Shown here: positions 1 to 64,000 of the stretch, in pieces
Layout of the letters: each line of letters starts with the position of its first letter
How positions within the stretch are numbered: position 1 is the stretch's first letter
Source: Escherichia phage APCEc01
DNA: 64,000 bases
Direction: 5' to 3' (one strand)
Sequence record: NC_029091.1
Notes under the pieces: generated by a model
Databases searched by the model: none
The model's input: only the letters and a program-made list of their open reading frames with translations
What the model was told of the DNA's origin: nothing
Translations under genes and position numbers: made by a program

Positions 1-3000
1 CACTAATTGCTCTGAAAGCATTTGCAGACTTGCTAATGAATTCACCATTGGCTGTAACTGAACGACCAAATGTTGCAACACCATTCGCATTTAACGTGCC
101 TGAAGCGTTAACATTTATTGGCATCACAGTACCATTAATGCTAAACGCTATATTCCCATCTTTATTACGTTGAGAATAAAAATGATTAGACGTTTCATCA
201 CCAACTTCAAATACAGTAGAACGTGTTGTATCTGATCCGCCACCAAACTGATTTCCCCAAACTCTGATAGTCATCGTCTGTGCTGGGTTAGTTCCAGTCT
301 GAGGTCCTTTTTCAAAAATCAGTCGAGTAGCTGTTCCCGTATTAGAAATAGTCAGTGTACTATTAGCAGATACCGAACCACCAAACGTAGCAGTACTAGA
401 TGATACAAGAGGGGCACTCAGATTCGTTTGTTGGGTTAAGGTTAGTGAACCATTAACCGTCTGTGCAATGTCCCTACGAATGAACTGAGATGAATCTAGT
501 CCATCTAATAAATTACTATCTACGGCTTTAGCTTTCAATGGCAAATAATTTGCTAATACACGGTTTAATTCATATGGGGATATAGCATAGCTATTTTTTT
601 CATATGATTCTAAAGGTTGTGTTGAACCAACTGTATCATTACCAACGAATGTAATTGAACCAGATGAAGTTTTAACAAATCCACGAATTGCTGTAGTAGC
701 AGCCCATGTTGGTTCATTCTGGACAATCCATTTTAAATTCTTAGGAGATACAGCAGTATTAGCAGAAGTTCCTGTTATAGTTTCAGCCTGAGTAGCAACC
801 TTAATTACGCCTTCAGACGTTTCAGTGGACTTAGTCCCTAAAAGCTTTTTAGGAGTAATAAGAACATCATCTAAAGTTCCTGCATTAGATTCTGCCTGAG
901 TCGCTACGCGAAGTGTACCACGTTGTGTTTCATTTGCTTTAGAAATATCAAGAGTATAATGGTTCCACAAGGTTCCTTCTTCAATAAGTCCAGAATCAGA
1001 ATTAACACTGGTACGGTCAGAAGAATCAAAATGAGTTTTAATTTTCAGTGGAGTCGAGATACGAGTATCATCAGTTCCAGTATCAAATTCAACTTGCGTA
1101 GCAAGTTCGGCTATGCCGGATAATCCTTCCGTAGCTTTCCTATCATTTAACGTCTTAGGCGTTACTGCACGTGTATAATCAGTCCCAGCATTAGTTTCTG
1201 TTTGCGTAGCAATTTCAATTAAACCAATACGTCCATCAGTAGAAGTTTTCTTATGTAGTGTTTCAGGAGTTACTACAGCGTGAGAATAACCTGCTTGTGA
1301 TTGACCAGCAATTACTTCACTATCAACAGCTAAAATTACTGCACCTTGTTGAGCATAAGTTGCTTTATATTGGTCAAGGGCTTTAGGAGAAATAGTTAAA
1401 TTATTTACGGTTTTATTATAAACGTTAGTGCCTGCAGCACCACGAGTTTCAGCAGGAGTAGCAGAAGTAGTTGATACATATTTAACTATACCTGATAGTG
1501 TTTCAGAACCCTGACGTGCCTGCAATTTCTTAGGTGTAATAATCGTTGTGTCATCAAGACCAGCATCGGTTTCAGTCTGAGTAGCAATTTCAGCAAGACC
1601 GCGACGAGTTTCAGTTGCTGTACGCTCATTTAGTTTTTTAGGCGTAACAATAGTATCGTCCACAAATGATGCTGTGGAATTCTGGTTAACTTGTGCTGTT
1701 GTAGCAATTTTAGCGATACCACGTCGAGCTTCAGTTGCTGTACGATTTGCCAACGTTTCAGGAGTAATAGCCACTTCTTTAGCTGGAGTATTCTCTAAAT
1801 CAACATTTGCTTGCGCTTGAGTAGCAAGAGCAATAACACCTAAACGAGCTCGTGTAGCATCAGTTCCAGCATCAACACGTTCTACAGTTGGGACGTTTTG
1901 TTGAACAACCCAATAACGTGTACCAGCAACGGTGTCTTCGATATACGCTAATTCTAATACAGGAACATATGAAGTAGTGCCATTGAATTCTAGTTCAGTA
2001 ACAGAGACCCATTGAGCATCAGGTGGATATTCAGAACGTTTAGGGAACTGAAGCAATGCAACAGAAGAAGCAATTGTATCACCTTCGGCAGCTTTAATTT
2101 TTACTGTTTGGCCTTTACGCATGTAGTTCATTGAAATTTTAACAGTGTCACCACTCAAAATTCCGGAAGGCAGCGTAAGATTAATAGTTCCGGCTGTAGC
2201 GTTATTTGTGCCAAAAATAAGAACTTCTTCATTTGGACGAATATTTGAATCCGCACGGATAATACGAAGACGCGATTTCTGGTCGCCTTCCCATATACGC
2301 CATAAACTATTTGCAGCATCAAAAACAAAAAACGCGTCAGAGTCATTTCTGCCTTCGGCAATATGAGTCCCGACTTCACCAATAGACGTTGTATCATCAA
2401 ATGTTTTAACAATTGTATGATACAGTGGGTTTAATCTATCTAAATCGACTAGGCTGATTATATCACCATTGTTAGCATTACGTGGAAGTGTAATGTTGAT
2501 TGGTGCTGCACTAGTAAAACGACGAACGATAAAATCATTTGCTTGTGCTTGATATGGTGACGCAGGTGTAACAGTGATTGATTCTTTACCATAATCGGTA
2601 ATATACATCTGCCACAAACGATTACTAAACACAAACAATAGTTGTGAACGTGGGCGCGTCATTAAAACTGTACGAACTTGTTCACCTCTAAAGTTTAAAA
2701 TACTCTGCACAGACGCGTTAATCTGTACTTTAACTGTCCCGGTTCTTCCACCAATATCAGCCAAAACAACAGTATCACCATCAACCGGCGCATTTGGCAA
2801 CGTGAAAACCATATCATTGCCGGCACCAGTGTTAACCGAAATCGATTCACCTGAAGAAAGTTGATAAGTCCCAGAAGCGACAGTTATCCATTGTGCATCA
2901 GTACGAACTGCACGCCATTGTAAAAGGTTAAATGCCCCGGAAGGAGACACGATATCATTTATTGCTTGATATAAACGGTTGTCATAAAGAACAACAAATC

Positions 3001-3175
3001 CTTTATTATATCCACGCGTAGAATCATATACTTGAACGGTGTTTTCTTGTACCAGGAAGTCAACGTTTACGCCATCAGTACCTACTGTACGGTCGGCTAA
3101 TGCTACGTTAACAATCTTGTCGCCACCGGCGTCCAGACCGTCTTCGGCTCTGAACTTACGTTTGATGTCGGCCAT
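1..3175 (-). CDS. 34: Long tail fiber proximal subunit gp34, partial (N-terminal about 1058 codons; 3-prime end lies beyond window start)
   Basis: Minus-strand ATG at 3175 gives MADIKRKFRAEDGLDAGGDKI, matching the recalled T4 gp34 N-terminus; open frame runs to the window edge; late promoter just upstream; internal ~35-aa repeats. Confidence 0.85.
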   Translation of the reverse strand, partial: MADIKRKFRAEDGLDAGGDKIVNVALADRTVGTDGVNVDFLVQENTVQVYDSTRGYNKGFVVLYDNRLYQAINDIVSPSGAFNLLQWRAVRTDAQWITVASGTYQLSSGESISVNTGAGNDMVFTLPNAPVDGDTVVLADIGGRTGTVKVQINASVQSILNFRGEQVRTVLMTRPRSQLLFVFSNRLWQMYITDYGKESITVTPASPYQAQANDFIVRRFTSAAPINITLPRNANNGDIISLVDLDRLNPLYHTIVKTFDDTTSIGEVGTHIAEGRNDSDAFFVFDAANSLWRIWEGDQKSRLRIIRADSNIRPNEEVLIFGTNNATAGTINLTLPSGILSGDTVKISMNYMRKGQTVKIKAAEGDTIASSVALLQFPKRSEYPPDAQWVSVTELEFNGTTSYVPVLELAYIEDTVAGTRYWVVQQNVPTVERVDAGTDATRARLGVIALATQAQANVDLENTPAKEVAITPETLANRTATEARRGIAKIATTAQVNQNSTASFVDDTIVTPKKLNERTATETRRGLAEIATQTETDAGLDDTTIITPKKLQARQGSETLSGIVKYVSTTSATPAETRGAAGTNVYNKTVNNLTISPKALDQYKATYAQQGAVILAVDSEVIAGQSQAGYSHAVVTPETLHKKTSTDGRIGLIEIATQTETNAGTDYTRAVTPKTLNDRKATEGLSGIAELATQVEFDTGTDDTRISTPLKIKTHFDSSDRTSVNSDSGLIEEGTLWNHYTLDISKANETQRGTLRVATQAESNAGTLDDVLITPKKLLGTKSTETSEGVIKVATQAETITGTSANTAVSPKNLKWIVQNEPTWAATTAIRGFVKTSSGSITFVGNDTVGSTQPLESYEKNSYAISPYELNRVLANYLPLKAKAVDSNLLDGLDSSQFIRRDIAQTVNGSLTLTQQTNLSAPLVSSSTATFGGSVSANSTLTISNTGTATRLIFEKGPQTGTNPAQTMTIRVWGNQFGGGSDTTRSTVFEVGDETSNHFYSQRNKDGNIAFSINGTVMPINVNASGTLNANGVATFGRSVTANGEFISKSANAFRAIS
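829..1900 (-). repeat. Degenerate tandem ~105-nt repeats inside gene 34 encoding a ~35-aa motif (ATExRRG-x-IATQ...DDTTI-TPKKL)
   Basis: Repeated DNA blocks of form gcaatttcagcaagaccgcgacgagtttcagttgctgtacg; minus-strand translation gives repeated TPKKLNERTATETRRGLAEIATQTETDAGLDDTTII-like units. Confidence 0.6.
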
Positions 3176-3205
3176 TCGTTTTTCCTTTATTGTTTCAATA
3201 ATACT

Positions 3206-3213
3206 TATTTATA
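3206..3213 (-). promoter_or_regulatory. T4-type late promoter (TATAAATA) for gene 34
   Basis: Plus-strand tatttata = TATAAATA on minus, about 31 nt upstream of the gene 34 ATG. Confidence 0.7.
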
Positions 3214-3216
3214 CCA

Positions 3217-3246
3217 GTTTACGCTTTCAAATGAGTGTGTTACTAT
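3217..3246 (+). promoter_or_regulatory. Sigma70-type early promoter upstream of rnh
   Basis: GTTTAC, 18 nt, TGtTACTAT; same consensus recurs at 10 other sites in the window. Confidence 0.6.
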
Positions 3247-3278
3247 AGACAAGTTGACTAACTGAACAAGAGGTTCAT

Positions 3279-4196
3279 ATGGATTTAGAAATGATGTTGG
3301 ATGAAGATTACAAAGAAGGTATTGCACTTGCCGACTTTAGTAACATTGCATTGGCAGCCGCATTAAACAACTTTGAAGACGGCGATAAAATTACTGTTCC
3401 GATGGTTCGCCATGTAATCTTGAATTCAATTCGTAAAAACGTAGTGATGTTCCGTAAGCAAGGCTATACAAAATTTGTATTGTGTATGGATAATGCTACT
3501 TCAGGTTATTGGCGTCGTGACTTTGCTTACTATTACAAGAAAAATCGTAAAACCGATCGTGAAGCTTCAAAGTGGGATTGGGAAGGATATTTTACTGCAC
3601 TCCATCAAGTTGTTGATGAGATTAAGAAATACATGCCATACGTTGTAATGGATATTGACAAGTATGAAGCGGATGACCATATCGGTGTATTAACTAAATA
3701 TTTGTCATTAGCCGGTCATAAGGTATGTATTGTTGCATCAGATGGTGACTTTACACAATTACACAAATATCCTAACGTTAAACAGTGGTCGCCACCACAG
3801 AAAAAATGGGTTAAAATTAAGAACGGTTCTGCTGAAATTGATTGCATGACTAAAATCCTTAAAGGTGACCGTAAGGATGGTGTTGCATCTGTTCGAGTTC
3901 GTGGTGACTTCTGGTTTACTCGAGTTGAAGGTGAACGAACTCCGAGCATGAAAACAACGATTATTGAAGCAATTGCCAATGACCGTTCTCAAGCTGAAGT
4001 ATTATTAAGTGCAGAAGAATATAAACGGTATCAAGAAAATTTGGTTCTCATTGATTTTGATTATATCCCTGATAATATTGCTTCAACCATTATAGAGTAT
4101 TATAACTCATATAAACCACAACCTAAAGGCAAGATTTATTCATACTTTGTAAAATCTGGTCTTTCTAAATTAACAAGTGTAATTAATGAATTCTGA
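3279..4196 (+). CDS. rnh: RNase H (5-prime to 3-prime exonuclease/flap endonuclease)
   Basis: 305 aa, same length and genomic position as T4 rnh; RBS agagg. Confidence 0.85.
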   Translation: MDLEMMLDEDYKEGIALADFSNIALAAALNNFEDGDKITVPMVRHVILNSIRKNVVMFRKQGYTKFVLCMDNATSGYWRRDFAYYYKKNRKTDREASKWDWEGYFTALHQVVDEIKKYMPYVVMDIDKYEADDHIGVLTKYLSLAGHKVCIVASDGDFTQLHKYPNVKQWSPPQKKWVKIKNGSAEIDCMTKILKGDRKDGVASVRVRGDFWFTRVEGERTPSMKTTIIEAIANDRSQAEVLLSAEEYKRYQENLVLIDFDYIPDNIASTIIEYYNSYKPQPKGKIYSYFVKSGLSKLTSVINEF

Positions 4197-4203
4197 GGTA
4201 AAC

Positions 4204-4473
4204 ATGGCTAAGAAAGAAGCAGTTGAATTTAATCAAGATGTGCATGGTGAAGAACTGGCTAAACTAGTCAAGGAAGCTTCCGATAACAAACTTAAAATTT
4301 CTGGTTATAATGAACTGATTAAAGACATTCGTACTCGTGCTAAAGAAGAGCTTGGTGTCGATGGAAAAATGTTTAATCGTTTGTTAGCTCTTTATCATAA
4401 AGACGCTCGTGATCAATTTGAAGCTGAAAACGAAGAGGTAGTCGAGCTTTATGACACAGTTTTCACTAAGTGA
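4204..4473 (+). CDS. dsbA: dsDNA-binding protein DsbA (late transcription enhancer)
   Basis: 89 aa from internal ATG with RBS gaggta; position between rnh and gene 33 as in T4. Confidence 0.7.
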   Translation: MAKKEAVEFNQDVHGEELAKLVKEASDNKLKISGYNELIKDIRTRAKEELGVDGKMFNRLLALYHKDARDQFEAENEEVVELYDTVFTK

Positions 4474-4789
4474 TATTAAACCGGTTGATGAGGCCGGTTT
4501 ATCTGAACAAGAATTAGCAGTAAAACACGATAAAGATGATATCGCTAAATTGCTTGACCGGCAAGAAAACGGATTCATTATCGAATCCATGGTTGAACAA
4601 TTTGGTATGTCTTATTTAGAAGCAACAACTGCTTTCTTGGAAGAAAATTCTATTCCAGAAACACAATTTGCTAAATTTATTCCTACAGGAATTGTTGAAA
4701 AAATTACAAGCGAAGCAATTGACGAAAACATGCTTCGCCCATCAGTTGCTCGTGGCGAAAAAACTAATACGTTAGATTTCTTATTATGA
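4451..4789 (+). CDS. 33: Late transcription accessory factor gp33
   Basis: 112 aa, MTQFSLSDIKPVDE... matches recalled T4 gp33; synteny. Confidence 0.85.
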   Translation: MTQFSLSDIKPVDEAGLSEQELAVKHDKDDIAKLLDRQENGFIIESMVEQFGMSYLEATTAFLEENSIPETQFAKFIPTGIVEKITSEAIDENMLRPSVARGEKTNTLDFLL

Positions 4790-5439
4790 TTAAAATACGC
4801 ATGCCTCCTGATGGAGAACGTTATATTAACGGAAAATCGGTATACAAACTATACTTGATGTGCAAACAACATTTTAATGGTCGGTATGACGTAATCAAAT
4901 ATAACTGGTGCATGCGTGTTTCGGATAATGCGTATCAAAAACGCCGAGATAAATATTTCTTTGAAAAACTAGCAGAGAAATATAAATTGAAGGAACTCAC
5001 CTTGATATTCATAAGCAACTTAGTTGCTAACCAAGACGCATGGATTGGTGAGATATCAGACGCTGATGCATTAGTTTTCTATAGGGAATATATTGGACGT
5101 CTCAAACAAGCCAAGGAGACGTTTGCTGAAGACGTACGTAACATCTACTATTTCAGTAAGAAAGTTGAAGTTAGTGCGCTTCAAGAGATATTTGATTATA
5201 ATAACAACGTTCAGTCGAGCTACATATTTAAATTGCTACAAAGCAATATAATTTCATTTGAAACTTTCTTATTGTTGGACTCGTTTTTGAATATTATAGA
5301 TAAGCACGACGAACTCACCGATAACTTAGTCTGGCAAAATTATTCTACCAAATTAAAGGCATATCGAAAAATACTTCAAATCGATGGAAATGTTGCTAAG
5401 AAATTGTTCATAGAAACAATCAAATCATGTAAGTATTAA
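4786..5439 (+). CDS. 59: Helicase loader gp59
   Basis: 217 aa, MIKIRMPPDGERYINGKSVYKLYLM... matches recalled T4 gp59; synteny. Confidence 0.85.
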   Translation: MIKIRMPPDGERYINGKSVYKLYLMCKQHFNGRYDVIKYNWCMRVSDNAYQKRRDKYFFEKLAEKYKLKELTLIFISNLVANQDAWIGEISDADALVFYREYIGRLKQAKETFAEDVRNIYYFSKKVEVSALQEIFDYNNNVQSSYIFKLLQSNIISFETFLLLDSFLNIIDKHDELTDNLVWQNYSTKLKAYRKILQIDGNVAKKLFIETIKSCKY

Positions 5440-5468
5440 GCTTTATTTCTTGTGTGTTAAAATTACTT

Positions 5469-5476
5469 TATAAATA
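5469..5476 (+). promoter_or_regulatory. T4-type late promoter (TATAAATA) upstream of gene 32
   Basis: Exact TATAAATA on plus strand, 82 nt upstream of the gene 32 ATG. Confidence 0.55.
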
Positions 5477-5486
5477 AATCATACCA

Positions 5487-5557
5487 GCTACGAGGTATAA
5501 GTGTCGTAGCAACCAACTGTAAATAAATTAAATAATCTAAATAAAAGGTAATAATCC
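5487..5557 (+). promoter_or_regulatory. Gene 32 mRNA leader / translational operator (hairpin followed by A/U-rich unstructured tract)
   Basis: 7-bp stem gctacga/tcgtagc (5487-5510) followed by taaataaattaaataatctaaataaaaggtaataatcc directly before the ATG; consistent with the known gp32 autoregulatory leader. Confidence 0.55.
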
Positions 5558-6460
5558 ATGTTTAAACGTAAATCTACTGCTGACCTCGCTGCTCAAATGG
5601 CTAAACTGAATGGTAACAAAGGTTTCTCTTCAGAAGATAAAGGCGAATGGAAGCTGAAGCTAGATGCATCCGGTAATGGTCAAGCGGTAATTCGTTTCTT
5701 GCCAGCAAAAACTGATGATGCACTACCATTTGCAATTCTTGTTAACCACGGTTTCAAGAAAAATGGTAAATGGTATATTGAAAATTGCTCTTCTACACAT
5801 GGTGATTATGACTCTTGTCCTGTATGTCAGTACATTAGTAAAAATGACCTGTACAATACCAACAAAAATGAATATTCTCAACTGAAACGTAAAACTTCTT
5901 ATTGGGCTAATATTCTGGTTGTTAAAGACCCTCAAGCTCCAGATAACGAAGGTAAAGTATTTAAATATCGTTTCGGTAAAAAGATTTGGGACAAAATCAA
6001 TGCAATGATTGCTGTTGATACCGAAATGGGTGAAACTCCAGTTGATGTTACTTGTCCGTTTGAAGGTGCCAACTTCGTTCTGAAAGCTAAGCAGGTTTCC
6101 GGTTTTAGCAACTATGACGAATCTAAATTCTTGGGTCAATCTGAAATTCCTCGTATTAATGATGAAGCATTCCAGAAAGAACTATATGACCAGATGGTAG
6201 ACCTTACTACTTTGACGGCTAAAGACCAGTTCAAATCCTTTGAAAAATTAAATGAATCTTTCGCTAAGGTTCTTGGTACTGCCGCTCTTGGTGGTGCAGC
6301 AGCCGCAGCAGCTTCTGTTGCAGATAAAGTTGCTTCTGACCTTGACGATTTTGATAAAGACATGGAAGCCTTTAGTTCTGCAAAAACTGAAGATGACTTC
6401 ATGAGCTCTACCTCATCCTCTGATGATGGCGACCTCGATGACCTGTTAGCTGGTTTATAA
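5558..6460 (+). CDS. 32: Single-stranded DNA-binding protein gp32
   Basis: 300 aa; [36 protein letters not shown]... and acidic C-terminus match recalled T4 gp32. Confidence 0.95.
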
Positions 6461-6466
6461 TAAATT

Positions 6467-6488
6467 GGGAGACTTCGGTCTCCCTTTT
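6467..6488 (+). terminator. Rho-independent terminator after gene 32
   Basis: gggagac ttcg gtctccc followed by tttt. Confidence 0.8.
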
Positions 6489-6515
6489 GAGTATCTGTAA
6501 ATTGCCGAAAAAGTT

Positions 6516-6544
6516 GTTTACTTCTTCCCTGGATGTGTTAGTAT
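6516..6544 (+). promoter_or_regulatory. Sigma70-type early promoter
   Basis: GTTTAC, 17 nt, TGtTAGTAT; followed by conserved leader ending caacaacatgaggaaa before the ATG. Confidence 0.6.
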
Positions 6545-6573
6545 AGACCTATCAACAACATGAGGAAATCAAA

Positions 6574-6966
6574 ATGGAAATCGGAAAATCTTATATCATT
6601 AACCCTTTATTTAAAGATGACTTTGTTCAAGAAGCACCACACAATAATGCTAAGATGTTAAAATTGATTGAACTCCACGGGCCTAGTTTTGTTGTAAACG
6701 GAATGGAACCTGATTATGATAGCGATACGTCAAACGTAGTAAGTGTAACTATGGAAGATGGTACTGTATGTTCTGCCGGTGGTGAAATTGAAACTTATTT
6801 TGAGATTTATCCTGACGAGTTCAAATACTTTACTGAGGTAGATATAGTAAAGCCTCAACCTACTAACGAAGGTATAGCTTTAGGTGTAACAAAAATCCAT
6901 TGTATCGTAGATGAAACCAACGTCGACGAAATCATCGAACTTTTGCAAAAAACTTTTAAAAAGTAG
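6574..6966 (+). CDS. Hypothetical early protein (frd.3-position ORF)
   Basis: 130-aa ORF with RBS gagga, own early promoter; no recognisable motif. Confidence 0.5.
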   Translation: MEIGKSYIINPLFKDDFVQEAPHNNAKMLKLIELHGPSFVVNGMEPDYDSDTSNVVSVTMEDGTVCSAGGEIETYFEIYPDEFKYFTEVDIVKPQPTNEGIALGVTKIHCIVDETNVDEIIELLQKTFKK

Positions 6967-6995
6967 TGTACAATCAGATAGGGTTATGTTATAGT
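6966..6995 (+). promoter_or_regulatory. Sigma70-type early promoter
   Basis: GTGTAC, 18 nt, TGtTATAGT. Confidence 0.45.
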
Positions 6996-7028
6996 AGCCC
7001 TATCAAATCAAAAGTGAAGGAGAATAAA

Positions 7029-7277
7029 ATGAGATTGCAACGTCAGAGCATCAAAGATTCTGAAGTTAGAGGTAAATGGTACTTCAACATCGTTGGTAAA
7101 GATGCTGAACTCCTTGAACAAGCTGAAGAAGCTTTACGCGAAATGGGTTGGAACGAAGAATGTGATGGATGTCCACTCTACGAAGATGGTGAAAGTGCAG
7201 GATTCTGGATTTGCCACTCTGATGTTGAAATGTTCAAAGCCGATTGGAAAGTTGTTAAGAAAAATCTGAGGAAATAA
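7029..7277 (+). CDS. Hypothetical early protein
   Basis: 82 aa from ATG with strong RBS gaaggag; the longer track ORF starts at a GTG inside the promoter. Confidence 0.45.
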   Translation: MRLQRQSIKDSEVRGKWYFNIVGKDAELLEQAEEALREMGWNEECDGCPLYEDGESAGFWICHSDVEMFKADWKVVKKNLRK

Positions 7278-7279
7278 TT

Positions 7280-8965
<1,686 letters not shown>

Positions 8966-8966
8966 A

Positions 8967-9221
8967 ATGATTTTACGTTTTATTAATTCATATGGCACCA
9001 CAATTTTTGAAATGAAAAATCCAAGTGAACTGGATATCCCTTCACCGAATAGTGAAATCACAGTTAAAGGTGAACGATTCATTTGTTATTCACATGAACG
9101 AATTTATGAATATCGTGAATTCTGTGGTGGATTCGGTATAGAAAAAGAACCGTTGGTTTATTTCAATATCACAGTCTTGACACCTAAAGAATACGAAGAA
9201 ATTATTGCTGAGGATAATTAA
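8967..9221 (+). CDS. Hypothetical protein
   Basis: 84-aa ORF starting immediately after the td stop. Confidence 0.4.
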   Translation: MILRFINSYGTTIFEMKNPSELDIPSPNSEITVKGERFICYSHERIYEYREFCGGFGIEKEPLVYFNITVLTPKEYEEIIAEDN

Positions 9222-9245
9222 CGCTTCAGTTTAAAAGTGTATAAT
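9221..9245 (+). promoter_or_regulatory. Possible MotA-dependent middle promoter for nrdA
   Basis: acGCTTcA box about 11 nt upstream of TATAAT; imperfect MotA box. Confidence 0.35.
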
Positions 9246-9250
9246 AAATT

Positions 9251-9273
9251 AACGGGATAAATACTATCCCGTT
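9251..9273 (+). other. Stem-loop in nrdA leader (9-bp stem aacgggata/tatcccgtt)
   Basis: Perfect inverted repeat with 5-nt loop, no U tract. Confidence 0.4.
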
Positions 9274-9308
9274 TGGAGTAATGTCTATCAACCTATACTG
9301 AGGAATAT

Positions 9309-11564
9309 ATGCAAGTAACTAAGAGCAGTGGTGTATCCCAAAATTTTGATGCACAGAAAATTATTCAAGTCTTAACTTGGCAATGTGAAGGAACACAAAT
9401 TGACCCATATGAATTGTACGAAGAAATTAAGACCCATCTTGTCGACGGGATGAGCACCAAAGATATCCAGAAGATTTGTATTAAAGTTGCAGCTAACTCG
9501 ATTTCTGTCGAAGAACCTGATTATCAGTATGTCGCCGCCAAAGGGCTAATGTTTGCACTTCGTAAAGATGTATATGGGCAGTTTGAACCGCCTGCTTTTA
9601 TCGACCATATTTCTTACTGTGTTAATGAAGGCAAATATGACCCTGAGCTGTTGTCTCAATATTCAGCAGAAGAAATCATTTATCTCGATTCACAGATTAA
9701 ACATGAACGAGACTTTGACCTGACTTATGCTGGTGCTATGCAGCTTAAAGAAAAATATCTAGTTAAAGATAAAACAACTGGGAAGATTTATGAAACTCCA
9801 CAGTTTGCTATCATGGCTATTGGCATGGCCTTACACCAAGACGAAACTCATGACCGTTTGAAACATATTATTCGTTTTTATGATGCCGTTTCTACTCATC
9901 AAGTTTCATTGCCAACCCCAATTATGGCAGGTGCTCGTACTCCGACTCGCCAGTTCTCTAGTTGTGTAGTTATTGAAGCCGGTGATTCGTTAAAATCTAT
10001 TAACAAAACTTCAGCATCAATTATTGAATATATTTCTAAACGAGCTGGTATCGGTATCAACGTTGGTATGCTTCGTGCAGAAGGTTCTAAGATCGGTATG
10101 GGTGAAGTTCGACATACGGGTGTTATTCCATTCTGGAAACATTTCCAAACTGCAGTAAAATCTTGTTCTCAAGGTGGTATTCGTGGTGGTGCTGCTACAG
10201 CGTATTATCCGATGTGGCACTTAGAAGTAGAGAACCTATTAGTTCTGAAAAATAACAAAGGCGTGGATGAAAACCGTATTCGACATATGGACTACGGAAT
10301 TCAGATTAATGACCTTATGATGGAACGCCTTGGTAAAAATGATTATATTACTTTATTTAGCCCTCACGAAATGTCAGGCGAACTATACTACTCGTTCTTT
10401 GAAGATCAAGATAAATTCCGTGAGCTTTATGAGAAAGCTGAAAAAGACCCAACAATCAGAAAGAAAAGAATCAAAGCACTAGAACTCTTTGAATTGTTCA
10501 TGACTGAACGTTCTGGCACCGCTCGAATTTATCCGCAATTCGTTGATAACACGAACAACTACACTCCATTTATTCGTGAAAAAGCTCCAATTCGTCAGAG
10601 TAACTTATGTTGTGAAATCGCTATTCCAACTAATGATGTGAATGGTCCTGATGCTGAAATTGGTTTATGCACATTATCTGCTTTTGTATTAGATAAATTT
10701 GATTGGCAAGACCAAGATAAAATTAATGAACTTGCTGAAGTACAAGTACGTGCACTTGATAACCTGCTAGACTATCAAGATTATCCGGTTCCGGAAGCTT
10801 TAAAAGCTAAAAAGCGTCGAAACCTCGGTGTTGGTGTGACGAACTATGCAGCATGGTTAGCTTCTAACTTTGCTTCATATGAAGACGCTAACGATTTGAC
10901 TCATGAATTGTTTGAGAGATTGCAATATGGCCTTATCAAAGCATCAATCAAACTCGCCAAAGAAAAAGGATGTTGCGAGTATTATTCAGACACTAAATGG
11001 TCTAGAGGCGAATTACCTATCGACTGGTACAATAAAAAGATTGACCAAATCGCAGCCCCGAACTACGTCTGTGACTGGGAAGAACTTCGAGCTGAACTCA
11101 AAGAACATGGAATTCGTAACTCAACGTTGTCTGCACTCATGCCTTGTGAGTCAAGCAGTCAAGTATCAAACTCTACAAACGGGATTGAGCCACCACGTGG
11201 TCCAGTAAGTATTAAAGAATCTAAAGAAGGCAACTTCCGACAGGTTGTTCCTAATATCGAACATAACATGAGTCTTTACGACTATGCGTGGAAACTTGCT
11301 AAGAAAGGTAATAAACCTTATTTGACCCAAGTTGCTATCATGTTGAAATGGGTGTGCCAATCTGCTTCTGCTAATACTTACTATGACCCTGCAGTATTTG
11401 AGAAAGGTAAAGTGCCAATGTCAGTAATGCTTGACGATCTGCTTTACTTCTGGTACTTTGGCGGAAAAAACCTCTACTATCATAACACTCGTGATGGGTC
11501 TGGTACAGACGACTATGAATTAGAAACACCTAAAGCAGAAGATTGTTCTGCTTGTAAGCTTTAA
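9309..11564 (+). CDS. nrdA: Aerobic ribonucleotide reductase large subunit
   Basis: 751 aa; class I RNR alpha signature, C-terminal CxxC (DCSACKL); synteny. Confidence 0.95.
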   Translation: MQVTKSSGVSQNFDAQKIIQVLTWQCEGTQIDPYELYEEIKTHLVDGMSTKDIQKICIKVAANSISVEEPDYQYVAAKGLMFALRKDVYGQFEPPAFIDHISYCVNEGKYDPELLSQYSAEEIIYLDSQIKHERDFDLTYAGAMQLKEKYLVKDKTTGKIYETPQFAIMAIGMALHQDETHDRLKHIIRFYDAVSTHQVSLPTPIMAGARTPTRQFSSCVVIEAGDSLKSINKTSASIIEYISKRAGIGINVGMLRAEGSKIGMGEVRHTGVIPFWKHFQTAVKSCSQGGIRGGAATAYYPMWHLEVENLLVLKNNKGVDENRIRHMDYGIQINDLMMERLGKNDYITLFSPHEMSGELYYSFFEDQDKFRELYEKAEKDPTIRKKRIKALELFELFMTERSGTARIYPQFVDNTNNYTPFIREKAPIRQSNLCCEIAIPTNDVNGPDAEIGLCTLSAFVLDKFDWQDQDKINELAEVQVRALDNLLDYQDYPVPEALKAKKRRNLGVGVTNYAAWLASNFASYEDANDLTHELFERLQYGLIKASIKLAKEKGCCEYYSDTKWSRGELPIDWYNKKIDQIAAPNYVCDWEELRAELKEHGIRNSTLSALMPCESSSQVSNSTNGIEPPRGPVSIKESKEGNFRQVVPNIEHNMSLYDYAWKLAKKGNKPYLTQVAIMLKWVCQSASANTYYDPAVFEKGKVPMSVMLDDLLYFWYFGGKNLYYHNTRDGSGTDDYELETPKAEDCSACKL

Positions 11565-11618
11565 GACTTTTTATTATAATTTACTCATGGATGAGTTAAT
11601 AACTAAGTGAGAAATATA

Positions 11619-12797
11619 ATGAGTACAGTTTTTAACACACAACAAGTCGATGTTTTGAATGAACCGATGTTCTTTGGTTCTGGTCTTGGCCTCGCACGGT
11701 ATGATATTCAGCGTCATAAAGTTTTTGAAGAGCTTATCGAAAAGCAGCTCTCGTTCTTTTGGCGTCCCGAGGAAGTAAACTTGATGTTGGATTCGGCCCA
11801 GTTTAATAAGCTTCCACAGTTCCAACAGGACATCTTTACCAACAACCTTAAGTATCAATCATTATTAGATTCTATCCAAGGTAGAGCACCATCTGCGGTA
11901 CTTATGTCATTGCTTTCAGACCCTTCATTAGATACATGGGTTGCTACATGGACTTTCAGTGAAACTATTCACTCTCGTTCATATACTCATATTATGCGAA
12001 ATCTTTATACAGATCCATCGAAGGTGTTTGATGAGATTGTATTAGATGAAGCTATTATGAAGCGTGCCGAATCTATCGGACGATATTATGATGATGTTCT
12101 GGTTAAAGCTCGTTATTGGGAAAACGCTAAAGCTGATATCGAATACCAAAAAGAAATTAATGCAGACGAAGACGTTATTGAAGATGCTATTGAGCATGAG
12201 ACATATTGGAAGCGTGAGCTAATGAAATCTCTTTACCTCTGTTTGCATGTTATTAATGCCTTAGAAGCTATTCGTTTTTATGTATCTTTCGCATGCACCT
12301 TTAACTTCCACAAGAATATGGAAATCATGGAAGGTAATGCCAAGATTATGAAGTTCATTGCTCGTGATGAACAGCTCCACCTCAAGGGCACTCAATATAT
12401 TATTCGTGCTTTACAAGATGGCGAAGACGGTGATGAATGGGTCAAAATTGCTCAAGAGTGTGAACAAGAAGCAGTTGATATTTTCATGGAAGTTAACGCT
12501 CAAGAAAAAGAATGGGCTGAACACTTGTTTAAAGATGGTGCTCTTCCAGGTCTAAATGTTAAAATCCTAAGTGAATTTGTGGATTATCTTACCGTGTCTC
12601 GTATGCGTAGTTGTGGTCTGCCATGTCCTCTTAAAGACGTATCAACTCGTCATCCTATTCCATGGATTCGTGAGTATTTGAACTCTGATTTGGTTCAAGC
12701 AGCCCCACAAGAAGTTGAAATCAGTTCTTATCTTGTCGCACAAATTGATAATGATGTAGACCAAAATGTAATCAATTCATACAAAAAATATTTCTAA
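11619..12797 (+). CDS. nrdB: Aerobic ribonucleotide reductase small subunit (uninterrupted, no intron)
   Basis: 392 aa from MSTVFNTQQVDVLNEPMFFGSG...; diiron/tyrosyl radical protein; track start 11607 is a GTG. Confidence 0.95.
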   Translation: MSTVFNTQQVDVLNEPMFFGSGLGLARYDIQRHKVFEELIEKQLSFFWRPEEVNLMLDSAQFNKLPQFQQDIFTNNLKYQSLLDSIQGRAPSAVLMSLLSDPSLDTWVATWTFSETIHSRSYTHIMRNLYTDPSKVFDEIVLDEAIMKRAESIGRYYDDVLVKARYWENAKADIEYQKEINADEDVIEDAIEHETYWKRELMKSLYLCLHVINALEAIRFYVSFACTFNFHKNMEIMEGNAKIMKFIARDEQLHLKGTQYIIRALQDGEDGDEWVKIAQECEQEAVDIFMEVNAQEKEWAEHLFKDGALPGLNVKILSEFVDYLTVSRMRSCGLPCPLKDVSTRHPIPWIREYLNSDLVQAAPQEVEISSYLVAQIDNDVDQNVINSYKKYF

Positions 12798-12801
12798 GGA
12801 C

Positions 12802-12820
12802 GGGACTTCGGTCCCACTTT
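12802..12820 (+). terminator. Hairpin (possible weak terminator) between nrdB and denA
   Basis: gggac ttcg gtccc followed by actttatt. Confidence 0.4.
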
Positions 12821-12823
12821 ATT

Positions 12824-13234
12824 ATGAAAGATATCGCCGCCGAATATTCCTTTATTAAATATACAGAATTGGAGCTATTAGAAGATGCAACAATTAAAAC
12901 AGTTGATGTCCCTAATAAGAAAAATGTCATATATGCTATTGCTATAGATGACGAACTTGTGTATATTGGTAAAACCAAGAATTTAAAGAAACGCATTAAC
13001 TATTATCGAACAGCCATAAATCGAAAAGACCAGACTTCAGATTCAAGAAAATCACTTATGATTTTGGATGCCTTAATGCAAGGCAAAAAGGTTGAATTCT
13101 GGGCCCGCCAATGTTTTGACCTTTCAGTCACCAACGAACTTGGTTCAATGACCATCGCAACAATGGACCTTGAAGAACCGCTTTTTATCAAAAAGTTCAA
13201 CCCGCCTTGGAATATCCAACATAAGAAAAAGTAG
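12824..13234 (+). CDS. denA: Endonuclease II (GIY-YIG-type)
   Basis: 136 aa; YIGKTKNLKKRINYYR motif; matches recalled T4 EndoII. Confidence 0.85.
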   Translation: MKDIAAEYSFIKYTELELLEDATIKTVDVPNKKNVIYAIAIDDELVYIGKTKNLKKRINYYRTAINRKDQTSDSRKSLMILDALMQGKKVEFWARQCFDLSVTNELGSMTIATMDLEEPLFIKKFNPPWNIQHKKK

Positions 13235-13263
13235 TTTACACACCACAAGGATTGTGGTACAAT
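13234..13263 (+). promoter_or_regulatory. Sigma70-type early promoter upstream of rnlA
   Basis: GTTTAC, 18 nt, TGgTACAAT. Confidence 0.55.
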
Positions 13264-13281
13264 TTAAAAAAAACTAACTGA

Positions 13282-14415
<1,134 letters not shown>

Positions 14416-14417
14416 CG

Positions 14418-14447
14418 GTTTACAAACACCAAGGATGGTGATACTAT
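14418..14447 (+). promoter_or_regulatory. Sigma70-type early promoter
   Basis: GTTTAC, 18 nt, TGaTACTAT; the track ATG at 14435 lies inside the promoter spacer. Confidence 0.6.
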
Positions 14448-14476
14448 GGGTTTATCAACAACACGAGGAGAAAATT

Positions 14477-14977
14477 ATGAATATGCAATTGATTACTAAC
14501 GATATGGTCGTAAACGCTTTTGGAGACACAACTGACGGAATCCGGGTCTTTAAGAAAGGACGTCCAGTTGGTTATCTTACTGACCTACGTGTTACACTGG
14601 CCAAAAATCTTAAAAAGAAAGTAAAACAAAAAGAGTATTCAACCCGATACGCTGAAGAGAAACGCGAAGCGATGCCGGAAGCAGTTAATGCCATGGTAGA
14701 ATTTCTTCAAAACAATTTGACTAAATATGATGCTAATGTGTTCATTAATATTAGTCAACCAAACGTACATATCGCAGGTATAAAATTCTACATTATTTGC
14801 GACCCTCTTACCGACAAATTCAACCGCCTCGGAATTTCAAGTCCATATCATACAGCAGAAGAGTTGTGTGTATTGTTTGAATCATACAAAATCCAGTGTG
14901 ATGGTTTGAAAACCGTTCTTATCAATGGATTATCCCGAGATGAAATCATTGAGATTATTAAAACATGCTTAAAGTAA
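14477..14977 (+). CDS. alc: Alc-like protein (putative host transcription inhibitor)
   Basis: 166 aa from ATG with RBS gaggag; length and position (between rnlA and pseT) as T4 alc; assignment by synteny only. Confidence 0.5.
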   Translation: MNMQLITNDMVVNAFGDTTDGIRVFKKGRPVGYLTDLRVTLAKNLKKKVKQKEYSTRYAEEKREAMPEAVNAMVEFLQNNLTKYDANVFINISQPNVHIAGIKFYIICDPLTDKFNRLGISSPYHTAEELCVLFESYKIQCDGLKTVLINGLSRDEIIEIIKTCLK

Positions 14978-15321
14978 ATCCTATTTACGCTATAGTAGCA
15001 GCTTTTGCTCTAGTTTCTACGGTAACAATAGTTGTCTTAAACAACAAAGTTGATTCGTTGAATACTGAATTAGCTTCTGTCAAAGAGACTGCTAAAAACA
15101 ATGCTAAAGTATTAGACGACTTCAAGGTTCAATATCAGTCAATCGAAGAAATGACTTATAAGAACCGTGTTTTAGTTGACCAACTTAAGGCCGAAAATGA
15201 AAAGCTCCGTAAGGATTCGAAGAAGAAGAACGTGGTGGCAAGTAAGCCAGGATTGGTCGAAAAACAAATCAACAGGTCCTTCGATTCCTTTGCAGAAGAC
15301 CTCAGGAAGCTCTCAGAATGA
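14965..15321 (+). CDS. Putative i-spanin (Rz-like; T4 pseT.3 position)
   Basis: 118 aa; N-terminal TM segment IYAIVAAFALVSTVTIVVL then coiled-coil-like charged region; overlaps next ORF. Confidence 0.55.
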   Translation: MLKVNPIYAIVAAFALVSTVTIVVLNNKVDSLNTELASVKETAKNNAKVLDDFKVQYQSIEEMTYKNRVLVDQLKAENEKLRKDSKKKNVVASKPGLVEKQINRSFDSFAEDLRKLSE

Positions 15322-15608
15322 TTAAATTAACTGTGGCTGTATTATCTATTGGTCTCCTAGTTGGATGTACTCAGGATGTGCCAGTAAGCCCTAAAGAAAC
15401 TTTACATCCTTCATGGCCTACGCCTATTTCCGAATATAACCAGAAATGGCAAGTAAAGGTTATTGATGGTAATCCATGGGTTGGAATGCCGTTTGAAGAC
15501 TCTCAAGAATTTCGTATCTGGTTAAACGACGTAAAAAGATATATACATGACCAGAAGACTATGTTATGTTATTATCGTAGTGGTTTAAAAGAGGAAAAAT
15601 GCCAATGA
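15318..15608 (+). CDS. Putative o-spanin lipoprotein (Rz1-like; T4 pseT.2 position)
   Basis: 96 aa; signal peptide with lipobox LLVGC; adjacent to i-spanin candidate. Confidence 0.55.
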   Translation: MIKLTVAVLSIGLLVGCTQDVPVSPKETLHPSWPTPISEYNQKWQVKVIDGNPWVGMPFEDSQEFRIWLNDVKRYIHDQKTMLCYYRSGLKEEKCQ

Positions 15609-15823
15609 CTAAAGAACAGCATGAATACATTAAAGGGCTTATCTATGAATCTGAAATGGCGGCTATGATTTATGGACGCCAGATTCAACGATTAGAATCT
15701 TTGCCTCCGACTAATGACCGCTTGTTAGTTCAGTCTCGTGCTAATCTGAAAAATGAATATCAGAATAAGTGGGCAGTAGCGACTAAAGCTCTTCATGAGT
15801 ATATTGAATCTTTAGTAAAATAG
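15599..15823 (+). CDS. Hypothetical protein
   Basis: 74-aa ORF overlapping the spanin stop. Confidence 0.4.
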   Translation: MPMTKEQHEYIKGLIYESEMAAMIYGRQIQRLESLPPTNDRLLVQSRANLKNEYQNKWAVATKALHEYIESLVK

Positions 15824-15852
15824 TTTACAAACTCTCGGGAGCAGAGTATAAT
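15823..15852 (+). promoter_or_regulatory. Sigma70-type early promoter
   Basis: GTTTAC, 18 nt, TATAAT. Confidence 0.55.
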
Positions 15853-15880
15853 GCTCCTATGGATAATTGAGGAAATCTAA

Positions 15881-16179
15881 ATGAAAACATTACTAGAGAA
15901 TTACATCAAACGGTCTGATGAGTATATTGATATCTGCCGTGGAATGACACTTGTAGATTATGACAAAGATGCAGCAAAGGCACTAGATGAAGCAGGTAAA
16001 GCTCTTCGTAAAGCTGCTAAAGAAAAAGGGTTGGATTTGCAACAACTCAAAAGTCATATGATTAAATTTATTTCTTCAAACGTTAGAAGTACGTCAATTA
16101 ATAAAAACGTTGCTGAAATTAATAAAGACCGGCGCGAACTCAACATTCGTATTCTTGAAGCTTTCTTAGGAATCAAATA

Positions 16180-16180
<1 letters not shown>
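15881..16180 (+). CDS. Hypothetical protein
   Basis: 99-aa ORF, RBS gagga. Confidence 0.45.
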
Positions 16181-17266
<1,086 letters not shown>

Positions 17267-17267
<1 letters not shown>

Positions 17268-17458
17268 TGAAACGATTATATGAAGTGATTGAGGCCATCG
17301 AACATCATAAAGAATATTTGTTTGTAGCATGGCCTTTAGTAAATGGACAGTTCGGTATTGATGTGCTGGACTATGAGCATGAAGAACGTTTGGATGGCGG
17401 TATATTTGATAACGTCGACCAGGCAATTGAATGGTTAAATGAAAACTATGTACGATAA
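17267..17458 (+). CDS. Hypothetical protein
   Basis: 63-aa ORF. Confidence 0.4.
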
Positions 17459-17663
17459 ACATCATGAAATCGAAGATGAAGCATACAAAATGCTTCGTAA
17501 ACTAGTGGGACTTAATATGAGTCCTACATTAATCAACAAACTCGCAGGAATTCGTAATGATCTGAATACTCGTTACAAAGGCGAATATCATGTAGAGTTT
17601 GTTCCTGTAGGTGAACCGACCGAGCGATTTGTTGTTCGAGTTAAAGTAAATACTGTACACTGA
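17439..17663 (+). CDS. Hypothetical protein
   Basis: 74-aa ORF. Confidence 0.4.
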   Translation: MKTMYDKHHEIEDEAYKMLRKLVGLNMSPTLINKLAGIRNDLNTRYKGEYHVEFVPVGEPTERFVVRVKVNTVH

Positions 17664-17670
17664 GGTAATT

Positions 17671-17946
17671 ATGTTCCCAACTTATTCTGAAATTGTAAAG
17701 GTAGTCTTCAGTCAGATTATTGCTAATAATATGTTTGAAGTGCTTGATAATGCAGCCGAACTCAGAGTTCATGCTCAACTAACTCATGTACTCAATGCTT
17801 TGCTCCCAGACCAAGTAGATTCTATTGCTATTACTCTTCTCCCTGGGTCTGCACACGTCATAGTGGTATTTGATCTTGACGGCGATTTAGTTATCCAATG
17901 TGATATCAATTTCGGTACACAAAAAATTGAATGCAAAGCAATTTAA
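17671..17946 (+). CDS. Hypothetical protein
   Basis: 91-aa ORF. Confidence 0.4.
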   Translation: MFPTYSEIVKVVFSQIIANNMFEVLDNAAELRVHAQLTHVLNALLPDQVDSIAITLLPGSAHVIVVFDLDGDLVIQCDINFGTQKIECKAI

Positions 17947-17948
17947 TG

Positions 17949-17978
17949 GTTTACAACATGGTGGAGTTGTGATACTAT
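17949..17978 (+). promoter_or_regulatory. Sigma70-type early promoter
   Basis: GTTTAC, 18 nt, TGaTACTAT; conserved leader ccaacaaatgaggaaa. Confidence 0.6.
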
Positions 17979-18006
17979 AACTCTACCAACAAATGAGGAA
18001 ATAGAA

Positions 18007-18243
18007 ATGCTAAGTGAAAACCCAATTACAGTACACGAATTTCAGATTAAAGTAAAAGAATTTGCTCAAGCACTCATCAATAAAGTGTCTGAACGTTTCC
18101 AAGATGCAACATTACGAGTTATTCAAGAATCTCCACGTTCTTTTCTCATAATCGTTAATCCTAAAGATGGTGACCAAATTACTAATCTTAAATTAGGCAG
18201 TGATGGTCTTGTTGAAGCAACTCGAGTATATGGAACACTATAA
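18007..18243 (+). CDS. Hypothetical protein
   Basis: 78-aa ORF with RBS gaggaa. Confidence 0.45.
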   Translation: MLSENPITVHEFQIKVKEFAQALINKVSERFQDATLRVIQESPRSFLIIVNPKDGDQITNLKLGSDGLVEATRVYGTL

Positions 18244-18363
18244 TGAGAGCTATCTCATTACTATCGAGAATGGTCATAAATCTGAGCACTACCAACTTAG
18301 CCTGTCTAATCCGGTTAAAGGTATTGTTGAATCAGAATCTGTTTATATCTCCTAAGGATTGTT

Positions 18364-19356
18364 ATGTTACCTGTCGTCGGAAAACTTATTTCTCCAAAAG
18401 AACTGGCTGAGATTATTCCTTTGTCGGAAGCTTACGCGTCACAAGTGGTTTCTCATCGCGAACAAGTTAATTCGATTATGAACGGTGAAGACCCACGCAA
18501 ACTTATTGTTGTAGGTCCTTGTTCAATTCATGACCCTATTGCTGCTGTTGAATACGGCAAACGTCTGGCTGAACTTCAAACTCGTCTTCCTAATGTTCTG
18601 TTAGTGATGCGCGTTTATTTTGAAAAGCCTCGAACTACCGTAGGTTGGAAAGGTCTTGTAAATGATCCATATCTTGACGGAAGTTTTGATATGAACCACG
18701 GTCTTATAGTTGCACGAACATTGTGTCGTAAACTTCTACGTATGGGACTTCCATTAGCAACTGAAGTATTAGACCCATTCACGATTAAGTATCTTTCTGG
18801 TATTTTCTCATGGGTTGCTATTGGCGCCCGTACGACTGAAAGTCAGACACATCGTGAAATTGCTTCAGGTCTACCGATGTGCGTAGGCTTCAAGAACGCA
18901 ACCAATGGTTCTATTAAAGTAGCTACAGACGCGATGTATAGTGCCGCCTGGCCTCATCGGTATATGGGTATGGACGTCGATGGTACTGTAGGCATTGTTG
19001 AAGCTGAAGGTAATCAGAATACGCATATCGTATTGCGTGGTGGGACCAACGGTCCGAACTATCATTCTTCTGATATTCAAGAAGCTTCTAACAAAGCAAG
19101 GGCAGTAGGTCTGAATCATTATGTAATGGTTGACTGTAGCCATGCAAACGCTGATGGGCATTATAGCAATCAAATTGGTATTGGTAAAAATTTAGCAGCT
19201 AATGATTTGGTCAAAGGAATTATGATAGAATCGTTCCTACATGAAGGAAATCAAAAAATTTCTGATAATATGTCCTATGGCGTTTCCGTTACCGATGCGT
19301 GCATCAGTTGGGAACAAACTAAAGAGCTGTTAACTTATATTAATAAGGTTCAATAA
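18364..19356 (+). CDS. 3-deoxy-D-arabino-heptulosonate 7-phosphate (DAHP) synthase, AroG/AroF-type class I
   Basis: 330 aa; motifs GPCSIHD, KPRTTVGWKGL, GARTTESQ, CSHANA, IESFLHEGNQ, TDACISW correspond to conserved and metal-ligand regions of E. coli AroG. Confidence 0.85.
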   Translation: MLPVVGKLISPKELAEIIPLSEAYASQVVSHREQVNSIMNGEDPRKLIVVGPCSIHDPIAAVEYGKRLAELQTRLPNVLLVMRVYFEKPRTTVGWKGLVNDPYLDGSFDMNHGLIVARTLCRKLLRMGLPLATEVLDPFTIKYLSGIFSWVAIGARTTESQTHREIASGLPMCVGFKNATNGSIKVATDAMYSAAWPHRYMGMDVDGTVGIVEAEGNQNTHIVLRGGTNGPNYHSSDIQEASNKARAVGLNHYVMVDCSHANADGHYSNQIGIGKNLAANDLVKGIMIESFLHEGNQKISDNMSYGVSVTDACISWEQTKELLTYINKVQ

Positions 19357-19937
19357 TGAAAGCTAGCACATACCTTCAGATTGCATATCTGATTTCTCAA
19401 GAATCAAAATGTTGTTCATGGAAAGTTGGCGCCGTCATTGAAAAAGATGGACGCATTATTTCTACAGGTTATAATGGCTCTCCTTCAGGTGGTACAAACT
19501 GTTGCGAACATGCATCCGAAAACGGTTGGTTGAAGAATAAACCAAGCCCGGTCATCGTTGCTGGTCATAAAGAAGGCACTACAGCATTTGGACGGGCAGA
19601 TAATTTTGTTTTGGCTAAAGAACATCGGGCCGCTCATAGTGCATGGTCTGCTAATAACGAAATCCATGCTGAATTGAATGCCATTTTGTTTGCTGCTCGC
19701 AAAGGTAATTCTATTGAAGGTGCTACGTTGTATACGACACTTTCTCCGTGTCCTGATTGCACTAAAGCTATTACACAGTCAGGTATTAAAAAGGTTGTAT
19801 ATGCAGAATTATATGACCGATCTCCTGAAAATTGGGCAGACATTCTTAAACAAGCTGGTATTGAAGTAATTCAGTACTCTCGTAATAATCTTCGTTCTCT
19901 GAATTGGGAACAAATTCGAAACTTTTGTGGTGAATAA
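19356..19937 (+). CDS. cd: dCMP deaminase
   Basis: 193 aa; zinc-binding deaminase motifs HAELNA and SPCPDC; same length as T4 cd. Confidence 0.9.
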   Translation: MKASTYLQIAYLISQESKCCSWKVGAVIEKDGRIISTGYNGSPSGGTNCCEHASENGWLKNKPSPVIVAGHKEGTTAFGRADNFVLAKEHRAAHSAWSANNEIHAELNAILFAARKGNSIEGATLYTTLSPCPDCTKAITQSGIKKVVYAELYDRSPENWADILKQAGIEVIQYSRNNLRSLNWEQIRNFCGE

Positions 19938-19938
19938 T

Positions 19939-20235
19939 ATGATTTTAACTGAACAAGAAACTATGGTTCTTCGTGAACGTATTAAAACTATTCTGTCTGT
20001 AGGCGTTCATTGTGTTGTATTTGAAAAGGCTAACGGTGATGTTCGTACGATGTTTGCCTCCCGCGATGAACTTGAAGTCAAATATGAAAATAACAATCCG
20101 GCAACAGAAGTTCGTTATGAACCTCGTGAATCAGTTCGAGCATTCGATACCAAGTTAGGTCAGTGGCGTTCTTTCCGCCTTGATAAAGTAATTTCGGTTG
20201 ATGGTACTCCGGTAGAACGTTTGCTTCTTATGTAA
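19939..20235 (+). CDS. Hypothetical protein
   Basis: 98 aa from the ATG two nt after the cd stop. Confidence 0.45.
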   Translation: MILTEQETMVLRERIKTILSVGVHCVVFEKANGDVRTMFASRDELEVKYENNNPATEVRYEPRESVRAFDTKLGQWRSFRLDKVISVDGTPVERLLLM

Positions 20236-20262
20236 TATGCTTTACGACTAGTATGATATTAT
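20235..20262 (+). promoter_or_regulatory. MotA-dependent middle promoter upstream of gene 31
   Basis: MotA box atatGCTTtA about 12 nt upstream of TATTAT. Confidence 0.5.
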
Positions 20263-20292
20263 TAATCTATCGTCAAACAACAAGGAAATAAG

Positions 20293-20625
20293 ATGTCTGA
20301 AGTACAACTCCCAATTCGTGCTGTTGGTGAATATGTCATTCTGGTTTCTGAACCCGCTCAAGCAGGTGATGAAGAAGTTACAGAATCAGGACTTGTGATT
20401 GGTAAACGTGTTCAAGGTGAAGTTCCTGAACTATGTGTAGTTCATTCTGTAGGTCCTGATGTTCCTGAAGGTTTTGTTGAAGTCGGTGATTTGACTCCAC
20501 TACCAGTTGGACAAATTCGAAATGTTCCACATCCATTTGTGGCTTTGGGACTTAAACAACCTAAAGAAATTAAACAGAAATTCGTAACATGCCACTATAA
20601 AGCTATTCCGTGTCTTTATAAGTGA
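20293..20625 (+). CDS. 31: Co-chaperonin gp31 (GroES analogue for capsid folding)
   Basis: 110 aa; near-identical to recalled T4 gp31 ([34 protein letters not shown]...). Confidence 0.9.
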
Positions 20626-20749
20626 TATAAATAACTATATGAAGAGAACACTCTTCTAAGCGGTAGCCTACAACTGAGAGACTTGTCGAAAGAAGGTGAA
20701 ATTCAGACGAACGTGGCTACTAAATATTATCTCGAATTGAGAATTTAAA

Positions 20750-20998
20750 ATGATTAAACAATTACAACACGCTCTTGAACTGCAACGAAACGCATGGAAT
20801 AACGGTCACGAAAACTACGGCGCGTCGATTGATGTTGAAGCCGAAGCACTGGAAATCCTGCATTATTTCAAACATCTGAACCCGGTACAGGCAGCTTTGG
20901 CTTCTGAACTGGAAGCAAAAGATGAACTGAAATATGCTAAGCCTTTGGCTTCTGCAGCTCGTAAAGCAGTACGTCATTTTGTTATTACCCTTAAATAA
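20750..20998 (+). CDS. rIII: rIII lysis inhibition accessory protein
   Basis: 82 aa; length and position between 31 and the 30.x region as in T4. Confidence 0.75.
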   Translation: MIKQLQHALELQRNAWNNGHENYGASIDVEAEALEILHYFKHLNPVQAALASELEAKDELKYAKPLASAARKAVRHFVITLK

Positions 20999-21253
20999 GT
21001 TTTAGGTGATTCGCTACCTTAAGTGCGGCTAGAAAATCGAGGAGCCGTCGAACTGTCTGATTAATGATTTGCGAATCATTATAGTTTTAAGGCCCCGGCA
21101 GTTTTACGGTGTACCTCTTGAATGTATTTTGTACTATCACGCGTCAGAAAAAGGTTATCTGTCTAAGTCGTGGTTGGTATGATGACGGGTTTATGGTTAT
21201 CCTGTCGGTAAATATTCAAAACCTAAGTACCCCTTTGAGGGCTTTCGCAGGCA

Positions 21254-21472
21254 ATGCCAATAAGTCCTGCATTTTCATTTAAAAGAGAATTTATAATGGC
21301 AAAACAAGTTAAAGCAAAGAAAGCAGTTGAAAAGAAAGTTGGTGATTCTAAACGCGCTGGCTACAAGCGTGGGTCGAACTCTCGTATCAATCAAACTGTT
21401 GAGAAGATCATGCGCCGAGCACGTGCGGTTCTTCGAGATGATGCTTCTCGTTTTGGAAAGGTTGTTGCATAA
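21254..21472 (+). CDS. Small highly basic protein (start uncertain; alternative ATG at 21296)
   Basis: Lys/Arg-rich sequence MAKQVKAKKAVEKKVGDSKRAGYKRGSNSR...; followed by a strong terminator. Confidence 0.45.
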   Translation: MPISPAFSFKREFIMAKQVKAKKAVEKKVGDSKRAGYKRGSNSRINQTVEKIMRRARAVLRDDASRFGKVVA

Positions 21473-21477
21473 TTTTA

Positions 21478-21499
21478 GGGAGACTTCGGTCTCCCTTTT
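21478..21499 (+). terminator. Rho-independent terminator
   Basis: gggagac ttcg gtctccc tttt, identical to the hairpin after gene 32. Confidence 0.8.
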
Positions 21500-21531
21500 G
21501 TGCGTTTAGGGCGGAAAAAGTTTAAAAAGAT

Positions 21532-21560
21532 GTTTACTCTCCTGTAGGATGTGTTACTAT
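21532..21560 (+). promoter_or_regulatory. Sigma70-type early promoter
   Basis: GTTTAC, 17 nt, TGtTACTAT. Confidence 0.6.
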
Positions 21561-21602
21561 AGACTTGTACCACCTAATCAATAAAACAACCTGGAGAACA
21601 AA

Positions 21603-21971
21603 ATGAAAATCAATCTGAACTCATACATCAAATGTAAAGACCATGATGGTTATAAAGCTATCGAAATTAAAGAATTCCAGTGGATGTTATACAAAGAGCA
21701 ATTTGAGTTCGTAGGTTGTATGACCCCTGAAGGTCCTTCTGATGATTTCTCTTGGAAAATTGTGTTAGCAAACTTTTTCACAGGTGACACATACGAATTA
21801 AAAACTATTATTACCGGTAAAATTCGTTCAGAAACATATGTTGACGAAGAAACTGGTTACTCTGAAGATGTTACATGGTATCAAAATGGACGCATTACCG
21901 CAGATAACCTGATCGAAAAAATGAAAGCCAAAGGTGTTTTAAATTTAGACAATTGGATTAAAGTTGCATAA
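21603..21971 (+). CDS. Hypothetical early protein
   Basis: 122-aa ORF, RBS ggag, own early promoter. Confidence 0.5.
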   Translation: MKINLNSYIKCKDHDGYKAIEIKEFQWMLYKEQFEFVGCMTPEGPSDDFSWKIVLANFFTGDTYELKTIITGKIRSETYVDEETGYSEDVTWYQNGRITADNLIEKMKAKGVLNLDNWIKVA

Positions 21972-21975
21972 AACA

Positions 21976-22004
21976 GTTTACTTTGGTACAGGTTATGTTA
22001 TTAT
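21976..22004 (+). promoter_or_regulatory. Sigma70-type early promoter
   Basis: GTTTAC, 17 nt, TGtTATTAT; flanked by 10-bp inverted repeat tggtacaggt/acctgtacca. Confidence 0.55.
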
Positions 22005-22045
22005 AGACCTGTACCAACAAACAACTTAAACATCTGGAGAATAAA

Positions 22046-22411
22046 ATGAACTACACCAACTTCGAACGTAAATATGTTTCTAACGGTATTGCTGGTTCTT
22101 CTGAAGTTATTTGCTTATGGAAACACGAAAACGGTACAGTTTGTGAAATCGAACAGTGCATGACTCCTAATTACGTTTATATGCGATTTGAAAATGGTAT
22201 CACGGTTTCAATCACGATGGAAGGTTCAAATTTTAAAATTGCATTAGATGATGATTTCCGTCAGCGTGATTTAGGTACTCATCCTTGCTGGAATGGTGTT
22301 AATCGTAAACTTCTGGTTAAAACTTGGATTCGTCATATCCTGAGTAACCGAGCTAAACCTGAACATCTTGAAGCAATCTTTGATGTAGTTCTTAACGAAT
22401 TTGATATCTAA
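22046..22411 (+). CDS. Hypothetical early protein
   Basis: 121-aa ORF, RBS ggag, own early promoter. Confidence 0.5.
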   Translation: MNYTNFERKYVSNGIAGSSEVICLWKHENGTVCEIEQCMTPNYVYMRFENGITVSITMEGSNFKIALDDDFRQRDLGTHPCWNGVNRKLLVKTWIRHILSNRAKPEHLEAIFDVVLNEFDI

Positions 22412-22418
22412 ATTAATT

Positions 22419-22434
22419 GGGAGCCGAAGCTCCC
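22419..22434 (+). other. GC hairpin without U tract (gggagc cgaa gctccc)
   Basis: Perfect 6-bp stem; the track ORF TTG start lies inside it. Confidence 0.5.
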
Positions 22435-22446
22435 ACTGAGGAAATT

Positions 22447-23061
22447 ATGTTTAAAGTTAATACTTTTTATAAAATGAATTTTAAAAATGGGGATATTACT
22501 CCACACCTTAAAAACATGTTCTCATATGACCTTATTGAGCCTTTTGAAGTTTTAGAAGTTACTGATGCCGGCTCAGTTTGTGAAATTAGAACTTCTGAAG
22601 GTAAAATTTATCAGGCCGGTGTTGGTAAATTCAGTAATTGTTTTACTTTAATATTCTCGACCGATTTAGATGAGCATTTTATTGAATGTCCTAACCCTAA
22701 GGTCTATGAAGTTCCACATCAAGAAACTAAGAAAAATGGACCGCACGAATATACGAAGGTTGAAACTCCTCACGGCGTGATGTGGCGACATAACTCTCCT
22801 TTTGGAAGTAAAGGAACATTTGCTCAACTGGCTAAGCCCTACGACGATGAAAAATATGTAGTAGTCCTTTTATCTGAACAGGGTACTCAAGACCGTGGAT
22901 GCCAGCGTTCTGGTTTATTGAGTGAACTCGAAGCTCATAACCTAGCACGTGAATTCGTTGAGAAAAATCCTGGTTCTGAAGCTCTAGTCATGAAAGCAAT
23001 TACTCAATATATCACTGCTCAACCTGTTGTTCATCCGGTAGAAATTAATTTCATTAAGTAG
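22447..23061 (+). CDS. Hypothetical protein
   Basis: 204 aa from ATG with RBS gagga downstream of the hairpin. Confidence 0.5.
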   Translation: MFKVNTFYKMNFKNGDITPHLKNMFSYDLIEPFEVLEVTDAGSVCEIRTSEGKIYQAGVGKFSNCFTLIFSTDLDEHFIECPNPKVYEVPHQETKKNGPHEYTKVETPHGVMWRHNSPFGSKGTFAQLAKPYDDEKYVVVLLSEQGTQDRGCQRSGLLSELEAHNLAREFVEKNPGSEALVMKAITQYITAQPVVHPVEINFIK

Positions 23062-23115
23062 TGTACATCCAAGGACGGATTAGAGTATAATGATTTCTTT
23101 AGTAAGTGGAAAAAT

Positions 23116-23313
23116 ATGAAATTTTTAATAGCACAAACAGTCCAATTAAAAGGTGTTGGAATCCCTGGGATGATTTTTAAAGTTCTCAACGAATTTAAAA
23201 CTGCCGCTGGAATTATCAATGAAGCGTATGCTGTTCAATGGGTTGATGGGACTTCTGACATACGTATGGGTAAAGAGTTATCTCCTATTAAAGGGTTGAA
23301 ACATGTTGAATAA
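23116..23313 (+). CDS. Hypothetical protein
   Basis: 65-aa ORF. Confidence 0.35.
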   Translation: MKFLIAQTVQLKGVGIPGMIFKVLNEFKTAAGIINEAYAVQWVDGTSDIRMGKELSPIKGLKHVE

Positions 23314-23521
23314 ATTAATCCAGAAATTGTTTGGTACGGAAATGATTGAAGTTACTTATCGTGTAACCGACGTTTTTCCATATTACGCGGAAAACCGTTT
23401 AGAACCATACGTTACGTCAATTAAAATGCCTAAAAATGACAGAAATTTATCTATCGAAGACCGTATACCTGGATACGGACATTGGGCTGATGTTGAAATT
23501 ATAAGTGTTAAAGATGTCTGA
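23303..23521 (+). CDS. Hypothetical protein
   Basis: 72-aa ORF. Confidence 0.35.
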   Translation: MLNKLIQKLFGTEMIEVTYRVTDVFPYYAENRLEPYVTSIKMPKNDRNLSIEDRIPGYGHWADVEIISVKDV

Positions 23522-23972
23522 ATTAGAAATAAGAAGTAATTTCAAATGGCCGTCATGTGCATTAAGTAACTTTGCTCAATGGCCTTTTGTTATGGATGGT
23601 ATTCAATTCGGAGGTCTTGAAGGATTTCTCCAAGGATGTAAGGTGAAAAATGTTGAACAACAAAGACGTATATTTGGGTTGTCTGGATTGGCTGCACAGC
23701 AAGCTGGAAGGTCTTACGCAAGAGCTCAGGACCGTGGGACTCTCTTCTGGTTAGGAGTTCCATTTTCAAGATACTCCGAAGCGTGGAAAGAATTATACAC
23801 AAATGCATATTTTGAAGCCGCGATCCAAAACAAGGGGTTTCGTGATGCCTTACAAGCCTCTAAAGGAAAAATTTTGAAGCACAGCATGGCCAGCCACCTA
23901 ACAAAAGATGATACAATACTAACTGAAGATGAATTTATTGACGTGTTAAACCTATTAAGAGACTCTTTATGA
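23505..23972 (+). CDS. NADAR-like (YbiA/DUF1768-like) protein
   Basis: 155 aa; LSNFAQWPFVMDGIQFGGLEGFLQGCKV resembles the YbiA/NADAR core (FSNFAAWP..DG....SEHYFQAQKF); motif-level only. Confidence 0.5.
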   Translation: MLKMSELEIRSNFKWPSCALSNFAQWPFVMDGIQFGGLEGFLQGCKVKNVEQQRRIFGLSGLAAQQAGRSYARAQDRGTLFWLGVPFSRYSEAWKELYTNAYFEAAIQNKGFRDALQASKGKILKHSMASHLTKDDTILTEDEFIDVLNLLRDSL

Positions 23973-24793
23973 AGCCTACTATTTTGACTGATATTGATGG
24001 TGTATGTTTAAGCTGGCAATCTGGACTTCCTTATTTTGCCCAAAAATATAACCTTCCATTAGAACATATTTTAAAAATGATTCAGGACGAAAAATTTATT
24101 TCTCCTGGTAAACTGTTCAATACCGACGATAACCTTGGTAAACAATTAATAGAAAAATATAATAGCTCTGATTTTATTCGTTACTTAGCGCCTTATTCTG
24201 ATGCTCTTCGAGTTATCAATAAACTAAAAGAAGACTATAATTTTGTAGCCGTGACGGCGCTAGGTGATTCAATTGATGCTCGATTGAATAGACAATTTAA
24301 TTTGAATGCTTTGTTCCCAGGCGCTTTCTCTGAAGTAATGATGTGTGGTCATGATTCTTCAAAGGAACAATTATTCGAACTAGCTAAAACAAAATATAAC
24401 GTAATTTGTTACGTTGACGATTTAGCTCATCATTGTGACCATGCGGCAGAAATTCTTAATGTACCGATTTATTGGTTGGCTCGTGGTGAACGTGATGCCA
24501 TTCCTCGTACTGCACAACGTGTACACACGTGGGATGATATTGAATCTCGTTTGGTTCTGCCTAAGAATAATTCAGATTCAGATCGTGAAGACCTTTTAAA
24601 ACGATTGGCGGATTTGCTTAAAGAATCTGGTGCAACAAGTCCAGGTGCATGGCCCAATCAAATTGGTGGCCCCTCGACAACACGTACTCCATATACCTGG
24701 CGAACCCAAGGACCAACTGATATGCAGCCGTGGTGGACGATTCAAAACTTTCCTTTAGATTCGTCTAAATGGACTTGGTCTATAAATTGTTAA
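23969..24793 (+). CDS. HAD-superfamily hydrolase-like protein (putative nucleotidase/phosphatase) with W/P-rich C-terminal tail
   Basis: 274 aa; N-terminal motif I LTDIDGV (DxDG[VT]); overlaps the NADAR-like stop. Confidence 0.45.
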   Translation: MKPTILTDIDGVCLSWQSGLPYFAQKYNLPLEHILKMIQDEKFISPGKLFNTDDNLGKQLIEKYNSSDFIRYLAPYSDALRVINKLKEDYNFVAVTALGDSIDARLNRQFNLNALFPGAFSEVMMCGHDSSKEQLFELAKTKYNVICYVDDLAHHCDHAAEILNVPIYWLARGERDAIPRTAQRVHTWDDIESRLVLPKNNSDSDREDLLKRLADLLKESGATSPGAWPNQIGGPSTTRTPYTWRTQGPTDMQPWWTIQNFPLDSSKWTWSINC

Positions 24794-24802
24794 GGGTTAA
24801 TT

Positions 24803-25072
24803 ATGTTTGTAGTTCATGATATTACAGATGGCAAAAATACCACACGTGACTACGGTCACGTTAACATGTTCTTTCGAGACTGGCCATTGTTTCGTTCAGT
24901 AAAAGACGCAGAAATATTTAAAGAGTGTGTTGAACAAGGGTTCATCTACATTTCAGAATACTATGTTGAAGGACTCGGTAAATGGATTACAACTTATCAG
25001 AAAACGCTGAAATCGCTTCTAGATGAAGTGGCTTATAATAGAACCGTAACCAAAATCGAGGACATCAAATGA
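24803..25072 (+). CDS. Hypothetical protein
   Basis: 89-aa ORF overlapping ligase start. Confidence 0.4.
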   Translation: MFVVHDITDGKNTTRDYGHVNMFFRDWPLFRSVKDAEIFKECVEQGFIYISEYYVEGLGKWITTYQKTLKSLLDEVAYNRTVTKIEDIK

Positions 25073-26562
25073 TTTTAGATATTTTAAACCAAATAGCTGC
25101 GATCGGTTCTACTAAAACAAAACAGGAAATCCTTAAGAAAAATAAGGACAACAAATTACTTGAACGTGTGTATCGTTTAACATATGCACGTGGTATCCAG
25201 TATTATATTAAGAAATGGCCAGGACCAGGTGAAAGGTCTCAAGCGTATGGTCTTCTTGAATTAGATGACATGTTGGATTTTATTGAGTTCACATTAGCCA
25301 CTCGTAAACTCACTGGTAATGCTGCAATTAAAGAGCTCATGGGTTATATCGCTGATGGTAAACCTGATGATGTAGAAGTCCTTCGTCGTGTAATGATGCG
25401 CGACCTTGAAGTAGGTGCTTCAGTGTCTATCGCGAATAAGGTGTGGCCTGGACTTATTCAATTGCAACCACAGATGTTAGCATCTGCATATGACGAGAAA
25501 TTGATTACTAAAAATATTAAATGGCCCGCATTTGCCCAATTAAAAGCAGATGGTGCTCGTTGTTTCGCTGAAGTTCGCGATGATGGTGTTCAATTCTTTT
25601 CTCGTGCCGGCAATGAATATCATGGTCTTACTCTATTAGCGGATGAACTAATGGAAATGACTAAAGAAGCTCGTGAAAGACACCCTAATGGGGTTTTAAT
25701 CGACGGTGAATTAGTTTACCATTCATTTGATATTAAAAAGGCTGTGAGCTCAGGAAATGACCTGTCGTTCTTATTTGGTGATAATGAAGAATCCGAAGAA
25801 GTACAAGTTGCGGACCGTAGCACTTCAAACGGTTTAGCAAATAAATCTCTTCAAGGGACTATTTCTCCTAAAGAAGCTGAAGGTATGGTTCTTCAAGCCT
25901 GGGACTATGTTCCTTTAGATGAAGTCTATTCTGATGGCAAAATTAAAGGTCAGAAATACGATGTTCGTTTTGCTGCTCTTGAAAATATGGCTGAAGGCTT
26001 TAAACGAATTGAGCCAATTGAAAATCAGTTAGTTCGTAATCTTGACGAAGCTAAAGTGGTTTATAAAAAATATGTTGACCAAGGTCTTGAAGGTATTATC
26101 CTTAAAAACCGTGATTCGTATTGGGAAAACAAACGTTCTAAGAACCTAATTAAATTTAAAGAAGTTATTGATATCGCTTTAGAAGTTGTAGGATACTATG
26201 AACACTCTAAAGACCCTAACAAATTAGGTGGTGTCGAACTCGTATCACGTTGTCGTCGTATTACAACCGATTGCGGTTCAGGTTTTAAAGATACAACTCA
26301 TAAAACAGTTGACGGTGTAAAGGTTCTTATTCCTTTAGACGAGCGTCATGATTTAGACCGTGAACGATTAATGACCGAAGCTCGTGAAGGTAAATTAATT
26401 GGACGTATCGCTGATTGTGAATGTAATGGTTGGGTTCATTCTAAAGGCCGTGAAGGCACTGTAGGTATTTTCCTCCCAATTATTAAAGGGTTCCGTTTTG
26501 ATAAAACAGAAGCGGATTCGTTTGAAGACGTATTTGGACCGTGGTCCCAGACAGGTTTATAA
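25069..26562 (+). CDS. 30: ATP-dependent DNA ligase
   Basis: 497 aa; N-terminus MILDILNQIAAIGSTKTKQEILKKNKDNKLLERVYRLTYARGIQYYIKKWP matches recalled T4 gp30. Confidence 0.95.
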   Translation: MILDILNQIAAIGSTKTKQEILKKNKDNKLLERVYRLTYARGIQYYIKKWPGPGERSQAYGLLELDDMLDFIEFTLATRKLTGNAAIKELMGYIADGKPDDVEVLRRVMMRDLEVGASVSIANKVWPGLIQLQPQMLASAYDEKLITKNIKWPAFAQLKADGARCFAEVRDDGVQFFSRAGNEYHGLTLLADELMEMTKEARERHPNGVLIDGELVYHSFDIKKAVSSGNDLSFLFGDNEESEEVQVADRSTSNGLANKSLQGTISPKEAEGMVLQAWDYVPLDEVYSDGKIKGQKYDVRFAALENMAEGFKRIEPIENQLVRNLDEAKVVYKKYVDQGLEGIILKNRDSYWENKRSKNLIKFKEVIDIALEVVGYYEHSKDPNKLGGVELVSRCRRITTDCGSGFKDTTHKTVDGVKVLIPLDERHDLDRERLMTEAREGKLIGRIADCECNGWVHSKGREGTVGIFLPIIKGFRFDKTEADSFEDVFGPWSQTGL

Positions 26563-26750
26563 TGAAAGCTTATTTAGAAACAGTTATTGTAGCTAAGAAG
26601 GATGGTGGAGATGTTTCCACCTCTTGCTCTCAGATTATATTAGATTTTCCTAATAACGATTCCTATCATATTTTTATGGACAATTTCGATAAGTACGAAA
26701 AAGGCTCTAATTTTGAAGTTTATCGTACTTTGCTTCCGATTGTGGATTAA
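26562..26750 (+). CDS. Hypothetical protein
   Basis: 62 aa from ATG overlapping the ligase stop (TAATG). Confidence 0.4.
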   Translation: MKAYLETVIVAKKDGGDVSTSCSQIILDFPNNDSYHIFMDNFDKYEKGSNFEVYRTLLPIVD

Positions 26751-26769
26751 GAGCCTTCGGGCTCTTTTT
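26751..26769 (+). terminator. Rho-independent terminator
   Basis: gagcc ttcg ggctc ttttt. Confidence 0.75.
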
Positions 26770-26805
26770 GGCATAAATATAAATTATTACTAAAAGGAAA
26801 ACACT

Positions 26806-28893
26806 ATGTCTGAACAATTAAATGAAGTGTTTGAATCTGAAGGCAGTCTTCCTGTCGTCAATTTGAACCCTAAAGCTAAAGTTCCACAAGTCTGGAAAAT
26901 TGGTGATATCGATACAAATATTGTAGTTCGTTTATTCTCTTACCTTTCCGAAGGCGACGCTGTAAAACAAGTTAAACTTGGCGACAAATACGCTCATGTT
27001 GTTATTATGAGTCTGTCTGAAAAGGGTAATCTCGCTGAATTGAAAAATGGCCTTGGTCCTGCTCCTATTGATGCAATCAACACCATTTTCAATACAGTAT
27101 ATGAACAAGTTAAAGCTCTTCGTATGGATGCAGTTCTGTTCCGATTCCCTACCAAGAAATTGAAAGGACGTGGACAACAGCTTCAAACTCTTCTTGCTCG
27201 TTTAGTTTCTACTAAAACCGGTGGTCGTTTTAAAGTATTGTCGGCAATGTATCAATTCACAGGTAAACACACCTATGTGATGATGGTTCGTAAAAATGCC
27301 AACATTGAAGATATTAAAGGCATCCCTAACATTAACACAGAGTTGTACACGAAAGTAGATTCTGATGTTGGCGAAGTTTATGTGAGTAAAAAGACCGGCG
27401 AAAAAGTCACCAAAGAAACGGCTATCGCTGGTTCTATTGCTGCTGTAGAAGAAAAACGTAAAGATAAGCCTGTTATTGCTCGTACTAAAATTTCTCGTCG
27501 TGCTATTGCCGCAAGCCAATCTTTAGAAGCTGACCGCCAAGAAGGTGAGTTATTCCAGAAATACGAAAATTCTGCTAAAGAAGTTAGTGGCCCGGCTACA
27601 GCCGAATTACTTCCTGAAGCATATGAAATCGTACTAGCCCAAGCATCATCCACAGCAAAAGGCACTTTAGTTGCTGATATCGAAAATAAGATTTATAATC
27701 GTATTGATGAATCCTTTAGATTTGCTGATGAAGTTTCTTATGGTAGTGTTATTAAGCCAACTTTAGAAAAGTTTGCTAAGAAAATTAAAACTGAAAAAAC
27801 AACATCTGTTAAAGCATTAGCTGCTTTTGTTGAAGCTGCAAACGAAATTGCGGACTCTATTAAAGACGAATGGTTTGAAGATTTTAGACGTGATAATTTC
27901 CAACTGGCCGACGATGTTTTAGCTGAAGTATCTGAAAAAACTTGGAAACAACGTAAATCAGCGTTCTTGTCTAATGTGATGTATACTTATGCACGAGAAT
28001 CGGCTAGAGGCACCTTTAATATAACAATGAATCGGGACCCTAAACAATACTCTGTTGCTGAAAAACGAGCTATTCGCGAATATGCCTCTTCTGCGTATAC
28101 CGATATCAATAATATGTTGTTAGGCCGTTATAAACCGGATTTTTATGATGTTGCAGATGAAGATGAAGTTAAACGCGCTATTGATGGTCTTGATTCGGCG
28201 TTTTTAAATGGAGACCGTTTACCTGAAGGACTAACGTTGTATAGAGCCCAGTCTATCAGAATGCCTATTTACGAAGCAATGGTTAAAAATAAGGTATTCT
28301 ACTTCAGAAACTATGTTTCTACTTCATTAGCTCCTATTATTTTTGGTGGGTTTAAAGAGAACGTTGCCCTTGGACTTGCTCCTGAAGAAGTTCGCAAAGA
28401 GCTTAACATTGACAATAATGACGAAGGTGTTACTATTTCTCCTAGCCTGGCACGTACCGCTATGCATGCGCCAGAACAAATTCGTGTTAATGTTGGATGG
28501 GCCATTGATGGCGCTCATAAAGTTAACGTGATTTATCCCGGACAGTTGAGTAATCACCCTAATGAGCAAGAAATTATTTTGCCTAGAGGCATTCTCTTGC
28601 AGATAAATAAAATTACAGATGCGTCATCTGACACTGGTGCAGGTTTAGAATCCAACCTTAAATTTATTCAAGCTGAAGTCATGTCCTCGGACCAGTTGGA
28701 CGAAGCTGTCATTTACGATGGTGATGTTCTCATGGAAACAGGCGAGGTAGTTGCTATGACGGGTGAAATCGAATCAGATGAGCCGGTATCTTTTGCCTCA
28801 TTTGTAGAAAAAACTAGTGCACCTAAAGGTTTGAAATTGTTAGCATCTTTAATGGATTTAGAATCAGTTCCGTTTAAATTTATCCAAGGATAG
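26806..28893 (+). CDS. alt: Alt ADP-ribosyltransferase (virion-packaged, modifies host RNA polymerase)
   Basis: 695 aa; C-terminal half matches recalled T4 Alt (e.g. YRAQSIRMPIYEAMVKNKVFYFRNYVSTSL, ILPRGILLQINKITDAS, IQAEVM); synteny. Confidence 0.85.
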   Translation: MSEQLNEVFESEGSLPVVNLNPKAKVPQVWKIGDIDTNIVVRLFSYLSEGDAVKQVKLGDKYAHVVIMSLSEKGNLAELKNGLGPAPIDAINTIFNTVYEQVKALRMDAVLFRFPTKKLKGRGQQLQTLLARLVSTKTGGRFKVLSAMYQFTGKHTYVMMVRKNANIEDIKGIPNINTELYTKVDSDVGEVYVSKKTGEKVTKETAIAGSIAAVEEKRKDKPVIARTKISRRAIAASQSLEADRQEGELFQKYENSAKEVSGPATAELLPEAYEIVLAQASSTAKGTLVADIENKIYNRIDESFRFADEVSYGSVIKPTLEKFAKKIKTEKTTSVKALAAFVEAANEIADSIKDEWFEDFRRDNFQLADDVLAEVSEKTWKQRKSAFLSNVMYTYARESARGTFNITMNRDPKQYSVAEKRAIREYASSAYTDINNMLLGRYKPDFYDVADEDEVKRAIDGLDSAFLNGDRLPEGLTLYRAQSIRMPIYEAMVKNKVFYFRNYVSTSLAPIIFGGFKENVALGLAPEEVRKELNIDNNDEGVTISPSLARTAMHAPEQIRVNVGWAIDGAHKVNVIYPGQLSNHPNEQEIILPRGILLQINKITDASSDTGAGLESNLKFIQAEVMSSDQLDEAVIYDGDVLMETGEVVAMTGEIESDEPVSFASFVEKTSAPKGLKLLASLMDLESVPFKFIQG

Positions 28894-28922
28894 TTTACAA
28901 ACACATGGATGTGTGATACTAT
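28893..28922 (+). promoter_or_regulatory. Sigma70-type early promoter
   Basis: GTTTAC, 18 nt, TGaTACTAT; leader catcaacaacatgaggaaa. Confidence 0.6.
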
Positions 28923-28951
28923 CATCCCATCAACAACATGAGGAAAACGTT

Positions 28952-29245
28952 ATGAAATCTATGCTTCGCTTTAATGGTCAAGAACTAGTAGTTGAAGATG
29001 CTATCCCAGCGGATGATGTTTTTAACGAAGCTGTGATTGACGAATTGAATCGAGTATTCCCAGGTGCATTCCATATTGCTATGGAACCTCTTAAAAACTT
29101 TCGTGACCCTGAGCACACTGATCAAATTTTTATCGGTGTGGTGACAGGTCATTTAGAAACAGAGGTACCAATGGTCGTATTAGTTAAATACTCTAAAGAT
29201 GATACTCCATTCCGAGCACCAGCATTCCTTTCATTCCGTAAATAA
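28952..29245 (+). CDS. Hypothetical protein
   Basis: 97 aa from ATG with RBS gagga; track start is a GTG inside the promoter. Confidence 0.45.
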   Translation: MKSMLRFNGQELVVEDAIPADDVFNEAVIDELNRVFPGAFHIAMEPLKNFRDPEHTDQIFIGVVTGHLETEVPMVVLVKYSKDDTPFRAPAFLSFRK

Positions 29246-29254
29246 ACCCCTAAA

Positions 29255-29276
29255 GGGAGACAACGTCTCCCTTTTT
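29255..29276 (+). terminator. Rho-independent terminator at early/late boundary (before convergent gene 54)
   Basis: gggagac aac gtctccc ttttt. Confidence 0.8.
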
Positions 29277-29277
29277 C

Positions 29278-30240
29278 TTATAGTCCTAAAACTCTTGACG
29301 CAGAATTCACCACACCTGTCAATGTGTTTATATTAGACACACCACCAGCAGTCCCACCTAATCTAGAAAGTCTTGATACTGCACTTCCTAGACCAGAATC
29401 ATTCTGATTATTTCCAAACATTCCTGAAACACTACTAATAAGTCCTGATTCCAGCCATTCTAAAGCGGCCTGTCTATTTACAGCACCTGATTGCATAACG
29501 CGATAAGCAAATGTTACATCAAAAACTGTTATCTGATTATCACCATCATACGTTAACTCAGGAGAAGAGACACTAACAGGAATACATCCTGTGAACATGA
29601 CAGCGGTATGTGGTAAACCATTTCGTGCGTGTAAATTAACCTGAATATCTGCTTCGACGTCTTGTGGTAAAGCACGAAGACCTGTTACAGGGTCTTGGAC
29701 TGAGTTTACCCAGTCTTGCATTGCTCTAAAGTTAGATGCTTCAGAATCCATTCTAAAGCTTATTACTAACGGGTCCATTTCACGGCCGGTAATTCGGATG
29801 TTCGGGGAGTTATAGTTGAAATCCGTTTCATAAGATAATCGGTTCTCAGGCATTTTTACAGAATAAATCATTAAACCTGTATTATTATATGCCATATTGA
29901 AGAAGTCTATCAGATAAGCTCCTACTGTGAACTCACCTAACAAGCTTTGTACCGTACGTTGACTCATTGCTCCAATCAGGTATTTACTTATACCTGATTT
30001 TCGAATTAATTTCTGTGTTCCTGCTGTAATCAGGGTTGTTACGCCCTGATTGATATCACCTTGAGACAATCCTAGCCAATCTGAATCCAACCCTAAGTTA
30101 TTATAAGCAAAACTACCAATTGACGAAATTAGTGAAGACGATTTGGTTGATGGTGTAGTAGCAAATACACAACTAAACATATTGTTTCGTTGGAAATCTG
30201 CATTTATAGCTTGGTTATTAAATTCTTCTAAAGAATACAT
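29278..30240 (-). CDS. 54: Baseplate tail tube initiator gp54
   Basis: 320 aa, same as T4 gp54; synteny 54-48-29. Confidence 0.85.
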   Translation of the reverse strand: MYSLEEFNNQAINADFQRNNMFSCVFATTPSTKSSSLISSIGSFAYNNLGLDSDWLGLSQGDINQGVTTLITAGTQKLIRKSGISKYLIGAMSQRTVQSLLGEFTVGAYLIDFFNMAYNNTGLMIYSVKMPENRLSYETDFNYNSPNIRITGREMDPLVISFRMDSEASNFRAMQDWVNSVQDPVTGLRALPQDVEADIQVNLHARNGLPHTAVMFTGCIPVSVSSPELTYDGDNQITVFDVTFAYRVMQSGAVNRQAALEWLESGLISSVSGMFGNNQNDSGLGSAVSRLSRLGGTAGGVSNINTLTGVVNSASRVLGL

Positions 30241-31349
30241 TAGAAAGTCCCCGCATAAAGTGAAGAACGGTTTAATGTAATAATTTCTCGCATTGTTATC
30301 TCTAACGTAAATGTTGATGGTAAGTTAGGAGCAACAGCGAGACCATTAAATTGTCCATTTGGAGTTTTATCAAAACGTACGCTTTGAATTTGACATGGAC
30401 CAAATACGTCAGTTAATCCATCAAATTTAGACGTATAACCAAAGTTTTTAACCATCCAAATTGTAGGGTTGCTTACAACTAATACATTTGTTAATGACGC
30501 AGTAATCTTTTCAAACAATGTCTTATTTTTTACTGCATCATCTGGCGTCATAGGCTCAATAAACGTTGAACGGTACCATTCGTCTAAATAACTTTTAATC
30601 TCTTGGGCGTACTGTGATTTACCGGTCTCACCATATGAGAAATAGTTAAAATACTGGTAAATGTTTATAATAGCCATAAGGTCTTCAGTTGAACGCGGAG
30701 TTAAATCCCATGTAAAGACTTTGGTACGGTTCTCAGCACCACCGTACATACTACGAGAAGTCGTATAAATCTGTTCGTTATTATCGGCCATAAGCCCTTG
30801 AGTAATAGAATCTAATGCACCAAAAACTGCAGTAGAAGCAATGTTACTTAAAACACCCGTAGCAGTACCTCCACCTTTAGTAATAAGGCTATCACCGATA
30901 TCATTAAAACGATGTGAAGTTGTATCAACATCAGATTTGGAACGTGGCAAAAGTATATTAGCAACAGGAGTTTTGTTTATAGTGGACTTATTAGCTCCGG
31001 CAGGAAGCAAGCCATTTGAGAATTTAGTCACTGCATCTTTCACGTTGTCAGTTAAATCTGATATGATACCATTAGATGAAGTCCCGGCATACGCCGGACG
31101 TAAATTCCTGAGGGATCCTGAATCGCGTGCAGACATATTGTACGCGGTAAATAATAATCCATTCTTATAAAGGTCTGTTACCTGGAAGTCTCCTGTGGAG
31201 TCATTTCCGGCTGCTCTTCCTGTAGGAAATTGAGCAACATAAGTTTTAGTAGTTGTTTCGGTTTTAGTGCTTTGCCCGGCACTTTCTGAGACTGGGATTG
31301 CTTTATTTAAATCCTTTGCATCTACTACTATTTCTTTTACACTAATCAT
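30240..31349 (-). CDS. 48: Baseplate tail tube cap gp48
   Basis: 369 aa; synteny. Confidence 0.85.
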   Translation of the reverse strand: MISVKEIVVDAKDLNKAIPVSESAGQSTKTETTTKTYVAQFPTGRAAGNDSTGDFQVTDLYKNGLLFTAYNMSARDSGSLRNLRPAYAGTSSNGIISDLTDNVKDAVTKFSNGLLPAGANKSTINKTPVANILLPRSKSDVDTTSHRFNDIGDSLITKGGGTATGVLSNIASTAVFGALDSITQGLMADNNEQIYTTSRSMYGGAENRTKVFTWDLTPRSTEDLMAIINIYQYFNYFSYGETGKSQYAQEIKSYLDEWYRSTFIEPMTPDDAVKNKTLFEKITASLTNVLVVSNPTIWMVKNFGYTSKFDGLTDVFGPCQIQSVRFDKTPNGQFNGLAVAPNLPSTFTLEITMREIITLNRSSLYAGTF

Positions 31350-31357
31350 AATAATCC

Positions 31358-33130
31358 TTAATTAACACCGGTGGCATGGAAAATTCCAGGAGCCGTTGTA
31401 CTTGTTACAGGGGTCATATTCTGGACTACGGTATTCTTTTTGACGACATTATTTGTGTTACTAATCGCCGCTACCGGTTGCTGTTGTTTAGATTCAGAAG
31501 CACGTCCTTTCTCTATTGACTGAACTTGTTTTGCTTCCGGAGATTTAGACGAAGATTCAGGCTTAACTGTTGTCTGAGCCTTTTTGGCTTCAGCCATTTT
31601 ATTATTTAGCTTTTCAAATCTAGCATCTAGTTCCTTTTTAACAACAGGAGTTTTATTAAGTTCAGGGTCTTTAATAAGTTTACTTAAATCAGCATAAGAC
31701 TTCTCGACGTTTTTAGCATTTTCCGGATTAGTCATATCGATTTTATCGATATAATCCTCAAATCTAACCAGTGCCGCACGAGTTTCATTAGCTTTTATAT
31801 ACGCCTCTTTACGCTCCTCTTCAGGTAACTCTTTTAATTTTGCTGATTCCGCAGCACGCTCATCGCTTGTACTAAACTCTTCTTTATTGTCATTACCACG
31901 AACCCAGTTAGTAACGAATGTTTTGCCGCGTTGTAACATATCAAGACCTTTAGAAACGGTTCCTAATTCCCCATCGTCACGTTTCATTTGATATTTAGCG
32001 ACTTTCTCTTGGTCTTCTTTCTTTAATTTGTTCCCAGTAGTTTCTTGGAATCCTTCTAAAGCACGTCCTTCTATTTCGTCCGCGGTATCACCAAAACCTA
32101 TAGCACGCAATATAGACGCGGAGAGTTTAGCCATTCCTAATTGAATTAGTTCACCTAAGTTCATTAATGCTGTTCCTACACCTTTGACAATAGCAACGGT
32201 TAAACCACCCCAGTCTCCAGCTTCCCACAATTGTTTTATAGAGTCAATAGAAGTGAATATATCACTTAAGAATTTACCCCACTCTTTAGCTTCATCGGAG
32301 AATTTAGTAAAGTTTTCATCAAATAAATCCCAGGCAGAAGTGAACTTGTCTGTCCAATATTTGAAATGGACTATCAATAAATCAATACCGATAACAATAC
32401 CAAGAATAAGTGCGGCCATTTTTGCTGCTTCAATAGCAGCCGTTATAGTGTATTTGAAAAGCATTCCAGCAATTCTGTCTGAAATTGATATTGATTTATT
32501 AAACCCGGTTTGAACTGTTTTGGTGAGCATTGCAATTTTATCGCTCAATTTAAAGCTAATTCCGCCTTTAGAATCGGAAGTAGAATTAGCACTTTCTTGA
32601 ACCGGTGCTGGGAAGAAATCTTCGTCTGGCTTATTATCAATCTTTTCAGGTGTAGGGAATGCTTTAAACAACTCATCAGAAGTTTCATTCTCAACCACTT
32701 TAACAGGTATTGCGTTCTCAATTACTTCAAGAGAGGTGCCTCCTGTATTTTGAATAGCGGTAGATGTTTGTAATTTTTGCTCTAATAATGTAGCTAATCG
32801 GTCTAACTTAGAGCTTATTGCACTAGAAACTTCGTTTATACCTTTAGTGACTTCAGTTTGTTTTTCAATAACTTCTGCGATAAGCTCTGTGCCTTCAGCA
32901 GTATTATCTGTCGAATTCTTTAAGTCTCCAATTGATTCAATAATTCCATTGCCTTTATCTTCTACACTTTGTGATGTGAGTTCAGACGCGGCTTGGACAT
33001 CGTCTAGTTTTGATGAAATGTTATTCAATGCTTCTAATGAATCGGTAGCTGCATCAGCAGCTACTTTTTGTGGTTTATTATCGGCAATGACCTTATTTCT
33101 ACGCATGGATTTCATTTCTTCAGGTTTCAT
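31358..33130 (-). CDS. 29: Tail length tape measure / baseplate hub protein gp29
   Basis: 590 aa, same as T4 gp29; synteny. Confidence 0.85.
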   Translation of the reverse strand: MKPEEMKSMRRNKVIADNKPQKVAADAATDSLEALNNISSKLDDVQAASELTSQSVEDKGNGIIESIGDLKNSTDNTAEGTELIAEVIEKQTEVTKGINEVSSAISSKLDRLATLLEQKLQTSTAIQNTGGTSLEVIENAIPVKVVENETSDELFKAFPTPEKIDNKPDEDFFPAPVQESANSTSDSKGGISFKLSDKIAMLTKTVQTGFNKSISISDRIAGMLFKYTITAAIEAAKMAALILGIVIGIDLLIVHFKYWTDKFTSAWDLFDENFTKFSDEAKEWGKFLSDIFTSIDSIKQLWEAGDWGGLTVAIVKGVGTALMNLGELIQLGMAKLSASILRAIGFGDTADEIEGRALEGFQETTGNKLKKEDQEKVAKYQMKRDDGELGTVSKGLDMLQRGKTFVTNWVRGNDNKEEFSTSDERAAESAKLKELPEEERKEAYIKANETRAALVRFEDYIDKIDMTNPENAKNVEKSYADLSKLIKDPELNKTPVVKKELDARFEKLNNKMAEAKKAQTTVKPESSSKSPEAKQVQSIEKGRASESKQQQPVAAISNTNNVVKKNTVVQNMTPVTSTTAPGIFHATGVN

Positions 33131-33660
33131 TCAAGCAATCCAATAATTTCTGCTATACCCTTAATAGGACCATTAGGGCCTGGAATAGCAATAGTTGTCG
33201 AAAGGTCTTCTGCCCATTTGATTACAAAAGCAGGCATCTCAAGGAAAGAAATTTCTTTCTCTTCGTCATTAACTTTTATTAAGCAATTTGATAGCATTTC
33301 ACTGATTGTAGCGAATTGTTCAAATTTGCCTGGGGGTCTAAAATAAAAAGTATTACCTTGAAATTGGAATTCTGTTCGTTGGCATACATAGACGTCATCT
33401 AGTTTATAAGTGAATCCATCTTTTTCAACTTCAGACTTAAGTTTGTTATTAAATTCCAATATGTGTAGACATGCAAAATCAAAATCTGCGGGACTCATAT
33501 TTTTACAAATAGAATCAGCTAAGATTTTCATGTTTTCATCAGGGCCTTTAACGTCCTTTAAAAGATTATAATGTTTGAGCCCTAATTTGGGAATCATTAC
33601 CTTTTTATTAGACTGTGGTAGAATTATTTTCTTTAGAGGTAGAATCAGATTTAAGTTCAT
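33127..33660 (-). CDS. 28: Baseplate hub distal subunit gp28
   Basis: 177 aa, same as T4 gp28; synteny. Confidence 0.8.
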
Positions 33661-34780
33661 TTTTAACCTTAACTGGGTTAACAGGTTCTAACACCATTGA
33701 GTTGGTAAACATGTACAGATGAGTTTGTGAGTTGTTATTTGATAACTCATGAATAACTTCATCTACGTAAAATTCGGATTTGAATTGGTTCTTTTGGTCA
33801 ACAAATATAATTTTAGTAGCAGGCGTTATGTTAAAATTGCCTGTAGTAGTGCATTTAGCATATCCGTCATATTGAGCCATTGTCTGAAGACGACTTGCTT
33901 CTTCAAATCCATTACGATAGGTCATTTCGGAATATCCACCGGATCTTGACACAAGAATAGCATTATCACCATCGCCTGTAACAATAACCGGAATAGATGT
34001 ATCTAAAAATGAATGAGCGAATATCGTGGCGTTTTTAATAGGGTCTCTTGTAAATTGGTTAGCTTTAGTCATCCAGGTGAAATCCCATACTAATGGATAC
34101 TCAAGCTCTTGAATATACTGACCTACAGTATTTGGCTCACCTACAATCATCTTAATGCCTTCCTGACCAATAAGAGTATCGTAGTCAATCATGTTTACGC
34201 CTAAAATATCTTGCCATACGAATACGAACTTATCACTCGCTGTAGCAAGTCCTAATTCTCTGACATATGCCAAATAATCATCAAATGTGCTTGTCCAAGG
34301 GATATCAGGAACATAAGCATTAATAGTGTTTATTGGCGGAGTAATTAACGCACGGTCTTTGTATATGACACCTAACATTTCACGTATAGATTCGCCTGCG
34401 TCCCGGAAGAATGGACGCCCAAATTTAAGGTTCTCTATAGAATGTATTGTTCCAAGCTCAATTGCAATAATATTGTCACCTTTTGAGTCCACAGACACAG
34501 AATAATGTCTACATCCATAAATTCGAGTTCTAACTTGGAGAGGTGTGTTTGAATTTGAAACAGAGATTTGAACTATCTGTCTACCGTCCATTTTAGTGTG
34601 GATGTTTTTAGTGTCATAAAATTGAAGAATCCCTTCATTTCTTCCATATAGCGAATCTCGCATGGTTAAAGTTGTTATTGTTGCCGCGAGTTCAACGTAT
34701 CTATTTTCTTGCCAAGCCGAATAATCTTGGTATAATTTAACGCTTAAGTTAGGATATCCTGGACGTTGGAATACTTTCAT
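33608..34780 (-). CDS. 27: Baseplate hub subunit gp27
   Basis: 390 aa; synteny. Confidence 0.85.
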
Positions 34781-35529
34781 TTTTTATGGTCCTTTTCTAC
34801 TAATGTTAAAGCAATACCACGTTCAACAGGAATCATTTGCATAATAGAATCCAATGTGTATTGACTCTTTACTAGTGAATGGTTTATCTGATAGAATGTA
34901 AAAATCTCATCAGGGTTAACTAACAATTTAAAAACCTCTAAGATATCAGTATATGTTTTAACATGTCGTTCACAACAACCTAATCTAAGGGTCAAATTAA
35001 TAGGGTTCATAGAAGCAATAACCTTCTCGAGCGAGTCAATGTCTATTGCTTCTATTACTTGGATTTGGTTCTCTTCAGTCAAATCATTCCATGGGTACCA
35101 TTCGTCATTATAATATATTTCTTTTATGTTTTCACTTATCATTAATGCCTTGTTGTCATAAAACTTTTCAGGGAAAGAAAAACGTATTTTTATACCAGCA
35201 ACATCAAGTTCAGGTTCGACTAGTTCTTTTTGATATATCTCAAATGGTGCAGTTTTTTCTTTAGAGCATTTAGGGCAAGTGAAAATAACGGGAACTTTTG
35301 TTTTGCCTATAGAGCCTGCAAAAACTTGCAGGAATATAAATGGTTGCCATGTTTTAGGATACTCGCCAAAATAATCATCAATCAGATCGGCAATTATTTC
35401 TTTTTGTTCTTGTGGCGAACGATGTTCGATATCATTTCTAACTAGTAAAAAGTCTCTATAATCCGCTACGGTGAACGGCTTGAAACGATGAACACCATCC
35501 GGTAATTTACAACGAATTATATTAGCCAT
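34777..35529 (-). CDS. 51: Baseplate hub assembly catalyst gp51
   Basis: 250 aa; synteny; divergent from gene 26. Confidence 0.8.
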
Positions 35530-35546
35530 AATTACTCCTTTTCTAT

Positions 35547-35554
35547 TATTTATA
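35547..35554 (-). promoter_or_regulatory. T4-type late promoter for gene 51
   Basis: tatttata on plus = TATAAATA on minus, 18 nt upstream of gene 51 ATG; part of palindrome TATTTATAAATA. Confidence 0.6.
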
Positions 35555-35558
35555 AATA
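35551..35558 (+). promoter_or_regulatory. T4-type late promoter for gene 26
   Basis: TATAAATA on plus, 19 nt upstream of gene 26 ATG. Confidence 0.6.
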
Positions 35559-35576
35559 CACAATAAAGGAGTTAAC

Positions 35577-36203
35577 ATGTACAAATATACGTTTACAGTA
35601 CGTTTAGGCGATAAAGAAGTGAATTGTAGAGCCTTTACTTTAAAAGAATATTTAGGACTCATAGGTGCGCGGGCTACCGGTACTATTGAATCCGCAGTGA
35701 ACAATATTATCACTAATTGCTCTAATGCTAAAAACTTGACTAAACAAGAAGCCGAGTTATTGTTGGTAAATCTGTGGGCCCATTCATTAGGTGAAGTGAA
35801 TCAAGAACACACCTGGAATTGTTCCTGTGGGCATTCATTTCAAGTCTATATGAATTTATTGCACACTCAATTAGATGAACAGGCCGATCCCTGGTATTCG
35901 TTCAGCGGTATTAAAATTAAGTTCCGTCAACCTAAATTATTTGACGATAAAAATATCGCATTAATGATTGCTTCATGTATTGAGGCCGTTTTTGTCAATG
36001 GAGAGTCCATCCCTGTTGAAGATTTAACTGAAGCAGAAATAAACGACCTTTATGGCCTTATAACGGAAGATGACATGATCAATATTAAAAATCTTTTAGT
36101 ATCACCATCAATTTATCTAGCAACCCCTATTAAATGTCCCAAATGTGGGGCGTCACACGTTCACACAATACGAGGCCTCAAAGAATTCTTTGAGTTACTA
36201 TAA
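35577..36203 (+). CDS. 26: Baseplate hub subunit gp26
   Basis: 208 aa, same as T4 gp26. Confidence 0.8.
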   Translation: MYKYTFTVRLGDKEVNCRAFTLKEYLGLIGARATGTIESAVNNIITNCSNAKNLTKQEAELLLVNLWAHSLGEVNQEHTWNCSCGHSFQVYMNLLHTQLDEQADPWYSFSGIKIKFRQPKLFDDKNIALMIASCIEAVFVNGESIPVEDLTEAEINDLYGLITEDDMINIKNLLVSPSIYLATPIKCPKCGASHVHTIRGLKEFFELL

Positions 36204-36601
36204 TGTCTAATATCAATAAACTTTATTCAGATATCGACCCAGAAATGCGTATGGATTGGAACAAGGACGTTGCTCGTTCTGTAGGACTTCGTTCTATTAA
36301 AAATAGTCTTCTTGGCATAGTGACAACTAGAAAAGGCTCACGCCCCTTCGACCCTGAATTTGGATGTGATTTGGTCGATGAACTTTTCGAGAACATGACA
36401 CCACTTACAGCCGATACGATTGAGCGTAATATCCAGGCAGCTGTTCGTAACTATGAGCCACGCATCGACAAACTTTCTGTAAGTGTAACGCCAGTATATG
36501 ATGACTATATGGTTATAGTAGAGATTAGATTTTCGGTCGTAGACAACCCTGACGATATTGAACAAATTAAACTTCAGTTAGCGTCAAGCAATAGAGTGTA
36601 A
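36203..36601 (+). CDS. 25: Baseplate wedge subunit gp25
   Basis: 132 aa, same as T4 gp25. Confidence 0.85.
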   Translation: MSNINKLYSDIDPEMRMDWNKDVARSVGLRSIKNSLLGIVTTRKGSRPFDPEFGCDLVDELFENMTPLTADTIERNIQAAVRNYEPRIDKLSVSVTPVYDDYMVIVEIRFSVVDNPDDIEQIKLQLASSNRV

Positions 36602-36626
36602 TGCTTCAAGGCAACCTATGTATAAT
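36599..36626 (+). promoter_or_regulatory. MotA-dependent middle promoter upstream of uvsY
   Basis: MotA box aaTGCTTcA about 12 nt upstream of TATAAT. Confidence 0.5.
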
Positions 36627-36680
36627 GGTTTTAGGTCCTTCCGATACAGCCGGGAGATTATTAGTTAAAGAGAGAATATT

Positions 36681-37094
36681 ATGAAGCTGGAAGATTTACA
36701 GGAAGAGTTAGACGCAGACTTAGCTATTGATATGACAAAGTTGCAATATGAGACGGCGAATAATGTTAAGTTATACAGCAAATGGCTACGTAAGCACTCA
36801 TTTATTCGTAAAGAAATGTTGCGTATAGAGACTCAGAAGAAAACTGCTCTAAAAGCAAGATTAGACTACTACTCGGGACGAGGTGACGGTGATGAATTCA
36901 GTATGGACCGATACGAGAAATCTGAAATGAAAACTGTCCTGGCCGCAGATAAAGATGTGCTTAAAATAGAGACTACTTTACAATACTGGGGAATTTTACT
37001 TGAGTTCTGTAGTGGTGCACTTGACGCAGTTAAGTCTCGTAGTTTTGCACTTAAACATATCCAGGATATGCGAGAATTTGAAGCGGGGCAATAA
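36681..37094 (+). CDS. uvsY: Recombination mediator UvsY
   Basis: 137 aa, same as T4 UvsY; synteny. Confidence 0.85.
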   Translation: MKLEDLQEELDADLAIDMTKLQYETANNVKLYSKWLRKHSFIRKEMLRIETQKKTALKARLDYYSGRGDGDEFSMDRYEKSEMKTVLAADKDVLKIETTLQYWGILLEFCSGALDAVKSRSFALKHIQDMREFEAGQ

Positions 37095-37318
37095 TGCGTT
37101 ATTCAATTGAAGATGCCTTTAATAATGACGAAGAATTTGAAACTGAAATTAAATTCTTAATGGAAAAGTATCGTCTACGTCGTCAGGATATTCGTATCCT
37201 GGCAGACCACCCGTGTGGTGAAGACGTCCTTTATATTAAAGGAAAATTTGCCGGATATCTTGATGAATATTTTTATTCTAAAGATATGGGCATTGATATG
37301 CATATGAGAGTTGTATAA
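37094..37318 (+). CDS. Hypothetical protein (uvsY.-1 position)
   Basis: 74-aa ORF translationally coupled to uvsY. Confidence 0.5.
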   Translation: MRYSIEDAFNNDEEFETEIKFLMEKYRLRRQDIRILADHPCGEDVLYIKGKFAGYLDEYFYSKDMGIDMHMRVV

Positions 37319-37350
37319 ATAGATATGTAATTTCAACTTAGGAGGCAATC

Positions 37351-37518
37351 ATGTCAGATAAGATTTGTGTTGTCTGTAAAACTCCAATCGATTCTGCATT
37401 GGTTGTTGAAACAGACAAAGGACCAGCACATCCTGGTCCTTGTTATAATTATGTCCAACAATTGCCGGTTTCAGAAAGTTCAGAAGAGCAATTGAACGAA
37501 ACCCAACTTTTACTATAG
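37351..37518 (+). CDS. Small Cys-containing protein (55 aa; below the 60-aa cut-off of the ORF track)
   Basis: Strong RBS aggagg 6 nt before ATG; MSDKICVVCKTPIDS...GPCYNY; followed by terminator. Confidence 0.45.
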   Translation: MSDKICVVCKTPIDSALVVETDKGPAHPGPCYNYVQQLPVSESSEEQLNETQLLL

Positions 37519-37544
37519 TGTTACCTTTTTTGCCTATGGTTTTT

Positions 37545-37575
37545 GGCCCTTCCAAAAAGGTTGGGCCTTTTTTTT
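37545..37575 (+). terminator. Rho-independent terminator (hairpin plus T8)
   Basis: ggccc ttccaaaaaggtt gggcc followed by tttttttt. Confidence 0.75.
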
Positions 37576-37577
37576 AA

Positions 37578-37808
37578 TTAGAAGTCTTCTTCCACATCCT
37601 CATCATCGCCTTCAAGTTCGGCACGCTTACCTGCTAAGGCATCCCTGACAGAAATATCATCTGTATCTTTTAATTCCGTTTCTTTTATACGTTTCTTATA
37701 ATAAGCTTCCAATTCTTCAAGCCCTTCTAGGGTATGACAACTAGCAATTTTACCCATGAATTCGTCAATAGATGCTTCGTATAAAAATTGTTTAAATTCA
37801 AGTACCAT
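37578..37808 (-). CDS. uvsW.1: UvsW.1 small protein
   Basis: 76 aa, immediately downstream of uvsW on the same strand. Confidence 0.6.
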   Translation of the reverse strand: MVLEFKQFLYEASIDEFMGKIASCHTLEGLEELEAYYKKRIKETELKDTDDISVRDALAGKRAELEGDDEDVEEDF

Positions 37809-37833
37809 TTTTATCTCCTAAGGGCCGAAGCCC

Positions 37834-39348
37834 TTATAAATTAATTGTTTTCATTACATAGTTAAATTTCTCATCAGCGTAACGTTGGATACGATCAATA
37901 CCGTGTTTTAACAAGTAATTAAGATGAGTATACTTCTTTTTAGTATTTAATGATTTAGGTTTTACACCTGCATCGTCGATGAGATCCCAAACTGTAGCAA
38001 CAGATTTAGAACCATGCTTGCGAAGCACGCGACCTACGGTTTGAAGTACGATAATTTTTGATTTAACACCATGGGCAAAAATAACATGATGAAGATTCTT
38101 GACTGAAATACCAGTAGAGAATACTCCATATGATGCGACAATAATAATGCCTTTACCATTTTCTGCCATGACTTTAAGCGCGTTACGTGTTTCAGTATCA
38201 ACTTCACCTGATACGTAATAAACTTTTTCGTATCCAAGCTCTTTAATAGCTTCAAATATTTCTTTACCGTGTGTAACGTGTTTAAACATTACAAAGGCGT
38301 TCTCGTCTTTCTTAGCCAATTTGACTGAAAGTTGAGCAATCCACTTTGTACGTCGTTTTAGTCCGGTAATAATTTTAACTTCTTCTTGGTATGTTTTACC
38401 TTTTAATTTGGTGGCGAATTCGTCCGGATAACGAAGGAAAATACTATTAATCTTAAGCTCAGTTACCTGTCCATCTTCCATTAATTTAGACGTGCTAACA
38501 GGACGGAAGATTTCGCCGAACATACCTACGTACTGCATTACATTGGCTTTTCCGTCTCTTAATGAGCCAGATAAACCGAATTTAAACATACAATTATTTA
38601 ATCCTGCGATGATTGAAGAAATACTTTTGCCTGTTGCTAAGTGGCATTCATCGTTCATCATCATACCGAACTGAGAGAACCATTCTTTAGGCTGCTTAAC
38701 TACCGTTTGCCATGTGCCAACAATAATTGGAGCGTCGTTTTTAGATTTGTCTGCTTTATCAGCACCACCGCCAATTTTCTTAATCATCGAATGACTAAAC
38801 AAGCGATAATCAACAAAATCATTAGCCATCTGGGTTGTCAATGCTGTTGTAGGGACGATAATGAGAATTTTACCTTCATAGTTCTCTAGATAATATCGAG
38901 CTAAAAGTGCTTGGATTAGTGATTTACCTGCTGATGTCGGAAGGTTTAAAATTCGACGACGATTAACTAGTCCTTCATATACTGCATCTTTTTGATACCA
39001 ATGTGGTTCGATTTTGGCGTTGCCCGAATAAATTTCTTGTTTAGAAAGCCATGCGTCAAAATCTTCTCTGGTAAGGTCTTCGGTCTCAAAGATTTTAGGG
39101 TCAATCCATACAGAATAACTCATATTGCTACAGAACTTTTTTATTTGTCCTACAAGTCCATATGGTAACAAACGGTTGTAATCTAAAAGTCGAATTCTAC
39201 CATCCCATTGCCCATAGCGATATTTTGGGTTAAATTTATACCCGTCAGCTTCAAAGCTAAAAAAGTCACGAAGTTCGTAAAACGTACTTTCGTCGCATTC
39301 AATGCGCACGTGACTAAAATCATAAAAATGTACTTTAATGTCAGTCAT
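37834..39348 (-). CDS. uvsW: UvsW DNA/RNA helicase
   Basis: 504 aa; SF2 helicase with Walker A (TSAGKS) and DEAH-like box (MMNDECH). Confidence 0.9.
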   Translation of the reverse strand: MTDIKVHFYDFSHVRIECDESTFYELRDFFSFEADGYKFNPKYRYGQWDGRIRLLDYNRLLPYGLVGQIKKFCSNMSYSVWIDPKIFETEDLTREDFDAWLSKQEIYSGNAKIEPHWYQKDAVYEGLVNRRRILNLPTSAGKSLIQALLARYYLENYEGKILIIVPTTALTTQMANDFVDYRLFSHSMIKKIGGGADKADKSKNDAPIIVGTWQTVVKQPKEWFSQFGMMMNDECHLATGKSISSIIAGLNNCMFKFGLSGSLRDGKANVMQYVGMFGEIFRPVSTSKLMEDGQVTELKINSIFLRYPDEFATKLKGKTYQEEVKIITGLKRRTKWIAQLSVKLAKKDENAFVMFKHVTHGKEIFEAIKELGYEKVYYVSGEVDTETRNALKVMAENGKGIIIVASYGVFSTGISVKNLHHVIFAHGVKSKIIVLQTVGRVLRKHGSKSVATVWDLIDDAGVKPKSLNTKKKYTHLNYLLKHGIDRIQRYADEKFNYVMKTINL

Positions 39349-39377
39349 GTCAAATTACCATGTAATAAATATAGTTA

Positions 39378-39385
39378 TATTTATA
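39378..39385 (-). promoter_or_regulatory. T4-type late promoter for uvsW
   Basis: tatttata on plus = TATAAATA on minus, 30 nt upstream of uvsW ATG. Confidence 0.6.
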
Positions 39386-39398
39386 ATGAGGAAATACC

Positions 39399-40067
39399 AT
39401 GATCGATAAAGACTATATTGAAGAGTTACGTGCTCTTTCCGATAAAAAGGAAGCCAAAGCTAAACTGTTTGAATATGCGAAACAATTTGGCATTAGTGTT
39501 AAGAAAACAAAATCATTCGATAATATTGTTATTGATATCGAAGAAGCTCTTAACGCACTGGCTGATGAACCATTACCTGAAACCGATGGATTATCTATCA
39601 CCGATTTAATTACTGCCGCAGATGATGTGGACGGTGTTAATTTCACCAACGAAGAAGTTAAAGAAGAAGCTATTCTGTTGTTTGATTCTCCAACAGAACA
39701 AGTTGAAGTATTAGAAGTTGTCGAACAAGAAAAAGAATTCGACCATGATAAATTCGAAGAAGCAATTACTCAGGTTGTTGAATCTGAAAAAGAGCCTGAG
39801 ACAGAGGTAAATAAAGAAGTAAAATTTGTTCTGCCTGAAAATTTTAGTCCTACACTCATTAAATTAGGCAAAGCCCCAGGATATGTTACTGTTCCTTGGT
39901 GGATTTATCAATGGATAGCCGAAACCCCAGATTGGAAATCTCGTCCAACCAGTTTTGTGCACGCTTCTGCTCACCAAACATTATTTAGCTTAATTTATTA
40001 TATTAATCGCGATGGATCAGTTCTAATTCGTGAAACTCGTAATTCTTCTTTCGTAACATTAAAATAA
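39399..40067 (+). CDS. inh: Inh-like protein (putative prohead protease inhibitor)
   Basis: 222 aa with acidic central region; position upstream of hoc as in T4; assignment by synteny. Confidence 0.55.
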   Translation: MIDKDYIEELRALSDKKEAKAKLFEYAKQFGISVKKTKSFDNIVIDIEEALNALADEPLPETDGLSITDLITAADDVDGVNFTNEEVKEEAILLFDSPTEQVEVLEVVEQEKEFDHDKFEEAITQVVESEKEPETEVNKEVKFVLPENFSPTLIKLGKAPGYVTVPWWIYQWIAETPDWKSRPTSFVHASAHQTLFSLIYYINRDGSVLIRETRNSSFVTLK

Positions 40068-40076
40068 GGATAGCTT

Positions 40077-41207
40077 ATGGCTTTTACAGTTGATATAACT
40101 CCTAAAACACCTACTGGAGTTATAGATGAGACTAAGCAGTTTACTGCTGCACCCAGTGGTCAAACTGAAGGTGGAACTATTACCTATGCATGGAGTGTAG
40201 ACGATGCTCCCCAAGAAGGATCAGCAGAAACTTTTGATTATGTGTTAAAAGGACCTGCCGGAACAAAAACAATTAAAGTTGTTGCAACAAATACTATTCC
40301 TGATACTGACGCTGAAACAGCAGAAGCTACTACAACTATCACAGTTCAAAATAAGACACAGACGACTACCTTAGCCGTAACTCCTGCTAGTCCTTCAGCT
40401 GGAGTAATTGGAACCCCAGTTCAATTTACTGCTGCCTTAGCTTCTCAACCAGCTGGAGCGTCTGCTACGTATCAGTGGTATGTAGATGATTCACAGGTTG
40501 GTGGAGAAACTAACTCTACATTTAGCTATACTCCAACTACAAGTGGAGTAAAAAGAATTAAATGTGTAGCCCAAGTAACTGCGACAGATTATGATGCAAA
40601 GGAAGTTACTTCGAATGAAGTATCATTAACGGTTAATAAGAAGACAATGAATCCACAGGTTACATTGACTCCTCCTTCTATTAACGTTCAGCAAGATGCT
40701 TCGGCTACATTTACGGCTAATGTTACGGATGCTCCAGAAGAAGCGCAAATTGCGTATTCATGGAAGAAAGATTCTTCTCCTGTAGAAGGGTCAACTAATG
40801 TATATACCGTTGATACCTCGTCTATTGGAAGTCAAACTATTGAAGTTACTGCAACTATTACTGCAACTGATTACGATAGCAAAACTATTACAGCAGAAGG
40901 TCAAGTTCAGGTAACTGATAAAGTTGCTCCGGAACCAGAAGGTGAATTACCTTATGTTCATCCTCTTCCACATCGTACTTCAGCTTACATCTGGTGCGGT
41001 TGGTGGGTTATGGATGAAATACAAAAAATGACTGAAGAAGGTAAAGATTGGAAAACTGAAGATCCAGATAGTAAATACTACCTGCATCGTTACACTCTTC
41101 AGAAGATGATGAAAGACTATCCGGAAGTTGATGTTCAAGAATCACGTAATGGATACATCATCCATAAAACTGCTTTGGAAACTGGTATCATCTATACATA
41201 TCCATAA
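40077..41207 (+). CDS. hoc: Hoc outer capsid decoration protein (Ig-like domains)
   Basis: 376 aa, same as T4 Hoc; repeated T/S-rich beta-type modules. Confidence 0.8.
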   Translation: MAFTVDITPKTPTGVIDETKQFTAAPSGQTEGGTITYAWSVDDAPQEGSAETFDYVLKGPAGTKTIKVVATNTIPDTDAETAEATTTITVQNKTQTTTLAVTPASPSAGVIGTPVQFTAALASQPAGASATYQWYVDDSQVGGETNSTFSYTPTTSGVKRIKCVAQVTATDYDAKEVTSNEVSLTVNKKTMNPQVTLTPPSINVQQDASATFTANVTDAPEEAQIAYSWKKDSSPVEGSTNVYTVDTSSIGSQTIEVTATITATDYDSKTITAEGQVQVTDKVAPEPEGELPYVHPLPHRTSAYIWCGWWVMDEIQKMTEEGKDWKTEDPDSKYYLHRYTLQKMMKDYPEVDVQESRNGYIIHKTALETGIIYTYP

Positions 41208-41211
41208 TCGT

Positions 41212-41240
41212 AAGGGGCTTCAGCCCCTTTCTTCGTTTTT
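41212..41240 (+). terminator. Rho-independent terminator after hoc
   Basis: aaggggc ttca gcccctt followed by T-rich tract. Confidence 0.7.
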
Positions 41241-41308
41241 AAAGCATACAAAACACAACTTGAGATTGATGTATATAATGGCACAAACCAAATAGTACGG
41301 GATTGATT

Positions 41309-41494
41309 ATGAGAGCTGAAGTTGAAGTTTATACATTACATGAGGCGGGATTTTCATTCGTAGAAATTGCTCAAAAAATTGGTTTACAACCTAAAGAAGT
41401 TGGATTACTATGGACTAAAGCCGAGATAGCTCGGTCAAAGTTTAAAGCAAAAGAAAAAGTTGTATACCGTAAACGTTTGATTAACAAAAGGTGA
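41309..41494 (+). CDS. Small protein with helix-turn-helix-like segment
   Basis: 61 aa from ATG (track start is TTG); FSFVEIAQKIGLQPKEVG resembles an HTH. Confidence 0.4.
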   Translation: MRAEVEVYTLHEAGFSFVEIAQKIGLQPKEVGLLWTKAEIARSKFKAKEKVVYRKRLINKR

Positions 41495-41498
41495 AGAA

Positions 41499-41750
41499 AT
41501 GAGTTTTGCACAGGAATTAAGAGAAAGGGCGCTGGCCACTAAAGCTAATTTGTTGAGTGATTTTATTACTAACTTCTCTGTGATGGCAGAGAAAGCCGCT
41601 GATAAAGGCCAGACACAATTCACGTACTACCCGTCAAAGAACGATTTAACTATAACTGAACAAGTCGGTCAATGGCTTCGTGATAACGGCTTTCAGTACA
41701 AAATTAATCACGACCAGCGTGATGGTCATTGGATAGAAATCAAGTTCTAA
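41499..41750 (+). CDS. Hypothetical protein
   Basis: 83-aa ORF, RBS aggtga. Confidence 0.4.
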   Translation: MSFAQELRERALATKANLLSDFITNFSVMAEKAADKGQTQFTYYPSKNDLTITEQVGQWLRDNGFQYKINHDQRDGHWIEIKF

Positions 41751-41778
41751 TATGCTTTACAATTTTTGATGGTATAAT
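41750..41778 (+). promoter_or_regulatory. MotA-dependent middle promoter upstream of rnlB
   Basis: MotA box atatGCTTtA about 13 nt upstream of TATAAT. Confidence 0.5.
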
Positions 41779-41869
41779 GAATCTAGGTTCTATCCATTCA
41801 AATTAAACATCCGGTCAGAGATAGAGTCTCTGCTAATTATTTTGATATTATTATTTATAATGGTGATTT

Positions 41870-42868
41870 ATGTTTAAGAAATACAGCAGTCTTGAAAACC
41901 ACTACAACTCTAAGTTTATTGAAAAACTCTACACTAATGGTTTGACTACTGGTGTTTGGGTAGCACGTGAGAAAATCCATGGGACTAACTTCTCGTTAAT
42001 AATTGAACGTGACAACGTCACATGCGCCAAGCGCACAGGCCCTATTCTTCCGGCAGAAGATTTTTATGGTTATGAAATCGTACTCAAGAAGTATGATAAG
42101 GCTATTAAAAACGTTCAAGAAGTAATGGGTAGTTCTCGAGCCGTATCATATCAAGTATTCGGTGAATTCGCTGGTGGTGGAATCCAGAAAGGTGTTGACT
42201 ACGGTGAAAAAGATTTTTATGTGTTCGATATCCTTATCAATACAGAAAGTGGTGATAATACGTATTTGACCGATTACGAAATGCAAGATTTCTGTAATGA
42301 ATTCGGTTTTAAAATGGCACCAATGCTTGGACGTGGCACATTTGATGCTCTTATCATGATTCCAAACGATCTTGATTCTGTCTTAGCCGCTTATAACGCC
42401 ACGGCATCGGAAGACCTTGTCGAAGCAAATAATTGCGTATTTGATGCTAATGTTATTGGCGATAATACGGCAGAAGGTTATGTTCTGAAGCCTTGTTTCC
42501 CTAAATGGCTGCCAAACGGTACTCGTGTAGCTATTAAGTGCAAGAACTCTAAATTCAGTGAAAAGAAAAAGTCTGATAAGCCTATTAAAACTCAGGTTCC
42601 ATTAACCGAAACTGACAAAAACTTGCTTGATGTTCTAGCTTGTTATGTTACATTAAATCGTATTAATAATGTGATTTCTAAGATTGGTGCTGTAACGCCA
42701 AAAGATTTTGGCAAAGTGATGGGATTGACTGTTCAAGATATTCTGGAAGAAACTTCTCGCGAAGGTATTGTATTAACATCATCTGATAATCCGAATCTTG
42801 TTAAGAAAGAATTAGTCCGAATGGTGCAAGATGTTCTGCGTCCTGCATGGATTGAATTAGTATCATAA
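41870..42868 (+). CDS. rnlB: RNA ligase 2
   Basis: 332 aa; N- and C-termini match recalled T4 Rnl2, including ligase lysine motif KIHGTN. Confidence 0.9.
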
Positions 42869-42870
42869 CG

Positions 42871-42900
42871 AAAAAAGGGACCGTAAGGTCCCTTTGTTTT
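42871..42900. terminator. Bidirectional terminator between rnlB (+) and gene 24 (-)
   Basis: aaaaaa gggacc gtaa ggtccc tttgtttt; A tract and T tract flank the hairpin. Confidence 0.75.
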
Positions 42901-44182
42901 ATTCATCAATGATAATTTTTGGTAGCTTAACACCTAATAAAACAGACAAGTCTGAACGTCCTGCCATTTTATCCATGTCCCCGCCATCAATTATTCTCGC
43001 TTCTTTTTCGTCTTTTGCTACTGTGTAAGGATTTGCTGATAAAGCATATCTAACCAATAATCCGATAGACGGTTGCAAACTTTCCGGATCAACTACAACT
43101 TTAAATGCACCGACATGTTCCGGGTCATCTAAATCTACTCCTTCAGTGTATGGAGCATAAAAGATGGACCCTACAATTTCTTTTTCGCCGATATTTTCTA
43201 CAACACCCACAATAACATAATCTAACGGACTGTTGGTATCGCAGTAAAGAGGTAATCCATTTGCCAAGAATCCATAAGCATTTTGTGAAAGATACTTGTC
43301 ATCTTCTGGCTTATGTTTTAACCAACCAGAAGCAGCAAGAATAGCAGCTGCACGAGCTGAGGCTACACAAAACGTTGCAGTATAAGTTGTCTCTTTTTGA
43401 ATGTGTGATACCATTTCACACACCATTCGATATAATGAACGACCTGCTTCTGGAGCGGATGCATAGCTCAAGTCAATAAATCCGGTGTCAGTAATTCCAG
43501 TAACTTTATAACGTTTCGATACAGTAATTAAAGACTGAAGAATATCTTTATTAATTTCATCAGCCATTTCAGTAGCAAGCAAATCTTCTAAGAAGTTAGG
43601 GGCATCAAATCCATTCGCTTCCAAATCTTGCGCTAATTCAACCGTGAGGCCAGTTTTAAGTTTACGAGATTTGACTGAAGTTTGCCATTTATTAATCTGG
43701 AATCTTGCATCAGAAATTTCGCTACCAGAGCTTTCAAATTTGCTTGTTACCGCTGCATCTGAAAATAACCGTACCTTTAAATGAACGACTGCAATCTGAA
43801 GAGCTAATTCTAGATCACTTTCTTGAATATCTGCAAATGGTGTATCTTCTAACACTTTATAGACGATATTATTATATTTGAAAAAATCACCTTTATTTAG
43901 TGTGACTTTTGATTCTTCTGTGAGCTCAGTAATTTTTTCTCGGTCTACATATCCAACTTCGCCAGCATAAGTAGCACCGGTTTTAAATGTGAATTCGTTA
44001 TCTGGGTTAAGATATTTGATACCATAAAAAGCAGCAACAGGTTGATTAGTTCTTTGTGTTGCTACAATGTCAGAATATATTAATTTAGTCGTAGCGCGAG
44101 TCAAAGCAACGAGATTTGGGCGACCAATTGAGTTGCTAGTAGACGTTGTAGATTCACGCAATAATTTTTGGATTTTACTCAT
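42899..44182 (-). CDS. 24: Capsid vertex protein gp24
   Basis: 427 aa, same as T4 gp24; paralogous in length and position to gp23. Confidence 0.9.
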   Translation of the reverse strand: MSKIQKLLRESTTSTSNSIGRPNLVALTRATTKLIYSDIVATQRTNQPVAAFYGIKYLNPDNEFTFKTGATYAGEVGYVDREKITELTEESKVTLNKGDFFKYNNIVYKVLEDTPFADIQESDLELALQIAVVHLKVRLFSDAAVTSKFESSGSEISDARFQINKWQTSVKSRKLKTGLTVELAQDLEANGFDAPNFLEDLLATEMADEINKDILQSLITVSKRYKVTGITDTGFIDLSYASAPEAGRSLYRMVCEMVSHIQKETTYTATFCVASARAAAILAASGWLKHKPEDDKYLSQNAYGFLANGLPLYCDTNSPLDYVIVGVVENIGEKEIVGSIFYAPYTEGVDLDDPEHVGAFKVVVDPESLQPSIGLLVRYALSANPYTVAKDEKEARIIDGGDMDKMAGRSDLSVLLGVKLPKIIIDE

Positions 44183-44209
44183 TGCATTTTTTCCTTATGT
44201 GATATAGAT

Positions 44210-44217
44210 TATTTATA
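44210..44217 (-). promoter_or_regulatory. T4-type late promoter for gene 24
   Basis: tatttata on plus = TATAAATA on minus, 28 nt upstream of gene 24 ATG. Confidence 0.65.
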
Positions 44218-44223
44218 AAGATT

Positions 44224-44253
44224 GTTTACAACGTATTTGGTATGTGATACTAT
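44224..44253 (+). promoter_or_regulatory. Sigma70-type early promoter
   Basis: GTTTAC, 18 nt, TGaTACTAT; conserved leader ...cagaggag... Confidence 0.6.
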
Positions 44254-44283
44254 AGACTTATCAACTACAGAGGAGTAAACAAA

Positions 44284-44553
44284 ATGACTAAAGCACGTTT
44301 CTTACGAGATACTTTAAAAGTTCTGGAAGCTGAAGCAGTTAAGTTAGTAGAAAAATATGGTGCAAAAGTTAATGGTAATGCCTTCAACAAAGTATGGATG
44401 AAAGTTGATTCTGAAGCTCGAGCTAAAGGTTATTGGGCCACTGATAAACTTGCATCATTCAAAAACAAAGACGGTTCTCCGGCATATGTCCAAGAAGGTA
44501 TGCCTAATTGGCAAAATATTTTGAAAACTTACATCGAAATTGCACAGAAATAA
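44284..44553 (+). CDS. Hypothetical early protein on opposite strand between capsid genes 24 and 23
   Basis: 89-aa ORF with RBS gaggag and own early promoter; no recognisable domain. Confidence 0.5.
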   Translation: MTKARFLRDTLKVLEAEAVKLVEKYGAKVNGNAFNKVWMKVDSEARAKGYWATDKLASFKNKDGSPAYVQEGMPNWQNILKTYIEIAQK

Positions 44554-44581
44554 AACCAAAAATGGGAGACCGAAGTCTCCC
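44554..44581 (-). terminator. Rho-independent terminator after gene 23 (minus-strand orientation)
   Basis: gggagac cgaa gtctccc, reverse complement of the gene 32 terminator hairpin; U tract on minus strand. Confidence 0.75.
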
Positions 44582-44605
44582 AAAATAAGATTTAATCAAT
44601 TAAGA

Positions 44606-46174
44606 TTAGATGCCTTTTACATATACACGGCGGAAGTAAGCGTTCTTACCAAGGCTGTTCAGGATAGATGGCATACCGGACTGGATGCGAGCACCTGGAG
44701 CCTGCAGGGAACTTTCAGCAAACGGGTTAACACCGATACCGTAACGAGTTTTAAAGCCCATTACCGGCTGGAAGTTCTTAGGATCGGAACCACGCAGCGG
44801 GGTAAGTGCAACGTAAGGAGCATAGTAAATACCTGCATCCATTTCGTTAGCGCCTTTGTAACCAACGGTGAAGTAATCCTGTTTAGCATACTGGTCGATG
44901 TATACGCGGTATTTACCACCAAGTACACCGGCAAATACAGACTTAGTAGTGTCGGTATTAAAACCAGAAGCCAGACCCTGTGCAGCGTAAGAAATACCAG
45001 TATCAACTGAAGCCAGTACGTTAACTACGTTACGGGAAGCGATAATGAAGTTACCTTCACCGCGACCGGTTTGACGAGCAATTTCAACTGCTTCTTTATC
45101 AATCTGGAACAACAGAGATTTAAAGCTTTCACCGGCCCAACGAGCACCACGGATATCAATCGGGTCCTGGAAGTCAAATACACCAGCTTTAGAACCCGGA
45201 GTCAGGGTCATACCAGATTTACCAACCTGTGCAGAGTAGTTAATCCAATCAACAACTTCACGGTTGATTTCTAGCATAATTTCTGTAGCCAGAATACCGC
45301 TCAATTCAGCATCAGCATCCATACCGTGTACTGCACGGAGGTCTTGTGCTAATTCGATAGAGTAAGCAGCTTTCAGCTGGCGAGATTTAGCTTCGATAAC
45401 TTGTTTATCGATACGGAAGCCCATTTCATTCCATGGGTTATCGGTAGAACCGTTGAAACCTTCCTGGAGTTCAGCGATAGAAGTAGCCATACCTTCAGCG
45501 ATTTCTACCAGTGCACCAGCTTCCATTTGTTTCTTAACTTCTGCATCTAATTTAGCTGCATCAGTTGCACCAGAATCAAGTGTTACGACAGCAGAAGCTT
45601 GCAGATATACAGTACCAGTTTCTTGGAAGAAGTGAGTATAGATATCACCTACAACAGTAGTAGTGCCAGCAGCCAGAGCTGGGAATTTCTTAGCAGCACC
45701 CTGACCAGAGAACATCGCATCTGGAGCATACATCGGATGGAAAGCTTCTTTAGCGCCAGCAGCGATAGGGTCTTTACCATATACTGCACGGAGAGCAAAT
45801 ACCTGACCGGTCGGGCTGTTCATAGGCTGAACACCACAAATATCAAAAGCGATCAGATTAGGAATAGCACGACGAACCATACCCATAACTGCCGGCCCAA
45901 TTTGGGTTACTGCACCAGAGGTTTGACCCGCTGCGATGTTCTGAGCATTATAACCATGGTCACCACCAATTTCAGCTTCGGTCAAGAAAGAACCAAATGC
46001 CTGAGCGATTTTCTCGTCTTTATATTCAGGGGATACTTCGAAATCTTTTTCCTGGTTTTCGAAGATTTTAGCGATAATAGCCTGCTTGCTGTTAGCGATT
46101 TCCGGCAGGCCTTCACCTTCCAGCAGTTCTTTCCATTTGTCTACGAGCTGAGCTTTAGTTTTGATAGTAGTCAT
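44606..46174 (-). CDS. 23: Major capsid protein gp23
   Basis: 522 aa; length, position and sequence consistent with T4 gp23. Confidence 0.95.
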   Translation of the reverse strand: MTTIKTKAQLVDKWKELLEGEGLPEIANSKQAIIAKIFENQEKDFEVSPEYKDEKIAQAFGSFLTEAEIGGDHGYNAQNIAAGQTSGAVTQIGPAVMGMVRRAIPNLIAFDICGVQPMNSPTGQVFALRAVYGKDPIAAGAKEAFHPMYAPDAMFSGQGAAKKFPALAAGTTTVVGDIYTHFFQETGTVYLQASAVVTLDSGATDAAKLDAEVKKQMEAGALVEIAEGMATSIAELQEGFNGSTDNPWNEMGFRIDKQVIEAKSRQLKAAYSIELAQDLRAVHGMDADAELSGILATEIMLEINREVVDWINYSAQVGKSGMTLTPGSKAGVFDFQDPIDIRGARWAGESFKSLLFQIDKEAVEIARQTGRGEGNFIIASRNVVNVLASVDTGISYAAQGLASGFNTDTTKSVFAGVLGGKYRVYIDQYAKQDYFTVGYKGANEMDAGIYYAPYVALTPLRGSDPKNFQPVMGFKTRYGIGVNPFAESSLQAPGARIQSGMPSILNSLGKNAYFRRVYVKGI

Positions 46175-46191
46175 TTGTGTTAACCTTTAAA

Positions 46192-47004
46192 TTAGAAACG
46201 AGATGCGACTTTCGCATATAAACTTACATTAGAATTCTGTTCTACCTGAGTTGTGGTAGTGTCAACTGCTTCGGCAACAAAATTAAGACCGGCAGCGTCA
46301 TTGTCAACTGTATTTATACTTTCGGTAATAGCGGCTTCTTCTTTAGTAGAACCTTTAACCATTTCTACAATAGCAGTTAACTTAGTACCAAATGCGTCAG
46401 AATAATCCATACCTTCAACCAGGCCAATAACTTTTTCTTTCTGAGATTCAGTCAGGTCTTTTACGCTTTCATTAATAGCGGTTTCACGCTGAACGTAATT
46501 GATATATGCATCACGTTTGGTAACTTCTTCGAACAAACGAGCGGTTTCTTCTTTATGTTCGGCCAGCTCTTCTTCCATTTCTGCTACAACATCTACAGAT
46601 TCTTCTGGAACAACAACGTTATGTTCAACAAACAGTTCTTTCAGACCACCAAGCATGGATTCGAACAAATCAGCTTTAATGCCTTTATCAACTGCGATTT
46701 GGTTTTCTGCGAGCCATTCTTTTGCAAGATGGTCTAGGAATTTAGAAGCTTGTTCAGCCAATTTTTTATCAGCTTTCTCTTCAGCATCTTCTTTAGCCTT
46801 TTCAACTTCTTCTTCGGCCTTTTCGGCGATGGCTTTGATATGAGATTCAGCAAGTTTGACTGCTTCCTGCTTAACGGTGGCTTCGAATACAGTGCTGAAA
46901 TTAGCTTTAACGTCCGGAGACAGTTCTACTGATTCGAAAACACTATTAAGAGCAACTGAAGTCTCGATGTTCTGAGCTTCTTTCAAAAGTTGTTCTTTGA
47001 TCAT
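46192..47004 (-). CDS. 22: Prohead core scaffold protein gp22
   Basis: 270 aa, highly acidic/helical; synteny. Confidence 0.85.
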   Translation of the reverse strand: MIKEQLLKEAQNIETSVALNSVFESVELSPDVKANFSTVFEATVKQEAVKLAESHIKAIAEKAEEEVEKAKEDAEEKADKKLAEQASKFLDHLAKEWLAENQIAVDKGIKADLFESMLGGLKELFVEHNVVVPEESVDVVAEMEEELAEHKEETARLFEEVTKRDAYINYVQRETAINESVKDLTESQKEKVIGLVEGMDYSDAFGTKLTAIVEMVKGSTKEEAAITESINTVDNDAAGLNFVAEAVDTTTTQVEQNSNVSLYAKVASRF

Positions 47005-47034
47005 TTTAGTGTCCTGTGGTTTAGATTACATTAT

Positions 47035-47042
47035 TATTTATA
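47035..47042 (-). promoter_or_regulatory. T4-type late promoter for gene 22
   Basis: tatttata on plus = TATAAATA on minus, overlapping the gene 21 stop, 31 nt upstream of gene 22 ATG. Confidence 0.6.
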
Positions 47043-47679
47043 ATGCTTTTAAACTCTCTGCGAGAGCTTTAAATGCTTCGTCAGCACTGTTTTTGGTGAT
47101 TTCCACCGAATTTTCTGATTCTGATATTTGTTTAGGAGTAACCCAAGCATCTGGAGCAGAAGGTCCCCATACGGCATCTACGCCGACGGTTAATTTAAAT
47201 CCTTCGTTCACGATACGGTACCCTTTATTGGTGTCGGTTAAAGAACCAAGACCACGAGAGGAAACACCTGGAATCCAACCAGCTCGTATATTAGCAGCTA
47301 ATTTATCGCCGGGACCATGGTCGCCTTCAATAATTCTAGCACGTCCATATACATCGTTTCCTTTCCACCACATATCTTCGATAATGATAGCGGCTTGCAT
47401 AGGGTCAACATTTGCACGAGGTGGATGGTTTAATTCTCCAAGGGCTTGTTTGGTTGCGACTTGTTCTTTAATATAGTCACTTACTGCTTTTTCCAAAACG
47501 CGTTTAGGATATAAACGTTTATTTCGGTTAACAACCTCTGCCTGAAGAAAAATACCTTCTATATAAAGCCCTGGTTTTAAGCCAGAATCTTTTCCATCAT
47601 GAGATTCCAACATTGGAACGCCATCAATAATCTCACCGGGTTGACCCCAAGTTTCAATAAGTAACTCGGGTTTATTCAT
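47038..47679 (-). CDS. 21: Prohead protease gp21
   Basis: 213 aa; synteny. Confidence 0.9.
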   Translation of the reverse strand: MNKPELLIETWGQPGEIIDGVPMLESHDGKDSGLKPGLYIEGIFLQAEVVNRNKRLYPKRVLEKAVSDYIKEQVATKQALGELNHPPRANVDPMQAAIIIEDMWWKGNDVYGRARIIEGDHGPGDKLAANIRAGWIPGVSSRGLGSLTDTNKGYRIVNEGFKLTVGVDAVWGPSAPDAWVTPKQISESENSVEITKNSADEAFKALAESLKAL

Positions 47680-48104
47680 TAGCTTAATCCTAATGCTTTA
47701 CGACGTTTAAGAGCCTTTTTACGCTTACGCAAGCCTTTAACTTGGCCTGAAGGGTTAGCTTTTTTAGCTTTAACGACCTTACGAGCGATTTGTCTACGTT
47801 TTGCTTTAGAAAGACCAGTGGTTTGGAACGCGTTACGTTCACGAGTTTTACGGTCTTTAGTGCGGGTGACTTCACCACGAGAAGAAACATGTTTAACGAT
47901 AAACTCATTTAACTGTTCTTCATTAATAATGGAAGCCATTGCAACAGCTAAATCCGTTTCAGTTTCAAGCATGTTCTCGATAATAGTATTTATATCGTCA
48001 ATATCGAGAGCAGAAGACAATGCATCGATTCGGCCCTGTGCTTCAGGAATAAGTGCTTCGACATTTTCGAGTACCAATTCATAAGATTCAGGGATAAGAT
48101 ACAT
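47679..48104 (-). CDS. 68: Prohead core protein gp68
   Basis: 141 aa; basic C-terminus; synteny. Confidence 0.75.
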
Positions 48105-48343
48105 TATTCATCGTCCTCATCATCTTCGTCTTCGTCGTCATCGCCTTCATCAGCGTCGTCTTCCGAAGCTTTAGCTTTCTTTTCTTCTTCTTCAGGTTCT
48201 TCGCCTTCAATCAAAAATTGAGAAGCGATTTCTGCTTTGCGTGCTTCAATCAAACGAACCGTTTTTTCTGCCATTGCACTTTCAAAAAACTTTCGAGTAG
48301 CAACGAGGTCGTTTGATTTAATAGCTTGAATTAAATCGTCCAT
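48104..48343 (-). CDS. 67: Prohead core protein gp67
   Basis: 79 aa with poly-acidic C-terminus; synteny. Confidence 0.75.
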
Positions 48344-49914
48344 TAAAAATCCTCTTGTTCTTGGTCGGGGTCTTGGAAACGAGCCTCTTTCGACTCTTCT
48401 TCAATTTGCTTAGCCTCTTGTTCAATTTCCTCGTCAGACATCTGAAGAATATCTTTCATAGCTGTTCTGTGAGAAATATATTTACCAATAAATGGTTCGG
48501 CCATCTGAAGCATATTAATGCGACGCTCCAGAATCTCAGCATCCTTTAATTCCGAGAAATAACTATCCCGATGAAATTTTATCTTAATATTATTTATTTC
48601 ATCATTCCACTCATCTTCTGTAATAATTCCTTTAAGAATTAAATTAGTTTTAAGCGGGTCTAGGAATATCTCTTCAAATTTATGTTGCAGCTCACGAATA
48701 AATTTACCAAATGACAATTCATCTCGTGTAATAGAAGTACCAGCATCAAACTGTATACCACCTTGGTCACTTGGAATACGGGTAATAGGAATACGTAAAG
48801 CCATATAAAGCGCATTACGGAACCAACGTACATCTTCCATATTTCCGGTATTATCTGCACCTGGTAATGTATCAACTTCTGTTACTGCTTTACCATCACG
48901 TCGTTGTAACCAATAATCTTCGGTCATCGACATAATATGCTGTTGGTTTTTAATCTTGCCTGTAGTAGCATCATATGCAATACGGTTTTTCATCGTATTC
49001 ATAACATGTTGCATATGTTCTGCTGCTTTTCTTGAAGGCATATTACCTGTATCAACGTACCATACACGACGATCGGGAGCACGAGTAATACGATAAATTA
49101 CGACAGCATCTTCAAGAAGTTTTAATTGGTTCGCTGGCTTAATAGCCCGATGCAAATAACCGATGATATTTTTACCACAACAATCAACTAAACCAGAATG
49201 GGCGTAAACAATCGCGGCTTTAGGGATTTTTATTTTTGTGCCCGCTTCATATATGCGACCATCACAAGCATAAGATTCGTGTGATGTGTCATAAATGAAA
49301 TATTCTTTATAACCCTTGACTATTTTAACACCGGCTTCAGTGGTTGTAATAACTTCACGGACATATTGAACTTGACGTGGGTCTAAACGACGAAGCTCTT
49401 TAATACCTTCTTTAGGGCGTTTAGGGTCAATAATTTTATGGAAGAAAATTCGAGAATCTACATACCAACGTCTAAAATGATCTGAACCTTTACGTTGGAA
49501 AGATAAATGATTCAACACTTCGTTAAATTCATCCAACATCATTGATTTGATATTTGGGCTAAATTTTGTGTTGTCTAAATTTATAGAAACGACTTCTGTA
49601 TCGTCTTCATACACGATAGCATCGGAAACTATTTCAGAGACTGCATTATCCACTTCATAGTTCGTCATCAAATTTCGATACGTATCGATTAATTCACGGG
49701 TTGATTTGAGCCCTGGTTCTTGACTACCGAACATTCTCTGAAACATAGCATTATATGTTTGCTGTGCTTCATTTTCAGATACTTCGTATTCTTTAGCGCC
49801 GTCGTCCAATTTTGGTGCGGTGATAGATTCTAAATTTTCTTTTTCTTGGTCTTTGTAATCACGTTCGTCCATTTTTGCCCATGGAGCAAACAAACTTAAG
49901 ATATTAAATTTCAT
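48343..49914 (-). CDS. 20: Portal vertex protein gp20
   Basis: 523 aa; synteny. Confidence 0.9.
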
Positions 49915-49942
49915 TGTATTCTCCGAATGGGAATTATAGTTA

Positions 49943-49950
49943 TATTTATA
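49943..49950 (-). promoter_or_regulatory. T4-type late promoter for gene 20
   Basis: tatttata on plus = TATAAATA on minus, 29 nt upstream of gene 20 ATG. Confidence 0.6.
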
Positions 49951-49998
49951 TGGACTTCTCCGTCATCACGGGAAGCTGGGGATTTCTCCCCAACCAGA

Positions 49999-50490
49999 TT
50001 ATTCCCACCAATCAAGAGCAAGAGTTACTTCGAACGTTTCAATCTCGTTATTGCTGTCCCAGTCAAGAGATACTTCGCCAACGTTAGTAGGCCACAAGCC
50101 GACAATTTCAACTTCTTTAGTGACCGTTTTAGCATCACGGGCAAATTGACGAACGATAGCAGACTTTTTATATTCAGCAGGTTTACCACCGGTAATTTCA
50201 TTACCTTGTCCTGCTGCAATACCTTGCCAATCAACAAATTTCTGACGAATGCTATGAGCATCATCGTTCATTACTGTAATAGTCCAATCATCGAATGTAC
50301 GATCACCGGCCACGTTAATTTTACGGTTCATATAAGAAACAGGAACCTTTTCAACAATCGCAGCAGGAAGAGCCGTAGCACGACACTGGAAGCTAAAGTT
50401 TTGCCCAAGATAAGAGATTTCTACTTCGAACAGGTTAGGGCGAGCGAAATCACCTGATTCGAAGGCACGAGTTACGTCATCTACAAACAT
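49999..50490 (-). CDS. 19: Tail tube protein gp19
   Basis: 163 aa, same as T4 gp19. Confidence 0.9.
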   Translation of the reverse strand: MFVDDVTRAFESGDFARPNLFEVEISYLGQNFSFQCRATALPAAIVEKVPVSYMNRKINVAGDRTFDDWTITVMNDDAHSIRQKFVDWQGIAAGQGNEITGGKPAEYKKSAIVRQFARDAKTVTKEVEIVGLWPTNVGEVSLDWDSNNEIETFEVTLALDWWE

Positions 50491-50562
50491 ATTAGCCTCT
50501 GTAGTAATATGGGCTTAGGATTAACCTGATGCCCATAGAATTAATTTTTAAACGATATAGTA

Positions 50563-50570
50563 TATTTATA
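50563..50570 (-). promoter_or_regulatory. T4-type late promoter for gene 19
   Basis: tatttata on plus = TATAAATA on minus, in the 18-19 intergenic region flanked by two hairpins. Confidence 0.55.
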
Positions 50571-50602
50571 TGGGCTACCGAAATAGCCCATCAGGCGTCT
50601 TA

Positions 50603-52582
50603 TTAACCACCTACAGCACCAATCAGTTCGTCGAAATCGGCACCAGTTGCTGTTGCTACAAAGTTCAACGTAATATAATTTATCGAGCGGGCAGGTTGTA
50701 AGTAGAAAGTAGCTACAAATTCATTACGGTCGATAACTGCTGGGGTGTTATTGGTAGTATCACAAACAACTTTAAAGTTATATACACCACCGAGAGCTTT
50801 AATACCCTGTAGATATTGAGAAGTCTCTGTACGGAAAGAAGAACGGGTAAATGCGTTGTTCAATTCAAACAGGCGATATTTGGATGCTGAACCAATGTTC
50901 GTTTTAACCATATTGAACAAACGACGAACGTTAATACGGTCAAATGGTGAAGGAACAGAAGTGACAGTTTTATCACCGTACAGAACATACCCATCACCAC
51001 CGGTACCAGTAACAGGGTTAATAGCTTCCTGATACAAACGATCACGCTGTGGTTGACGAGTTTCAATTGCAAGCTTAATAACGTTAAGAATTTGTCCACG
51101 ATTATAACCAGCAGGAGACATCCAAGGCTGAGAAATATTGTCTGTGCGAGCACAAAGACCCGCGATATCAGCAGCTAACGGAACCCAACGATTCACATCA
51201 TTATATTTATCATATTGATATTTATAGTTACCGTCAATAGCGGCATAAGTAGAACTTACATTAAAGTTATTATCAGTGTAAGTTCCTGACGCAGTACGCC
51301 AATCAACCAGATTATCAACTGCACGATTAACAGGAATACCGACTATAGTTGCACGTGGCGGTGAGCAAAGAACCAAGCAATCTTGACGAGAATCACCAAT
51401 TGCTACAACATGTTTCTGAACTGTAGAAGCAACTTCTAAAGATTCACCTGCACAAGAACCGGCAATAAACAACTGCGCATTAACAGATTCGCGGTCAGCA
51501 AACAAATCCCAAGCTTCCATTAAATCACCAGCGTCAACCGTTTCATTAGATGATAAGCCGCCACCCAGTTTGATTACGCCAGAGAAACCTTTTGGCCAAC
51601 CTTGTGCAGTAGCGAAAATATAATTGCTTGCGCCTTTAGCAAAGAAATCATCAATAAAGATATTACTACCATAAATATCGCGTTCACCGCGTTTAGTAGA
51701 AAGAACTACACTCTGGACTACAGCATCGTTACGACGAACGATAATTGCATATTGGTCATCAGTTTGTGGGCCATACCCAAATATTGCTTTAGCAGTAGAT
51801 GCGCGAGTACCACCATCAGGATAAATTTTTAACTGGGCTGAAGCACCTTTGTCGTAGTCTGCTTTAGATACGATTTCAATTTCGAGCTGGTCACCAAGTT
51901 CACCAGGATAAAGAGCAACTACGCCTGGGACACCATATTTTTTAATAGATTCTTGGAAAGTTAGAGAAGTAATAGCTTCTTCAGAAGTTTCAACTTCAGT
52001 TAACAGAATACCCGAATCGGTTACGATAGAACCAATTGTAATAACGCCAGAAAGTCCAGAAGAACTGGCAACTTCGGCGGTCCAGTTAGAACCCAATGCC
52101 GGATATTCATTAATTTCTTTTGCACGAGCAATAATTTTACCGGTTGGGATGTAAATGTTAAGAATTTTACCATCGACATCAACTGAAGTGACATAACCAT
52201 CTGCTTCAACAGTTTCGGTCAAATACTTAACGATAATTTTATCACCAACTGCATAGTTACTACCAGCAGCAGAAATTGTGAATTCAATATTGCCTGCTAC
52301 AGGAGATGAGTTCTTAGCAGTATCACGGTCAACTGCGCGTACAACACGAAGGTCATTACCATATTGAAGGAAGTTCATAGCAGACATGAAATAATCTGCT
52401 GTATCCGTATTAGGAGTACCAAACATATCAACTAATGCAACTTCATCAGTGATTTGTTTAATCTGGAATGCAGGTCCCCATTGGAATTTTCCAGCCAGGG
52501 CAGCAGTACCAGTGGAGTTATTAACTACAGTACTCTGTACGGTAGTTTCTTTGAGCTCAACGCCCGGAGAGAGAAGTGACAT
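50603..52582 (-). CDS. 18: Tail sheath protein gp18
   Basis: 659 aa, same as T4 gp18. Confidence 0.95.
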   Translation of the reverse strand: MSLLSPGVELKETTVQSTVVNNSTGTAALAGKFQWGPAFQIKQITDEVALVDMFGTPNTDTADYFMSAMNFLQYGNDLRVVRAVDRDTAKNSSPVAGNIEFTISAAGSNYAVGDKIIVKYLTETVEADGYVTSVDVDGKILNIYIPTGKIIARAKEINEYPALGSNWTAEVASSSGLSGVITIGSIVTDSGILLTEVETSEEAITSLTFQESIKKYGVPGVVALYPGELGDQLEIEIVSKADYDKGASAQLKIYPDGGTRASTAKAIFGYGPQTDDQYAIIVRRNDAVVQSVVLSTKRGERDIYGSNIFIDDFFAKGASNYIFATAQGWPKGFSGVIKLGGGLSSNETVDAGDLMEAWDLFADRESVNAQLFIAGSCAGESLEVASTVQKHVVAIGDSRQDCLVLCSPPRATIVGIPVNRAVDNLVDWRTASGTYTDNNFNVSSTYAAIDGNYKYQYDKYNDVNRWVPLAADIAGLCARTDNISQPWMSPAGYNRGQILNVIKLAIETRQPQRDRLYQEAINPVTGTGGDGYVLYGDKTVTSVPSPFDRINVRRLFNMVKTNIGSASKYRLFELNNAFTRSSFRTETSQYLQGIKALGGVYNFKVVCDTTNNTPAVIDRNEFVATFYLQPARSINYITLNFVATATGADFDELIGAVGG

Positions 52583-52609
52583 TTTAATTCCTCTTAATTT
52601 GCTTTATTT

Positions 52610-54926
<2,317 letters not shown>

Positions 54927-54935
54927 ATTTACCTC

Positions 54936-55760
54936 TTATTGTTTTCTAGGACCAGGAGGGGTTGGTGGAGTCGGGATTGGAATATCATGAGTATAAGTTT
55001 GTTCAACTTCACCATTCCAATCTTGTGCTTCAACGTCTCTCGGTTTAATTTCTGTATCAACTGATTCAAAAACACTGGCGGCTGTTTGAAGGTCTCGTTC
55101 ATTAGCATGAAAATCAAGATAAGTCGTTTTAATAAGGCCTTCAGCTGCGCCTACCGGAGGATACATCCATCCATTTACTTCAAATGTTAATGACCACTCT
55201 AAACGTCGTCGAGATAAATTATCACCGTCTATTTGTTCATCCATTGCTGCTGCCATCCATACGACTTTAATATCCCTTTCAAATGGAATATCCTGCCCAT
55301 ATTGCTCAATCATAGTCGTATTAAAATGCGGCTGAAAATATGGAATAATTTGCTCAACGATTTGGAACATATCATCTTCATAACGAGTAAAGATGCTCAG
55401 TTCAAAAATCATTTTAATTGGTGATGGGTTGTATTGGTCTACAATATCCTTAGTCGATTTACTCAAAAGAGAGTTATTCAATATATTCGTTTTAAACGTT
55501 GGGTTATAAACGAAATCTACCATTTGGAGATTTATACGTGGTAGAATAGTTTCGACTTTAGCCACATCTTCTTGTGAGTTTATAGAGGTCCATTTATTAA
55601 GTTTCATCATAAAGTGCTCTTTAGATGCATACGTAATAGGAACTCTAATTAATTTATTGCCTGTAGACAATTGACGGTTAACTTGGATATTTGAAAACAA
55701 ATCGCCCATCATTGTGATATATCGCCTGAACGACGAGTTGTAAAAATAACCAAACATCAT
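54936..55760 (-). CDS. 15: Tail sheath stabiliser / terminator gp15
   Basis: 274 aa; synteny. Confidence 0.85.
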   Translation of the reverse strand: MMFGYFYNSSFRRYITMMGDLFSNIQVNRQLSTGNKLIRVPITYASKEHFMMKLNKWTSINSQEDVAKVETILPRINLQMVDFVYNPTFKTNILNNSLLSKSTKDIVDQYNPSPIKMIFELSIFTRYEDDMFQIVEQIIPYFQPHFNTTMIEQYGQDIPFERDIKVVWMAAAMDEQIDGDNLSRRRLEWSLTFEVNGWMYPPVGAAEGLIKTTYLDFHANERDLQTAASVFESVDTEIKPRDVEAQDWNGEVEQTYTHDIPIPTPPTPPGPRKQ

Positions 55761-55809
55761 TTCTCCTAACCGGCCTTTCGACCGGTGTTTGCTTTATCTT
55801 ATCTATTTA

Positions 55810-56574
55810 TTAATTCATAAACCCATCGTCAAATGGTGAATTTTGTCTACCACGGTTGTTAACTACTACATACGGCTCAACGTATTCACTTGCCTCTGAA
55901 TTGATTTGCTCAACTTCAGAATATTCATCGATATTAATGTCATGGATACCGTCAAGATTTCTAACAGGGTTAAGTTCCAAGTCACTAAATTCAGGTATAT
56001 TGATACCTTCATTTTTCTGAAGCACCGGATTGATTTCTTCGCCAGAGTAAATAAACTTGCCTGCAGTAATTTTACGAATCGCATTTTTACCTACTTGATA
56101 GAATGGGTCATATGGTTCAACCCAGTTAATCTCAAACAAACTGTTGTCCATTGGGAAGTATATTAAATCACCTTCCTTAGGCTCCTGATTGTTGACCTGG
56201 TGTTTGAAAAGGCCCGGGTTAATAGATAATGTAACCTCGTCTTGAACTTGCATTCCGAAGTTGCTGAAGAACGATTTCGCTCCTTCATAACCTTCAAAAG
56301 AGTTCAGATATGCAGCAAATTTCCATGCTTTAGTAAATTTATTTTTAAGGTCCTCACCAAAGATAAGGTCCACGGCAACATATTCACGTGGAACATAAAA
56401 ACATTCAATACCGCGCATCTGTATGCTTTCTGCCACTAGAACATCGGCTAATGTCTGACTATTCTCATAATTATTAAAATTGACAAATGGATTGAGGATT
56501 TCGGTCTCATTTGTCTGAGAATACCCACCACGATTTTCTAGCTTGGCGAAAAGATTTTTATCATAAGTTGCCAT
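55810..56574 (-). CDS. 14: Neck protein gp14
   Basis: 254 aa; synteny. Confidence 0.85.
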
Positions 56575-56575
56575 A

Positions 56576-57502
56576 TTAACCTACCAAAATACCTGCAGGA
56601 GGGTCCAGTAAATATAACTCTTCTCGTAAAGCTTCTTTCTCTAAACGAGCTTCTTCAATTAATCGAACACCATCAACAGTGACGCCACCAGGTAACATCA
56701 TACCTTGATGTTTAGCAAGAATTTGTCCATTAAGCTCTTTAGCTAATGCAGTTGCATAATCTTTAACCCAGCGGTTGTTATATGCGCCTTGTTTAGTTGC
56801 AGGATCTTCACCAACTCGACGTCCTACCAAATTATGGTCTGGATTATCATAACGTTCAGAAATAGACCATGAATCACGAGGACCAACCTGACCGTACCCT
56901 ACTGTATTTCCTACCATCTTATGGGCCTCGATATAAGAGCGAACATACGATTCAACGATAATGACATCTTTCTGTCTAAAGTTACCCATTACTTTTAATT
57001 GCTCGTTTGCAGAGTTAAACCAAAAATCTGGAAGAGGAGCAATCATATCTTGAAGCATACCCATATAAGATACTAATTGAGAATAATACCCGAGGTCAGC
57101 GCCAAAAGCGTTTGGGCCGTAGAATTTACCACAATTACTACCCATACCACCTGAAACACCAGCCATTCCTAAAAGGAAATCGGTGAACCATGGATAAGTT
57201 GCATTACCATCCATTGAAGTAATAGAGCCAACATTTGTTCTTATAATTCTTGTTACGGCAAATACGTTAGAACCACGCATATCAAATACGCCGTGACGGT
57301 ATTTTTCTTCGTCATCAACAAAAAATACATGGAAACCTTTATTCAACCCGTCAAAATGGTATTCGCCATAAAGTTCTAACGCTCGTGAAATACAATCATA
57401 AATTTGGTCCGTAGTTAATTCAACATTTACAATAGGAGCGCCTAAACGACGTAATATTACATCCTTTAATTCTTTAGGGTTTTGTGCATTATAACCTGAC
57501 AT
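56576..57502 (-). CDS. 13: Neck protein gp13
   Basis: 308 aa; synteny. Confidence 0.85.
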
Positions 57503-57514
57503 ATAAATCCTTTA

Positions 57515-57528
57515 GGGCCCGAAGGCCC
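57515..57528 (-). other. Intercistronic hairpin between wac and gene 13
   Basis: gggcc cgaa ggccc; on the minus-strand transcript it sits between the wac stop and the gene 13 RBS. Confidence 0.5.
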
Positions 57529-57534
57529 TTTTCA

Positions 57535-58983
57535 TTAAGCTGTAGGAAGTTCAACCCATGCGCCATCTTTGCGAACATAGAATTTACCGTCTGAAGGAGC
57601 ATCTTCAATATATCCAGCGTCCTTAAGAGTCTGGATTTCAGCTTCTGCAGCGGCCAAATCAGTTTCAAGAGTAGCAATTCTAGAAGTTAAACCATTAATT
57701 GTCATATCATGACTTTTAACTGTAGGCAATATACCGCGTTCTTCAACAGTCGAACAATTTGGGTTGGTGCCATTTATAAGAGTATTTAATGTGTTTACAG
57801 AACCCTTAATTCCTGTGCTATTAGTCCCAACATCAGTTTGAATGCTCTGAATGTCATTACTCATCCCACTGATAGTTCCTTCAAGCTCTCGAGTACGATA
57901 AAGCAAAGAGCCGTCTGGTTCCGGTTTCCCACCTGAAGCGTCAACACCAACTACGTTATTTAACCATGACACATTAAAACGCAGTCCTGACGAAGAATCA
58001 GAGCCGACAACAGTGTTCAATGCTCCGATAGCATCAGTATTGAGTTTAATACGTCCTTGGATTGTAGTAGGCAAATCATCAGCGCCAATGGCAGTTTCTA
58101 CCGTAGTCAAACGAGGTTTAATACCACCTGATTGATTGAGCTCAAGATTAATGTCGTTTATTGCTGAACTATTCGCATTAGTTGTAGTAATAATAGAAGT
58201 CGTATTAGGATACCCAATAGACTGTTTAATGCCATCCAAGTCAGCATTTTGACGCGACAAAGTTAAATCAATACCGGAAAGACGACTAAACACTGGAGTA
58301 GTGAAAGAAGTACGAGGCCCCATTTCTTCGCGCAAGTGTTCGACTTCAATAGTTAAAGAGCCGACGTCAGAATCAGCAAATTTAGTTTCTAAATCAGTTA
58401 ATCGAACACCATGGTCAACAATTACGGAGCTATTAGTCATAATACGGCGTTTCATACCAGTGCTATCATTTCCTGGAGTAGGAACCCCATTAATATCTTG
58501 ACCAGTATATTGTCCTAATTCATTTTTAATCCAAAGCAGGTCATTACGAACCGTTCTATAAACTGAATCTGTTTCCTGATTATAAACACCAATATCATCA
58601 GTATTCGCATCAATATGTTCATTCAAATCATTCAATTCACTAGCATGGGTTTGAACTGTGACTTTAATGACATCAATATCTTGGGTGTTCTGGCCTATCT
58701 GTGCAAGAGCATCAACATCCCCAGAAACATCTAAAATACCTTGAATAACTTTGATATCTTCATTGGCCGTATTCAAAGAAGATGCTATAGTTTTAATATT
58801 AACATCTAACGCTTCTACGTTACGTTGAACTTCAACAATAGGGCGGTTCATTACACCTTCAGAACCGTATTTTGTGTCAGCACCTGTTATTTCTTCATCG
58901 TTTTTAATCCATTCAATACGACTCTGACCCGCGTCTGGCGGGCCGTCAACATATGGTAAATCTACCAGAGTTATATCAGACAT
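57535..58983 (-). CDS. wac: Fibritin (whiskers, neck collar)
   Basis: 482 aa; coiled-coil-rich with C-terminal foldon-like GYIEDAPSDGKFYVRKDGAWVELP. Confidence 0.85.
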   Translation of the reverse strand: MSDITLVDLPYVDGPPDAGQSRIEWIKNDEEITGADTKYGSEGVMNRPIVEVQRNVEALDVNIKTIASSLNTANEDIKVIQGILDVSGDVDALAQIGQNTQDIDVIKVTVQTHASELNDLNEHIDANTDDIGVYNQETDSVYRTVRNDLLWIKNELGQYTGQDINGVPTPGNDSTGMKRRIMTNSSVIVDHGVRLTDLETKFADSDVGSLTIEVEHLREEMGPRTSFTTPVFSRLSGIDLTLSRQNADLDGIKQSIGYPNTTSIITTTNANSSAINDINLELNQSGGIKPRLTTVETAIGADDLPTTIQGRIKLNTDAIGALNTVVGSDSSSGLRFNVSWLNNVVGVDASGGKPEPDGSLLYRTRELEGTISGMSNDIQSIQTDVGTNSTGIKGSVNTLNTLINGTNPNCSTVEERGILPTVKSHDMTINGLTSRIATLETDLAAAEAEIQTLKDAGYIEDAPSDGKFYVRKDGAWVELPTA

Positions 58984-60566
58984 TATTTTACCTTAATGAT
59001 ATAGTTTAAAGAAATATTCCATGGACGAGTTTCATTTCCAATTAATTCTGGACGATTCATGGTATATTTAGAGTTACGCTGAGACGCTGGATCAATTTCA
59101 TATCCTTCGTTAGTAAAATATGAACGGTTATCCCAGTCAAGTCCTTTACGAGTACCAACAAAGTTTGAACGACGAGTATTACCAAATGCACCGGAATCGT
59201 CACGTTCGCCAAAACCACCAGCGTGCTTATGATACGACATCTGTTGTTTTTGCACTTCACCGACATATCCACCGGTACAACCTTCCGCCAGACGAGGCTT
59301 ACCGAATTGGTCATTACCATTAACATTAGGGTTAGTTAAATGGTTACCACGACCTGAGCCGCGAACAAATAATCCACGCATATCAGGCAAGCCTGGGTTA
59401 GAAGAGCTACCACCATATCGTGTCCCAATTCTGGAAGCATATACAGGACATTCTGAAGCAGAAACGGTCCCACCATGACAGAAGCGCCAGTCAGAACTCG
59501 GTAAACTATCTGCAGCCCACATTGTAATAGCGCCAACTGGAAGAATTCGGTCCAATTCATTTTGAGTCACAATACGATTGCCTTGAATATAACCACCGGT
59601 CATATTGACATTACCCGTTATATTAGCGCCACCAGAACCAACCGTCAACGTATTATTAATGCGAAGCGTGCCATTAATAGTTTGTCCGCCTCGTTGGTGG
59701 ATAACATCAGCATTCCAAGCAAGGGCAGAAGAACCATCACCACCTGATTGGCTACCCGCTTGTGTAGTTAAACGAACAACTCCACGTAAAGAAGTTGTAG
59801 CCCCACGCCCGTTTAATGTTGCGCCGGTCACTACAACTGAAGAGTTGTTACTATTTACTTCAGTCTGTGTCCCTAGTTTAACGACACCTTTATTAGTTTC
59901 TGATGCTACTGAATTCATAAAGGTATAAGGTGAAATTGCATAGCCTTCACGCAGGGTGCCTTGTTGTGCTTGAGCAACTGTAGCCAAACGAACAACACCG
60001 GTAATAGATTCGGTGGCGTCACCATTATTTGGAGCAATTTGTGAAATAAGTTTAATTGCTAATTGTTGTGTTTTTAACGGGGTCATTGCCGTTGTATCGT
60101 CAGAACCAGCTAATGCCGCAGCAGAAGTTGAAATTTTAATTACACCATTTGTTGCTTCTGTTGACACTTTTGTCTGAAATACATTGTCTATTTTTTGATT
60201 CAATTTAAGCGGAGTAATTGATGCATCGTCAATAGCTCCAGTTACTGCTTCATCTCCAGTAGCATAACGAGTTAAGCCATATTGAGTTTCAGTTGCATTA
60301 GGATATTGTAGACGAGCATTCAGTGTTGCCGGAGTAACAGCTTTACTATTATCTAATCCATCAATAACTTCTTGTGGAGTAGCTATTTGAATAATTCCAG
60401 GTGTAGTAGTTGTTGCTTCCGGTACGCCATTAACACCTGAAGGAGAAATGGCAGCTAATGCGGCTTGGACATTAGTGACTGTGTCTGGAAAATTCGACCC
60501 CGTAGGGTCGAATTCAACGTAAATGGATTCGTTTGAAACGTGTTGGTATGTATTGTTATTACTCAT
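58983..60566 (-). CDS. 12: Short tail fiber gp12
   Basis: 527 aa, same as T4 gp12; N-terminal repeats related to the gp34 motif. Confidence 0.9.
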
Positions 60567-61222
60567 GAGGCTCTCACAAAGTGGTAGAAAACGGTAGGAG
60601 TATCATGGTTATCAAGAGTAACCGTTTGGGCACCCAATAAATTCCATGTTCCGTATCCGGATTTTGCTTCAGACAAAATTTCTTGCGAAATTGTTACACC
60701 AAACGAAGCATATGTTGGCAACACATGACGTTGGTTATCTAAATATGTCACCTGAAGTTTATTACCTTCAGACGGATGGTCTTTATAAGAAGAAATAGCG
60801 ATTTGATTAGCAATGGCTTCTTGTAAAGCTATACGAACTTGTGCCGTTAATTCGTTATCAGTCATACCAATTGTTGCTTTAACAGCAAGTCCAAATACGT
60901 TAATAACGACCGGCGTTCCAGGGGCCAAAGTATCGTCGAGAACATCACCAGAAAAAGTCCAATAATCAACTTGTGCTGTACCTTCAGGCGATACGCCTGA
61001 AGTGTTTGTGACAACAGTACCAATATCAGCTCGTGCCATATTATGGACATCATTTATTGCAGATTCTACGTTAGCGTCATAAAAACCGCGAGCTAACTGA
61101 GAAATAGTCACAGAACCTACAGCTTGGTTGTTTAAAACATCAATTTGAGCTGGATTTTTTCTGTAATTCAAAAAATCAGCATGGCGGGAAATAACTCCCG
61201 CCTTTGTATTAAGTACAGTCAT
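60563..61222 (-). CDS. 11: Baseplate wedge subunit gp11
   Basis: 219 aa from internal ATG overlapping the gene 10 stop (TAATG), RBS aagga; track ORF extended to 61240. Confidence 0.8.
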
Positions 61223-63027
61223 TATGCAATCCTTACCCAACGGTATACAGTTATAGATGGCTGAATATTAGTTATAGAACGCGCTGGAACATGAGATTCA
61301 TTAGTCTTTGCATGGTCTTCACGATATTTAGTGTAAATAGGACCTTCTTCATCCGGGTCGTATTGGCAACCGCCTATAATTACTGTACCATTATCATCAG
61401 AAATAAGAACCTTTTCATCGGTTTGTGTAGCTGGTAAATCAGCATTTTCTAATGTGATGGTTGTTACACCAACGGTACCACCTGCAGTATGAGTAGGGTT
61501 ACCATTGACGTCAAGGTCATTATTATTTAATGCAAAATTAGGATCCGACGCGTCATCATTCCAACCTGCTAATACTTTGCCTTGTCCCCAAATTTTCCAC
61601 GAACCAAAACCTAAATAAGTGGCCGGATTATTAGGGTTAACCGCATTTTCGTAAATAGTCCCGACAGGATAAATTGTATCAAATATTGCTGAGATAGTCG
61701 AGAATTCACGTTCATACTTAGGAACAGGTTCTACATTAGGCCATCCAATTTTATCGAAATCGGTTAATGCAACGTCACCAGTAATTTCAATGTTAGACCC
61801 TTGAGAAACATATTTCTCATCAGCGACATCAAGAATTTCTTCCATTTCAAGAAGAGTTCCTAAATCGTTATTAAACCATGTGATGGTAATAATGTCTTGG
61901 TCTTCAAATTGACGGTCAAACAGAATTGCGCTAGGGATATTATCAGTATATTCAATCGCATAATCTGTATACGATTGAGTCCATGTCCCACCGAGATTAG
62001 CGCATGACTCTTCAGAATCAGCATCCACACCTTCACAACGGAAAATAGGAGTTCCAACAGTACCCGCTAATTCTTGGAGAATACCATTGAAGCGAACTTC
62101 TAATGAATTCGGGTTAGGTGGTTCTGTAGGATTAATACCAAATGCTGTAAATGGAATAGACCTGAATGTACTCAAATCAGTGACGTAAATACTTCCGTCA
62201 ATAGACTTTTTAGCAGTCAATTTACTATCTAAAATGCGAACTTGGCGACGAGTATATGAACTACGCCACTGAGAAACACCGTCTAGGAATGTCTCAATTT
62301 GTACAGTGTCCCCAACATTACATGGTTGGCGTAATCTAATATTAAATCCATCAAGTGCAACCAGTTCACCAGGATTAGCGCCTGGAGAACCAAAATCACT
62401 ATTATCACTGAATACATCACCATAATACAATTCGTTGCCACGATGTTTTACGCGAATGTTGTTAACGTTATAAGAGGTCCCGTTAAAAACATCCATGAAA
62501 TCGGTCTGACCTTGGGTTTCAACCAGATATTCTCTACGAGCAACATTACTAATGTCAGAGCTAACTATTTTATCAATTTGTTTGTTCTTGATGTATTCCC
62601 AACGACCAGGAGCACAATAAACTAATTCTAAATCAGAGAACTGAACGTTAATTTCTACCGGAGATGAAGAACCTTTAATCGTGTCCCCGTTTGCCGGAAT
62701 TAAAGTAACAGGGTTAATGTTCCAAGTTGCAAATACGTCACGAGCACGAATAACTTTATTATAGTCTGCAATTGTACCTTTAGGAAGATTTACCGAAACT
62801 CGCCCAGAAGTAGTATTAATTGCATAAGATTTACCCCAAGCGGCCTTAAGATTAAGACCATCAGCCGCATCATAAGTCTTCCATGCGCCAGCGGCATAAG
62901 GAACTTCACCATCACCTAATTCATAATAGATTTCGTCAAAGTTCTCATTTATTTTTTCACCACCTCGACGAAGGTAATCGCCTTGTCCGTCATCAACGAC
63001 GTTACCAATTTTAATATTTTGTTTCAT
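61222..63027 (-). CDS. 10: Baseplate wedge subunit gp10
   Basis: 601 aa; synteny. Confidence 0.9.
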
Positions 63028-63899
63028 TATTGAGCGACCCCAATTTTCTGAGTTGAGATAATTTTAACTGCTGAACGTAATCCAATAATATCGGATGTAA
63101 TCGTCATAGTAGCAAAGTTGTTAATAATACTAAAGCTAATATTAGCAATCTCGTCGGTTTCATCTACATTACCAACTCGCATTACTGCAAATTCGGTAGA
63201 AAGAACTTCTGAGTTAATTGTATCTATTAGAATATTTATTTCGCATGTTTTTATTTTTCTACCGTCAGCGGATTGGCATGTAACAAGCAATTTAGCCATA
63301 TTATAATCTGTGCGATAAAACAGAGGAATAGAAACTGAGTTTCCTGTAAGACTCCAAGTCCCATCGACAGGAGATTCTTTCTGCCCAAACATGCTATCAG
63401 TAGAATAATTCCATACTGAAGTTGGCCCGTTAAGTTCAACACAACGAAGAACAACATGGGTATAAGGGGTGGAAATAACAAGATTATTAAGAACACCTTT
63501 AATTGAACCATCGGTTACTTGGATACTTAAAGGATTGTTAACAGAAATAGACCCATTAGAGTTTATGAATTCTACAGAATCACCTAATTCAGGACGGTCA
63601 ATAATAACAATCACACCGCCATCAGAAGCATCAATATCATGCATGGTGCCGGGTTTAATAGGAGTTTGATAATCGATCGCCTTTCCTTTTTGATAATAAC
63701 CTGTGGCATGAATAGTTTGACCTGTAGGTCCGGTTCCATCTGCTACGGCCATTTTACGTTGATCGCCAAATGCATTGTAAATAGCGTTGATATCGTCATT
63801 TATTTTATTACCACCGTCGAATAAGATATCACCTGTTGAGGCATTACCAATTTCGCCGGTATCGATTAATTGTTTAGGAGTTTGCTTAAAAAATGCCAT
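63027..63899 (-). CDS. 9: Baseplate wedge subunit / tail fiber socket gp9
   Basis: 290 aa; N-terminus closely matches recalled T4 gp9 (KQLIDTGEIGNASTGDILFDGGNKIN). Confidence 0.9.
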   Translation of the reverse strand: MAFFKQTPKQLIDTGEIGNASTGDILFDGGNKINDDINAIYNAFGDQRKMAVADGTGPTGQTIHATGYYQKGKAIDYQTPIKPGTMHDIDASDGGVIVIIDRPELGDSVEFINSNGSISVNNPLSIQVTDGSIKGVLNNLVISTPYTHVVLRCVELNGPTSVWNYSTDSMFGQKESPVDGTWSLTGNSVSIPLFYRTDYNMAKLLVTCQSADGRKIKTCEINILIDTINSEVLSTEFAVMRVGNVDETDEIANISFSIINNFATMTITSDIIGLRSAVKIISTQKIGVAQ

Positions 63900-63931
63900 A
63901 ATTCTGCCTTTTGTTGTCCGATATTATATTC

Positions 63932-63939
63932 TATTTATA
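63932..63939 (-). promoter_or_regulatory. T4-type late promoter for gene 9
   Basis: tatttata on plus = TATAAATA on minus, 33 nt upstream of gene 9 ATG. Confidence 0.65.
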
Positions 63940-63940
63940 G

Positions 63941-63968
63941 ATACAAAAATGGGAGCCCGAAGGCTCCC
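63941..63968 (-). terminator. Rho-independent terminator (minus strand), presumably ending the upstream gene 8 transcript
   Basis: gggagcc cgaa ggctccc with U tract on minus strand. Confidence 0.7.
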
Positions 63969-64000
63969 TAATTAAAACATAAACAAAATGTTAATTTCTT

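Follow-up and report, generated by a model that had tools for sequence, protein, structure and literature searches.

The intergenic region behind gene 32 of Escherichia phage APCEc01 (NC_029091.1) combines a terminator-like hairpin with an early-type promoter, and a similar combination lies behind gene 30.9. The question raised by this locus is whether the resemblance marks a mobile regulatory cassette that mediates the gain and loss of the small open reading frames (ORFs) it flanks, or whether ordinary transcription signals simply look alike. We analyzed a 64,000-nt stretch of the genome, hereafter the window, together with the corresponding regions of related phages.

Two composite elements in an RB69-like genome

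The window belongs to an RB69-like Mosigvirus, and its identity with Shigella phage JK36 was 99-100%. Two composite elements were found where the original prediction had located them, at 6467-6573 (copy 1, 3' of gene 32) and 21477-21602 (copy 2, 3' of gene 30.9; predicted near 21478-21563). Both showed the same order of parts: a GGGAGAC-UUCG-GUCUCCC-UUUUG hairpin, an A-tract, GTTTAC, a 17-nt spacer, TA(G/C)TAT, a leader and an ATG (Table 1). The leader of copy 1 reads ...ATCAACAACATGAGGAAATCAAA and is followed by the ATG at 6574.

In copies 1 and 2, a GC-rich hairpin with a U-run directly behind it was located 3' of a stop codon on the transcribed strand, as in an intrinsic terminator. The copy 1 hairpin (dG of -13.6 kcal/mol, z-score of -3.4) was the top-ranked terminator-like match in the scan, and its sequence was unchanged in LF82-7, AV116 and RB69; the copy 2 hairpin, which starts 4 nt past the stop of the 30.9-like ORF, was more stable (-19.2 kcal/mol, z-score of -6.1). 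Termination may be partial, since the U-tract only contains four U residues. A terminator 3' of gene 32 is present in five of six T4-like genomes, and its position is conserved (Nolan 2006, PMC1524935). Additionally, the SA21RB annotation places a terminator and a T4 early promoter at the site orthologous to copy 2. From the consensus sequences and the orthology with T4 features, we infer promoter and terminator activity for both copies. A search of the whole window against Rfam gave no matches at gathering thresholds.

The flanked ORFs include members of the Pfam families FRD2, DUF5417, Phage_30_8 and Gp30_7, which are typical of the T4 family. A segmental duplication extending over the genes behind the two copies was rejected, as the 130-aa and 122-aa ORFs there were unrelated (BLASTP E > 7); the likeness between the copies is therefore regulatory and does not reflect gene duplication.

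Table 1. Regulatory features and genes discussed in the text, in window coordinates.
Feature	Position	Strand	Remarks
Gene 32 stop codon	6458-6460		
Copy 1 terminator (predicted)	hairpin 6467-6484, TTTT 6485-6488	+	GGGAGAC-UUCG-GUCUCCC + UUUU; 7 nt past gene 32 stop
Copy 1 early promoter (predicted)	6505..6544	+	A-tract; -35 GTTTAC 6516-6521; N17 with TGn; -10 TAGTAT 6539-6544
Copy 1 A-tract	ends 6515		ccgaaaaagtt
Copy 1 leader	6545..6573	+	AGACCTATCAACAACATGAGGAAATCAAA; SD GAGG 6562-6565; ends at frd.2 ATG 6574
frd.2 homologue	6574..6966	+	Pfam FRD2; conserved; duplicated in LF82-7 and JS98
Second early promoter (predicted), 5' of frd.1	6966..6995	+	GTGTAC, N18, TATAGT
Variable 82-aa ORF	7280..7528	+	absent from RB69, AV116, AV118
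Reduced version	14418..14482	+	early promoter (N18) + leader ATCAACAACACGAGGAG
Reduced version	17949..18006	+	early promoter (N18) + leader CCAACAAATGAGGAAA
Promoter-like site	21110..21140	+	GTGTAC, N18, TACTAT; within 135-bp segment 3' of rIII
30.9-like ORF stop codon	21470-21472		
Copy 2 terminator (predicted)	21477..21499, hairpin 21477-21496	+	copy 1 hairpin + one extra A-U pair; U-tract
Copy 2 early promoter (predicted)	21514..21560	+	two A-tracts; -35 GTTTAC 21532-21537; N17; -10 TACTAT 21555-21560
Copy 2 leader	21561..21602	+	AGACTTGTACCA...; SD GGAG 21593-21596; ATG 21603
Gene 30.8	21603..21971	+	Pfam Phage_30_8; tandem early promoters on both sides
Early promoter (predicted), 5' of 30.7	21976..22004	+	GTTTAC, N17, TATTAT; right-hand partner in 30.8 deletion
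Hairpin 3' of 30.7	22418..22435		GGGAGC-CGAA-GCUCCC (on + strand)
30.6A-type ORF	22447..23061	+	no Pfam match
Promoter-like site 3' of 30.6A	GTGTAC at 23062		N19, TATAAT; start codon 23116 follows
Reduced version	28893..28952	+	early promoter (N18) + leader ATCAACAACATGAGGAAA
Early promoter + leader	44224..44283	+	before 89-aa ORF between late genes 24 and 23
Third exact hairpin copy	44564..44581	-	predicted terminator of minus-strand gene 23 transcript

Sequence shared beyond the promoter hexamers

A generic sigma-70 scan returned 69 sites against 60 expected and was uninformative in this AT-rich window; a T4-specific pattern evaluated against dinucleotide shuffles was used in its place. The pattern GTTTAC-N17/18-TAnnnT occurred 12 times on the plus strand and never on the minus strand, while the shuffles gave 0.53 +/- 0.73 sites. 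For RB69, 57 early promoters have been predicted (Nolan 2006, PMC1524935). Reduced versions consisting of a promoter and a conserved leader had been proposed at three places in the window; those at 17949 and 28893 did carry caacaa(c)atgaggaaa, whereas the promoter at 44224 has merely a related leader, caactacagaggag. The reduced version at 14418 has caacaacacgaggag.

Alignment of the early promoter regions revealed likeness well beyond the hexamers. Between copies 1 and 2, 23 consecutive bases were identical across the hairpin and T-tract. At unrelated loci, the promoter at 44224 was identical to the module of a tRNA-e ORF of JK36 at 43 of 43 nt from the -10 to ATGACTA, and the copy 1 promoter matched an element in the tRNA-e region of ECCR664 at 40 of 42 nt, its non-consensus spacer included. 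This ECCR664 paralogue adjoins a different hairpin. Each Mosigvirus genome contained two to five places matching the copy 1 promoter, and in JN02 and moskry the best matches lay away from the gene 32 slot. The paralogue was not found in the JK36 tRNA-e region (66-82 kb) with up to three mismatches allowed, so that the paralogue is itself polymorphic.

Upon ranking of the 66 pairs of early promoters in the window, the promoter likeness of copies 1 and 2 was not an outlier: its rank was 15 in the 25 nt preceding the -35, 7 in the spacer, 14 from +1 to +10 and 61 in the leader. These ranks indicate that the promoter half is generic to the family, and only the 23-nt hairpin was specific to this pair.

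The 18-nt hairpin was present three times exactly and once with two mismatches, compared with about 0.01 occurrences expected from shuffles. The third exact copy, at 44564-44581, lacks a neighbouring promoter on the strand that bears it, and in JK36 a GGGAGAC hairpin without a promoter lies between genes 35 and 36. Altogether, the hairpin occupies four terminator sites in Mosigvirus (3' of genes 32, 30.9 and 23, and between 35 and 36), on both strands and behind early as well as late transcripts. T4 and JS98 share a different stem at the 35/36 site and likewise at the 30.9 site, where Mosigvirus has GGGAGAC; behind gene 23, the identical hairpin is already present in JS98. One possible reading, to which we give slightly less than even odds, is that this identity reflects concerted evolution of terminators within the genome and not a shared cassette. 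Such evolution would require that very short tracts be copied between non-homologous loci, through gene conversion or through template switches at hairpins; alternatively, selection within the lineage may favour one exact RNA hairpin, for instance because a protein or an RNase recognizes it. The spread of a single hairpin sequence to four anciently conserved terminator sites is a mildly new observation.

Rearrangements in related genomes

Comparison with relatives revealed indel breakpoints inside the elements, in agreement with the expectation that the flanked ORFs vary at these places. Gene 30.8 is deleted with the same structure in five records (AV118, AV116, AV115, PTE-Eco05 and SQ17). The crossover took place between the tandem promoters at 21532 and 21976, within the promoters and leaders, and the alignments overlapped by 75 nt. 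In particular, AV118 follows copy 2 through TTACTATAGACTTGTACCA and then continues with the leader of the 30.7 promoter; the crossover lies within TATAGAC(T/C)TGTACCA, and copy 2 is fused to the 30.7 leader at TATAGACYTGTACCA.

At copy 1, RB69 agrees with the window through the hairpin, the A-tract and GTTTACTT, and then has another spacer, -10 and leader followed by the foreign ORF245c. This ORF sits between the copy 1 -35 and a duplicated leader, the copy 1 leader being a conserved linker that is doubled around ORF245c; the 3' end of the ORF recreates ATCAACAAATGAGGAAATCAAAATG before frd.2, with a 26-nt alignment overlap at the junction. Only about 10 Mosigvirus records (RB69 and about nine others) contain ORF245c, and a homologue with 67% identity was found in a Vequintavirinae phage. 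LF82-7 contains an additional promoter-plus-frd.2 unit, and the promoter at 6966..6995 borders this extra paralogue; the -10 and leader of the same promoter reappear in JK36 before a displaced frd.3. In T4, an unrelated frd.3 occupies the slot that ORF245c holds in RB69, and the JK36 homologue of frd.3 (59% amino acid identity) is found in the tRNA-e region, preceded by a further promoter of the early family.

Further rearrangements were found at other members of the promoter and hairpin families. The cassette at 44275-44550 is replaced in LF82-7 from the promoter leader (left breakpoint at 44275) to the hairpin, with the hairpin at 44564-44581 adjoining the right breakpoint. RB69 and AV118 have an unrelated 30.6 in place of the 30.6A ORF; the left end of this replacement lies at the hairpin at 22418..22435, whose loop is flipped relative to that of RB69 and AV118 (TTCG), and the right end in the AV118 comparison is the start codon at 23116, after a promoter-like site. 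The 135-bp segment behind rIII is missing in AV118 and LF82-7, and its right breakpoint falls within the -10 of the site at 21110..21140. Junctions of a plainer type also occurred: the variable ORF at 7280-7528, a 192-bp ORF of LF82-7 and a 1.1-kb DAHP-synthase insertion were bounded by 13-30 nt of SD/stop microhomology with neither promoter nor hairpin involved, the junctions of the first being SD/stop CTGAGGAAATAA. The proposal that the elements mediate modular ORF gain and loss was supported by the changes at 30.8, ORF245c, the extra frd.2 and 30.6A; the ORF at 7280-7528 varies by SD/stop junctions only.

The crossover points were scattered over the -35, the region from the -10 to about +15, the leader/ATG and the SD/stop; because of this scatter, homologous rather than site-specific recombination is the probable mechanism. 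Breakpoint enrichment at the modules was not statistically established. In the early region, five of eight non-endonuclease indels touched a module against about 36% of junctions with a module, and in the whole compared region the count was six of eleven against roughly a third; neither value was significant in this test, which comprised three whole-region comparisons and was underpowered.

These data bear directly on the strongest alternative, namely pure functional convergence, according to which good terminators and T4 early promoters resemble one another, play no role in rearrangement and coincide with indels only since selection purges indels within genes. The family-generic promoter half, the lack of significant enrichment and the indels at plain gene boundaries are all compatible with it, as are the nine UUCG-loop hairpins in the window and the ancient terminator positions, conserved across T4-like phages, that follow genes 32 and 23 and separate gene 35 from gene 36. 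Convergence is at odds, however, with junction overlap homology of 75, 45, 30 and 26 nt inside the repeats, with the visible switch point in AV118, and with the 40/42- and 43/43-nt identities that extend through a non-consensus spacer and leader before unrelated ORFs; at the 35/36 and 30.9 sites it would additionally need at least four identical coordinated substitutions per site. We consider it improbable.

A composite of two modules

The original prediction described the repeat as a unit of about 80 bp. The order of hairpin and promoter was indeed shared by both copies, and their pairwise alignment had a mean column identity of 81% over about 130 nt; the same order is also found 3' of gene 32 in RB69, LF82-7 and AV116. 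Such a pattern could have arisen if a single hairpin-plus-promoter cassette of roughly 80-100 bp had been duplicated or transposed whole. The details point strongly in another direction. The distance from the hairpin to the -35 was 31 nt in copy 1 and 35 nt in copy 2, and the intervening segments have only the 9-mer GAAAAAGTT in common, at differing distance; the leaders are unrelated. At 44564-44581 and in the interval from gene 35 to gene 36 the hairpin stands alone, ECCR664 pairs the copy 1 promoter with a different hairpin, and RB69 retains the copy 1 hairpin and -35 but has another spacer and -10.

Since the promoter halves are generic and the hairpin also occurs without a promoter, the cassette is not a single mobile unit, and its duplication or transposition as a whole is very unlikely. 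A transposon or MITE was likewise rejected: neither unit-length copies nor terminal inverted repeats, target duplications or a transposase were found, and the modules occur separately and in various combinations. The "80-bp unit" is thus not one repeat but two independently recurring, reassorting modules. Full composites were found twice in the window, with at least one more type elsewhere in Mosigvirus, and conservation was modular (the 23-nt hairpin, generic promoter positions and leader subfamilies) and not continuous over about 100 bp.

Comparison with known systems

Promoter-early stem-loop (PeSL) cassettes have been described in the T4-type phage pairs RB49/phi1, T4/PST and KVP40/nt-1 (Arbiol et al. 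2010, PMC2839356; Comeau et al. 2014, PMC4122927). Their published features include several copies per genome that are conserved over some 100 bp, reporter-measured activity and extrachromosomal mini-circles formed by recombination between neighbouring elements (PMC2839356; PMC4122927); experimentally, crossovers have been mapped to the loop, to the AT-rich region and to the interval from the -10 to the ATG (PMC2839356), and the T4/PST promoter consensus is TTTACW-N17-TAYWAT (PMC4122927).

Copies 1 and 2 resemble these elements in several respects. Each has an intergenic stem-loop (6467-6484, 21477-21496) at a short distance upstream of the -35, a promoter that fits the T4/PST consensus (GTTTACT-N17-TAGTAT and GTTTACT-N17-TACTAT, with aaaaag tracts upstream), and an SD with ATG at the 3' end. 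They are repeated in regions of small non-essential ORFs, where ORFs have been inserted, deleted, replaced or displaced between close relatives and the crossovers fall inside the element. Excision of a mini-circle between neighbouring elements would be expected to leave a genomic product of the AV118 deletion type. There are also differences: the phage is an RB69-like Mosigvirus outside the published pairs, the stem is GGGAGAC/GUCUCCC with a UUCG loop instead of polyG/polyC, and a stem-loop adjoins only two of the roughly 12 early promoters in the window, with hairpin and promoter reassorting independently. Judged by their sequence features, copies 1 and 2 are nevertheless genuine PeSL-type elements, a kind already known, and the suggested likeness to mobile regulatory cassettes of T4-type phages was borne out.

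T4 itself reportedly uses early promoters and C(UUCG)G-tetraloop terminators of a comparable kind. Features common to the window and T4 are GTTTAC as the -35, a GT-rich extended -10, A-tracts further upstream and a terminator conserved in position after gene 32, and the same slot holds a terminator, an early promoter and then a small ORF. The T4 terminator behind gene 32 is unrelated in sequence (GGGGACC-CUAGA-GGUCCCC), however, and the first ORF behind it is frd.3 and not frd.2.

Lambdoid morons are ORFs with their own promoter and terminator; they usually stand out by composition and are generally assumed to be acquired through illegitimate recombination. The unit at 44224-44581, in which a promoter, an 89-aa ORF and a hairpin lie on the opposite strand between late genes 24 and 23, is moron-like, and the ORFs flanked by the elements are accessory genes as well. 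Here, in contrast, the regulatory sequences supply the homology and the ORFs are typical of the T4 family.

Integron cassettes with their attC hairpins offer a further parallel, as small-ORF arrays served by promoters are separated by structured repeats and are gained or lost as units; in the present case, no integrase is evident, crossovers extend beyond the hairpin, and each cassette brings or shares its own promoter. An integron-like process, in which a dedicated recombinase or a structure-specific nuclease would recognize the hairpin and move ORF cassettes, might be suggested by the hairpins at or near several replacement boundaries (44550-44563; 22418-22435), the flipped loop at 22418-22435, and the stem-loop-binding protein speculated on and the single crossover mapped to the loop by Arbiol et al. 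(2010, PMC2839356), but many junctions have no hairpin and the scattered crossovers coincide with runs of sequence identity, as homologous recombination predicts, which makes this process highly improbable.

Discussion

We consider it likely, with a probability of roughly 0.8, that both copies are T4-type transcriptional punctuation whose modules also act as homology patches for ORF exchange, in the manner of PeSL elements. Under this model, the first module would be an intrinsic terminator formed by a very stable C(UUCG)G-tetraloop hairpin and a U-tract, which would end or attenuate, and probably 3'-stabilize, the upstream transcripts (gene 32; rIII-30.9). The second module would be a T4-type early promoter, in which an A-rich UP-like tract precedes the -35 GTTTAC and the extended -10 and a short SD-bearing leader follows them. 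Host sigma-70 RNA polymerase would read this promoter directly upon infection; it would restart transcription into the small accessory genes (frd.2, frd.1 and an ORF behind copy 1; 30.8, 30.7 and 30.6A behind copy 2).

With many copies on one strand, the sequences of the hairpin, the promoter and the leader/SD may serve as portable homology patches for the very active homologous recombination of the phage. Crossovers in these patches would delete, duplicate, insert or swap whole ORFs, and the expression of the neighbouring genes would be kept correct.

The rearrangements described here provide sequence-resolved natural examples, from RB69-like phages, of how T4-type phages gain, lose and move small accessory genes without disturbing the expression of neighbours, by recombination within repeated regulatory linkers: the terminator hairpin, the -35/UP tract, the -10/+1 region and the leader/SD-stop. 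They extend the PeSL model to another genus and refine it, as the cassette is a mosaic of independently exchanging sub-modules and plain SD/stop junctions do likewise. The spread of one terminator hairpin through the genome poses a small, testable question on short-tract conversion. In practical terms, the linkers may offer natural expression-neutral insertion and deletion sites for the engineering of therapeutic T4-like phages, and they explain much of the variation in ORF content among isolates that are otherwise 95-99% identical.

Sequence context and anatomy of the two copies

The window sequence was found to be that of an RB69-group Mosigvirus, a T4-like phage. It shows 99-100% identity to Shigella phage JK36 and corresponds to the minus strand of that record; an extra segment of ~1.1 kb distinguishes it from JK36. 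Inspection of both copies revealed the hairpin and early promoter at the predicted places and with the predicted parts (Table); copy 2 lies 3' of a 30.9-like ORF that itself follows rIII. Upon pairwise alignment, the hairpin and T-tract GGGAGACTTCGGTCTCCCTTTTG was identical over 23 nt, and it was followed in each copy by an A-tract, GTTTAC, 17 nt, TA(G/C)TAT and AGAC. Both hairpins were very stable, with -13.6 kcal/mol (z -3.4) in copy 1 and -19.2 kcal/mol (z -6.1) in copy 2. The hairpin 18-mer occurred exactly three times in the window (6467+, 21478+ and 44564-; chance expectation ~0.01), with a two-mismatch relative at 63951-. The T4-type early-promoter pattern was present 12 times on the + strand and 0 times on the - strand (0.53 expected).

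Table. Coordinates of the features (window positions, or local positions in loci of other phages, L-numbers)
Feature	Position	Remark
Gene 32 (ssDNA-binding protein)	stop 6458-6460	copy 1 directly 3'
Copy 1	6467-6573	
frd.2	6574-6966	Pfam FRD2; behind copy 1
frd.1	7029-7277	DUF5417; downstream of copy 1, after frd.2
82-aa ORF	7280-7528	after frd.1, ahead of frd and td
Copy 2	21477-21602	
30.8	21603-21971	first gene behind copy 2
30.7	22046-22411	second gene behind copy 2
30.6A-type ORF	22447-23061	third gene behind copy 2
Leader SD	6562-6565	compared with the next row
Leader SDs	21593-21596, 22037-22040, 7016-7019	
Mosigvirus hairpin	6467-6484, 21478-21495, 44564-44581 (-)	window
Mosigvirus hairpin	L001 12940-12957 (-)	JK36
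Comparison terminators	L017 4540-4560, L018 2310-2330	T4
Comparison terminators	L020 2259-2285, L022 105-125	JS98

Reduced versions, consisting of promoter and leader, had also been proposed. The leader (AT)CAACAA(C)A(T/C)GAGGA was indeed present at 17949 and 28893, as well as at 14418, a further reduced version, while the leader at 44224 was merely related. Two leader subfamilies were observed: ATCAACAA(C)ATGAGGAAA with the SD GAGG, and ...CTGGAGAA(C/T)AAAATG with the SD GGAG. GGAG in early mRNAs is the motif cut by the T4 RegB endoribonuclease, and the two leader classes may differ in mRNA inactivation. A perfect GTTTAC-N18-TACTAT match at 41382-41411, with neither SD nor ATG behind it, is probably inside a coding region.

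The copies are composed of separate modules

The ORFs behind copy 1 and copy 2 were unrelated, and the similarity of the copies is thus restricted to regulatory DNA. The original prediction treated this DNA as one repeated 80-bp unit, which was contradicted, as the hairpin, the UP tract and -35, the spacer and -10, and the leader/SD recur separately. Among the 66 early-promoter pairs of the window, copy 1 versus copy 2 was unexceptional in the promoter half, ranking 15th in the upstream tract, 7th in the spacer, 14th from +1 to +10 and 61st in the leader. The hairpin-promoter spacing was unequal, and the DNA in between had only GAAAAAGTT in common. Promoter-less occurrences of the same hairpin were found 3' of gene 23 on the opposite strand (44564-44581) and, in JK36, in the 35/36 interval. 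In the RB69-like phage ECCR664, the tRNA-e region contains the copy 1 promoter (40/42 nt, including the non-consensus spacer) preceded by a different hairpin; 1-5 places in each Mosigvirus genome match this promoter. Furthermore, window positions 44248-44290 were identical over 43/43 nt (TACTATAGACTTATCAACTACAGAGGAGTAAACAAAATGACTA) to JK36 L016 ~7565-7607 (-), in the tRNA-e region; this identity extends from the -10 to just beyond the ATG of the 44224 promoter, the -35 and spacer regions being unlike and the ORFs behind the two sites unrelated. As these sub-modules are seen apart and in other combinations, the 80-bp unit is a juxtaposition of independently recurring sub-modules.

One terminator hairpin at four ancient sites

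The hairpin GGGAGAC-UUCG-GUCUCCC occupies four positionally ancient Mosigvirus terminator sites. T4 and JS98 have stems other than the Mosigvirus stem in common at the 35/36 and 30.9 sites; at the gene 23 site, JS98 already carries the Mosigvirus form. Comparison of the four sites therefore indicates that in the Mosigvirus lineage at least two were converted to one hairpin. The pattern resembles a ~20-nt terminator spreading within the genome or evolving in concert.

Table. Terminator stem-loops at the four sites
Site	Mosigvirus	JS98	T4 or T4-like
After gene 23	GGGAGAC-TTCG-GTCTCCC	identical to Mosigvirus	GGGAACC-TTCG-GGTTCCC
Genes 35/36	GGGAGAC-TTCG-GTCTCCC	AGGAACC-TTCG-GGTTCCT	GGGACCC-TTCG-GGTTCCC
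After gene 32	GGGAGAC-TTCG-GTCTCCC	GGGAAGAC-TTCG-GTCTTCCC	GGGGACC-CTAGA-GGTCCCC
After 30.9	GGGAGAC-TTCG-GTCTCCC	GGGACTC-TTCG-GAGTCCC	GGACTCC-TTCG-GGAGTCC (SA21RB)

Gene content changes at the modules

Window positions ~2-50 kb were aligned with the relatives AV118, RB69 and LF82-7. Five homing-endonuclease/intron indels (4789, 8652, 9273-9330, 11557-11618 and 12304) were set apart from the others; these are insertions present in AV118 or LF82-7 and missing from the window, namely a seg-like gene between genes 33 and 59, a td intron with I-TevI, endonuclease genes around nrdA and nrdB, and an nrdB intron.

In AV118, 30.8 was missing, and the flanking alignments overlapped by 75 nt corresponding to the tandem promoters 21532 and 21976; the junction follows copy 2 through TTACTATAGACTTGTACCA and continues with the 30.7 leader. 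The same structure in AV116, AV115, PTE-Eco05 and SQ17 argues against an assembly artefact, and the absence of 30.8 represents a deletion, since T4-like phages, JS98 and RB69 possess the gene.

At copy 1, RB69 and the window were identical as far as GTTTACTT, hairpin and A-tract included, after which spacer, -10 and leader differed and the 228-bp ORF245c was added in RB69 (L005 1299-1526); its last codons restore ATCAACAAATGAGGAAATCAAAATG before frd.2, with an alignment overlap of 26 nt. ORF245c, inserted at copy 1, was found in only ~10 Mosigvirus records (RB69 and ~9 others). Escherichia phage A5-4 (L015 1477-1719), a member of the Vequintavirinae (rV5-like), encodes a homologue with 67% identity, which suggests that unrelated groups of phages have exchanged this small ORF.

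The gene 32 slot of T4 has the layout of copy 1 but an unrelated terminator sequence, and it holds the unrelated frd.3. The JK36 homologue of frd.3 (59% aa identity) lies not beside gene 32 but in the tRNA-e region (L016 7133-7360 (-), record 73132-73359), where the promoter preceding it shares its -10 and leader with the window promoter at 6966; in JS98, the homologue is located between orf232 and frd.1. LF82-7 contained an additional promoter and frd.2 paralogue unit between two promoters, which resembles the frd.2a/frd.2b arrangement of JS98.

RB69 and AV118 carried an unrelated 30.6 in place of 30.6A (plus 30.5). The left end of this replacement is the hairpin after 30.7, and the right end versus AV118 is the start codon 23116, behind a promoter-like site at 23062. 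We also observed that this hairpin (22418-22435, + strand) reads GGGAGC-CGAA-GCTCCC, with a TTCG loop in RB69 and AV118; the loop flip coincides exactly with the left boundary. AV118 and LF82-7 lacked 135 bp immediately 3' of the rIII stop (20999-21133), a segment that holds a promoter-like site (GTGTAC, N18, TACTAT) for the 30.9-like ORF, with the breakpoint in its -10. In LF82-7, 44275-44550, the ORF behind the 44224 promoter, was swapped for 933 bp including a homing endonuclease, with the leader on one side and the third copy of the hairpin on the other.

Other junctions were of a different kind. ORF 7280-7528 was missing from RB69, AV116 and AV118 (junctions at CTGAGGAAATAA), a 192-bp ORF of LF82-7 was flanked by the 14-nt repeat ATCTGAGGAAATAA, and the 1.1-kb DAHP-synthase insertion had ATAATGA.AGCTA flanks with microhomology at stop/start junctions; neither promoter nor hairpin was found at these junctions (3/3). 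The DAHP synthase gene (Pfam DAHP_synth_1, E 5e-75; ORF 18364-19356) and a small ORF occupy 18258-19353, between cd.2 and cd; AV118, LF82-7 and phiC120 carry the segment too, and RB69 and JK36 lack it. Promoter, leader or hairpin was touched by 6/11 non-endonuclease indels overall (5/8 in the early region), compared with ~1/3 of junctions carrying such an element. This breakpoint excess is suggestive but not significant, and the case for recombination therefore rests on junction anatomy, not enrichment.

Proposed roles and relation to PeSLs

The hairpin and U-tract would terminate or attenuate, and stabilise, upstream transcripts, and the early promoter would let host RNA polymerase restart transcription into the accessory ORFs. 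Nolan 2006 (PMC1524935) describes conserved terminators 3' of genes 32 and 23 and in the 35/36 interval, and predicts 57 early promoters for RB69; the SA21RB record annotates a terminator and early promoter at the 30.9/30.8 junction. The repeated modules probably serve the phage recombination system as short homology patches. The crossover points were spread over the -35, -10 to ~+15, leader/ATG, SD/stop and hairpin, and this scatter argues for homology-driven rather than site-specific exchange. The pattern agrees with the experimentally mapped crossovers of PeSL (promoter-early stem-loop) mini-circles (PMC2839356).

At the level of sequence, both copies conform to what defines a PeSL, and they fit the T-even consensus TTTACW-N17-TAYWAT published for these elements (PMC2839356, PMC4122927). 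The PeSL-like reading is supported, with the single unit corrected to separate modules. At the sequence level, the elements are a new instance, in Mosigvirus, of an already known kind; the apparently concerted sequence behaviour at ancient terminator positions is possibly a new detail.

Follow-up and report, generated by a model that had tools for sequence, protein, structure and literature searches.

Escherichia phage APCEc01 carries an intact gene for a DAHP synthase (DAHPS) whose active site is that of the cellular enzymes and in whose feedback-inhibitor site the canonical residues have been replaced. We favour, with somewhat better than even confidence, the explanation that the protein would serve as a constitutive, feedback-insensitive shikimate entry enzyme during infection. 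The window (the whole 64,000-nt stretch of DNA that was analysed) contains the gene in the following setting:

16368 to 17267, + strand: pseT, polynucleotide kinase/phosphatase (HAD_PNKP/AAA_33 domains)
17950 to 17978, + strand: sigma-70-like promoter match TTTACA-17-TACTAT, TG extended, upstream of cd.2 (consensus scan only)
18007 to 18243, + strand: resident full-length cd.2 (DUF7320) of RB69/T4 type (Pfam DUF7320, E = 1.5e-35)
18353 to 18358, + strand: Shine-Dalgarno sequence TAAGGA, read from the sequence, 5 nt 5' of the DAHPS ATG
18364 to 19356, + strand: DAHPS coding sequence, type I-alpha, AroF-like, ATG start, 330 aa
19356 to 19937, + strand: cd, dCMP deaminase (dCMP_cyt_deam_1)

The location between pseT and cd, given in the initial annotation, agreed with the Pfam assignments of both flanking genes. 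Five small ORFs, among them a cd.2 with 65% identity to that of T4, occupy the interval between pseT and DAHPS; the whole pseT-cd region is plastic and full of small ORFs. On reading of the sequence, the ATG at 18364 is the earliest start codon available downstream of the preceding stop, so a longer N-terminus is impossible. At the other end, the ATG of cd shares nucleotides with the DAHPS stop codon. The putative sigma-70-like match lies at the same position as the early promoter that the T4 annotation places between cd.3 and cd.2. No terminator was found on the + strand before cd, and an Rfam scan of the window gave no RNA family at gathering score. This arrangement suggests that DAHPS is most likely expressed early, together with cd.2 and cd.

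The product is, with near certainty, a class I (type I-alpha, AroF/AroG-like) DAHP synthase. A search with Pfam PF00793 (DAHP_synth_1), the check proposed with the initial annotation, returned E = 5e-75 and 252 bits against a cut-off of 25.5. The NCBIfam aroFGH equivalog TIGR00034 scored 427 bits (cut-off 173) and PRK12755 454 bits (cut-off 343), while the NCBIfam AroH and AroG models stayed below their cut-offs (386 vs 463 and 363 vs 568, respectively). By sequence, the closest solved relatives are E. coli AroF (6agm, E = 1.9e-104) and AroG (1gg1, E = 1.2e-90), with the Neisseria meningitidis DAH7PS also among them. An AlphaFold model (mean pLDDT 93.2) superposed in Foldseek on NmeDAH7PS and AroG (4hso, 1gg1, 1kfl) with a TM score of 0.96 and an rmsd of 1.4 Å, and it shows a (beta/alpha)8 barrel with an inserted beta6a/beta6b hairpin (strands 198-203 and 209-214). 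Profile scores, AroF/AroG matches and fold thus uphold the earlier call of a complete 330-aa class I enzyme.

For residue-level comparison, 23 sequences of the phage clade were aligned with 98 cellular sequences and with AroG, AroF and AroH of E. coli K-12. All 28 catalytic positions checked were identical in 23/23 phage sequences. The Cys-His-Glu-Asp metal ligands, AroG C61, H268, E302 and D326, correspond to C53, H260, E289 and D311 of the phage protein and are invariant in the phage (23/23) and cellular (98/98) sequences; the four metal-ligand regions pointed out earlier are therefore intact. The PEP ligands R92, K97, R165, K186 and R234 (AroG numbering) are unchanged in every phage sequence, as are P98, R99 and T100. 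The motif for the phosphate of erythrose-4-phosphate (E4P) reads KPRTT, whose counterpart in KDO8P synthase is KANRS. All motifs quoted in the initial annotation (GPCSIHD, KPRTTVGWKGL, GARTTESQ, CSHANA, IESFLHEGNQ and TDACISW) occur in the translation. The enzyme is predicted to be catalytically competent, converting PEP and erythrose-4-phosphate to DAHP.

The phage protein shares its fold, metal ligands and PEP/E4P residues with E. coli AroF (6agm/6agl; 50.5% identity) and AroG (1qr7/1kfl/1gg1; 46.5% identity), from which it differs by an N-terminus 8-9 residues shorter, a C-terminus that is also shorter, two deletions relative to AroG (5 and 3 residues, near 286-296 and 312-316), and replaced inhibitor-site residues (AroG P150, Q151, D155, S180 and F209). 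An N-terminus about 9 residues shorter than that of AroG had been noted before; the shortening stands, and the count is 8 against AroG and 9 against AroF.

These differences were then located by an unbiased screen of all alignment columns, which retained positions where at least 22/23 sequences of the phage clade had one residue and at least 90% of the 98 cellular enzymes had another. Only seven positions passed, P150I, Q151K, D155G, L156I, S180P, F209Y and T223A in AroG numbering, and all seven fall in segments that form the feedback-inhibitor site. At five of them, P150, Q151, S180, F209 and D155, the residues I, K, P, Y and G are present in all 23 phage sequences, with the canonical residue in 91-98 of the 98 cellular ones. 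The Gln and Ser that contact the inhibitor are found in 98/98 and 97/98 cellular sequences, and Lys and Pro stand in their place in 23/23 phage sequences. Two of the seven changes, F209Y and L156I, are conservative. None of the 23 has a counterpart of the N-terminal arm (AroG 1-8, with D6 and D7). In the structure of AroG with Phe, the inhibitor pocket of one subunit is completed by this arm of its partner, and N-terminal domain engineering by Zhang in 2014 reportedly gave a feedback-resistant DAHP synthase. The phage DAHPS thus has neither the N-terminal extension that serves the neighbouring subunit's allosteric site nor the conserved inhibitor-binding residues of AroF, AroG and AroH. To judge from the alignment, its short N-terminus belongs to a remodelling of the feedback-inhibition site that runs through the whole clade.

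The experimental record covers five of the seven clade-specific positions: AroG P150L, S180F and F209A/S are feedback-resistant, Q151 (AroF Q152) and S180 (AroF S181) contact the bound amino acid, and D155 makes a stabilising salt bridge (PMC9529685). A gapless alignment over a 100-residue segment equates AroG 151 with residue 166 of yeast Aro4, so that the Gln-to-Lys change of the phage clade is identical to that of ARO4 Q166K, an established feedback-resistant allele in use (PMC7513737; PMC5879953). The phage substitutions thus fall at the same positions as the laboratory alleles (aroG P150L, S180F, F209A/S; ARO4 Q166K) but, unlike them, combine several changes and have become fixed in a viral lineage under natural selection. 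Because the seven substitutions, with the ARO4-type Q151K among them, come together with a missing arm, a constitutively active enzyme is predicted. We consider it probable that the phage DAHPS is active and insensitive to feedback by Tyr, Phe and Trp.

A different expectation is that the phage merely adds DAHP synthase capacity with an ordinary feedback-regulated, Tyr-sensitive isoenzyme of the AroF type. Several GenBank entries annotate the phage protein as 'aroF, Tyr-sensitive', and AroF is indeed its best solved match; Gly at the position of AroG S211 and Pro at that of M147 are AroF-like, the beta6a/beta6b hairpin is kept in the model, and the clade adjoins enterobacterial AroF in a neighbour-joining (NJ) tree. 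That sister grouping, however, has a bootstrap of 25/100 only, and the AroH and AroG models score under cut-off as given above. Moreover, Gln to Lys, Ser to Pro, P150 to Ile and the loss of the N-terminal arm are found throughout the phage clade, and in other enzymes inhibition was lost in experiments when these or equivalent changes were made. We regard a regulated AroF isoenzyme as unlikely.

The block AroG 136-180 has an entropy of 0.00-0.08 in the phage clade vs 0.16-0.67 in the cellular enzymes, the other blocks being similarly diverse in both. By this measure, the former effector site appears rebuilt and frozen, with no decay. A near-invariant block fits an enzyme locked in its active conformation, and would equally fit a new ligand or partner. 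One could extend the latter to a rebuilt site that binds an infection-specific ligand or partner, making DAHPS a regulated E4P sink that coordinates pentose-phosphate flow with sugar hypermodification of the DNA; we hold this to be very improbable.

The gene itself is already known at the level of annotation, and the finding of it is not new. DAHPS was detected by tblastn in 211 phage records, in every one intact and with at least 80% coverage; 138 of these match at 95% identity or more, the level of Mosigvirus, and many deposited Mosigvirus genomes encode a 99.7% identical protein. Over the 10 kb around DAHPS, too, identity to many coliphages of the RB69 group (Mosigvirus) is 97-98.6%. Many records label the gene 'phospho-2-dehydro-3-deoxyheptonate aldolase', 'aroF', 'AroG' or 'DAHP synthetase'. 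PHROG 5045, filed under 'moron, auxiliary metabolic gene and host takeover', matches over the full length (E = 5.5e-182); as found in Mosigvirus, Kanagawavirus, Marfavirus, Bragavirus and related phages it is the same gene, with no substantive difference. Two genome papers mention the domain, for ORF64 of phiC120 (PMC8022965) and for Kanagawavirus KLB31, where an auxiliary role in aromatic amino-acid metabolism was proposed (PMC11845039). Only such domain-level mentions were found when the literature was searched for a functional study of any phage DAHP synthase. With relatives annotated in many of the 211 records, in PHROG 5045 and in two papers, the gene is not novel; as an object it is ordinary and catalogued. 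What the present analysis adds is the predicted deregulation of the allosteric site, the structure of the cassette in which the gene lies, and natural knock-outs.

Beyond Mosigvirus, identity to the window protein is 77% in Enterobacter phage CIP9, 76% in Edwardsiella PEi26/PEi20, 67-69% in Erwinia Virsaitis27 and Serratia X20, 68% in Escherichia phage EcS1, 67% in about 25 records of Klebsiella phages of the F48 type, 61% in Providencia phages and 58% in Proteus phages. The gene occupies the same slot, 3' of pseT and cd.2 and 5' of cd, in F48, PEi26, phiP4-3 and a metagenomic T4-like contig, and this slot is retained in at least five genera. T4 has no DAHP synthase, as the initial annotation had stated, and has an unrelated 112-aa cd.1 there. 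Phage-labelled matches below 50% identity were rejected as evidence of a wider distribution: one, named 'Acinetobacter phage MD-2021a', is a bacterial contig with cob genes that was mislabelled as phage, and the others are short unannotated contigs. A match in Aeromonas phage HJ05 (38% identity) is an unrelated case.

A search of 5.8 billion proteins separated the phage type (319-343 aa) from the cellular enzymes (at least 341 aa), with no more than 55% identity between the phage type and any cellular DAHPS. The phage proteins are monophyletic in 100/100 NJ bootstraps, and the intermediate clade members P0020 and P0022 are located on T4-like contigs. Their closest neighbours in the tree are the enterobacterial AroF proteins (25/100, as noted above). 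GC3 of DAHPS is 0.30, as in the surrounding phage genes, vs 0.50-0.57 in E. coli aroF, aroG and aroH. A recent capture from the E. coli host was rejected on these three grounds: the low cellular identity, the phage-like GC3 and the weak AroF grouping. Between genera, dN/dS is 0.13-0.24 with synonymous sites saturated, which shows purifying selection on DAHPS. Together, tree, composition and substitution pattern identify an old, selectively maintained and exclusively phage-borne clade.

Erythrose-4-phosphate is an intermediate of the pentose-phosphate pathway, and for this reason co-occurrence of DAHPS with the sugar module of these phages was tested. In RB69-group phages cytosine is replaced by arabinosylated 5-hydroxycytosine, with NDP-arabinose made from ribulose-5-phosphate via gp55 (arabinose-5-P isomerase) and gp52/53 (PMC13326640); RB69 DNA itself is arabinosylated (PMC13326640; PMC6024577). 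DAHPS might be coupled to such pentose-based hypermodification: while ribulose-5-P is drained to NDP-arabinose, irreversible removal of E4P would pull transketolase and transaldolase toward pentose phosphates, or would relieve inhibition by E4P. The rebuilt effector site could sense a pathway intermediate.

Every DAHPS-positive T4-like lineage checked (Mosigvirus, CIP9, EcS1, LC53-type Serratia, PEi20, Klebsiella and Proteus phages) has a homologue of RB69 gp52, a sugar-1-P nucleotidyltransferase/kinase, and most have arabinose-5-P isomerase. Counts of DAHPS and gp52 are equal in Klebsiella phages (25 records each, with kv_tblp8 in both lists) and in Proteus phages (7 each), T4 lacks DAHPS, a gp52 homologue and arabinose-5-P isomerase alike, and the effector-site block is hyper-conserved, not degenerate. 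Against this, RB69 arabinosylates its DNA without DAHPS, the sugar module occurs without DAHPS in Acinetobacter phages (57 records), the Bp7/IME08/QL01 coliphage group, Yersinia TG1 and Shewanella Thanatos, and Klebsiella phages have DAHPS and no arabinose-5-P isomerase. The nesting is accounted for no less well if the lineages share descent from one acquisition in a conserved slot. A strict link between DAHPS and arabinosylation was rejected, since Klebsiella phages, Acinetobacter phages and RB69 break the congruence, and we think any looser coupling doubtful at best.

We return to a feedback-insensitive entry enzyme. From the putative early promoter, cd.2, DAHPS and cd would be co-transcribed; the phage enzyme would override end-product inhibition of the host pathway by Tyr, Phe and Trp and bypass TyrR/TrpR repression. 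No downstream shikimate enzymes are encoded within the window, and DAHP would be processed by the host's remaining shikimate enzymes to chorismate, from which aromatic amino acids and chorismate-derived cofactors could be supplied to phage production when supply is limited. We give an even chance to this physiological role, support of flux to aromatics and cofactors, of which the initial annotation had raised a boost of E4P/PEP flux into aromatics as a possibility, and consider DAHPS most likely a non-essential, accessory fitness gene. Cyanophage auxiliary metabolic genes such as talC, CP12 and zwf/gnd rewire central carbon flow. By analogy, the concept of a host-derived enzyme at a flux-controlling step would be shared; the phage DAHPS differs in pathway and hosts, standing at the shikimate entry in phages of Enterobacterales. 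If the prediction holds, phage evolution has fixed the types of change that metabolic engineers use to deregulate DAHP synthase, the phage protein would be a natural, compact (330 aa) and possibly fully feedback-insensitive type I-alpha enzyme, and it would provide a clear case in which a coliphage overrides the feedback that amino acids exert in its host.

Within Mosigvirus, DAHPS lies on a mosaic cassette bounded by an imperfect 13-nt direct repeat:

18230 to 18355, + strand: 41-aa ORF, C-terminal half of a foreign Kanagawavirus/Marfavirus-type cd.2 (PHROG 15876, 1504)
18240 to 18252, + strand: left 13-nt direct repeat ATAATGAGAGCTA, contains the cd.2 stop and an ATG resembling the cd start
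18253 to 19365 (equivalently 18240-19352), + strand: DAHPS cassette, 1,113 bp, absent from RB69, moha and mar007P3
19353 to 19365, + strand: right 13-nt direct repeat ATAATGAAAGCTA, contains the DAHPS stop and the genuine start of cd

In megablast, RB69, moha and mar007P3 match the query window 18000-19950 in two pieces only, and the blastn break points against these three empty-site genomes lie at 18252 and 19353. The empty sites hold a single copy of the repeat, and in them the cd.2 stop directly overlaps the cd start. The cd start itself, ATGAAAGCTAGCAC, is conserved in PEi26, F48 and RB69. The 41-aa ORF matches PHROG 15876 (E = 4e-32) and positions 41-76 of PHROG 1504, and shares about 60% identity with the C-terminal ends of cd.2 in PEi26 and F48, vs 32% with the resident cd.2. 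By these identities the cassette consists of DAHPS and, ahead of it, the 3' half of a cd.2 allele of foreign type, and the simplest reading is that it came into Mosigvirus by recombination from another T4-like genus. The parents would have been an RB69-like backbone with cd.2 abutting cd and a T4-like genus with a native cd.2'-DAHPS-cd order. A homologous right crossover inside cd and an illegitimate left one at the microhomology GA(A/G)AGCTA would yield the partial second cd.2 and the duplicated cd start. Deletion between the repeats could restore the empty site, so the polarity of gain and loss is uncertain for each genome.

The cassette is carried by about 138 of about 150 Mosigvirus-level records; some records without it are partial genomes, and three absences (RB69, moha, mar007P3) were verified directly. 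Since these three phages lack the cassette, DAHPS is dispensable and not needed for DNA arabinosylation, and since they grow without it, any benefit must be conditional. The initial annotation had called the gene accessory, and its absence from RB69 itself bears this out; patchy among relatives and with cellular homologues, it has the properties by which an auxiliary metabolic gene is recognised. Natural cassette-plus and cassette-minus Mosigviruses (for example APCEc01 vs RB69 or moha) offer a direct way to test what the gene does in infection.

A gene that moves as a cassette, is polymorphic for presence within one genus and sits in the hypervariable pseT-cd region rich in small ORFs might also be a near-neutral passenger (moron) spread by recombination, or have a moonlighting, non-catalytic role. 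Neither would be expected to leave DAHPS intact in 211/211 records at 80% coverage or more, with strong purifying selection across genera at saturated synonymous divergence and a perfectly conserved active site, at an unchanged position in five or more genera and in nearly all Mosigvirus-level records; we judge both improbable. No cd.1 remnant was found in the cassette. In Proteus phiP4-3, compared by eye, DAHPS is followed by an ORF with a cd.1-like C-terminus.

The 1,113-bp cassette that carries the DAHP synthase gene (DAHPS) of APCEc01 is bounded by a 13-nt direct repeat; two copies of cd.2, one complete and one partial, precede the gene. The features concerned, together with the ORF that follows cd, the dCMP deaminase gene, are these:

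18007-18243, complete cd.2 of the RB69/T4 type, adjoining the partial cd.2 copy
18230-18355, 41-aa ORF 5' of DAHPS, a partial second copy of cd.2, Kanagawavirus/Marfavirus type (SYLITIE...VESxSVY)
18240-18252 and 19353-19365, the 13-nt direct repeat, one copy at each edge of the cassette
19927-20235, 31.1-like ORF 3' of cd, in which Pfam identifies a WYL_2 / Sm-like SH3 domain (E = 3.7e-9)

The partial Kanagawavirus/Marfavirus-type cd.2 beside the full RB69/T4-type gene marks the scar of an inter-genus recombination. Phages RB69, moha and mar007P3 have an empty site with a single copy of the repeat (around position 841-853 of their loci), showing that phages with and without the cassette coexist within one genus. 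In Bragavirus, DAHPS is followed by a cd.1-like ORF (Proteus phage phiP4-3 ORF 053, 4457-4795 of its locus), which on comparison by eye has the C-terminal NRFKD...YLV motif in common with T4 cd.1; the native slot of DAHPS would therefore be between cd.2 and cd.1. From Mosigvirus, cd.1 has been lost altogether. Beyond cd, the GTG start of the 31.1-like ORF overlaps the cd end.

Within the enzyme, residues 128-171 (equivalent to AroG 136-180), a block that includes the former inhibitor site, are nearly invariant among phage genera whose proteins are only 55-77% identical overall, and are more conserved in phages than in cellular enzymes. A conformation that has become locked, the binding of a new ligand or contact with a partner could each account for this hyper-conservation.

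In the phage collection, the DAHPS-positive T4-like lineages are apparently a strict subset of the carriers of an NDP-sugar enzyme like RB69 gp52. Klebsiella F48-type phages combine DAHPS with a gp52-like gene (43% identity) in the absence of arabinose-5-P isomerase, a combination that hints at a different sugar modification in these phages. A further apparent phage source, the 13-kb contig CAKLQH020000056.1 ("Acinetobacter phage MD-2021a"), encodes a DAHP synthase 48% identical and was rejected: cobS, cobT and genes for ribazole phosphatase lie on the same contig, whose DNA is bacterial although deposited under a phage name, and which thus inflates the apparent phage distribution of the enzyme.

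Shigella phage JK45 (NC_054940), 98.6% identical to the window, which belongs to the RB69 group, is assigned to Tequatrovirus in its record; it has the Mosigvirus-typical arabinose-5-P isomerase and gp52 genes, and the Tequatrovirus label looks wrong. An Rfam search of the window found no group I intron. The window's nrdB is one intact 396-aa ORF (11607-12797), and that of JK45 (142311-144580) is interrupted by inserted DNA that codes for an "intron-like DNA endonuclease".

Follow-up and report, generated by a model that had tools for sequence, protein, structure and literature searches.

The features between genes 30.9 and 30.8

The 64,000-nt stretch of DNA analysed here (the window) derives, to judge from its nucleotide identities, from a Mosigvirus, an RB69-like coliphage of the T4 type. 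Over 3 kb around the element described below, the window and Shigella phage JK36 share 99.3% identity; the best 40 of 954 matching records are Mosigvirus-type (RB69-like) Tevenvirinae phages that are 96–99% identical. Comparison with the annotated relatives ATK47, WFK and RB69 puts the ORFs of the plus strand in T4 order (pseT ... cd, 31.1, 31, rIII, 30.9, 30.8, 30.7 ... 30, alt), and Pfam assigns 30.8 to PF06019 and 30.7 to PF06919. The element therefore sits in the intergenic spacer between 30.9 and 30.8 (Table 1), which agrees with an earlier note, made from the letters of the window, that a terminator and an early promoter separate the gene for a small basic protein from a run of accessory ORFs. 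A Pfam search with the 30.9 protein returned no match. For annotation purposes the element marks the boundary between two transcription units, 31-rIII-30.9 before it and the genes from 30.8 on after it.

Table 1. Coordinates of the element, of its neighbouring genes and of related features in the window.
Feature	Position	Strand	Description
Gene 30.9	21296..21472	+	ORF; 58-aa basic protein, function not assigned; named 30.9 in ATK47, RB69, CC31 and T6
Predicted intrinsic terminator	21477..21499	+	8-bp stem; core GGGAGAC-UUCG-GUCUCCC 21478-21495; U4 tract 21496-21499
UP-element-like AT-rich part	21510..21531	+	Two A-tracts, GGCGGAAAAAGTT and TAAAAAGAT, ~10 bp apart
Predicted T4-type early promoter	21532..21560	+	GTTTAC 21532-21537; TG 21552-21553; TACTAT 21555-21560
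Shine-Dalgarno and start of 30.8	21593..21605	+	GGAG 21593-21596; ATG 21603; RBS annotated in TuIa
Gene 30.8	21603..21971	+	ORF downstream of the cassette promoter; 122 aa; PF06019, E = 6.7e-44
Next early promoter, for 30.7	21976..22004	+	Without hairpin; 72.5% identical to the promoter at 21532
Copy 1 cassette	6467..6544	+	After gene 32; hairpin 6467-6484, TTTTG, A-tract, GTTTAC..TAGTAT promoter 6516-6544
Third identical hairpin	44564..44581	-	After gene 23 (major capsid protein); predicted terminator only, without early promoter

The 18-nt cUUCGg hairpin (GGGAGACTTCGGTCTCCC, 21478–21495 on the plus strand) begins 5 nt past the TAA stop codon of 30.9 (21470–21472), exactly where the earlier note had drawn it. 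An additional A-U pair lengthens the stem to 8 bp (21477–21496), six of the eight pairs are G-C, and the UUCG-capped stem leads into a UUUU tail (TTTT at 21496–21499) and then GUGCGUUU. Folded as RNA in a 41-nt context, the hairpin has a free energy of -19.2 kcal/mol (z = -6.1). The run of U residues is found 3' of the hairpin on the plus strand only, the corresponding tail on the minus strand reading UAAAAUUA, and it is short and interrupted (UUUUGUGCGUUU).

Starting 36 nt downstream of the hairpin is a promoter that by its composition belongs to the T4-type early class, with GTTTAC, TGn, a TAnnAT-type -10, an A/T-rich UP region and an orientation towards the downstream gene. T4 early promoters have been described as 'UP/-35/TGn/-10' promoters with additional consensus, in which upstream A-tracts of this kind have an UP-element role (PMC2988021). 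A-rich tracts are also present upstream of other GTTTAC promoters of the window, for example those at 13234, 15823 and 21976. In the 64-kb window 11 sites fit the strict pattern GTTTAC-N16-18-TAnn[AT]T, where 2.5 would be expected, and the consensus common to them continues beyond the -10. Here 16 nt separate the -35 from the -10, as against 17 nt in most promoters of the class in the window, and the likely start site falls at ~21566–21569. A GTTTAC -35 with a TAnnAT-type -10 occupies the interval between hairpin and 30.8 in T6, PD112, EAWsc9, Marfa, CC31, 4S, KMB20, CGG4-1 and EcS1, that is, in every genus examined, and the TuIa record annotates -35 and -10 signals at the same site; the GTTTAC early promoter proposed in the earlier note is thus borne out. 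Generic scans for terminators and for sigma-70 promoters listed neither signal. The hairpin was missed because of its short T-tail, with only four T in the 8 nt after the 8-bp stem, and the promoter because its -35 is not of the host type, since it matches TTGACA/TATAAT at 8/12 positions and fits the phage early consensus instead. Such scans are uninformative for this element.

GGAG, the sequence that precedes the start codon of 30.8, is the target of the RegB endoribonuclease in T4 early mRNAs, and RegB is reported to cut the T4 30.7 early mRNA at its GGAG Shine-Dalgarno (PMC9409239). The accessory ORFs further downstream had each been credited with a promoter of their own; this holds for 30.8, 30.7 and 30.5, each of which has an early promoter, but not for 30.6A, which is preceded by a stem-loop and RBS only, nor for genes 30.4 to 30, which abut or overlap and among which no early-consensus promoter was found. 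The stem-loop in question, TGGGAGC-CGAA-GCTCCCA at 22418–22435 (+), reads UUCG on the minus strand and stands ahead of a 204-aa ORF (22447–23061, +) that corresponds to '30.6A' of TuIa and, together with 30.5, stands in place of RB69 30.6. Homology to RB69 and T6 ends at 22453, just past this hairpin.

Three further observations concern the region upstream. The body of 30.9 (21296–21460) shows ~100% nucleotide identity over ~190 nt to T6, a phage of another genus, as against ~82–92% in the flanking genes, a contrast that points to a very recent exchange or else to a nucleotide-level constraint of an unusual kind on this gene. The spacer between rIII and 30.9 (20999–21295, +) comprises ~300 nt without a convincing ORF, a patch of it at ~21035–21085 is 100% identical to T6, and one relative annotates an 'ori type 2 repeat' there; the idea that these 300 nt form a structured RNA was rejected, as the fold is not significant (z = -1.1) and there is no Rfam match. 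At 18364–19356 (+), between the ORFs on the pseT side and cd, lies a 330-aa AroG-like DAHP synthase (PF00793, E = 5e-75), a host-like gene of aromatic amino-acid biosynthesis that is annotated in ATK47 and that RB69 and T6 lack in their syntenic regions.

The hairpin across lineages and its copies in the window

The sequence that follows 30.9 was taken from nine further genus-level lineages, namely T6 and PD112 (Tequatrovirus), EAWsc9 (Gaprivervirus), CC31 and KMB20 (Karamvirus), CGG4-1 (Gelderlandvirus), EcS1 (Kagamiyamavirus), Marfa and Serratia 4S. In all nine a GC-rich tetraloop hairpin with a T-run is present within ~20 nt of the 30.9 stop codon, with stems that differ among the lineages (GGACTCC, GGGACTC, GGGACTCC, GGGGCTCC). 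When the hairpins were aligned on the loop, an alignment in which some may be replacements and not direct descendants, 64/64 cells were standard-paired, with five of the eight pairs altered on both sides; sliding the partners by 1–3 columns as a control left pairing in only 27–66% of cells. Whether by descent or by replacement, the 30.9 hairpin keeps its position and structure across these lineages, and not its sequence.

The exact 18-mer also turns up in IMG/VR, in over 120 stretches whose flanks are unrelated and whose GC content ranges from 30 to 57%. At least five T are present in the 8 nt after it in 107 of 122 occurrences in these unrelated viral contigs, compared with 28 on the opposite strand. 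Among GenBank relatives the hairpin is annotated as a terminator in ATK47 (by ARNold) and in WFK (-16.3 kcal/mol), and as a stem_loop in TuIa. An Rfam search over 20000–23500 (E up to 1) gave two chance-level matches only and no known RNA family. The assignment of the hairpin with its U4 tract as a predicted intrinsic terminator, as the earlier note had it, is thus strongly supported by its place just past the stop codon, by U residues on the plus strand only, by the compensatory changes in the stem and by the annotation of relatives. The same lines of evidence strongly support the prediction that the hairpin forms the end of the 30.9 transcript. With a tract as short as UUUUGUGCGUUU, termination may be partial (attenuation).

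Every orthologous 30.9 terminator (that of the window and those of T6, EAWsc9, CC31, Marfa, 4S, KMB20, CGG4-1 and EcS1) also contains GGAG, the RegB motif, either on one arm or across loop and arm, and several other terminators of the window and of T6 are without it. This may be coincidence or shared descent.

The exact 18-mer is found at three sites of the window, 6467 (+), 21478 (+) and 44564 (-), where none was expected (100 shuffles); by comparison with RB69, these copies follow genes 32, 30.9 and 23. The hairpin after gene 32 in RB69 is identical to that of copy 1, and the end of gene 23 in RB69 carries the same hairpin sequence as the window. C(UUCG)G hairpins were first described in T4 mRNAs in 1988 (PMC4371310). 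Those described in T4 resemble the ones here, that of gene 32 of the window included, in standing at the 3' end of phage genes and in having a UUCG tetraloop with a C-G closing pair; the terminator of T6 gene 32 differs, being GGGGACC-CUAGA-GGUCCCC and not a UUCG hairpin.

The earlier note had described the hairpin and promoter at 21478 as the second copy of a repeated cassette with shared spacer homology. The identity of the two 18-nt stem-loops was confirmed, and the longest run common to copies 1 and 2 extends to 23 nt (hairpin plus TTTTG). The promoter halves, anchored on the -10, are 55% identical, as against a mean of 47% (sd 10) over 55 promoter pairs. A special kinship of the copy 2 promoter with that of copy 1 was therefore rejected: 55% is within the range of the class, and the closest relative is the adjacent 30.7 promoter. 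Thus the hairpin is identical and the architecture is repeated, and the likeness of the two promoters is the ordinary one of a class consensus. The spacer string GC(C/G)GAAAAAGTT matches at 11/12 positions between the copies. Its local alignment score of 19 was reached in 10 of 2000 shuffles (p ~0.005) and was the best among 10 natural promoter-upstream controls, of which the next reached 17 and 16, so that the shared spacer homology is real but weak.

A GC-rich stem-loop within 110 nt upstream is present at only 2 of the 11 early promoters of the window. Since nine of the 11 promoters have no hairpin and the hairpin after gene 23 has no promoter, the two parts are separable. The inference of common descent from the identity of the 18-mer is likewise weakened by its presence in the more than 120 unrelated viral contigs; two comparable cUUCGg hairpins, the first of them an arbitrary analogue, occur 48 and 105 times.

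Junctions in related phages and known cassettes of this kind

The recombination junctions that the earlier note had proposed to look for in related phages were found. Against T6, the identity of the window drops sharply at 21460, 12 nt ahead of the stop codon of 30.9; blastn detected no homology to T6 across the hairpin, the promoter and 30.8, and picked it up again exactly at 21976, where the next promoter begins. There are two alleles of 30.8, and the products of the window type and the T6 type are 37% identical. In PD112, a Tequatrovirus, the T6-type hairpin and promoter are joined to a 30.8 of the window type (89% amino acid identity), with the switch between the 5' UTR and the ATG. Over the phage collection, tblastn with gp30.8 gave 194 records at 80% identity or above, 207 at 60–80% and 631 below 60%, a broad split into a group of similar proteins and a T4/T6-like group below 60%.

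Two phages lack 30.8 altogether. In AV116, a Mosigvirus, a hybrid is found that is of the 21532 type up to TATAGACTTGTACCA and of the 21976 type thereafter, with the crossover in TATAGACyTGTACCA. In TuIa the 5' UTR of the 21532 type is kept and the switch is at GGAGAAyAAAATGAA, the segment of the Shine-Dalgarno and ATG. The difference between these junctions points to separate deletion events, and both crossovers lie within segments common to the two flanking cassettes. Other breaks are placed differently. Those of T6 and PD112, sharp mosaic breakpoints, sit at the edges of the cassette and not inside it; in CC31 and EcS1 a further small ORF separates the hairpin from the promoter; and LH2 has a deletion from early 30.8 into 30.4 with its junction inside coding sequence, which indicates that not every indel here uses cassettes. 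The idea that 30.8 is mobile, with ectopic copies, was rejected, since each of the 1032 records with the gene has one copy of it, and nothing in these comparisons speaks for a mobile cassette rather than for deletion or allele exchange.

At the copy 1 site, the gene 32 cassette of RB69 is followed at once by an additional 75-aa ORF (ORF245c) with the direct repeat ATCAACAAATGAG(A)GGAAA on both sides of it; the ORF lies in the 100001–150000 segment at reverse-complement coordinates 4038–4326. ORF245c is absent from the window (site 6545–6576), which has ~240 extra bp at 7278–7516 relative to RB69.

Elements of this kind are already known, and this one is already annotated in relatives (TuIa AJ621579, ATK47, WFK), so that it is nothing new in kind. 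Promoter-early stem-loops (PeSLs) were first described in RB49 and phi1, for which experiments demonstrated promoter activity, terminator activity and mini-circles formed by recombination from cassette to cassette (Arbiol et al., 2010; PMC2839356). The RB49/phi1 PeSLs are likewise composites of terminator and promoter, and the crossovers of the RB49 mini-circles fall in zones from the -10 to the Shine-Dalgarno/ATG, which match the junctions of AV116 and TuIa; the deletions of 30.8 agree with the model in which an ORF is excised between the two cassettes that flank it (PMC2839356). They differ in having near-perfect TTGACA/TATAAT promoters and a stem-loop that often overlaps the promoter (PMC2839356), and their activities were measured, those of the cassette here being predicted from sequence and comparison. 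The 2010 paper does not mention RB69.

According to a later paper (Comeau, Arbiol and Krisch, 2014; PMC4122927), PeSLs extend to T4/PST and KVP40/nt-1, with the stem-loop just upstream of the promoter, and the T-even promoter consensus is TTTACW-N17-TAYWAT. That paper gives the T4/PST PeSLs the layout seen here (stem-loop, AT-rich tract, TTTACW, TAYWAT, Shine-Dalgarno, ATG), places them likewise in the nonessential 30.x region and reports ORF deletion or replacement between close relatives. It describes a looser AGNA..TCNT stem and a 17-nt spacer, in contrast to the GC-rich GGGAGAC cUUCGg stem and 16 nt found here, and in the parts consulted makes no mention of RB69. Measured against these descriptions, the element has the intergenic stop-to-ATG position, the stable stem-loop upstream, the early promoter with an AT-rich tract, and the Shine-Dalgarno and ATG of a PeSL. 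Its promoter reads TTTACT-N16-TACTAT, with a spacer 1 nt under the stated N17. The indels expected of a PeSL are represented by the AV116 and TuIa deletions, the mosaic breaks of T6 and PD112 and the inserted ORF of CC31 and EcS1. With two full stem-loop and promoter cassettes among 11 early promoters in 64 kb, such elements are far sparser in the window than PeSLs are in RB49. The closest annotated counterpart is in TuIa (AJ621579.1, 30.7-30.6A-30.5 region), where a cassette 95% identical over 142 nt carries annotated stem_loop, -35, -10 and RBS; it differs in that it drives 30.7 directly, 30.8 being missing.

By itself the finding matters little: RB69-like phages order dispensable early genes with cassettes of the sort described for T4, PST, RB49 and KVP40-type phages. 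Its interest is that 30.8, set between two similar promoter cassettes and lost in two phages by different crossovers, is a clear case, taken from nature, of what the PeSL shuffling model describes.

A probable composite cassette and the alternatives

We consider it very probable that the element between 30.9 and 30.8 is a composite regulatory cassette of the PeSL kind, which would combine termination, early restart, insulation and homology for recombination. Transcripts arriving from upstream would fold into the very stable cUUCGg hairpin, with U4 behind it, and end or be attenuated just past 30.9, a step for which the support is strong. Three sites are candidate sources of these transcripts: the early promoter at 17949, a site like a MotA-type middle promoter that precedes gene 31 (20238), and the region's only late TATAAATA, which precedes rIII (20626). 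Given the predicted terminator and these three sites, it is plausible that transcripts of 31-rIII-30.9 from the early, middle and late periods stop at the hairpin and that the early promoter starts transcription afresh for the 30.x genes. Consensus and positional conservation support the view that host sigma-70 RNA polymerase, guided by the double A-tract, the GTTTAC -35, TGn and the TACTAT -10, would begin the early 30.8 transcript at ~21567. With its GGAG Shine-Dalgarno, this early mRNA would be a target of RegB. Together the signals would insulate the 31-rIII-30.9 unit, expressed in the middle and late periods, from the early-only, dispensable 30.x genes. Finally, the promoter and Shine-Dalgarno segments recur at the next gene and so supply short homologies for recombination, by which, as the comparison of genomes shows, 30.8 has been deleted at least twice.

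The alternative that carries most weight, though we still regard it as doubtful, is that hairpin and promoter are independent, ordinary signals that happen to be adjacent, that the likeness between copies is functional convergence, that no unit evolves or moves, and that the junctions reflect general T4 recombination at any microhomology. It accounts well for promoter halves no more alike than those of other members of the class, for the hairpin without a promoter after gene 23 and the nine promoters without a hairpin, for the use of the exact 18-mer as a terminator in so many unrelated viral contigs, and for the frequent occurrence of two comparable hairpins; a whole ORF parts the hairpin from the promoter in CC31 and EcS1, and 30.8 is found at no ectopic site. 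It accounts less well for two deletions of 30.8 that have different junctions and yet both fall inside repeated promoter/Shine-Dalgarno segments, for an order of hairpin and then promoter that is held in nine further lineages (with an ORF between them in two), and for a spacer match at 11/12 positions that is unlikely by chance.

Two other explanations concern the hairpin itself. It might serve mainly as a 3' stabiliser or processing barrier against 3'-5' exonucleases, with polymerase mostly reading through and no true termination. The short, interrupted U-tract would suit such a role, as would the exceptional stability of cUUCGg hairpins (PMC4371310) and the presence of identical hairpins at the ends of genes 32 and 23, the gene 32 mRNA being the most stable T4 message (PMC3014915). 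We nevertheless think it improbable that this is its main role, because a fresh promoter directly downstream would be largely redundant were read-through the rule, a T-run follows the hairpin in 107/122 occurrences elsewhere, and the RB49 PeSL stem-loops that were tested did terminate transcription (PMC2839356). The roles of stabiliser and terminator are not mutually exclusive. That the palindrome acts instead as DNA, as a cruciform, a protein-binding site, an origin or packaging signal, or a target for a homing endonuclease or recombinase, is very hard to credit. Arbiol et al. speculated that a recombination protein might bind conserved PeSL stems (PMC2839356), and the stem is reused at four sites of the window; but its sequence varies across genera while pairing is maintained, which points to structural constraint and not to sequence-specific recognition, the T-run is strongly strand-specific, the hairpin always lies just 3' of a stop codon, and Rfam gave no convincing match.

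The reuse of a single hairpin in one genome calls for separate comment. RB69 and the phage studied here have one and the same 18-mer after genes 32, 30.9 and 23, whereas T6 has three different hairpins at those sites; in other T4-like genomes of IMG/VR, GGACTCCTTCGGGAGTCC is found exactly at two or three loci each. Short-patch gene conversion among non-allelic terminators (concerted evolution), or a lineage-specific factor that recognises the hairpin, might explain this, a suggestion that we make tentatively and hold to be rather unlikely. Alternatively, the reuse could reflect independent convergence, as such hairpins are common, the arbitrary analogue alone occurring 48 times.

Related hairpins lie elsewhere in the window. 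A doubly compensated variant with two mismatches, GGGAGCC..GGCTCCC, is present at 63951 (-), where none is expected by chance. At 63951–63968 (-) it reads GGGAGCC-UUCG-GGCUCCC followed by a U-run, with TATAAATA within ~12 nt after it, and by these motifs it would be a composite of terminator and late promoter, analogous to the early cassette. At 29252–29274 (+), AAAGGGAGAC-AAC-GTCTCCCTTT combines the stem of the three exact copies with a loop of 3 nt and is flanked on either side by A/T runs; situated at the convergent junction of gene 54 and alt.-3 (the syntenic site in RB69), it looks like a bidirectional terminator.

Follow-up and report, generated by a model that had tools for sequence, protein, structure and literature searches.

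Two overlapping open reading frames (ORFs) in the window, the 64,000-nt stretch of phage DNA analysed here, raise the question of whether a NADAR-like gene and its HAD-like neighbour act together as an ADP-ribose-processing or anti-defence module, as a preliminary description made from the sequence alone had proposed. Both ORFs, at 23505–23972 and 23969–24793, exist as first described, and strong matches to PF08010, PHROG 652 (E = 2e-52), and PHROG 420 (E = 1.5e-77) identify them as real genes rather than chance ORFs. Homologues of the first were found in ~1,500 phage records and homologues of the second in ~1,400. With a probability of roughly 80%, we read the pair as adjacent, functionally separable genes: 30.3, corresponding to adfN, and 30.2, which would encode a Mg-dependent HAD phosphomonoesterase.

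Source phage and gene order

Over the 1.8 kb around the gene pair, sequence identity is 99.9% with Shigella phage JK36 and 99.4% with Escherichia phage mogra, whose record places it in Mosigvirus (Straboviridae, Tevenvirinae), the genus of RB69. By nucleotide identity, the window phage is thus a Mosigvirus, an RB69-like T-even phage. On the + strand, genes follow the order 30.7, a 214-aa ORF, 30.5, 30.4, 30.3, 30.2, 30.1, 30 (DNA ligase), alt.1, and alt (Table 1). This agrees with the T4 and RB69 annotations, so the pair corresponds to orthologues of T4 genes 30.3 and 30.2. The start of 30.2 (274 aa) overlaps the stop of 30.3 by 4 nt (ATGA).

Table 1. Features of the 30.4–alt region in the window
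Feature	Position	Strand	Remarks
Gene 30.4	23303..23521	+	72 aa; PHROG 2042; stop overlaps adfN start
Gene 30.3 = adfN (anti-DarT factor NADAR)	23514..23972	+	152 aa; Pfam PF08010, E 2e-69
Gene 30.2, predicted HAD core and helical C1 cap (residues 1–200)	23969..24568	+	Motifs I–IV present
Gene 30.2, C-terminal extension and stop codon	24569..24793	+	Helix 203–219, then predicted disordered W/P/T-rich tail 220–274
Gene 30.1 (DUF3045), between 30.2 and ligase	24803..25072	+	Pfam PF11243, E 1.4e-26
Gene 30, ATP-dependent DNA ligase	25069..26562	+	Pfam PF01068
Hairpin AGAGCCTTCGGGCTCT and T run, then CATAAATA, just 5′ of alt	26750..26784	+	Read from sequence
alt, ADP-ribosyltransferase	26806..28893	+	Pfam PF03496, E 3e-28

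The pair had been placed immediately 5′ of ligase and alt, within one early transcription unit. It does lie in the same cluster, but 30.1 separates 30.2 from the ligase gene, and alt.1, a hairpin, and CATAAATA separate the ligase gene from alt. The hairpin, which is GC-rich and runs into a T stretch, follows alt.1, and CATAAATA, which agrees with the T4 late promoter consensus at 7/8 positions, then occurs ~25 nt before alt. Alt is a late product that is packaged into virions. Since a hairpin and a late-type promoter-like sequence precede alt, and Alt itself is late, a single early unit that includes alt is doubtful. A generic promoter/terminator scan was uninformative here, returning 34 sites against 26 expected by chance and missing the alt.1/alt hairpin.

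Two further features distinguish the surrounding region. A 204–214-aa ORF at 22417–23061 (PHROG 17531, without a Pfam match) occupies the position at which T4 and RB69 have the ~95-aa gene 30.6, and is a lineage-variable insert. A DAHP synthase gene at 18364–19356 (PF00793, E = 5e-75) lies directly 5′ of dCMP deaminase, at a position where RB69 has no gene, and is an auxiliary gene of the aromatic-amino-acid pathway carried by a T-even phage.

Gene 30.3 (adfN) and DarTG1

The mechanical ORF starts at GTG 23505, and the T4 and mogra orthologues are annotated from the ATG at 23514, which yields 152 aa. The window protein is 96% identical to T4 AdfN across all of these residues, and by this similarity ORF 23514–23972 is gene 30.3, adfN.

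The SNF..WP...DG core on which the first ORF had been called NADAR-type is present (S18-N19-F20-A-Q-W23-P24-F-V-M-D28-G29), with SNFAQWPFVMDG of window gp30.3 aligning to SNFAAWPIKVDG of Escherichia coli YbiA. The residues E36, K43, and H123 are likewise present, and all three are invariant among 60 aligned homologues. In the AlphaFold model (pLDDT 92.8), H123 closes the last strand (residues 120–123), where phage NADARs carry His and other NADARs Glu or Asp (Cihlova et al., PMC11125620), and the C-terminal helix (138–151) is intact. A Foldseek search of the PDB returned only NADAR proteins at probability ≥0.97: YbiA (2b3w), the Phytophthora protein PnNADAR with ADP-ribose (8bau), and the DarG1-type NADAR of G. 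lovleyi (8bat), with YbiA as the best match (E = 3.8e-5, query TM 0.68).

Sequence searches gave a narrower picture. The Pfam NADAR model PF08719 did not match window gp30.3 at E-values up to 1, leaving PF08010 as the only Pfam match, and single-sequence searches against PDB sequences and NCBIfam returned nothing; the link to NADAR comes from the family profile and the fold search. That profile matches YbiA at E = 0.009, and one homologue bears both PF08010 and PF08719. Sequence-level NADAR membership would therefore run through PF08010 and the weak YbiA profile match. Taken together, the HMM match to PF08010, the NADAR-only fold matches, and the catalytic residues sustain the NADAR assignment of the first ORF.

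The T4 orthologue has been characterized in detail. Johannesman et al. (Nat Commun 2025, PMC11825919) renamed T4 gp30.3 AdfN, reported that it has a NADAR fold in which E36A and K43A weaken function, and found that the purified protein strips ADP-ribose from DarT1-modified DNA. Deletion renders T4 sensitive to DarTG1, and ectopic AdfN allows RB69 to grow on DarTG1 hosts; the sensitivity of RB69 stems from a T insertion that removes the last 15 AdfN residues. The same study found that T4 AdfN cannot substitute for DarG1 in uninfected cells and is fully active only during T-even infection, so that an extra T-even factor is reportedly needed. Hydrolysis of guanine-linked ADP-ribose in vitro was also demonstrated for a gp30.3-type NADAR of an E. 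coli phage, with T4 cited among the gp30.3-carrying phages (Cihlova et al., Toxins 2024, PMC11125620), and in a T4 transposon screen, 30.3 insertions were lost on DarTG1 (HIDEN-SEQ preprint). That NADAR genes in T4-like phages are located among early genes, close to those for ADP-ribosyltransferases, had been pointed out by Iyer et al. (2022).

The suggestion that the locus acts against DarT-like toxins was thus correct and already published for the T4 orthologue, a DNA ADP-ribosylglycohydrolase that counters DarTG1. NADAR reversal of DarT-type DNA ADP-ribosylation was reported for it in 2024–2025, and the window adds no new mechanism. By analogy, window AdfN would act as a NADAR-fold N-glycosidase that hydrolyses the ADP-ribose–guanine bond set by host DarT1 on phage ssDNA, and removal of the ADP-ribose would let replication proceed on DarTG1 hosts.

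Window AdfN shares with the T4 protein its length, its gene neighbours, E36, K43, H123, and the C-terminal helix, and differs from it by six amino-acid changes. The T4 internal out-of-frame ORF 30.3′ (76 aa; equivalent region 23650–23880) is not conserved, as the equivalent frame stops after 34 codons. With the NADAR antitoxin DarG1 of G. lovleyi and with YbiA, the window protein has in common the fold and the core motif SNF...WP...DG followed by E...K, but identity is just 16–20%, and the last-strand catalytic residue is His in the window protein, Asp in the DarG1 type, and Glu in YbiA. Unlike the gene for DarG1, window adfN is not linked to a toxin gene.

RB69, the type phage of Mosigvirus, has a frameshifted, weakened copy, whereas the RB69 T insertion is absent from window adfN and the gene is full length. 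Given the 96% identity, the intact catalytic residues, and the intact C-terminal helix, we infer a functional AdfN in the window phage and expect it to be resistant to DarTG1, in contrast to RB69. The corresponding prediction is that this RB69-like phage should plaque on DarTG1 hosts where RB69 fails. Many truncated or fused gp30.3 fragments (126, 109, 91, and 89 aa) from T-even phages occur among the protein database matches, which suggests that adfN is often broken in nature, as in RB69.

The product of gene 30.2

The second ORF had been called HAD-like from its N-terminal motif I, and both the predicted structure and an alignment of 53 homologues uphold this, with the fold and the catalytic motifs intact. 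gp30.2 opens with MKPTILTDIDGV, which is HAD motif I (D8/D10), followed by motifs II (T96), III (K132), and IV (D150/D151). D8, D10, and K132 are invariant across the alignment, and T96, D150, and D151 are nearly so. In the model (pLDDT >90 over residues 1–200), D8/D10 come after strand 4–7, T96 ends strand 91–96, K132 precedes helix 133–142, and D150/D151 end strand 145–150, all at canonical sites of a Rossmann-like HAD core whose C1 cap is a helical bundle inserted after motif I. Based on this model, we are confident that gp30.2 is a HAD superfamily protein with all four catalytic motifs. In this superfamily, a second Asp two residues past the nucleophile marks phosphotransferases, not dehalogenases.

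Assignment to a family within the superfamily is less direct. gp30.2 falls below the curated cut-offs of HAD_2 (16 bits vs 23.8, E = 0.014) and TIGR01428 (12.7 vs 125), PF06941 (NT5C) did not match it, and searches against PDB sequences, both with the single sequence and with a profile, gave non-significant matches only. Weak NT5C matches were found for 8/53 homologues, and one distant relative from the profile search below, P0315, scores above the NT5C gathering cut-off (29.3 vs 24.8). Structurally, gp30.2 matches NT5C enzymes well, yet other capped HADs match it at least as well. Compared with the NT5C 5′(3′)-deoxyribonucleotidases (human cdN and mdN; 3bwv), gp30.2 has the HAD core, a four-to-five-helix cap, and the DxDGV form of motif I; its W16 aligns in HMMER with the Phe that stacks on the base in cytosolic cdN, which makes this position aromatic in both. 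In contrast, identity to these enzymes is 15–19%, and gp30.2 adds a helix and a disordered tail.

gp30.2 is most likely a small-molecule phosphomonoesterase, with (deoxy)nucleotide monophosphates as the likeliest substrates, and most probably a (deoxy)nucleotide monophosphatase related to the 5′(3′)-deoxyribonucleotidases. The DxD motif would supply the nucleophile/acid pair, and the helical cap would enclose the small substrate. A literature search on gp30.2 as a HAD protein returned nothing relevant, and no dNMP phosphatase assay was found in the literature searched.

An exhaustive profile search collected 1,022 cluster representatives, mostly of 190–215 aa. One distant relative (P0238; 6001–7776 of contig L083) carries a fused nucleotidyltransferase-like domain (PHROG 24943, “DNA polymerase”) on a marine contig that also encodes PolA, and another, from a segment at 2321–4650 of contig L084, lies two genes past an AAA_33 P-loop kinase. 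Such fusion partners and contexts of distant relatives are anecdotes and gave no consistent signal.

The unusual W/P-rich tail noted for the second ORF is borne out by residue counts: W and P number 6 and 7 in the last 55 residues, and 3 and 9 in the 219 before them. By prediction, residues 220–274 are disordered (pLDDT 45–60). The window protein is an orthologue of T4 gp30.2 in position and in sequence (~70–73% identity), and although residues 1–51 are identical, the tails are unrelated in sequence. The window tail has no counterpart of the T4 GIEYL...RPT segment, a G-IEYL-x-x-[QR]-P-T element common to several lineages including T4. None of the + strand ORF translations listed for the tail region contains the T4 IEYL motif either; the Mosigvirus tail thus appears to be a different sequence and not a frameshifted version. 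Among homologues in general, the tail is mostly absent or different, and where present it varies in length and sequence. We can guess that this disordered aromatic/proline stretch serves as a docking motif, which may attach gp30.2 to a partner.

A role other than that of a housekeeping nucleotidase is conceivable for gp30.2, though unlikely: it could be a second counter-defence or ligase-coupled enzyme of the Straboviridae that dephosphorylates DNA ends, toxic nucleotides, or immune signals derived from nucleotides, with the variable aromatic tail docking a phage or host partner. In a related lead, the AdfN helper may be 30.4 and not 30.2. If gp30.2 does act in counter-defence, a phenotype would appear only on hosts with the matching system.

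There is also a more specific version of the coupling to ligase. Nearly all T4-like phages have a member of the gp30.2-type HAD family, and its gene is almost invariably located 5′ of DNA ligase. gp30.2 might be a DNA-end-healing (3′-phosphate) phosphatase that readies nicks for the neighbouring enzyme. We consider this rather improbable. Closed helical C1 caps usually go with small substrates, and HADs that act on macromolecules are capless under the established HAD classification. Furthermore, capped HADs outscore Pnkp in structural comparison, T4 already has PseT, and among T4-like genomes conserved gene order is by itself poor evidence.

Relationship between 30.3 and 30.2

If the two proteins formed one module, gp30.2 would dephosphorylate a product or intermediate derived from ADP-ribose and would be the “additional T-even protein” of AdfN. 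The ATGA overlap in Tevenvirinae, an upstream NADAR gene at 37/78 loci, and the limitation of full AdfN activity to T-even infection are in keeping with this idea. The T4 transposon data point the other way. In the HIDEN-SEQ supplementary table, the only genes significant on DarTG1 are 30.3 (log2FC −7.25) and 30.4 (−1.79, padj 0.014), whereas 30.2 insertions are neutral (log2FC −0.12, p 0.61, 71 TA sites), as are insertions in 30.1 and alt. T4 30.2 is also non-essential on K-12, with 72/72 TA sites struck, and is never named as a hit in the HIDEN-SEQ text. On these data, gp30.2 is dispensable in the laboratory and not required for the anti-DarTG1 action of AdfN, and we rejected it as the missing T-even cofactor. 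NADAR hydrolysis, for its part, frees ADP-ribose, and no phosphatase step is needed (PMC11825919).

We also examined synteny at 78 viral contigs or loci with a 30.2 homologue, scoring a NADAR gene when it lay upstream on the same strand within 6 kb. The ligase gene is 3′ of 30.2, directly or after 30.1, at 72/78 loci, and an upstream NADAR gene is present at 37/78, abutting 30.2 in 20 of those. After clustering at 70% identity, the corresponding values are 27/32 for ligase and 12/32 for the NADAR gene. Many lineages thus keep 30.2 by ligase and have the NADAR gene elsewhere; a distance of ~59 kb separates the two in Pectobacterium phage PM2.

T4 gene 30.2 also has its own middle promoter, PM30.2, annotated inside 30.3 (X53848). 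The equivalent site in the window, at 23885/23892–23917 (+) in the 3′ end of adfN, keeps the −10 element TACAAT (23912–23917), and the MotA-box-like TTGCTA of T4 is TGGCCA in the window and TGGCTA in RB69. Independent middle-mode transcription of 30.2 may accordingly be weaker in Mosigvirus, judging from these motifs.

Joint action of the pair as an ADP-ribose or anti-defence module is therefore not supported: on DarTG1, 30.2 is neutral and 30.3 is lost, 30.2 tracks ligase, and 30.2 has its own promoter in T4. We hold the single-module reading to be quite improbable and conclude that 30.3 and 30.2 are neighbours in a conserved cluster, not an obligate module. Both belong to the T-even “cd to 30” early/middle cluster, and some functional tie between 30.2 and the NADAR gene is possible given the ATGA overlap and the 37/78 loci.

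Two other readings concern the individual proteins. One is that small ADP-ribose derivatives or riboflavin-pathway intermediates are the main substrates of the NADAR protein, as for YbiA, with DNA repair secondary; this would suit the protein's best fold match and the proposal by Iyer et al. (2022) that soluble ADP-ribose derivatives are the main phage NADAR targets. It is very improbable and already largely refuted for the T4 orthologue, which strips guanine-linked ADP-ribose from DNA in vitro and whose loss leads to DarTG1 sensitivity. Least probable of all is a catalytically dead gp30.2 scaffold with its function in the W/P-rich tail. The unusual tail and the dispensability of the protein would suit it, but the four catalytic motifs are conserved in 53 diverse homologues and most family members are tail-less.

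With 30.3 and 30.2 read as separable genes, two small leads are left at the locus: gene 30.4, and an adfN that has diverged unusually little between genera. Gene 30.4 occurs in 720 phage records, compared with 726 that have T-even-type AdfN, and could be the T-even factor that AdfN reportedly needs; polarity on adfN is the simplest explanation of its DarTG1 signal in T4. As for divergence, the segment 23503–24101, which spans adfN and the first ~130 nt of 30.2, has 84–93% nucleotide identity to T4, in contrast to 40–80% in 30.4, the rest of 30.2, 30.1, and ligase. This island in the nucleotide alignment suggests either recent exchange between genera or extra constraint on the adfN region.

Follow-up and report, generated by a model that had tools for sequence, protein, structure and literature searches.

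A conserved opposite-strand ORF with an early-type promoter between capsid genes 24 and 23 of RB69-like phages

Organization of the gap between genes 24 and 23

The window (the whole 64,000-nt stretch of DNA analysed) is from a Mosigvirus, that is, an RB69-like T-even coliphage, and the 491 bases around the feature described here are 100% identical to those of Escherichia phage vB_EcoM_G53 and several other Mosigvirus genomes. A nucleotide search with these 491 bases as the query matched 152 phage records, 119 of which cover at least 80% of it. The head genes in the window lie on the − strand, with gene 24 (capsid vertex protein; 42899–44182, a 427-aa ORF 100% identical to the PhAPEC2 head vertex protein) as the left flank of the gap, gene 23 (major capsid protein; 44606–46174, a 522-aa ORF annotated in PhAPEC2) as its right flank, and then genes 22, 21 and 68; rnlB, 24.2, 24.3 and hoc are on the + strand. 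Between the two capsid genes, and on the strand opposite to both, is an ATG-initiated ORF of 89 codons (44284–44553, +), as the preliminary description of this DNA had reported, which belongs to the RB69ORF188c/JS98 orf173/VR7ORF190c family (PHROG 6003).

Upstream of the ORF and on the same strand we identified a putative T4-type early (sigma-70) promoter at 44224–44253, with GTTTAC(A) at 44224–44230, a 17-bp spacer, TG at 44245–44246 and TACTAT at 44248–44253, which a consensus scan reads as TTTACA-17 bp-TACTAT with an extended −10. It has the hallmarks of T4-type early promoters: GTTTAC at about −36 to −31, a −10 hexamer whose second base is A and whose sixth is T, a 17-bp spacing from TTTACA and the extended −10 TG, to which are added the two features taken from PMC1524935, namely an A-rich UP-like element at about −40 to −44 (TATTTATAAAGAT) and a location 5′ of a correctly oriented ORF. 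From this arrangement we infer that transcription of the ORF would start near 44260, within a short leader (44254–44283, +) whose Shine-Dalgarno site, GAGGAG at 44270–44275, is 8 nt 5′ of the ATG, with both the site and the ATG 17–31 nt 3′ of the −10 hexamer. A search of the 64-kb window for GTTTAC-N15-TGnTAYnAT returned six exact matches, all on the + strand and each followed ~20–45 nt downstream by a Shine-Dalgarno site and ATG, and several of them share the leader motif TATAGACTTATCAAC..GAGGA (TATAGAC.TATCAAC…GAGGA). With one mismatch allowed there were seven matches, compared to 0.38 expected from shuffled sequences, none of which reached seven; a generic sigma-70 scan, by contrast in pattern, showed no enrichment around the feature (7 sites vs 9.4 expected). 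Moreover, GTTTAC, the TG-extended −10 and the leader are kept in JS98, 04086 and LF82-31, and VR7 has GTTTAC with CATAAT, so that the promoter is conserved across genera though the encoded proteins are only 30–38% identical. The T4-type early promoter (GTTTAC...TGaTACTAT) and conserved early leader proposed in the preliminary description are thus borne out by enrichment of the pattern in the window and by its conservation. In RB69, Nolan et al. (2006; PMC1524935, Additional file 3) had predicted by HMM an early promoter (Pe:109605, score 29.9) on the strand of ORF188c/189c.

The early promoter stands back to back with the late promoter of gene 24 (44210–44217, −), read from the sequence as TATTTATA on the + strand, equivalent to TATAAATA on the − strand, on which the preliminary description was silent. 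This late promoter is at the correct distance for gene 24, does not vary among the aligned phages, even those with nothing else inserted in the gap, and corresponds to the late promoter predicted for gene 24 in RB69 (Pl:109573; Nolan et al., 2006). The same element doubles as the A/T-rich upstream element of the early −35, and it is because this A/T-rich block is the gene 24 late promoter that it is invariant across genera.

At its other end the ORF abuts the intrinsic terminator of gene 23 (44553–44582, −), which comprises a stem-loop (44563–44582) and a U-tract (44553–44562) that overlaps the ORF stop codon. The hairpin, TGGGAGAC-CGAA-GTCTCCCA, has an 8-bp stem with five GC pairs and starts 9 nt past the stop codon. 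In agreement with the orientation first assigned to it, it scored as an intrinsic terminator on the − strand only, where the loop is UUCG and is followed by TTTTTGGTTT, and its fold energy is −16.8 kcal/mol on this strand vs −13.5 kcal/mol on the + strand. No U-tract follows the hairpin on the + strand, where the tail is AAAAUAAGAUUU/AAAAUAAG, and the terminator scan made no call on that strand. A terminator at 109234–109251 of RB69 was predicted with TransTerm by Nolan et al. (2006; PMC1524935) under the label '23-><-RB69ORF188c'. Since the hairpin lacks a U-tract in the direction of the ORF, some early transcripts probably run through it and antisense into gene 23, which makes the read-through put forward in the preliminary description plausible. 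We inspected the base composition of the gene 23 antisense strand and found no obvious C-rich, G-poor tract of the Rho-site kind, from which we draw no conclusion. The terminator hairpin recurs elsewhere and accounts for a second 'place' in many BLAST records, which is not another copy of the gene.

Read in this way from the DNA, the ORF with its promoter and ribosome-binding site, and with no neighbours on its transcript, is a self-contained, monocistronic early-type unit in the 23/24 gap. Its components were already known, as the family is annotated and the promoter and terminator were predicted in RB69 in 2006; for this group of phages the feature is ordinary, one more annotated 'hypothetical protein' of RB69-like phages.

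Conservation and predicted fold of the 89-aa protein

Searches with tblastn found a full-length copy of the ORF in 236 of 238 matching phage records, which divide into 119 with at least 80% identity (Mosigvirus type) and 119 with less than 60%. The exact 89-aa protein is recorded on 262 contigs, always as 'hypothetical protein', and an identical copy is encoded by AV110 (WPK33856.1). Its profile match to PHROG 6003 (unknown function) extends over residues 1–89 against positions 1–90 of 90 (E 2.1e-45), and the annotation of PhAPEC2_170 notes a likeness to RB69ORF188c, of which no mention was found in papers in our literature search. In Dhakavirus JS98 (orf173), Gaprivervirus VR7 (VR7ORF190c) and phage 04086 the 24/23 slot holds divergent homologues (30–38% identity), likewise on the opposite strand, and relatives with 61% and 34% identity are found there in two metagenomic T-even contigs. 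Altogether, an opposite-strand location in the 24/23 gap is shared by PhAPEC2, RB69, JS98, VR7, 04086, LF82-31, AV110 and the two metagenomic contigs. RB69ORF188c/189c, JS98 orf173 and VR7ORF190c thereby match the window in family, 24/23 slot, strand, early promoter and terminator, but the RB69 reference copy differs in being split in two by +1 and −1 indels, and the Dhakavirus and Gaprivervirus alleles differ in that they are only 30–38% identical to the window protein.

The one exception to this conserved position is Acinetobacter phage ABPH49, of the Vequintavirinae, which has a protein 61% identical to an 87-aa relative in the family. The ABPH49 homologue has small ORFs of the same strand for neighbours and is remote from any T4-type capsid genes, and its presence in an unrelated phage indicates that the family has passed from one phage group to another, unrelated one, as is usual for accessory genes.

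Selection on the coding sequence was assessed with Nei-Gojobori dN/dS, which was 0.13–0.14 for pairs with unsaturated dS (JS98 vs 04086 and JS98 vs LF82-31) and 0.16 for the window ORF vs its 61%-identical metagenomic relative. The GC content of the ORF (35.6%) and its GC3 (24%) match those of neighbouring phage genes. Twelve residues are invariant among 14 family sequences: M1, K3, F6, L21, N30, G31, N32, A33, N35, A45, W51 and Q70. The preliminary description had considered that the ORF might prove to be restricted to this phage and to have random codon usage; what we found instead was broad conservation, a GC3 like that of its neighbours and dN/dS values of 0.13–0.16. By these sequence measures, the 89-aa ORF is a real gene under purifying selection.

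Broken copies do occur. The RB69 reference record has two ORFs in place of the gene, ORF189c (29 aa) and ORF188c (41 aa), owing to a +1 insertion inside a cluster of substitutions, after which translation ends at 29 residues, and to a −1 deletion further on; in phage mogra a 1-bp deletion in an A-run splits the ORF, and a few records have short ORF fragments of 51–64 aa. If the RB69 and mogra copies are real lesions, they would indicate that the ORF is dispensable. They could also be sequencing errors, given that the change in mogra is a single base in an A-run and that the RB69 sequence dates from 2003.

The predicted soluble protein (10.1 kDa, pI 9.6, net charge +6, GRAVY −0.56) has no Cys or His, and its N-terminus is an amphipathic helix and not a hydrophobic signal sequence. 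Basic character is kept in all homologues examined, with net charges of +3 to +6. AlphaFold2, run with the 14-sequence alignment, yielded a model with mean pLDDT 89 and pTM 0.76 that consists of a helix at 3–25, a second helix at 31–48, a beta hairpin (56–60/66–70) and a third helix at 76–88. In this model the invariant NGNA-x-N motif lies at the turn between helices 1 and 2, K62 in the hairpin turn and Q70 at the end of the hairpin.

The description of the protein as one without a recognisable motif stood up to profile and structure searches, with Pfam, an exhaustive profile search, BFVD and Foldseek against PDB all giving no motif or fold match. The only Pfam match was to DUF4859, which we rejected as it was below the cut-off (E 0.0029) and recurred in just 2 of the 14 family members; a GIY-YIG match was absent from the Pfam results. 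NCBIfam gave nothing meaningful and PADLOC zero matches for the protein. The best hit of the family profile in a PDB sequence search, at E 0.026, was not significant; the best Foldseek E value against PDB was 0.49, and the BFVD structure search returned only a member of the protein's own family. Prompted by the basic pI and the helix-helix-hairpin layout, we considered winged-helix nucleic-acid-binding domains, and these (DnaD-N, ORC2, Cdt1, MarR-like) do recur in the top Foldseek matches, with probabilities of at most 0.2 and TM-scores of at most 0.3. The exhaustive profile search of 1.84 billion representative proteins gave nine matches, six of them within the family and including two new short relatives (87 and 84 aa) and one truncated 64-aa copy. 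The other three were discarded. Those of 1347 and 3916 aa are Big_2/filamin-type beta-sandwich repeat proteins whose scores are sums over 9–11 weak repeats and are spurious; the third, the 160-aa P0020, has ~125 unrelated residues followed by a terminal 33-aa near-exact match to the Dhakavirus allele and is a probable assembly chimera.

Occupancy of the 23/24 slot in T4-like phages

Our survey of the 23/24 gap covered phages picked from the ranking of a tblastn search with gene 24. The slot is empty, at about 80–95 bp with nothing besides the terminator and the late promoter of gene 24, in Tequatrovirus RB32, Karamvirus EnA02, Jiaodavirus KP179, Acinetobacter phage Acj61 and RB43, and no early promoter was found in the two empty slots where the sequence was read (RB32 and EnA02). 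The 89-aa ORF is the sole occupant in the window, PhAPEC2, AV110, JS98 and VR7. In Mosigvirus LF82-31 and Dhakavirus 04086 it is followed 3–4 nt later by a GIY-YIG endonuclease gene (unannotated in 04086). A SegD-type GIY-YIG endonuclease with an early-type promoter is alone in the slot, on the opposite strand, in T4 and Gelderlandvirus CGG4-1, Tegunavirus phiR1-RT has a 504-aa homing endonuclease, and Krischvirus GoldenSnicker has three small ORFs that share the strand of the capsid genes. The early promoter, of which T4 and CGG4-1 have a degenerate form and which is absent from the empty slot of RB32, was seen in the 23/24 slot only with opposite-strand cargo.

The preliminary description had pointed to segD as the occupant of this slot in T4, and T4 does carry it there on the opposite strand. 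It had gone on to propose a hot spot for cargo insertion, which holds in so far as the slot exists in at least six states among T4-like phages, but not for the ORF itself, which is no recent insertion. Judged by its distribution, the ORF has long resided in the slot and has been inherited there in Mosigvirus, Dhakavirus, Gaprivervirus and metagenomic relatives at 30–70% identity. On the same comparison, the homing endonuclease is, within the Mosigvirus/Dhakavirus/Gaprivervirus group, an invader that settled beside the ORF, downstream of it, and did not replace it. LF82-31 is instructive here. Its gene 24 is 98.4% identical to that of the window and its promoter is identical up to GAGGAG. Beyond that point come an ORF allele of the Dhakavirus type, whose product is 32% identical to the window protein, and the endonuclease gene, which places the breakpoint at the ribosome-binding site. 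Such a switch resembles the outcome of co-conversion driven by an endonuclease, by which a divergent ORF allele appears to have been dragged across genera. The 23/24 gap, a plastic intergenic slot of a kind already known, shows on a small scale how cargo can vary in nature at one site, and in it the early promoter travels with opposite-strand cargo.

The T4 segD locus resembles that of the window in slot, strand and flanking signals, namely the late promoter of gene 24 and the UUCG terminator of gene 23. Upstream of segD, as far from this late promoter as the early promoter is in the window, is a promoter-like ATTTAC-N15-TGATATTAT (TGaTATTAT; sequence ATTTACAAGACCAAAGTAATATGATATTAT), alike in architecture to the window promoter and differing from it by G to A in the −35 element and by TATTAT as the −10. 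The cargo is different, a 223-aa nuclease vs an 89-aa protein, with no profile similarity between them: hhalign of the ORF family profile gave a probability of 1.2% against T4 SegD and 0.3% against the LF82-31 endonuclease. [quoted passage not shown] The promoter-like sequence suggests that segD has a degenerate early promoter of its own, and this candidate would reconcile early segD RNA with the failure of the review to find one. The early timing of segD RNA is in turn indirect evidence that the promoter at the homologous position in the window acts early.

Proposed early accessory role and alternative explanations

Taken as a whole, the ORF is likely an early monocistronic accessory gene for a small binding protein that acts early and has no role in capsid assembly. 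Host sigma-70 RNA polymerase would start at the 44224–44253 promoter in the first minutes of infection and produce a transcript whose leader, about 23 nt long, is accompanied by a strong Shine-Dalgarno site, and from this transcript an 89-aa basic cytoplasmic protein would be translated. The protein may be a small stoichiometric binder of a host component, a defence component or nucleic acid, for which the invariant polar N30-G31-N32-A33, N35, W51, K62 and Q70 are candidate contact residues, supposing that they form a single surface. It would tune host takeover or host range, taking no part in capsid assembly, and as an accessory gene it would be unneeded for plaque growth on laboratory hosts. 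The hairpin that follows the ORF would terminate the late transcripts of gene 23, arriving from the other direction, and early antisense RNA would continue until stopped by Rho or RNA decay. Such antisense read-through is most likely a by-product and not the purpose of the unit, because the empty slots that were read (RB32 and EnA02) lack the promoter altogether.

The promoter of the unit is better conserved than the coding sequence, and the same promoter position serves the unrelated SegD-type endonucleases of T4 and Gelderlandvirus. With a hairpin that is no terminator in the ORF direction, these observations would also fit a unit whose function is the promoter and an early antisense RNA into gene 23 that keeps the capsid genes off early, the ORF being incidental cargo and late gene 23 read-through being antisense to it. 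Early 'anti-late' RNA is a classical observation in T4; our literature search found no paper on T4 'anti-late RNA'. We consider this explanation unlikely. RB32, Karamvirus EnA02, Jiaodavirus, Acj61 and RB43 have empty slots, without the early promoter where the sequence was read (RB32 and EnA02), next to the same capsid genes, and antisense control is therefore not needed; the promoter owes much of its conservation to the sequence that it shares with the late promoter of gene 24; and purifying selection on the ORF is clear, its length, start, ribosome-binding site and invariant residues are maintained, and its predicted fold is confident. Purifying selection bears equally on the notion that the ORF is a decaying or functionless leftover, kept by its location between two essential, highly conserved genes. 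The broken copies in the RB69 reference (29 aa) and mogra (1-bp deletion), the 51–64 aa fragments and the lack of any database match outside its own family would accord with decay, and that empty-slot phages do well without gene or promoter counts against the accessory-gene reading that we prefer. Nonetheless, a gene that is intact in 236 of 238 records with dN/dS of 0.13–0.16, that retains twelve invariant residues across lineages only about 30% identical as well as a conserved promoter and ribosome-binding site of its own, and that was retained after transfer to an unrelated phage subfamily makes a leftover distinctly improbable.

The GIY-YIG gene 3–4 nt after the ORF and in the same operon in LF82-31 and 04086, and the arrival in LF82-31 of the Dhakavirus-type allele with the endonuclease gene, displacing the Mosigvirus allele, could suggest that the ORF is part of, a helper for or a remnant of a mobile homing-endonuclease cassette, for example a regulator or partner of a SegD-like nuclease. 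This is very unlikely in view of the separate occurrence of the two genes, as most carriers of the ORF (window, PhAPEC2, JS98, VR7) have no endonuclease and T4, CGG4-1 and phiR1-RT have an endonuclease without the ORF; in addition, no endonuclease is annotated in the 3.5 kb to each side of the ABPH49 homologue, and the profile probabilities given above (1.2% for T4 SegD and 0.3% for the LF82-31 endonuclease) argue against kinship. We give hardly any credence to a small capsid-associated or internal virion protein, to which the position between genes 23 and 24 and a weak PHROG match to an 'internal virion protein' family might point: the match, at E 0.09, is not significant, the ORF is on the opposite strand under a sigma-70 early promoter with no late TATAAATA promoter of its own, and the Vequintavirinae homologue is found among small early-type genes and not head genes.

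As regards what an early accessory protein of this kind might do, the binder, takeover or anti-defence mechanism is an argument from class, because no sequence or structure match gives a functional hint. T4 Alc, Ndd, AsiA and Arn are small early accessory proteins that bind host targets. The 89-aa protein has no sequence or structural similarity to any of the small early T-even proteins; its likeness to Emp/Gp94 of Mosigvirus AV110 is in size class, predicted early sigma-70 T4-type expression, dispensability and an often orphan fold. By this analogy the role in host takeover or anti-defence suggested in the preliminary description is plausible. More tentatively, and with some doubt, the family could be a new one of early effectors with an orphan fold, which would act in counter-defence or takeover via NGNA-x-N, W, K and Q and whose alleles, carried in a slot prone to recombination, would be swapped between T-even genera by endonuclease-driven co-conversion.

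A published screen in AV110 covered 45 early Mosigvirus proteins, chosen by homology to T4 early proteins, and missed the ORF because it has no T4 homologue. As a conserved early-promoter orphan gene that T4-homology screens pass over, it is a reasonable candidate for host-range and anti-defence testing in therapeutic Mosigvirus phages; the AV110 protein Emp, with which it is compared above, binds MreB, MreC and MreD.

A mosaic locus and homing endonuclease neighbours

In Mosigvirus LF82-31, the locus (L013, 471-1503) is a mosaic, with gene 24 and the early promoter being of the type found in the window up to the GAGGAG ribosome-binding site, and followed from there by a Dhakavirus-type allele of the small ORF, whose product is ~32% identical to the 89-aa window protein, and then by a gene for a 219-aa GIY-YIG endonuclease. 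This pattern looks like co-conversion during homing. We could also identify an unannotated 223-aa GIY-YIG homing endonuclease ORF 3' of the small ORF in phage 04086 (L004, 2771-3442), where the major head protein is annotated short (3502-4611), its ORF extending to 5061. In phiR1-RT (L019, 1-1418) the slot is occupied by an oppositely oriented gene for a homing endonuclease of 504 aa, and in Krischvirus GoldenSnicker (L021, 818-1399) by three small ORFs on the capsid-gene strand. Gene 24 itself occurs as two tandem copies in Gaprivervirus VR7, Dhakavirus JS98, Gelderlandvirus CGG4-1 and the related metagenomic contigs L009 and L011 (loci L002, L003, L009, L011 and L016), and as a single copy in the window, T4 and Dhakavirus 04086.

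Spread, integrity and naming of the 89-aa family

A homologue of the 89-aa protein is encoded in Acinetobacter phage ABPH49, an rV5-like member of Vequintavirinae (L006, 3495-3761), where it lies among small hypothetical genes on the same strand and outside any T4-type head module, a placement that we take as evidence that the family has spread by horizontal transfer. Two copies of the ORF are broken. That of the RB69 reference (NC_004928; L008, 6290-6532), annotated as the two ORFs 189c and 188c, ends after 29 aa because of a +1 insertion within a substitution cluster, which is followed at some distance by a -1 deletion. That of mogra (L007, 401-669) lacks 1 bp of an A-run. Both are null alleles of natural origin or else the product of sequencing errors. 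Among P0006, P0020 and H65 (the last being PQ341120), some of the source names given to family members look wrong, namely 'NADPH-dependent curcumin reductase CurA' (from JGI) and, for phage EAWsc9, 'glycosyl hydrolase family 25'. P0020 is apparently a chimera produced during assembly, whose terminal part is a fragment of the Dhakavirus allele.

Promoters and terminator hairpins

Upstream of segD, which occupies the slot in T4, we found ATTTAC-N15-TGATATTAT (L005, ~6234-6290) at the position that corresponds by homology to the early promoter of Mosigvirus. According to a review from 2010 (PMC2988022), no promoter could be recognised for segD, while segD RNA is classed as early in 2022 omics data (PMC9697503).

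The terminator stem-loop GGGAGACCGAAGTCTCCC recurs in the window at 6465-6488, 21474-21508, 44563-44582 (the gene 23 hairpin) and, as a variant, 63944-63986, and this repetition accounts for the 'second place' in many BLAST records. Directly after one copy lies an early-type promoter (GTTTACT…TGTTACTATAGACTT; 21521-21566). Whereas the gene 23 hairpin is one-directional, the hairpin between rnlB and gene 24 (AAAGGGACC-loop-GGTCCCTTT; 42874-42895) scores as a bidirectional terminator, and its RB69 counterpart was likewise predicted to act on both strands (Nolan 2006, PMC1524935).
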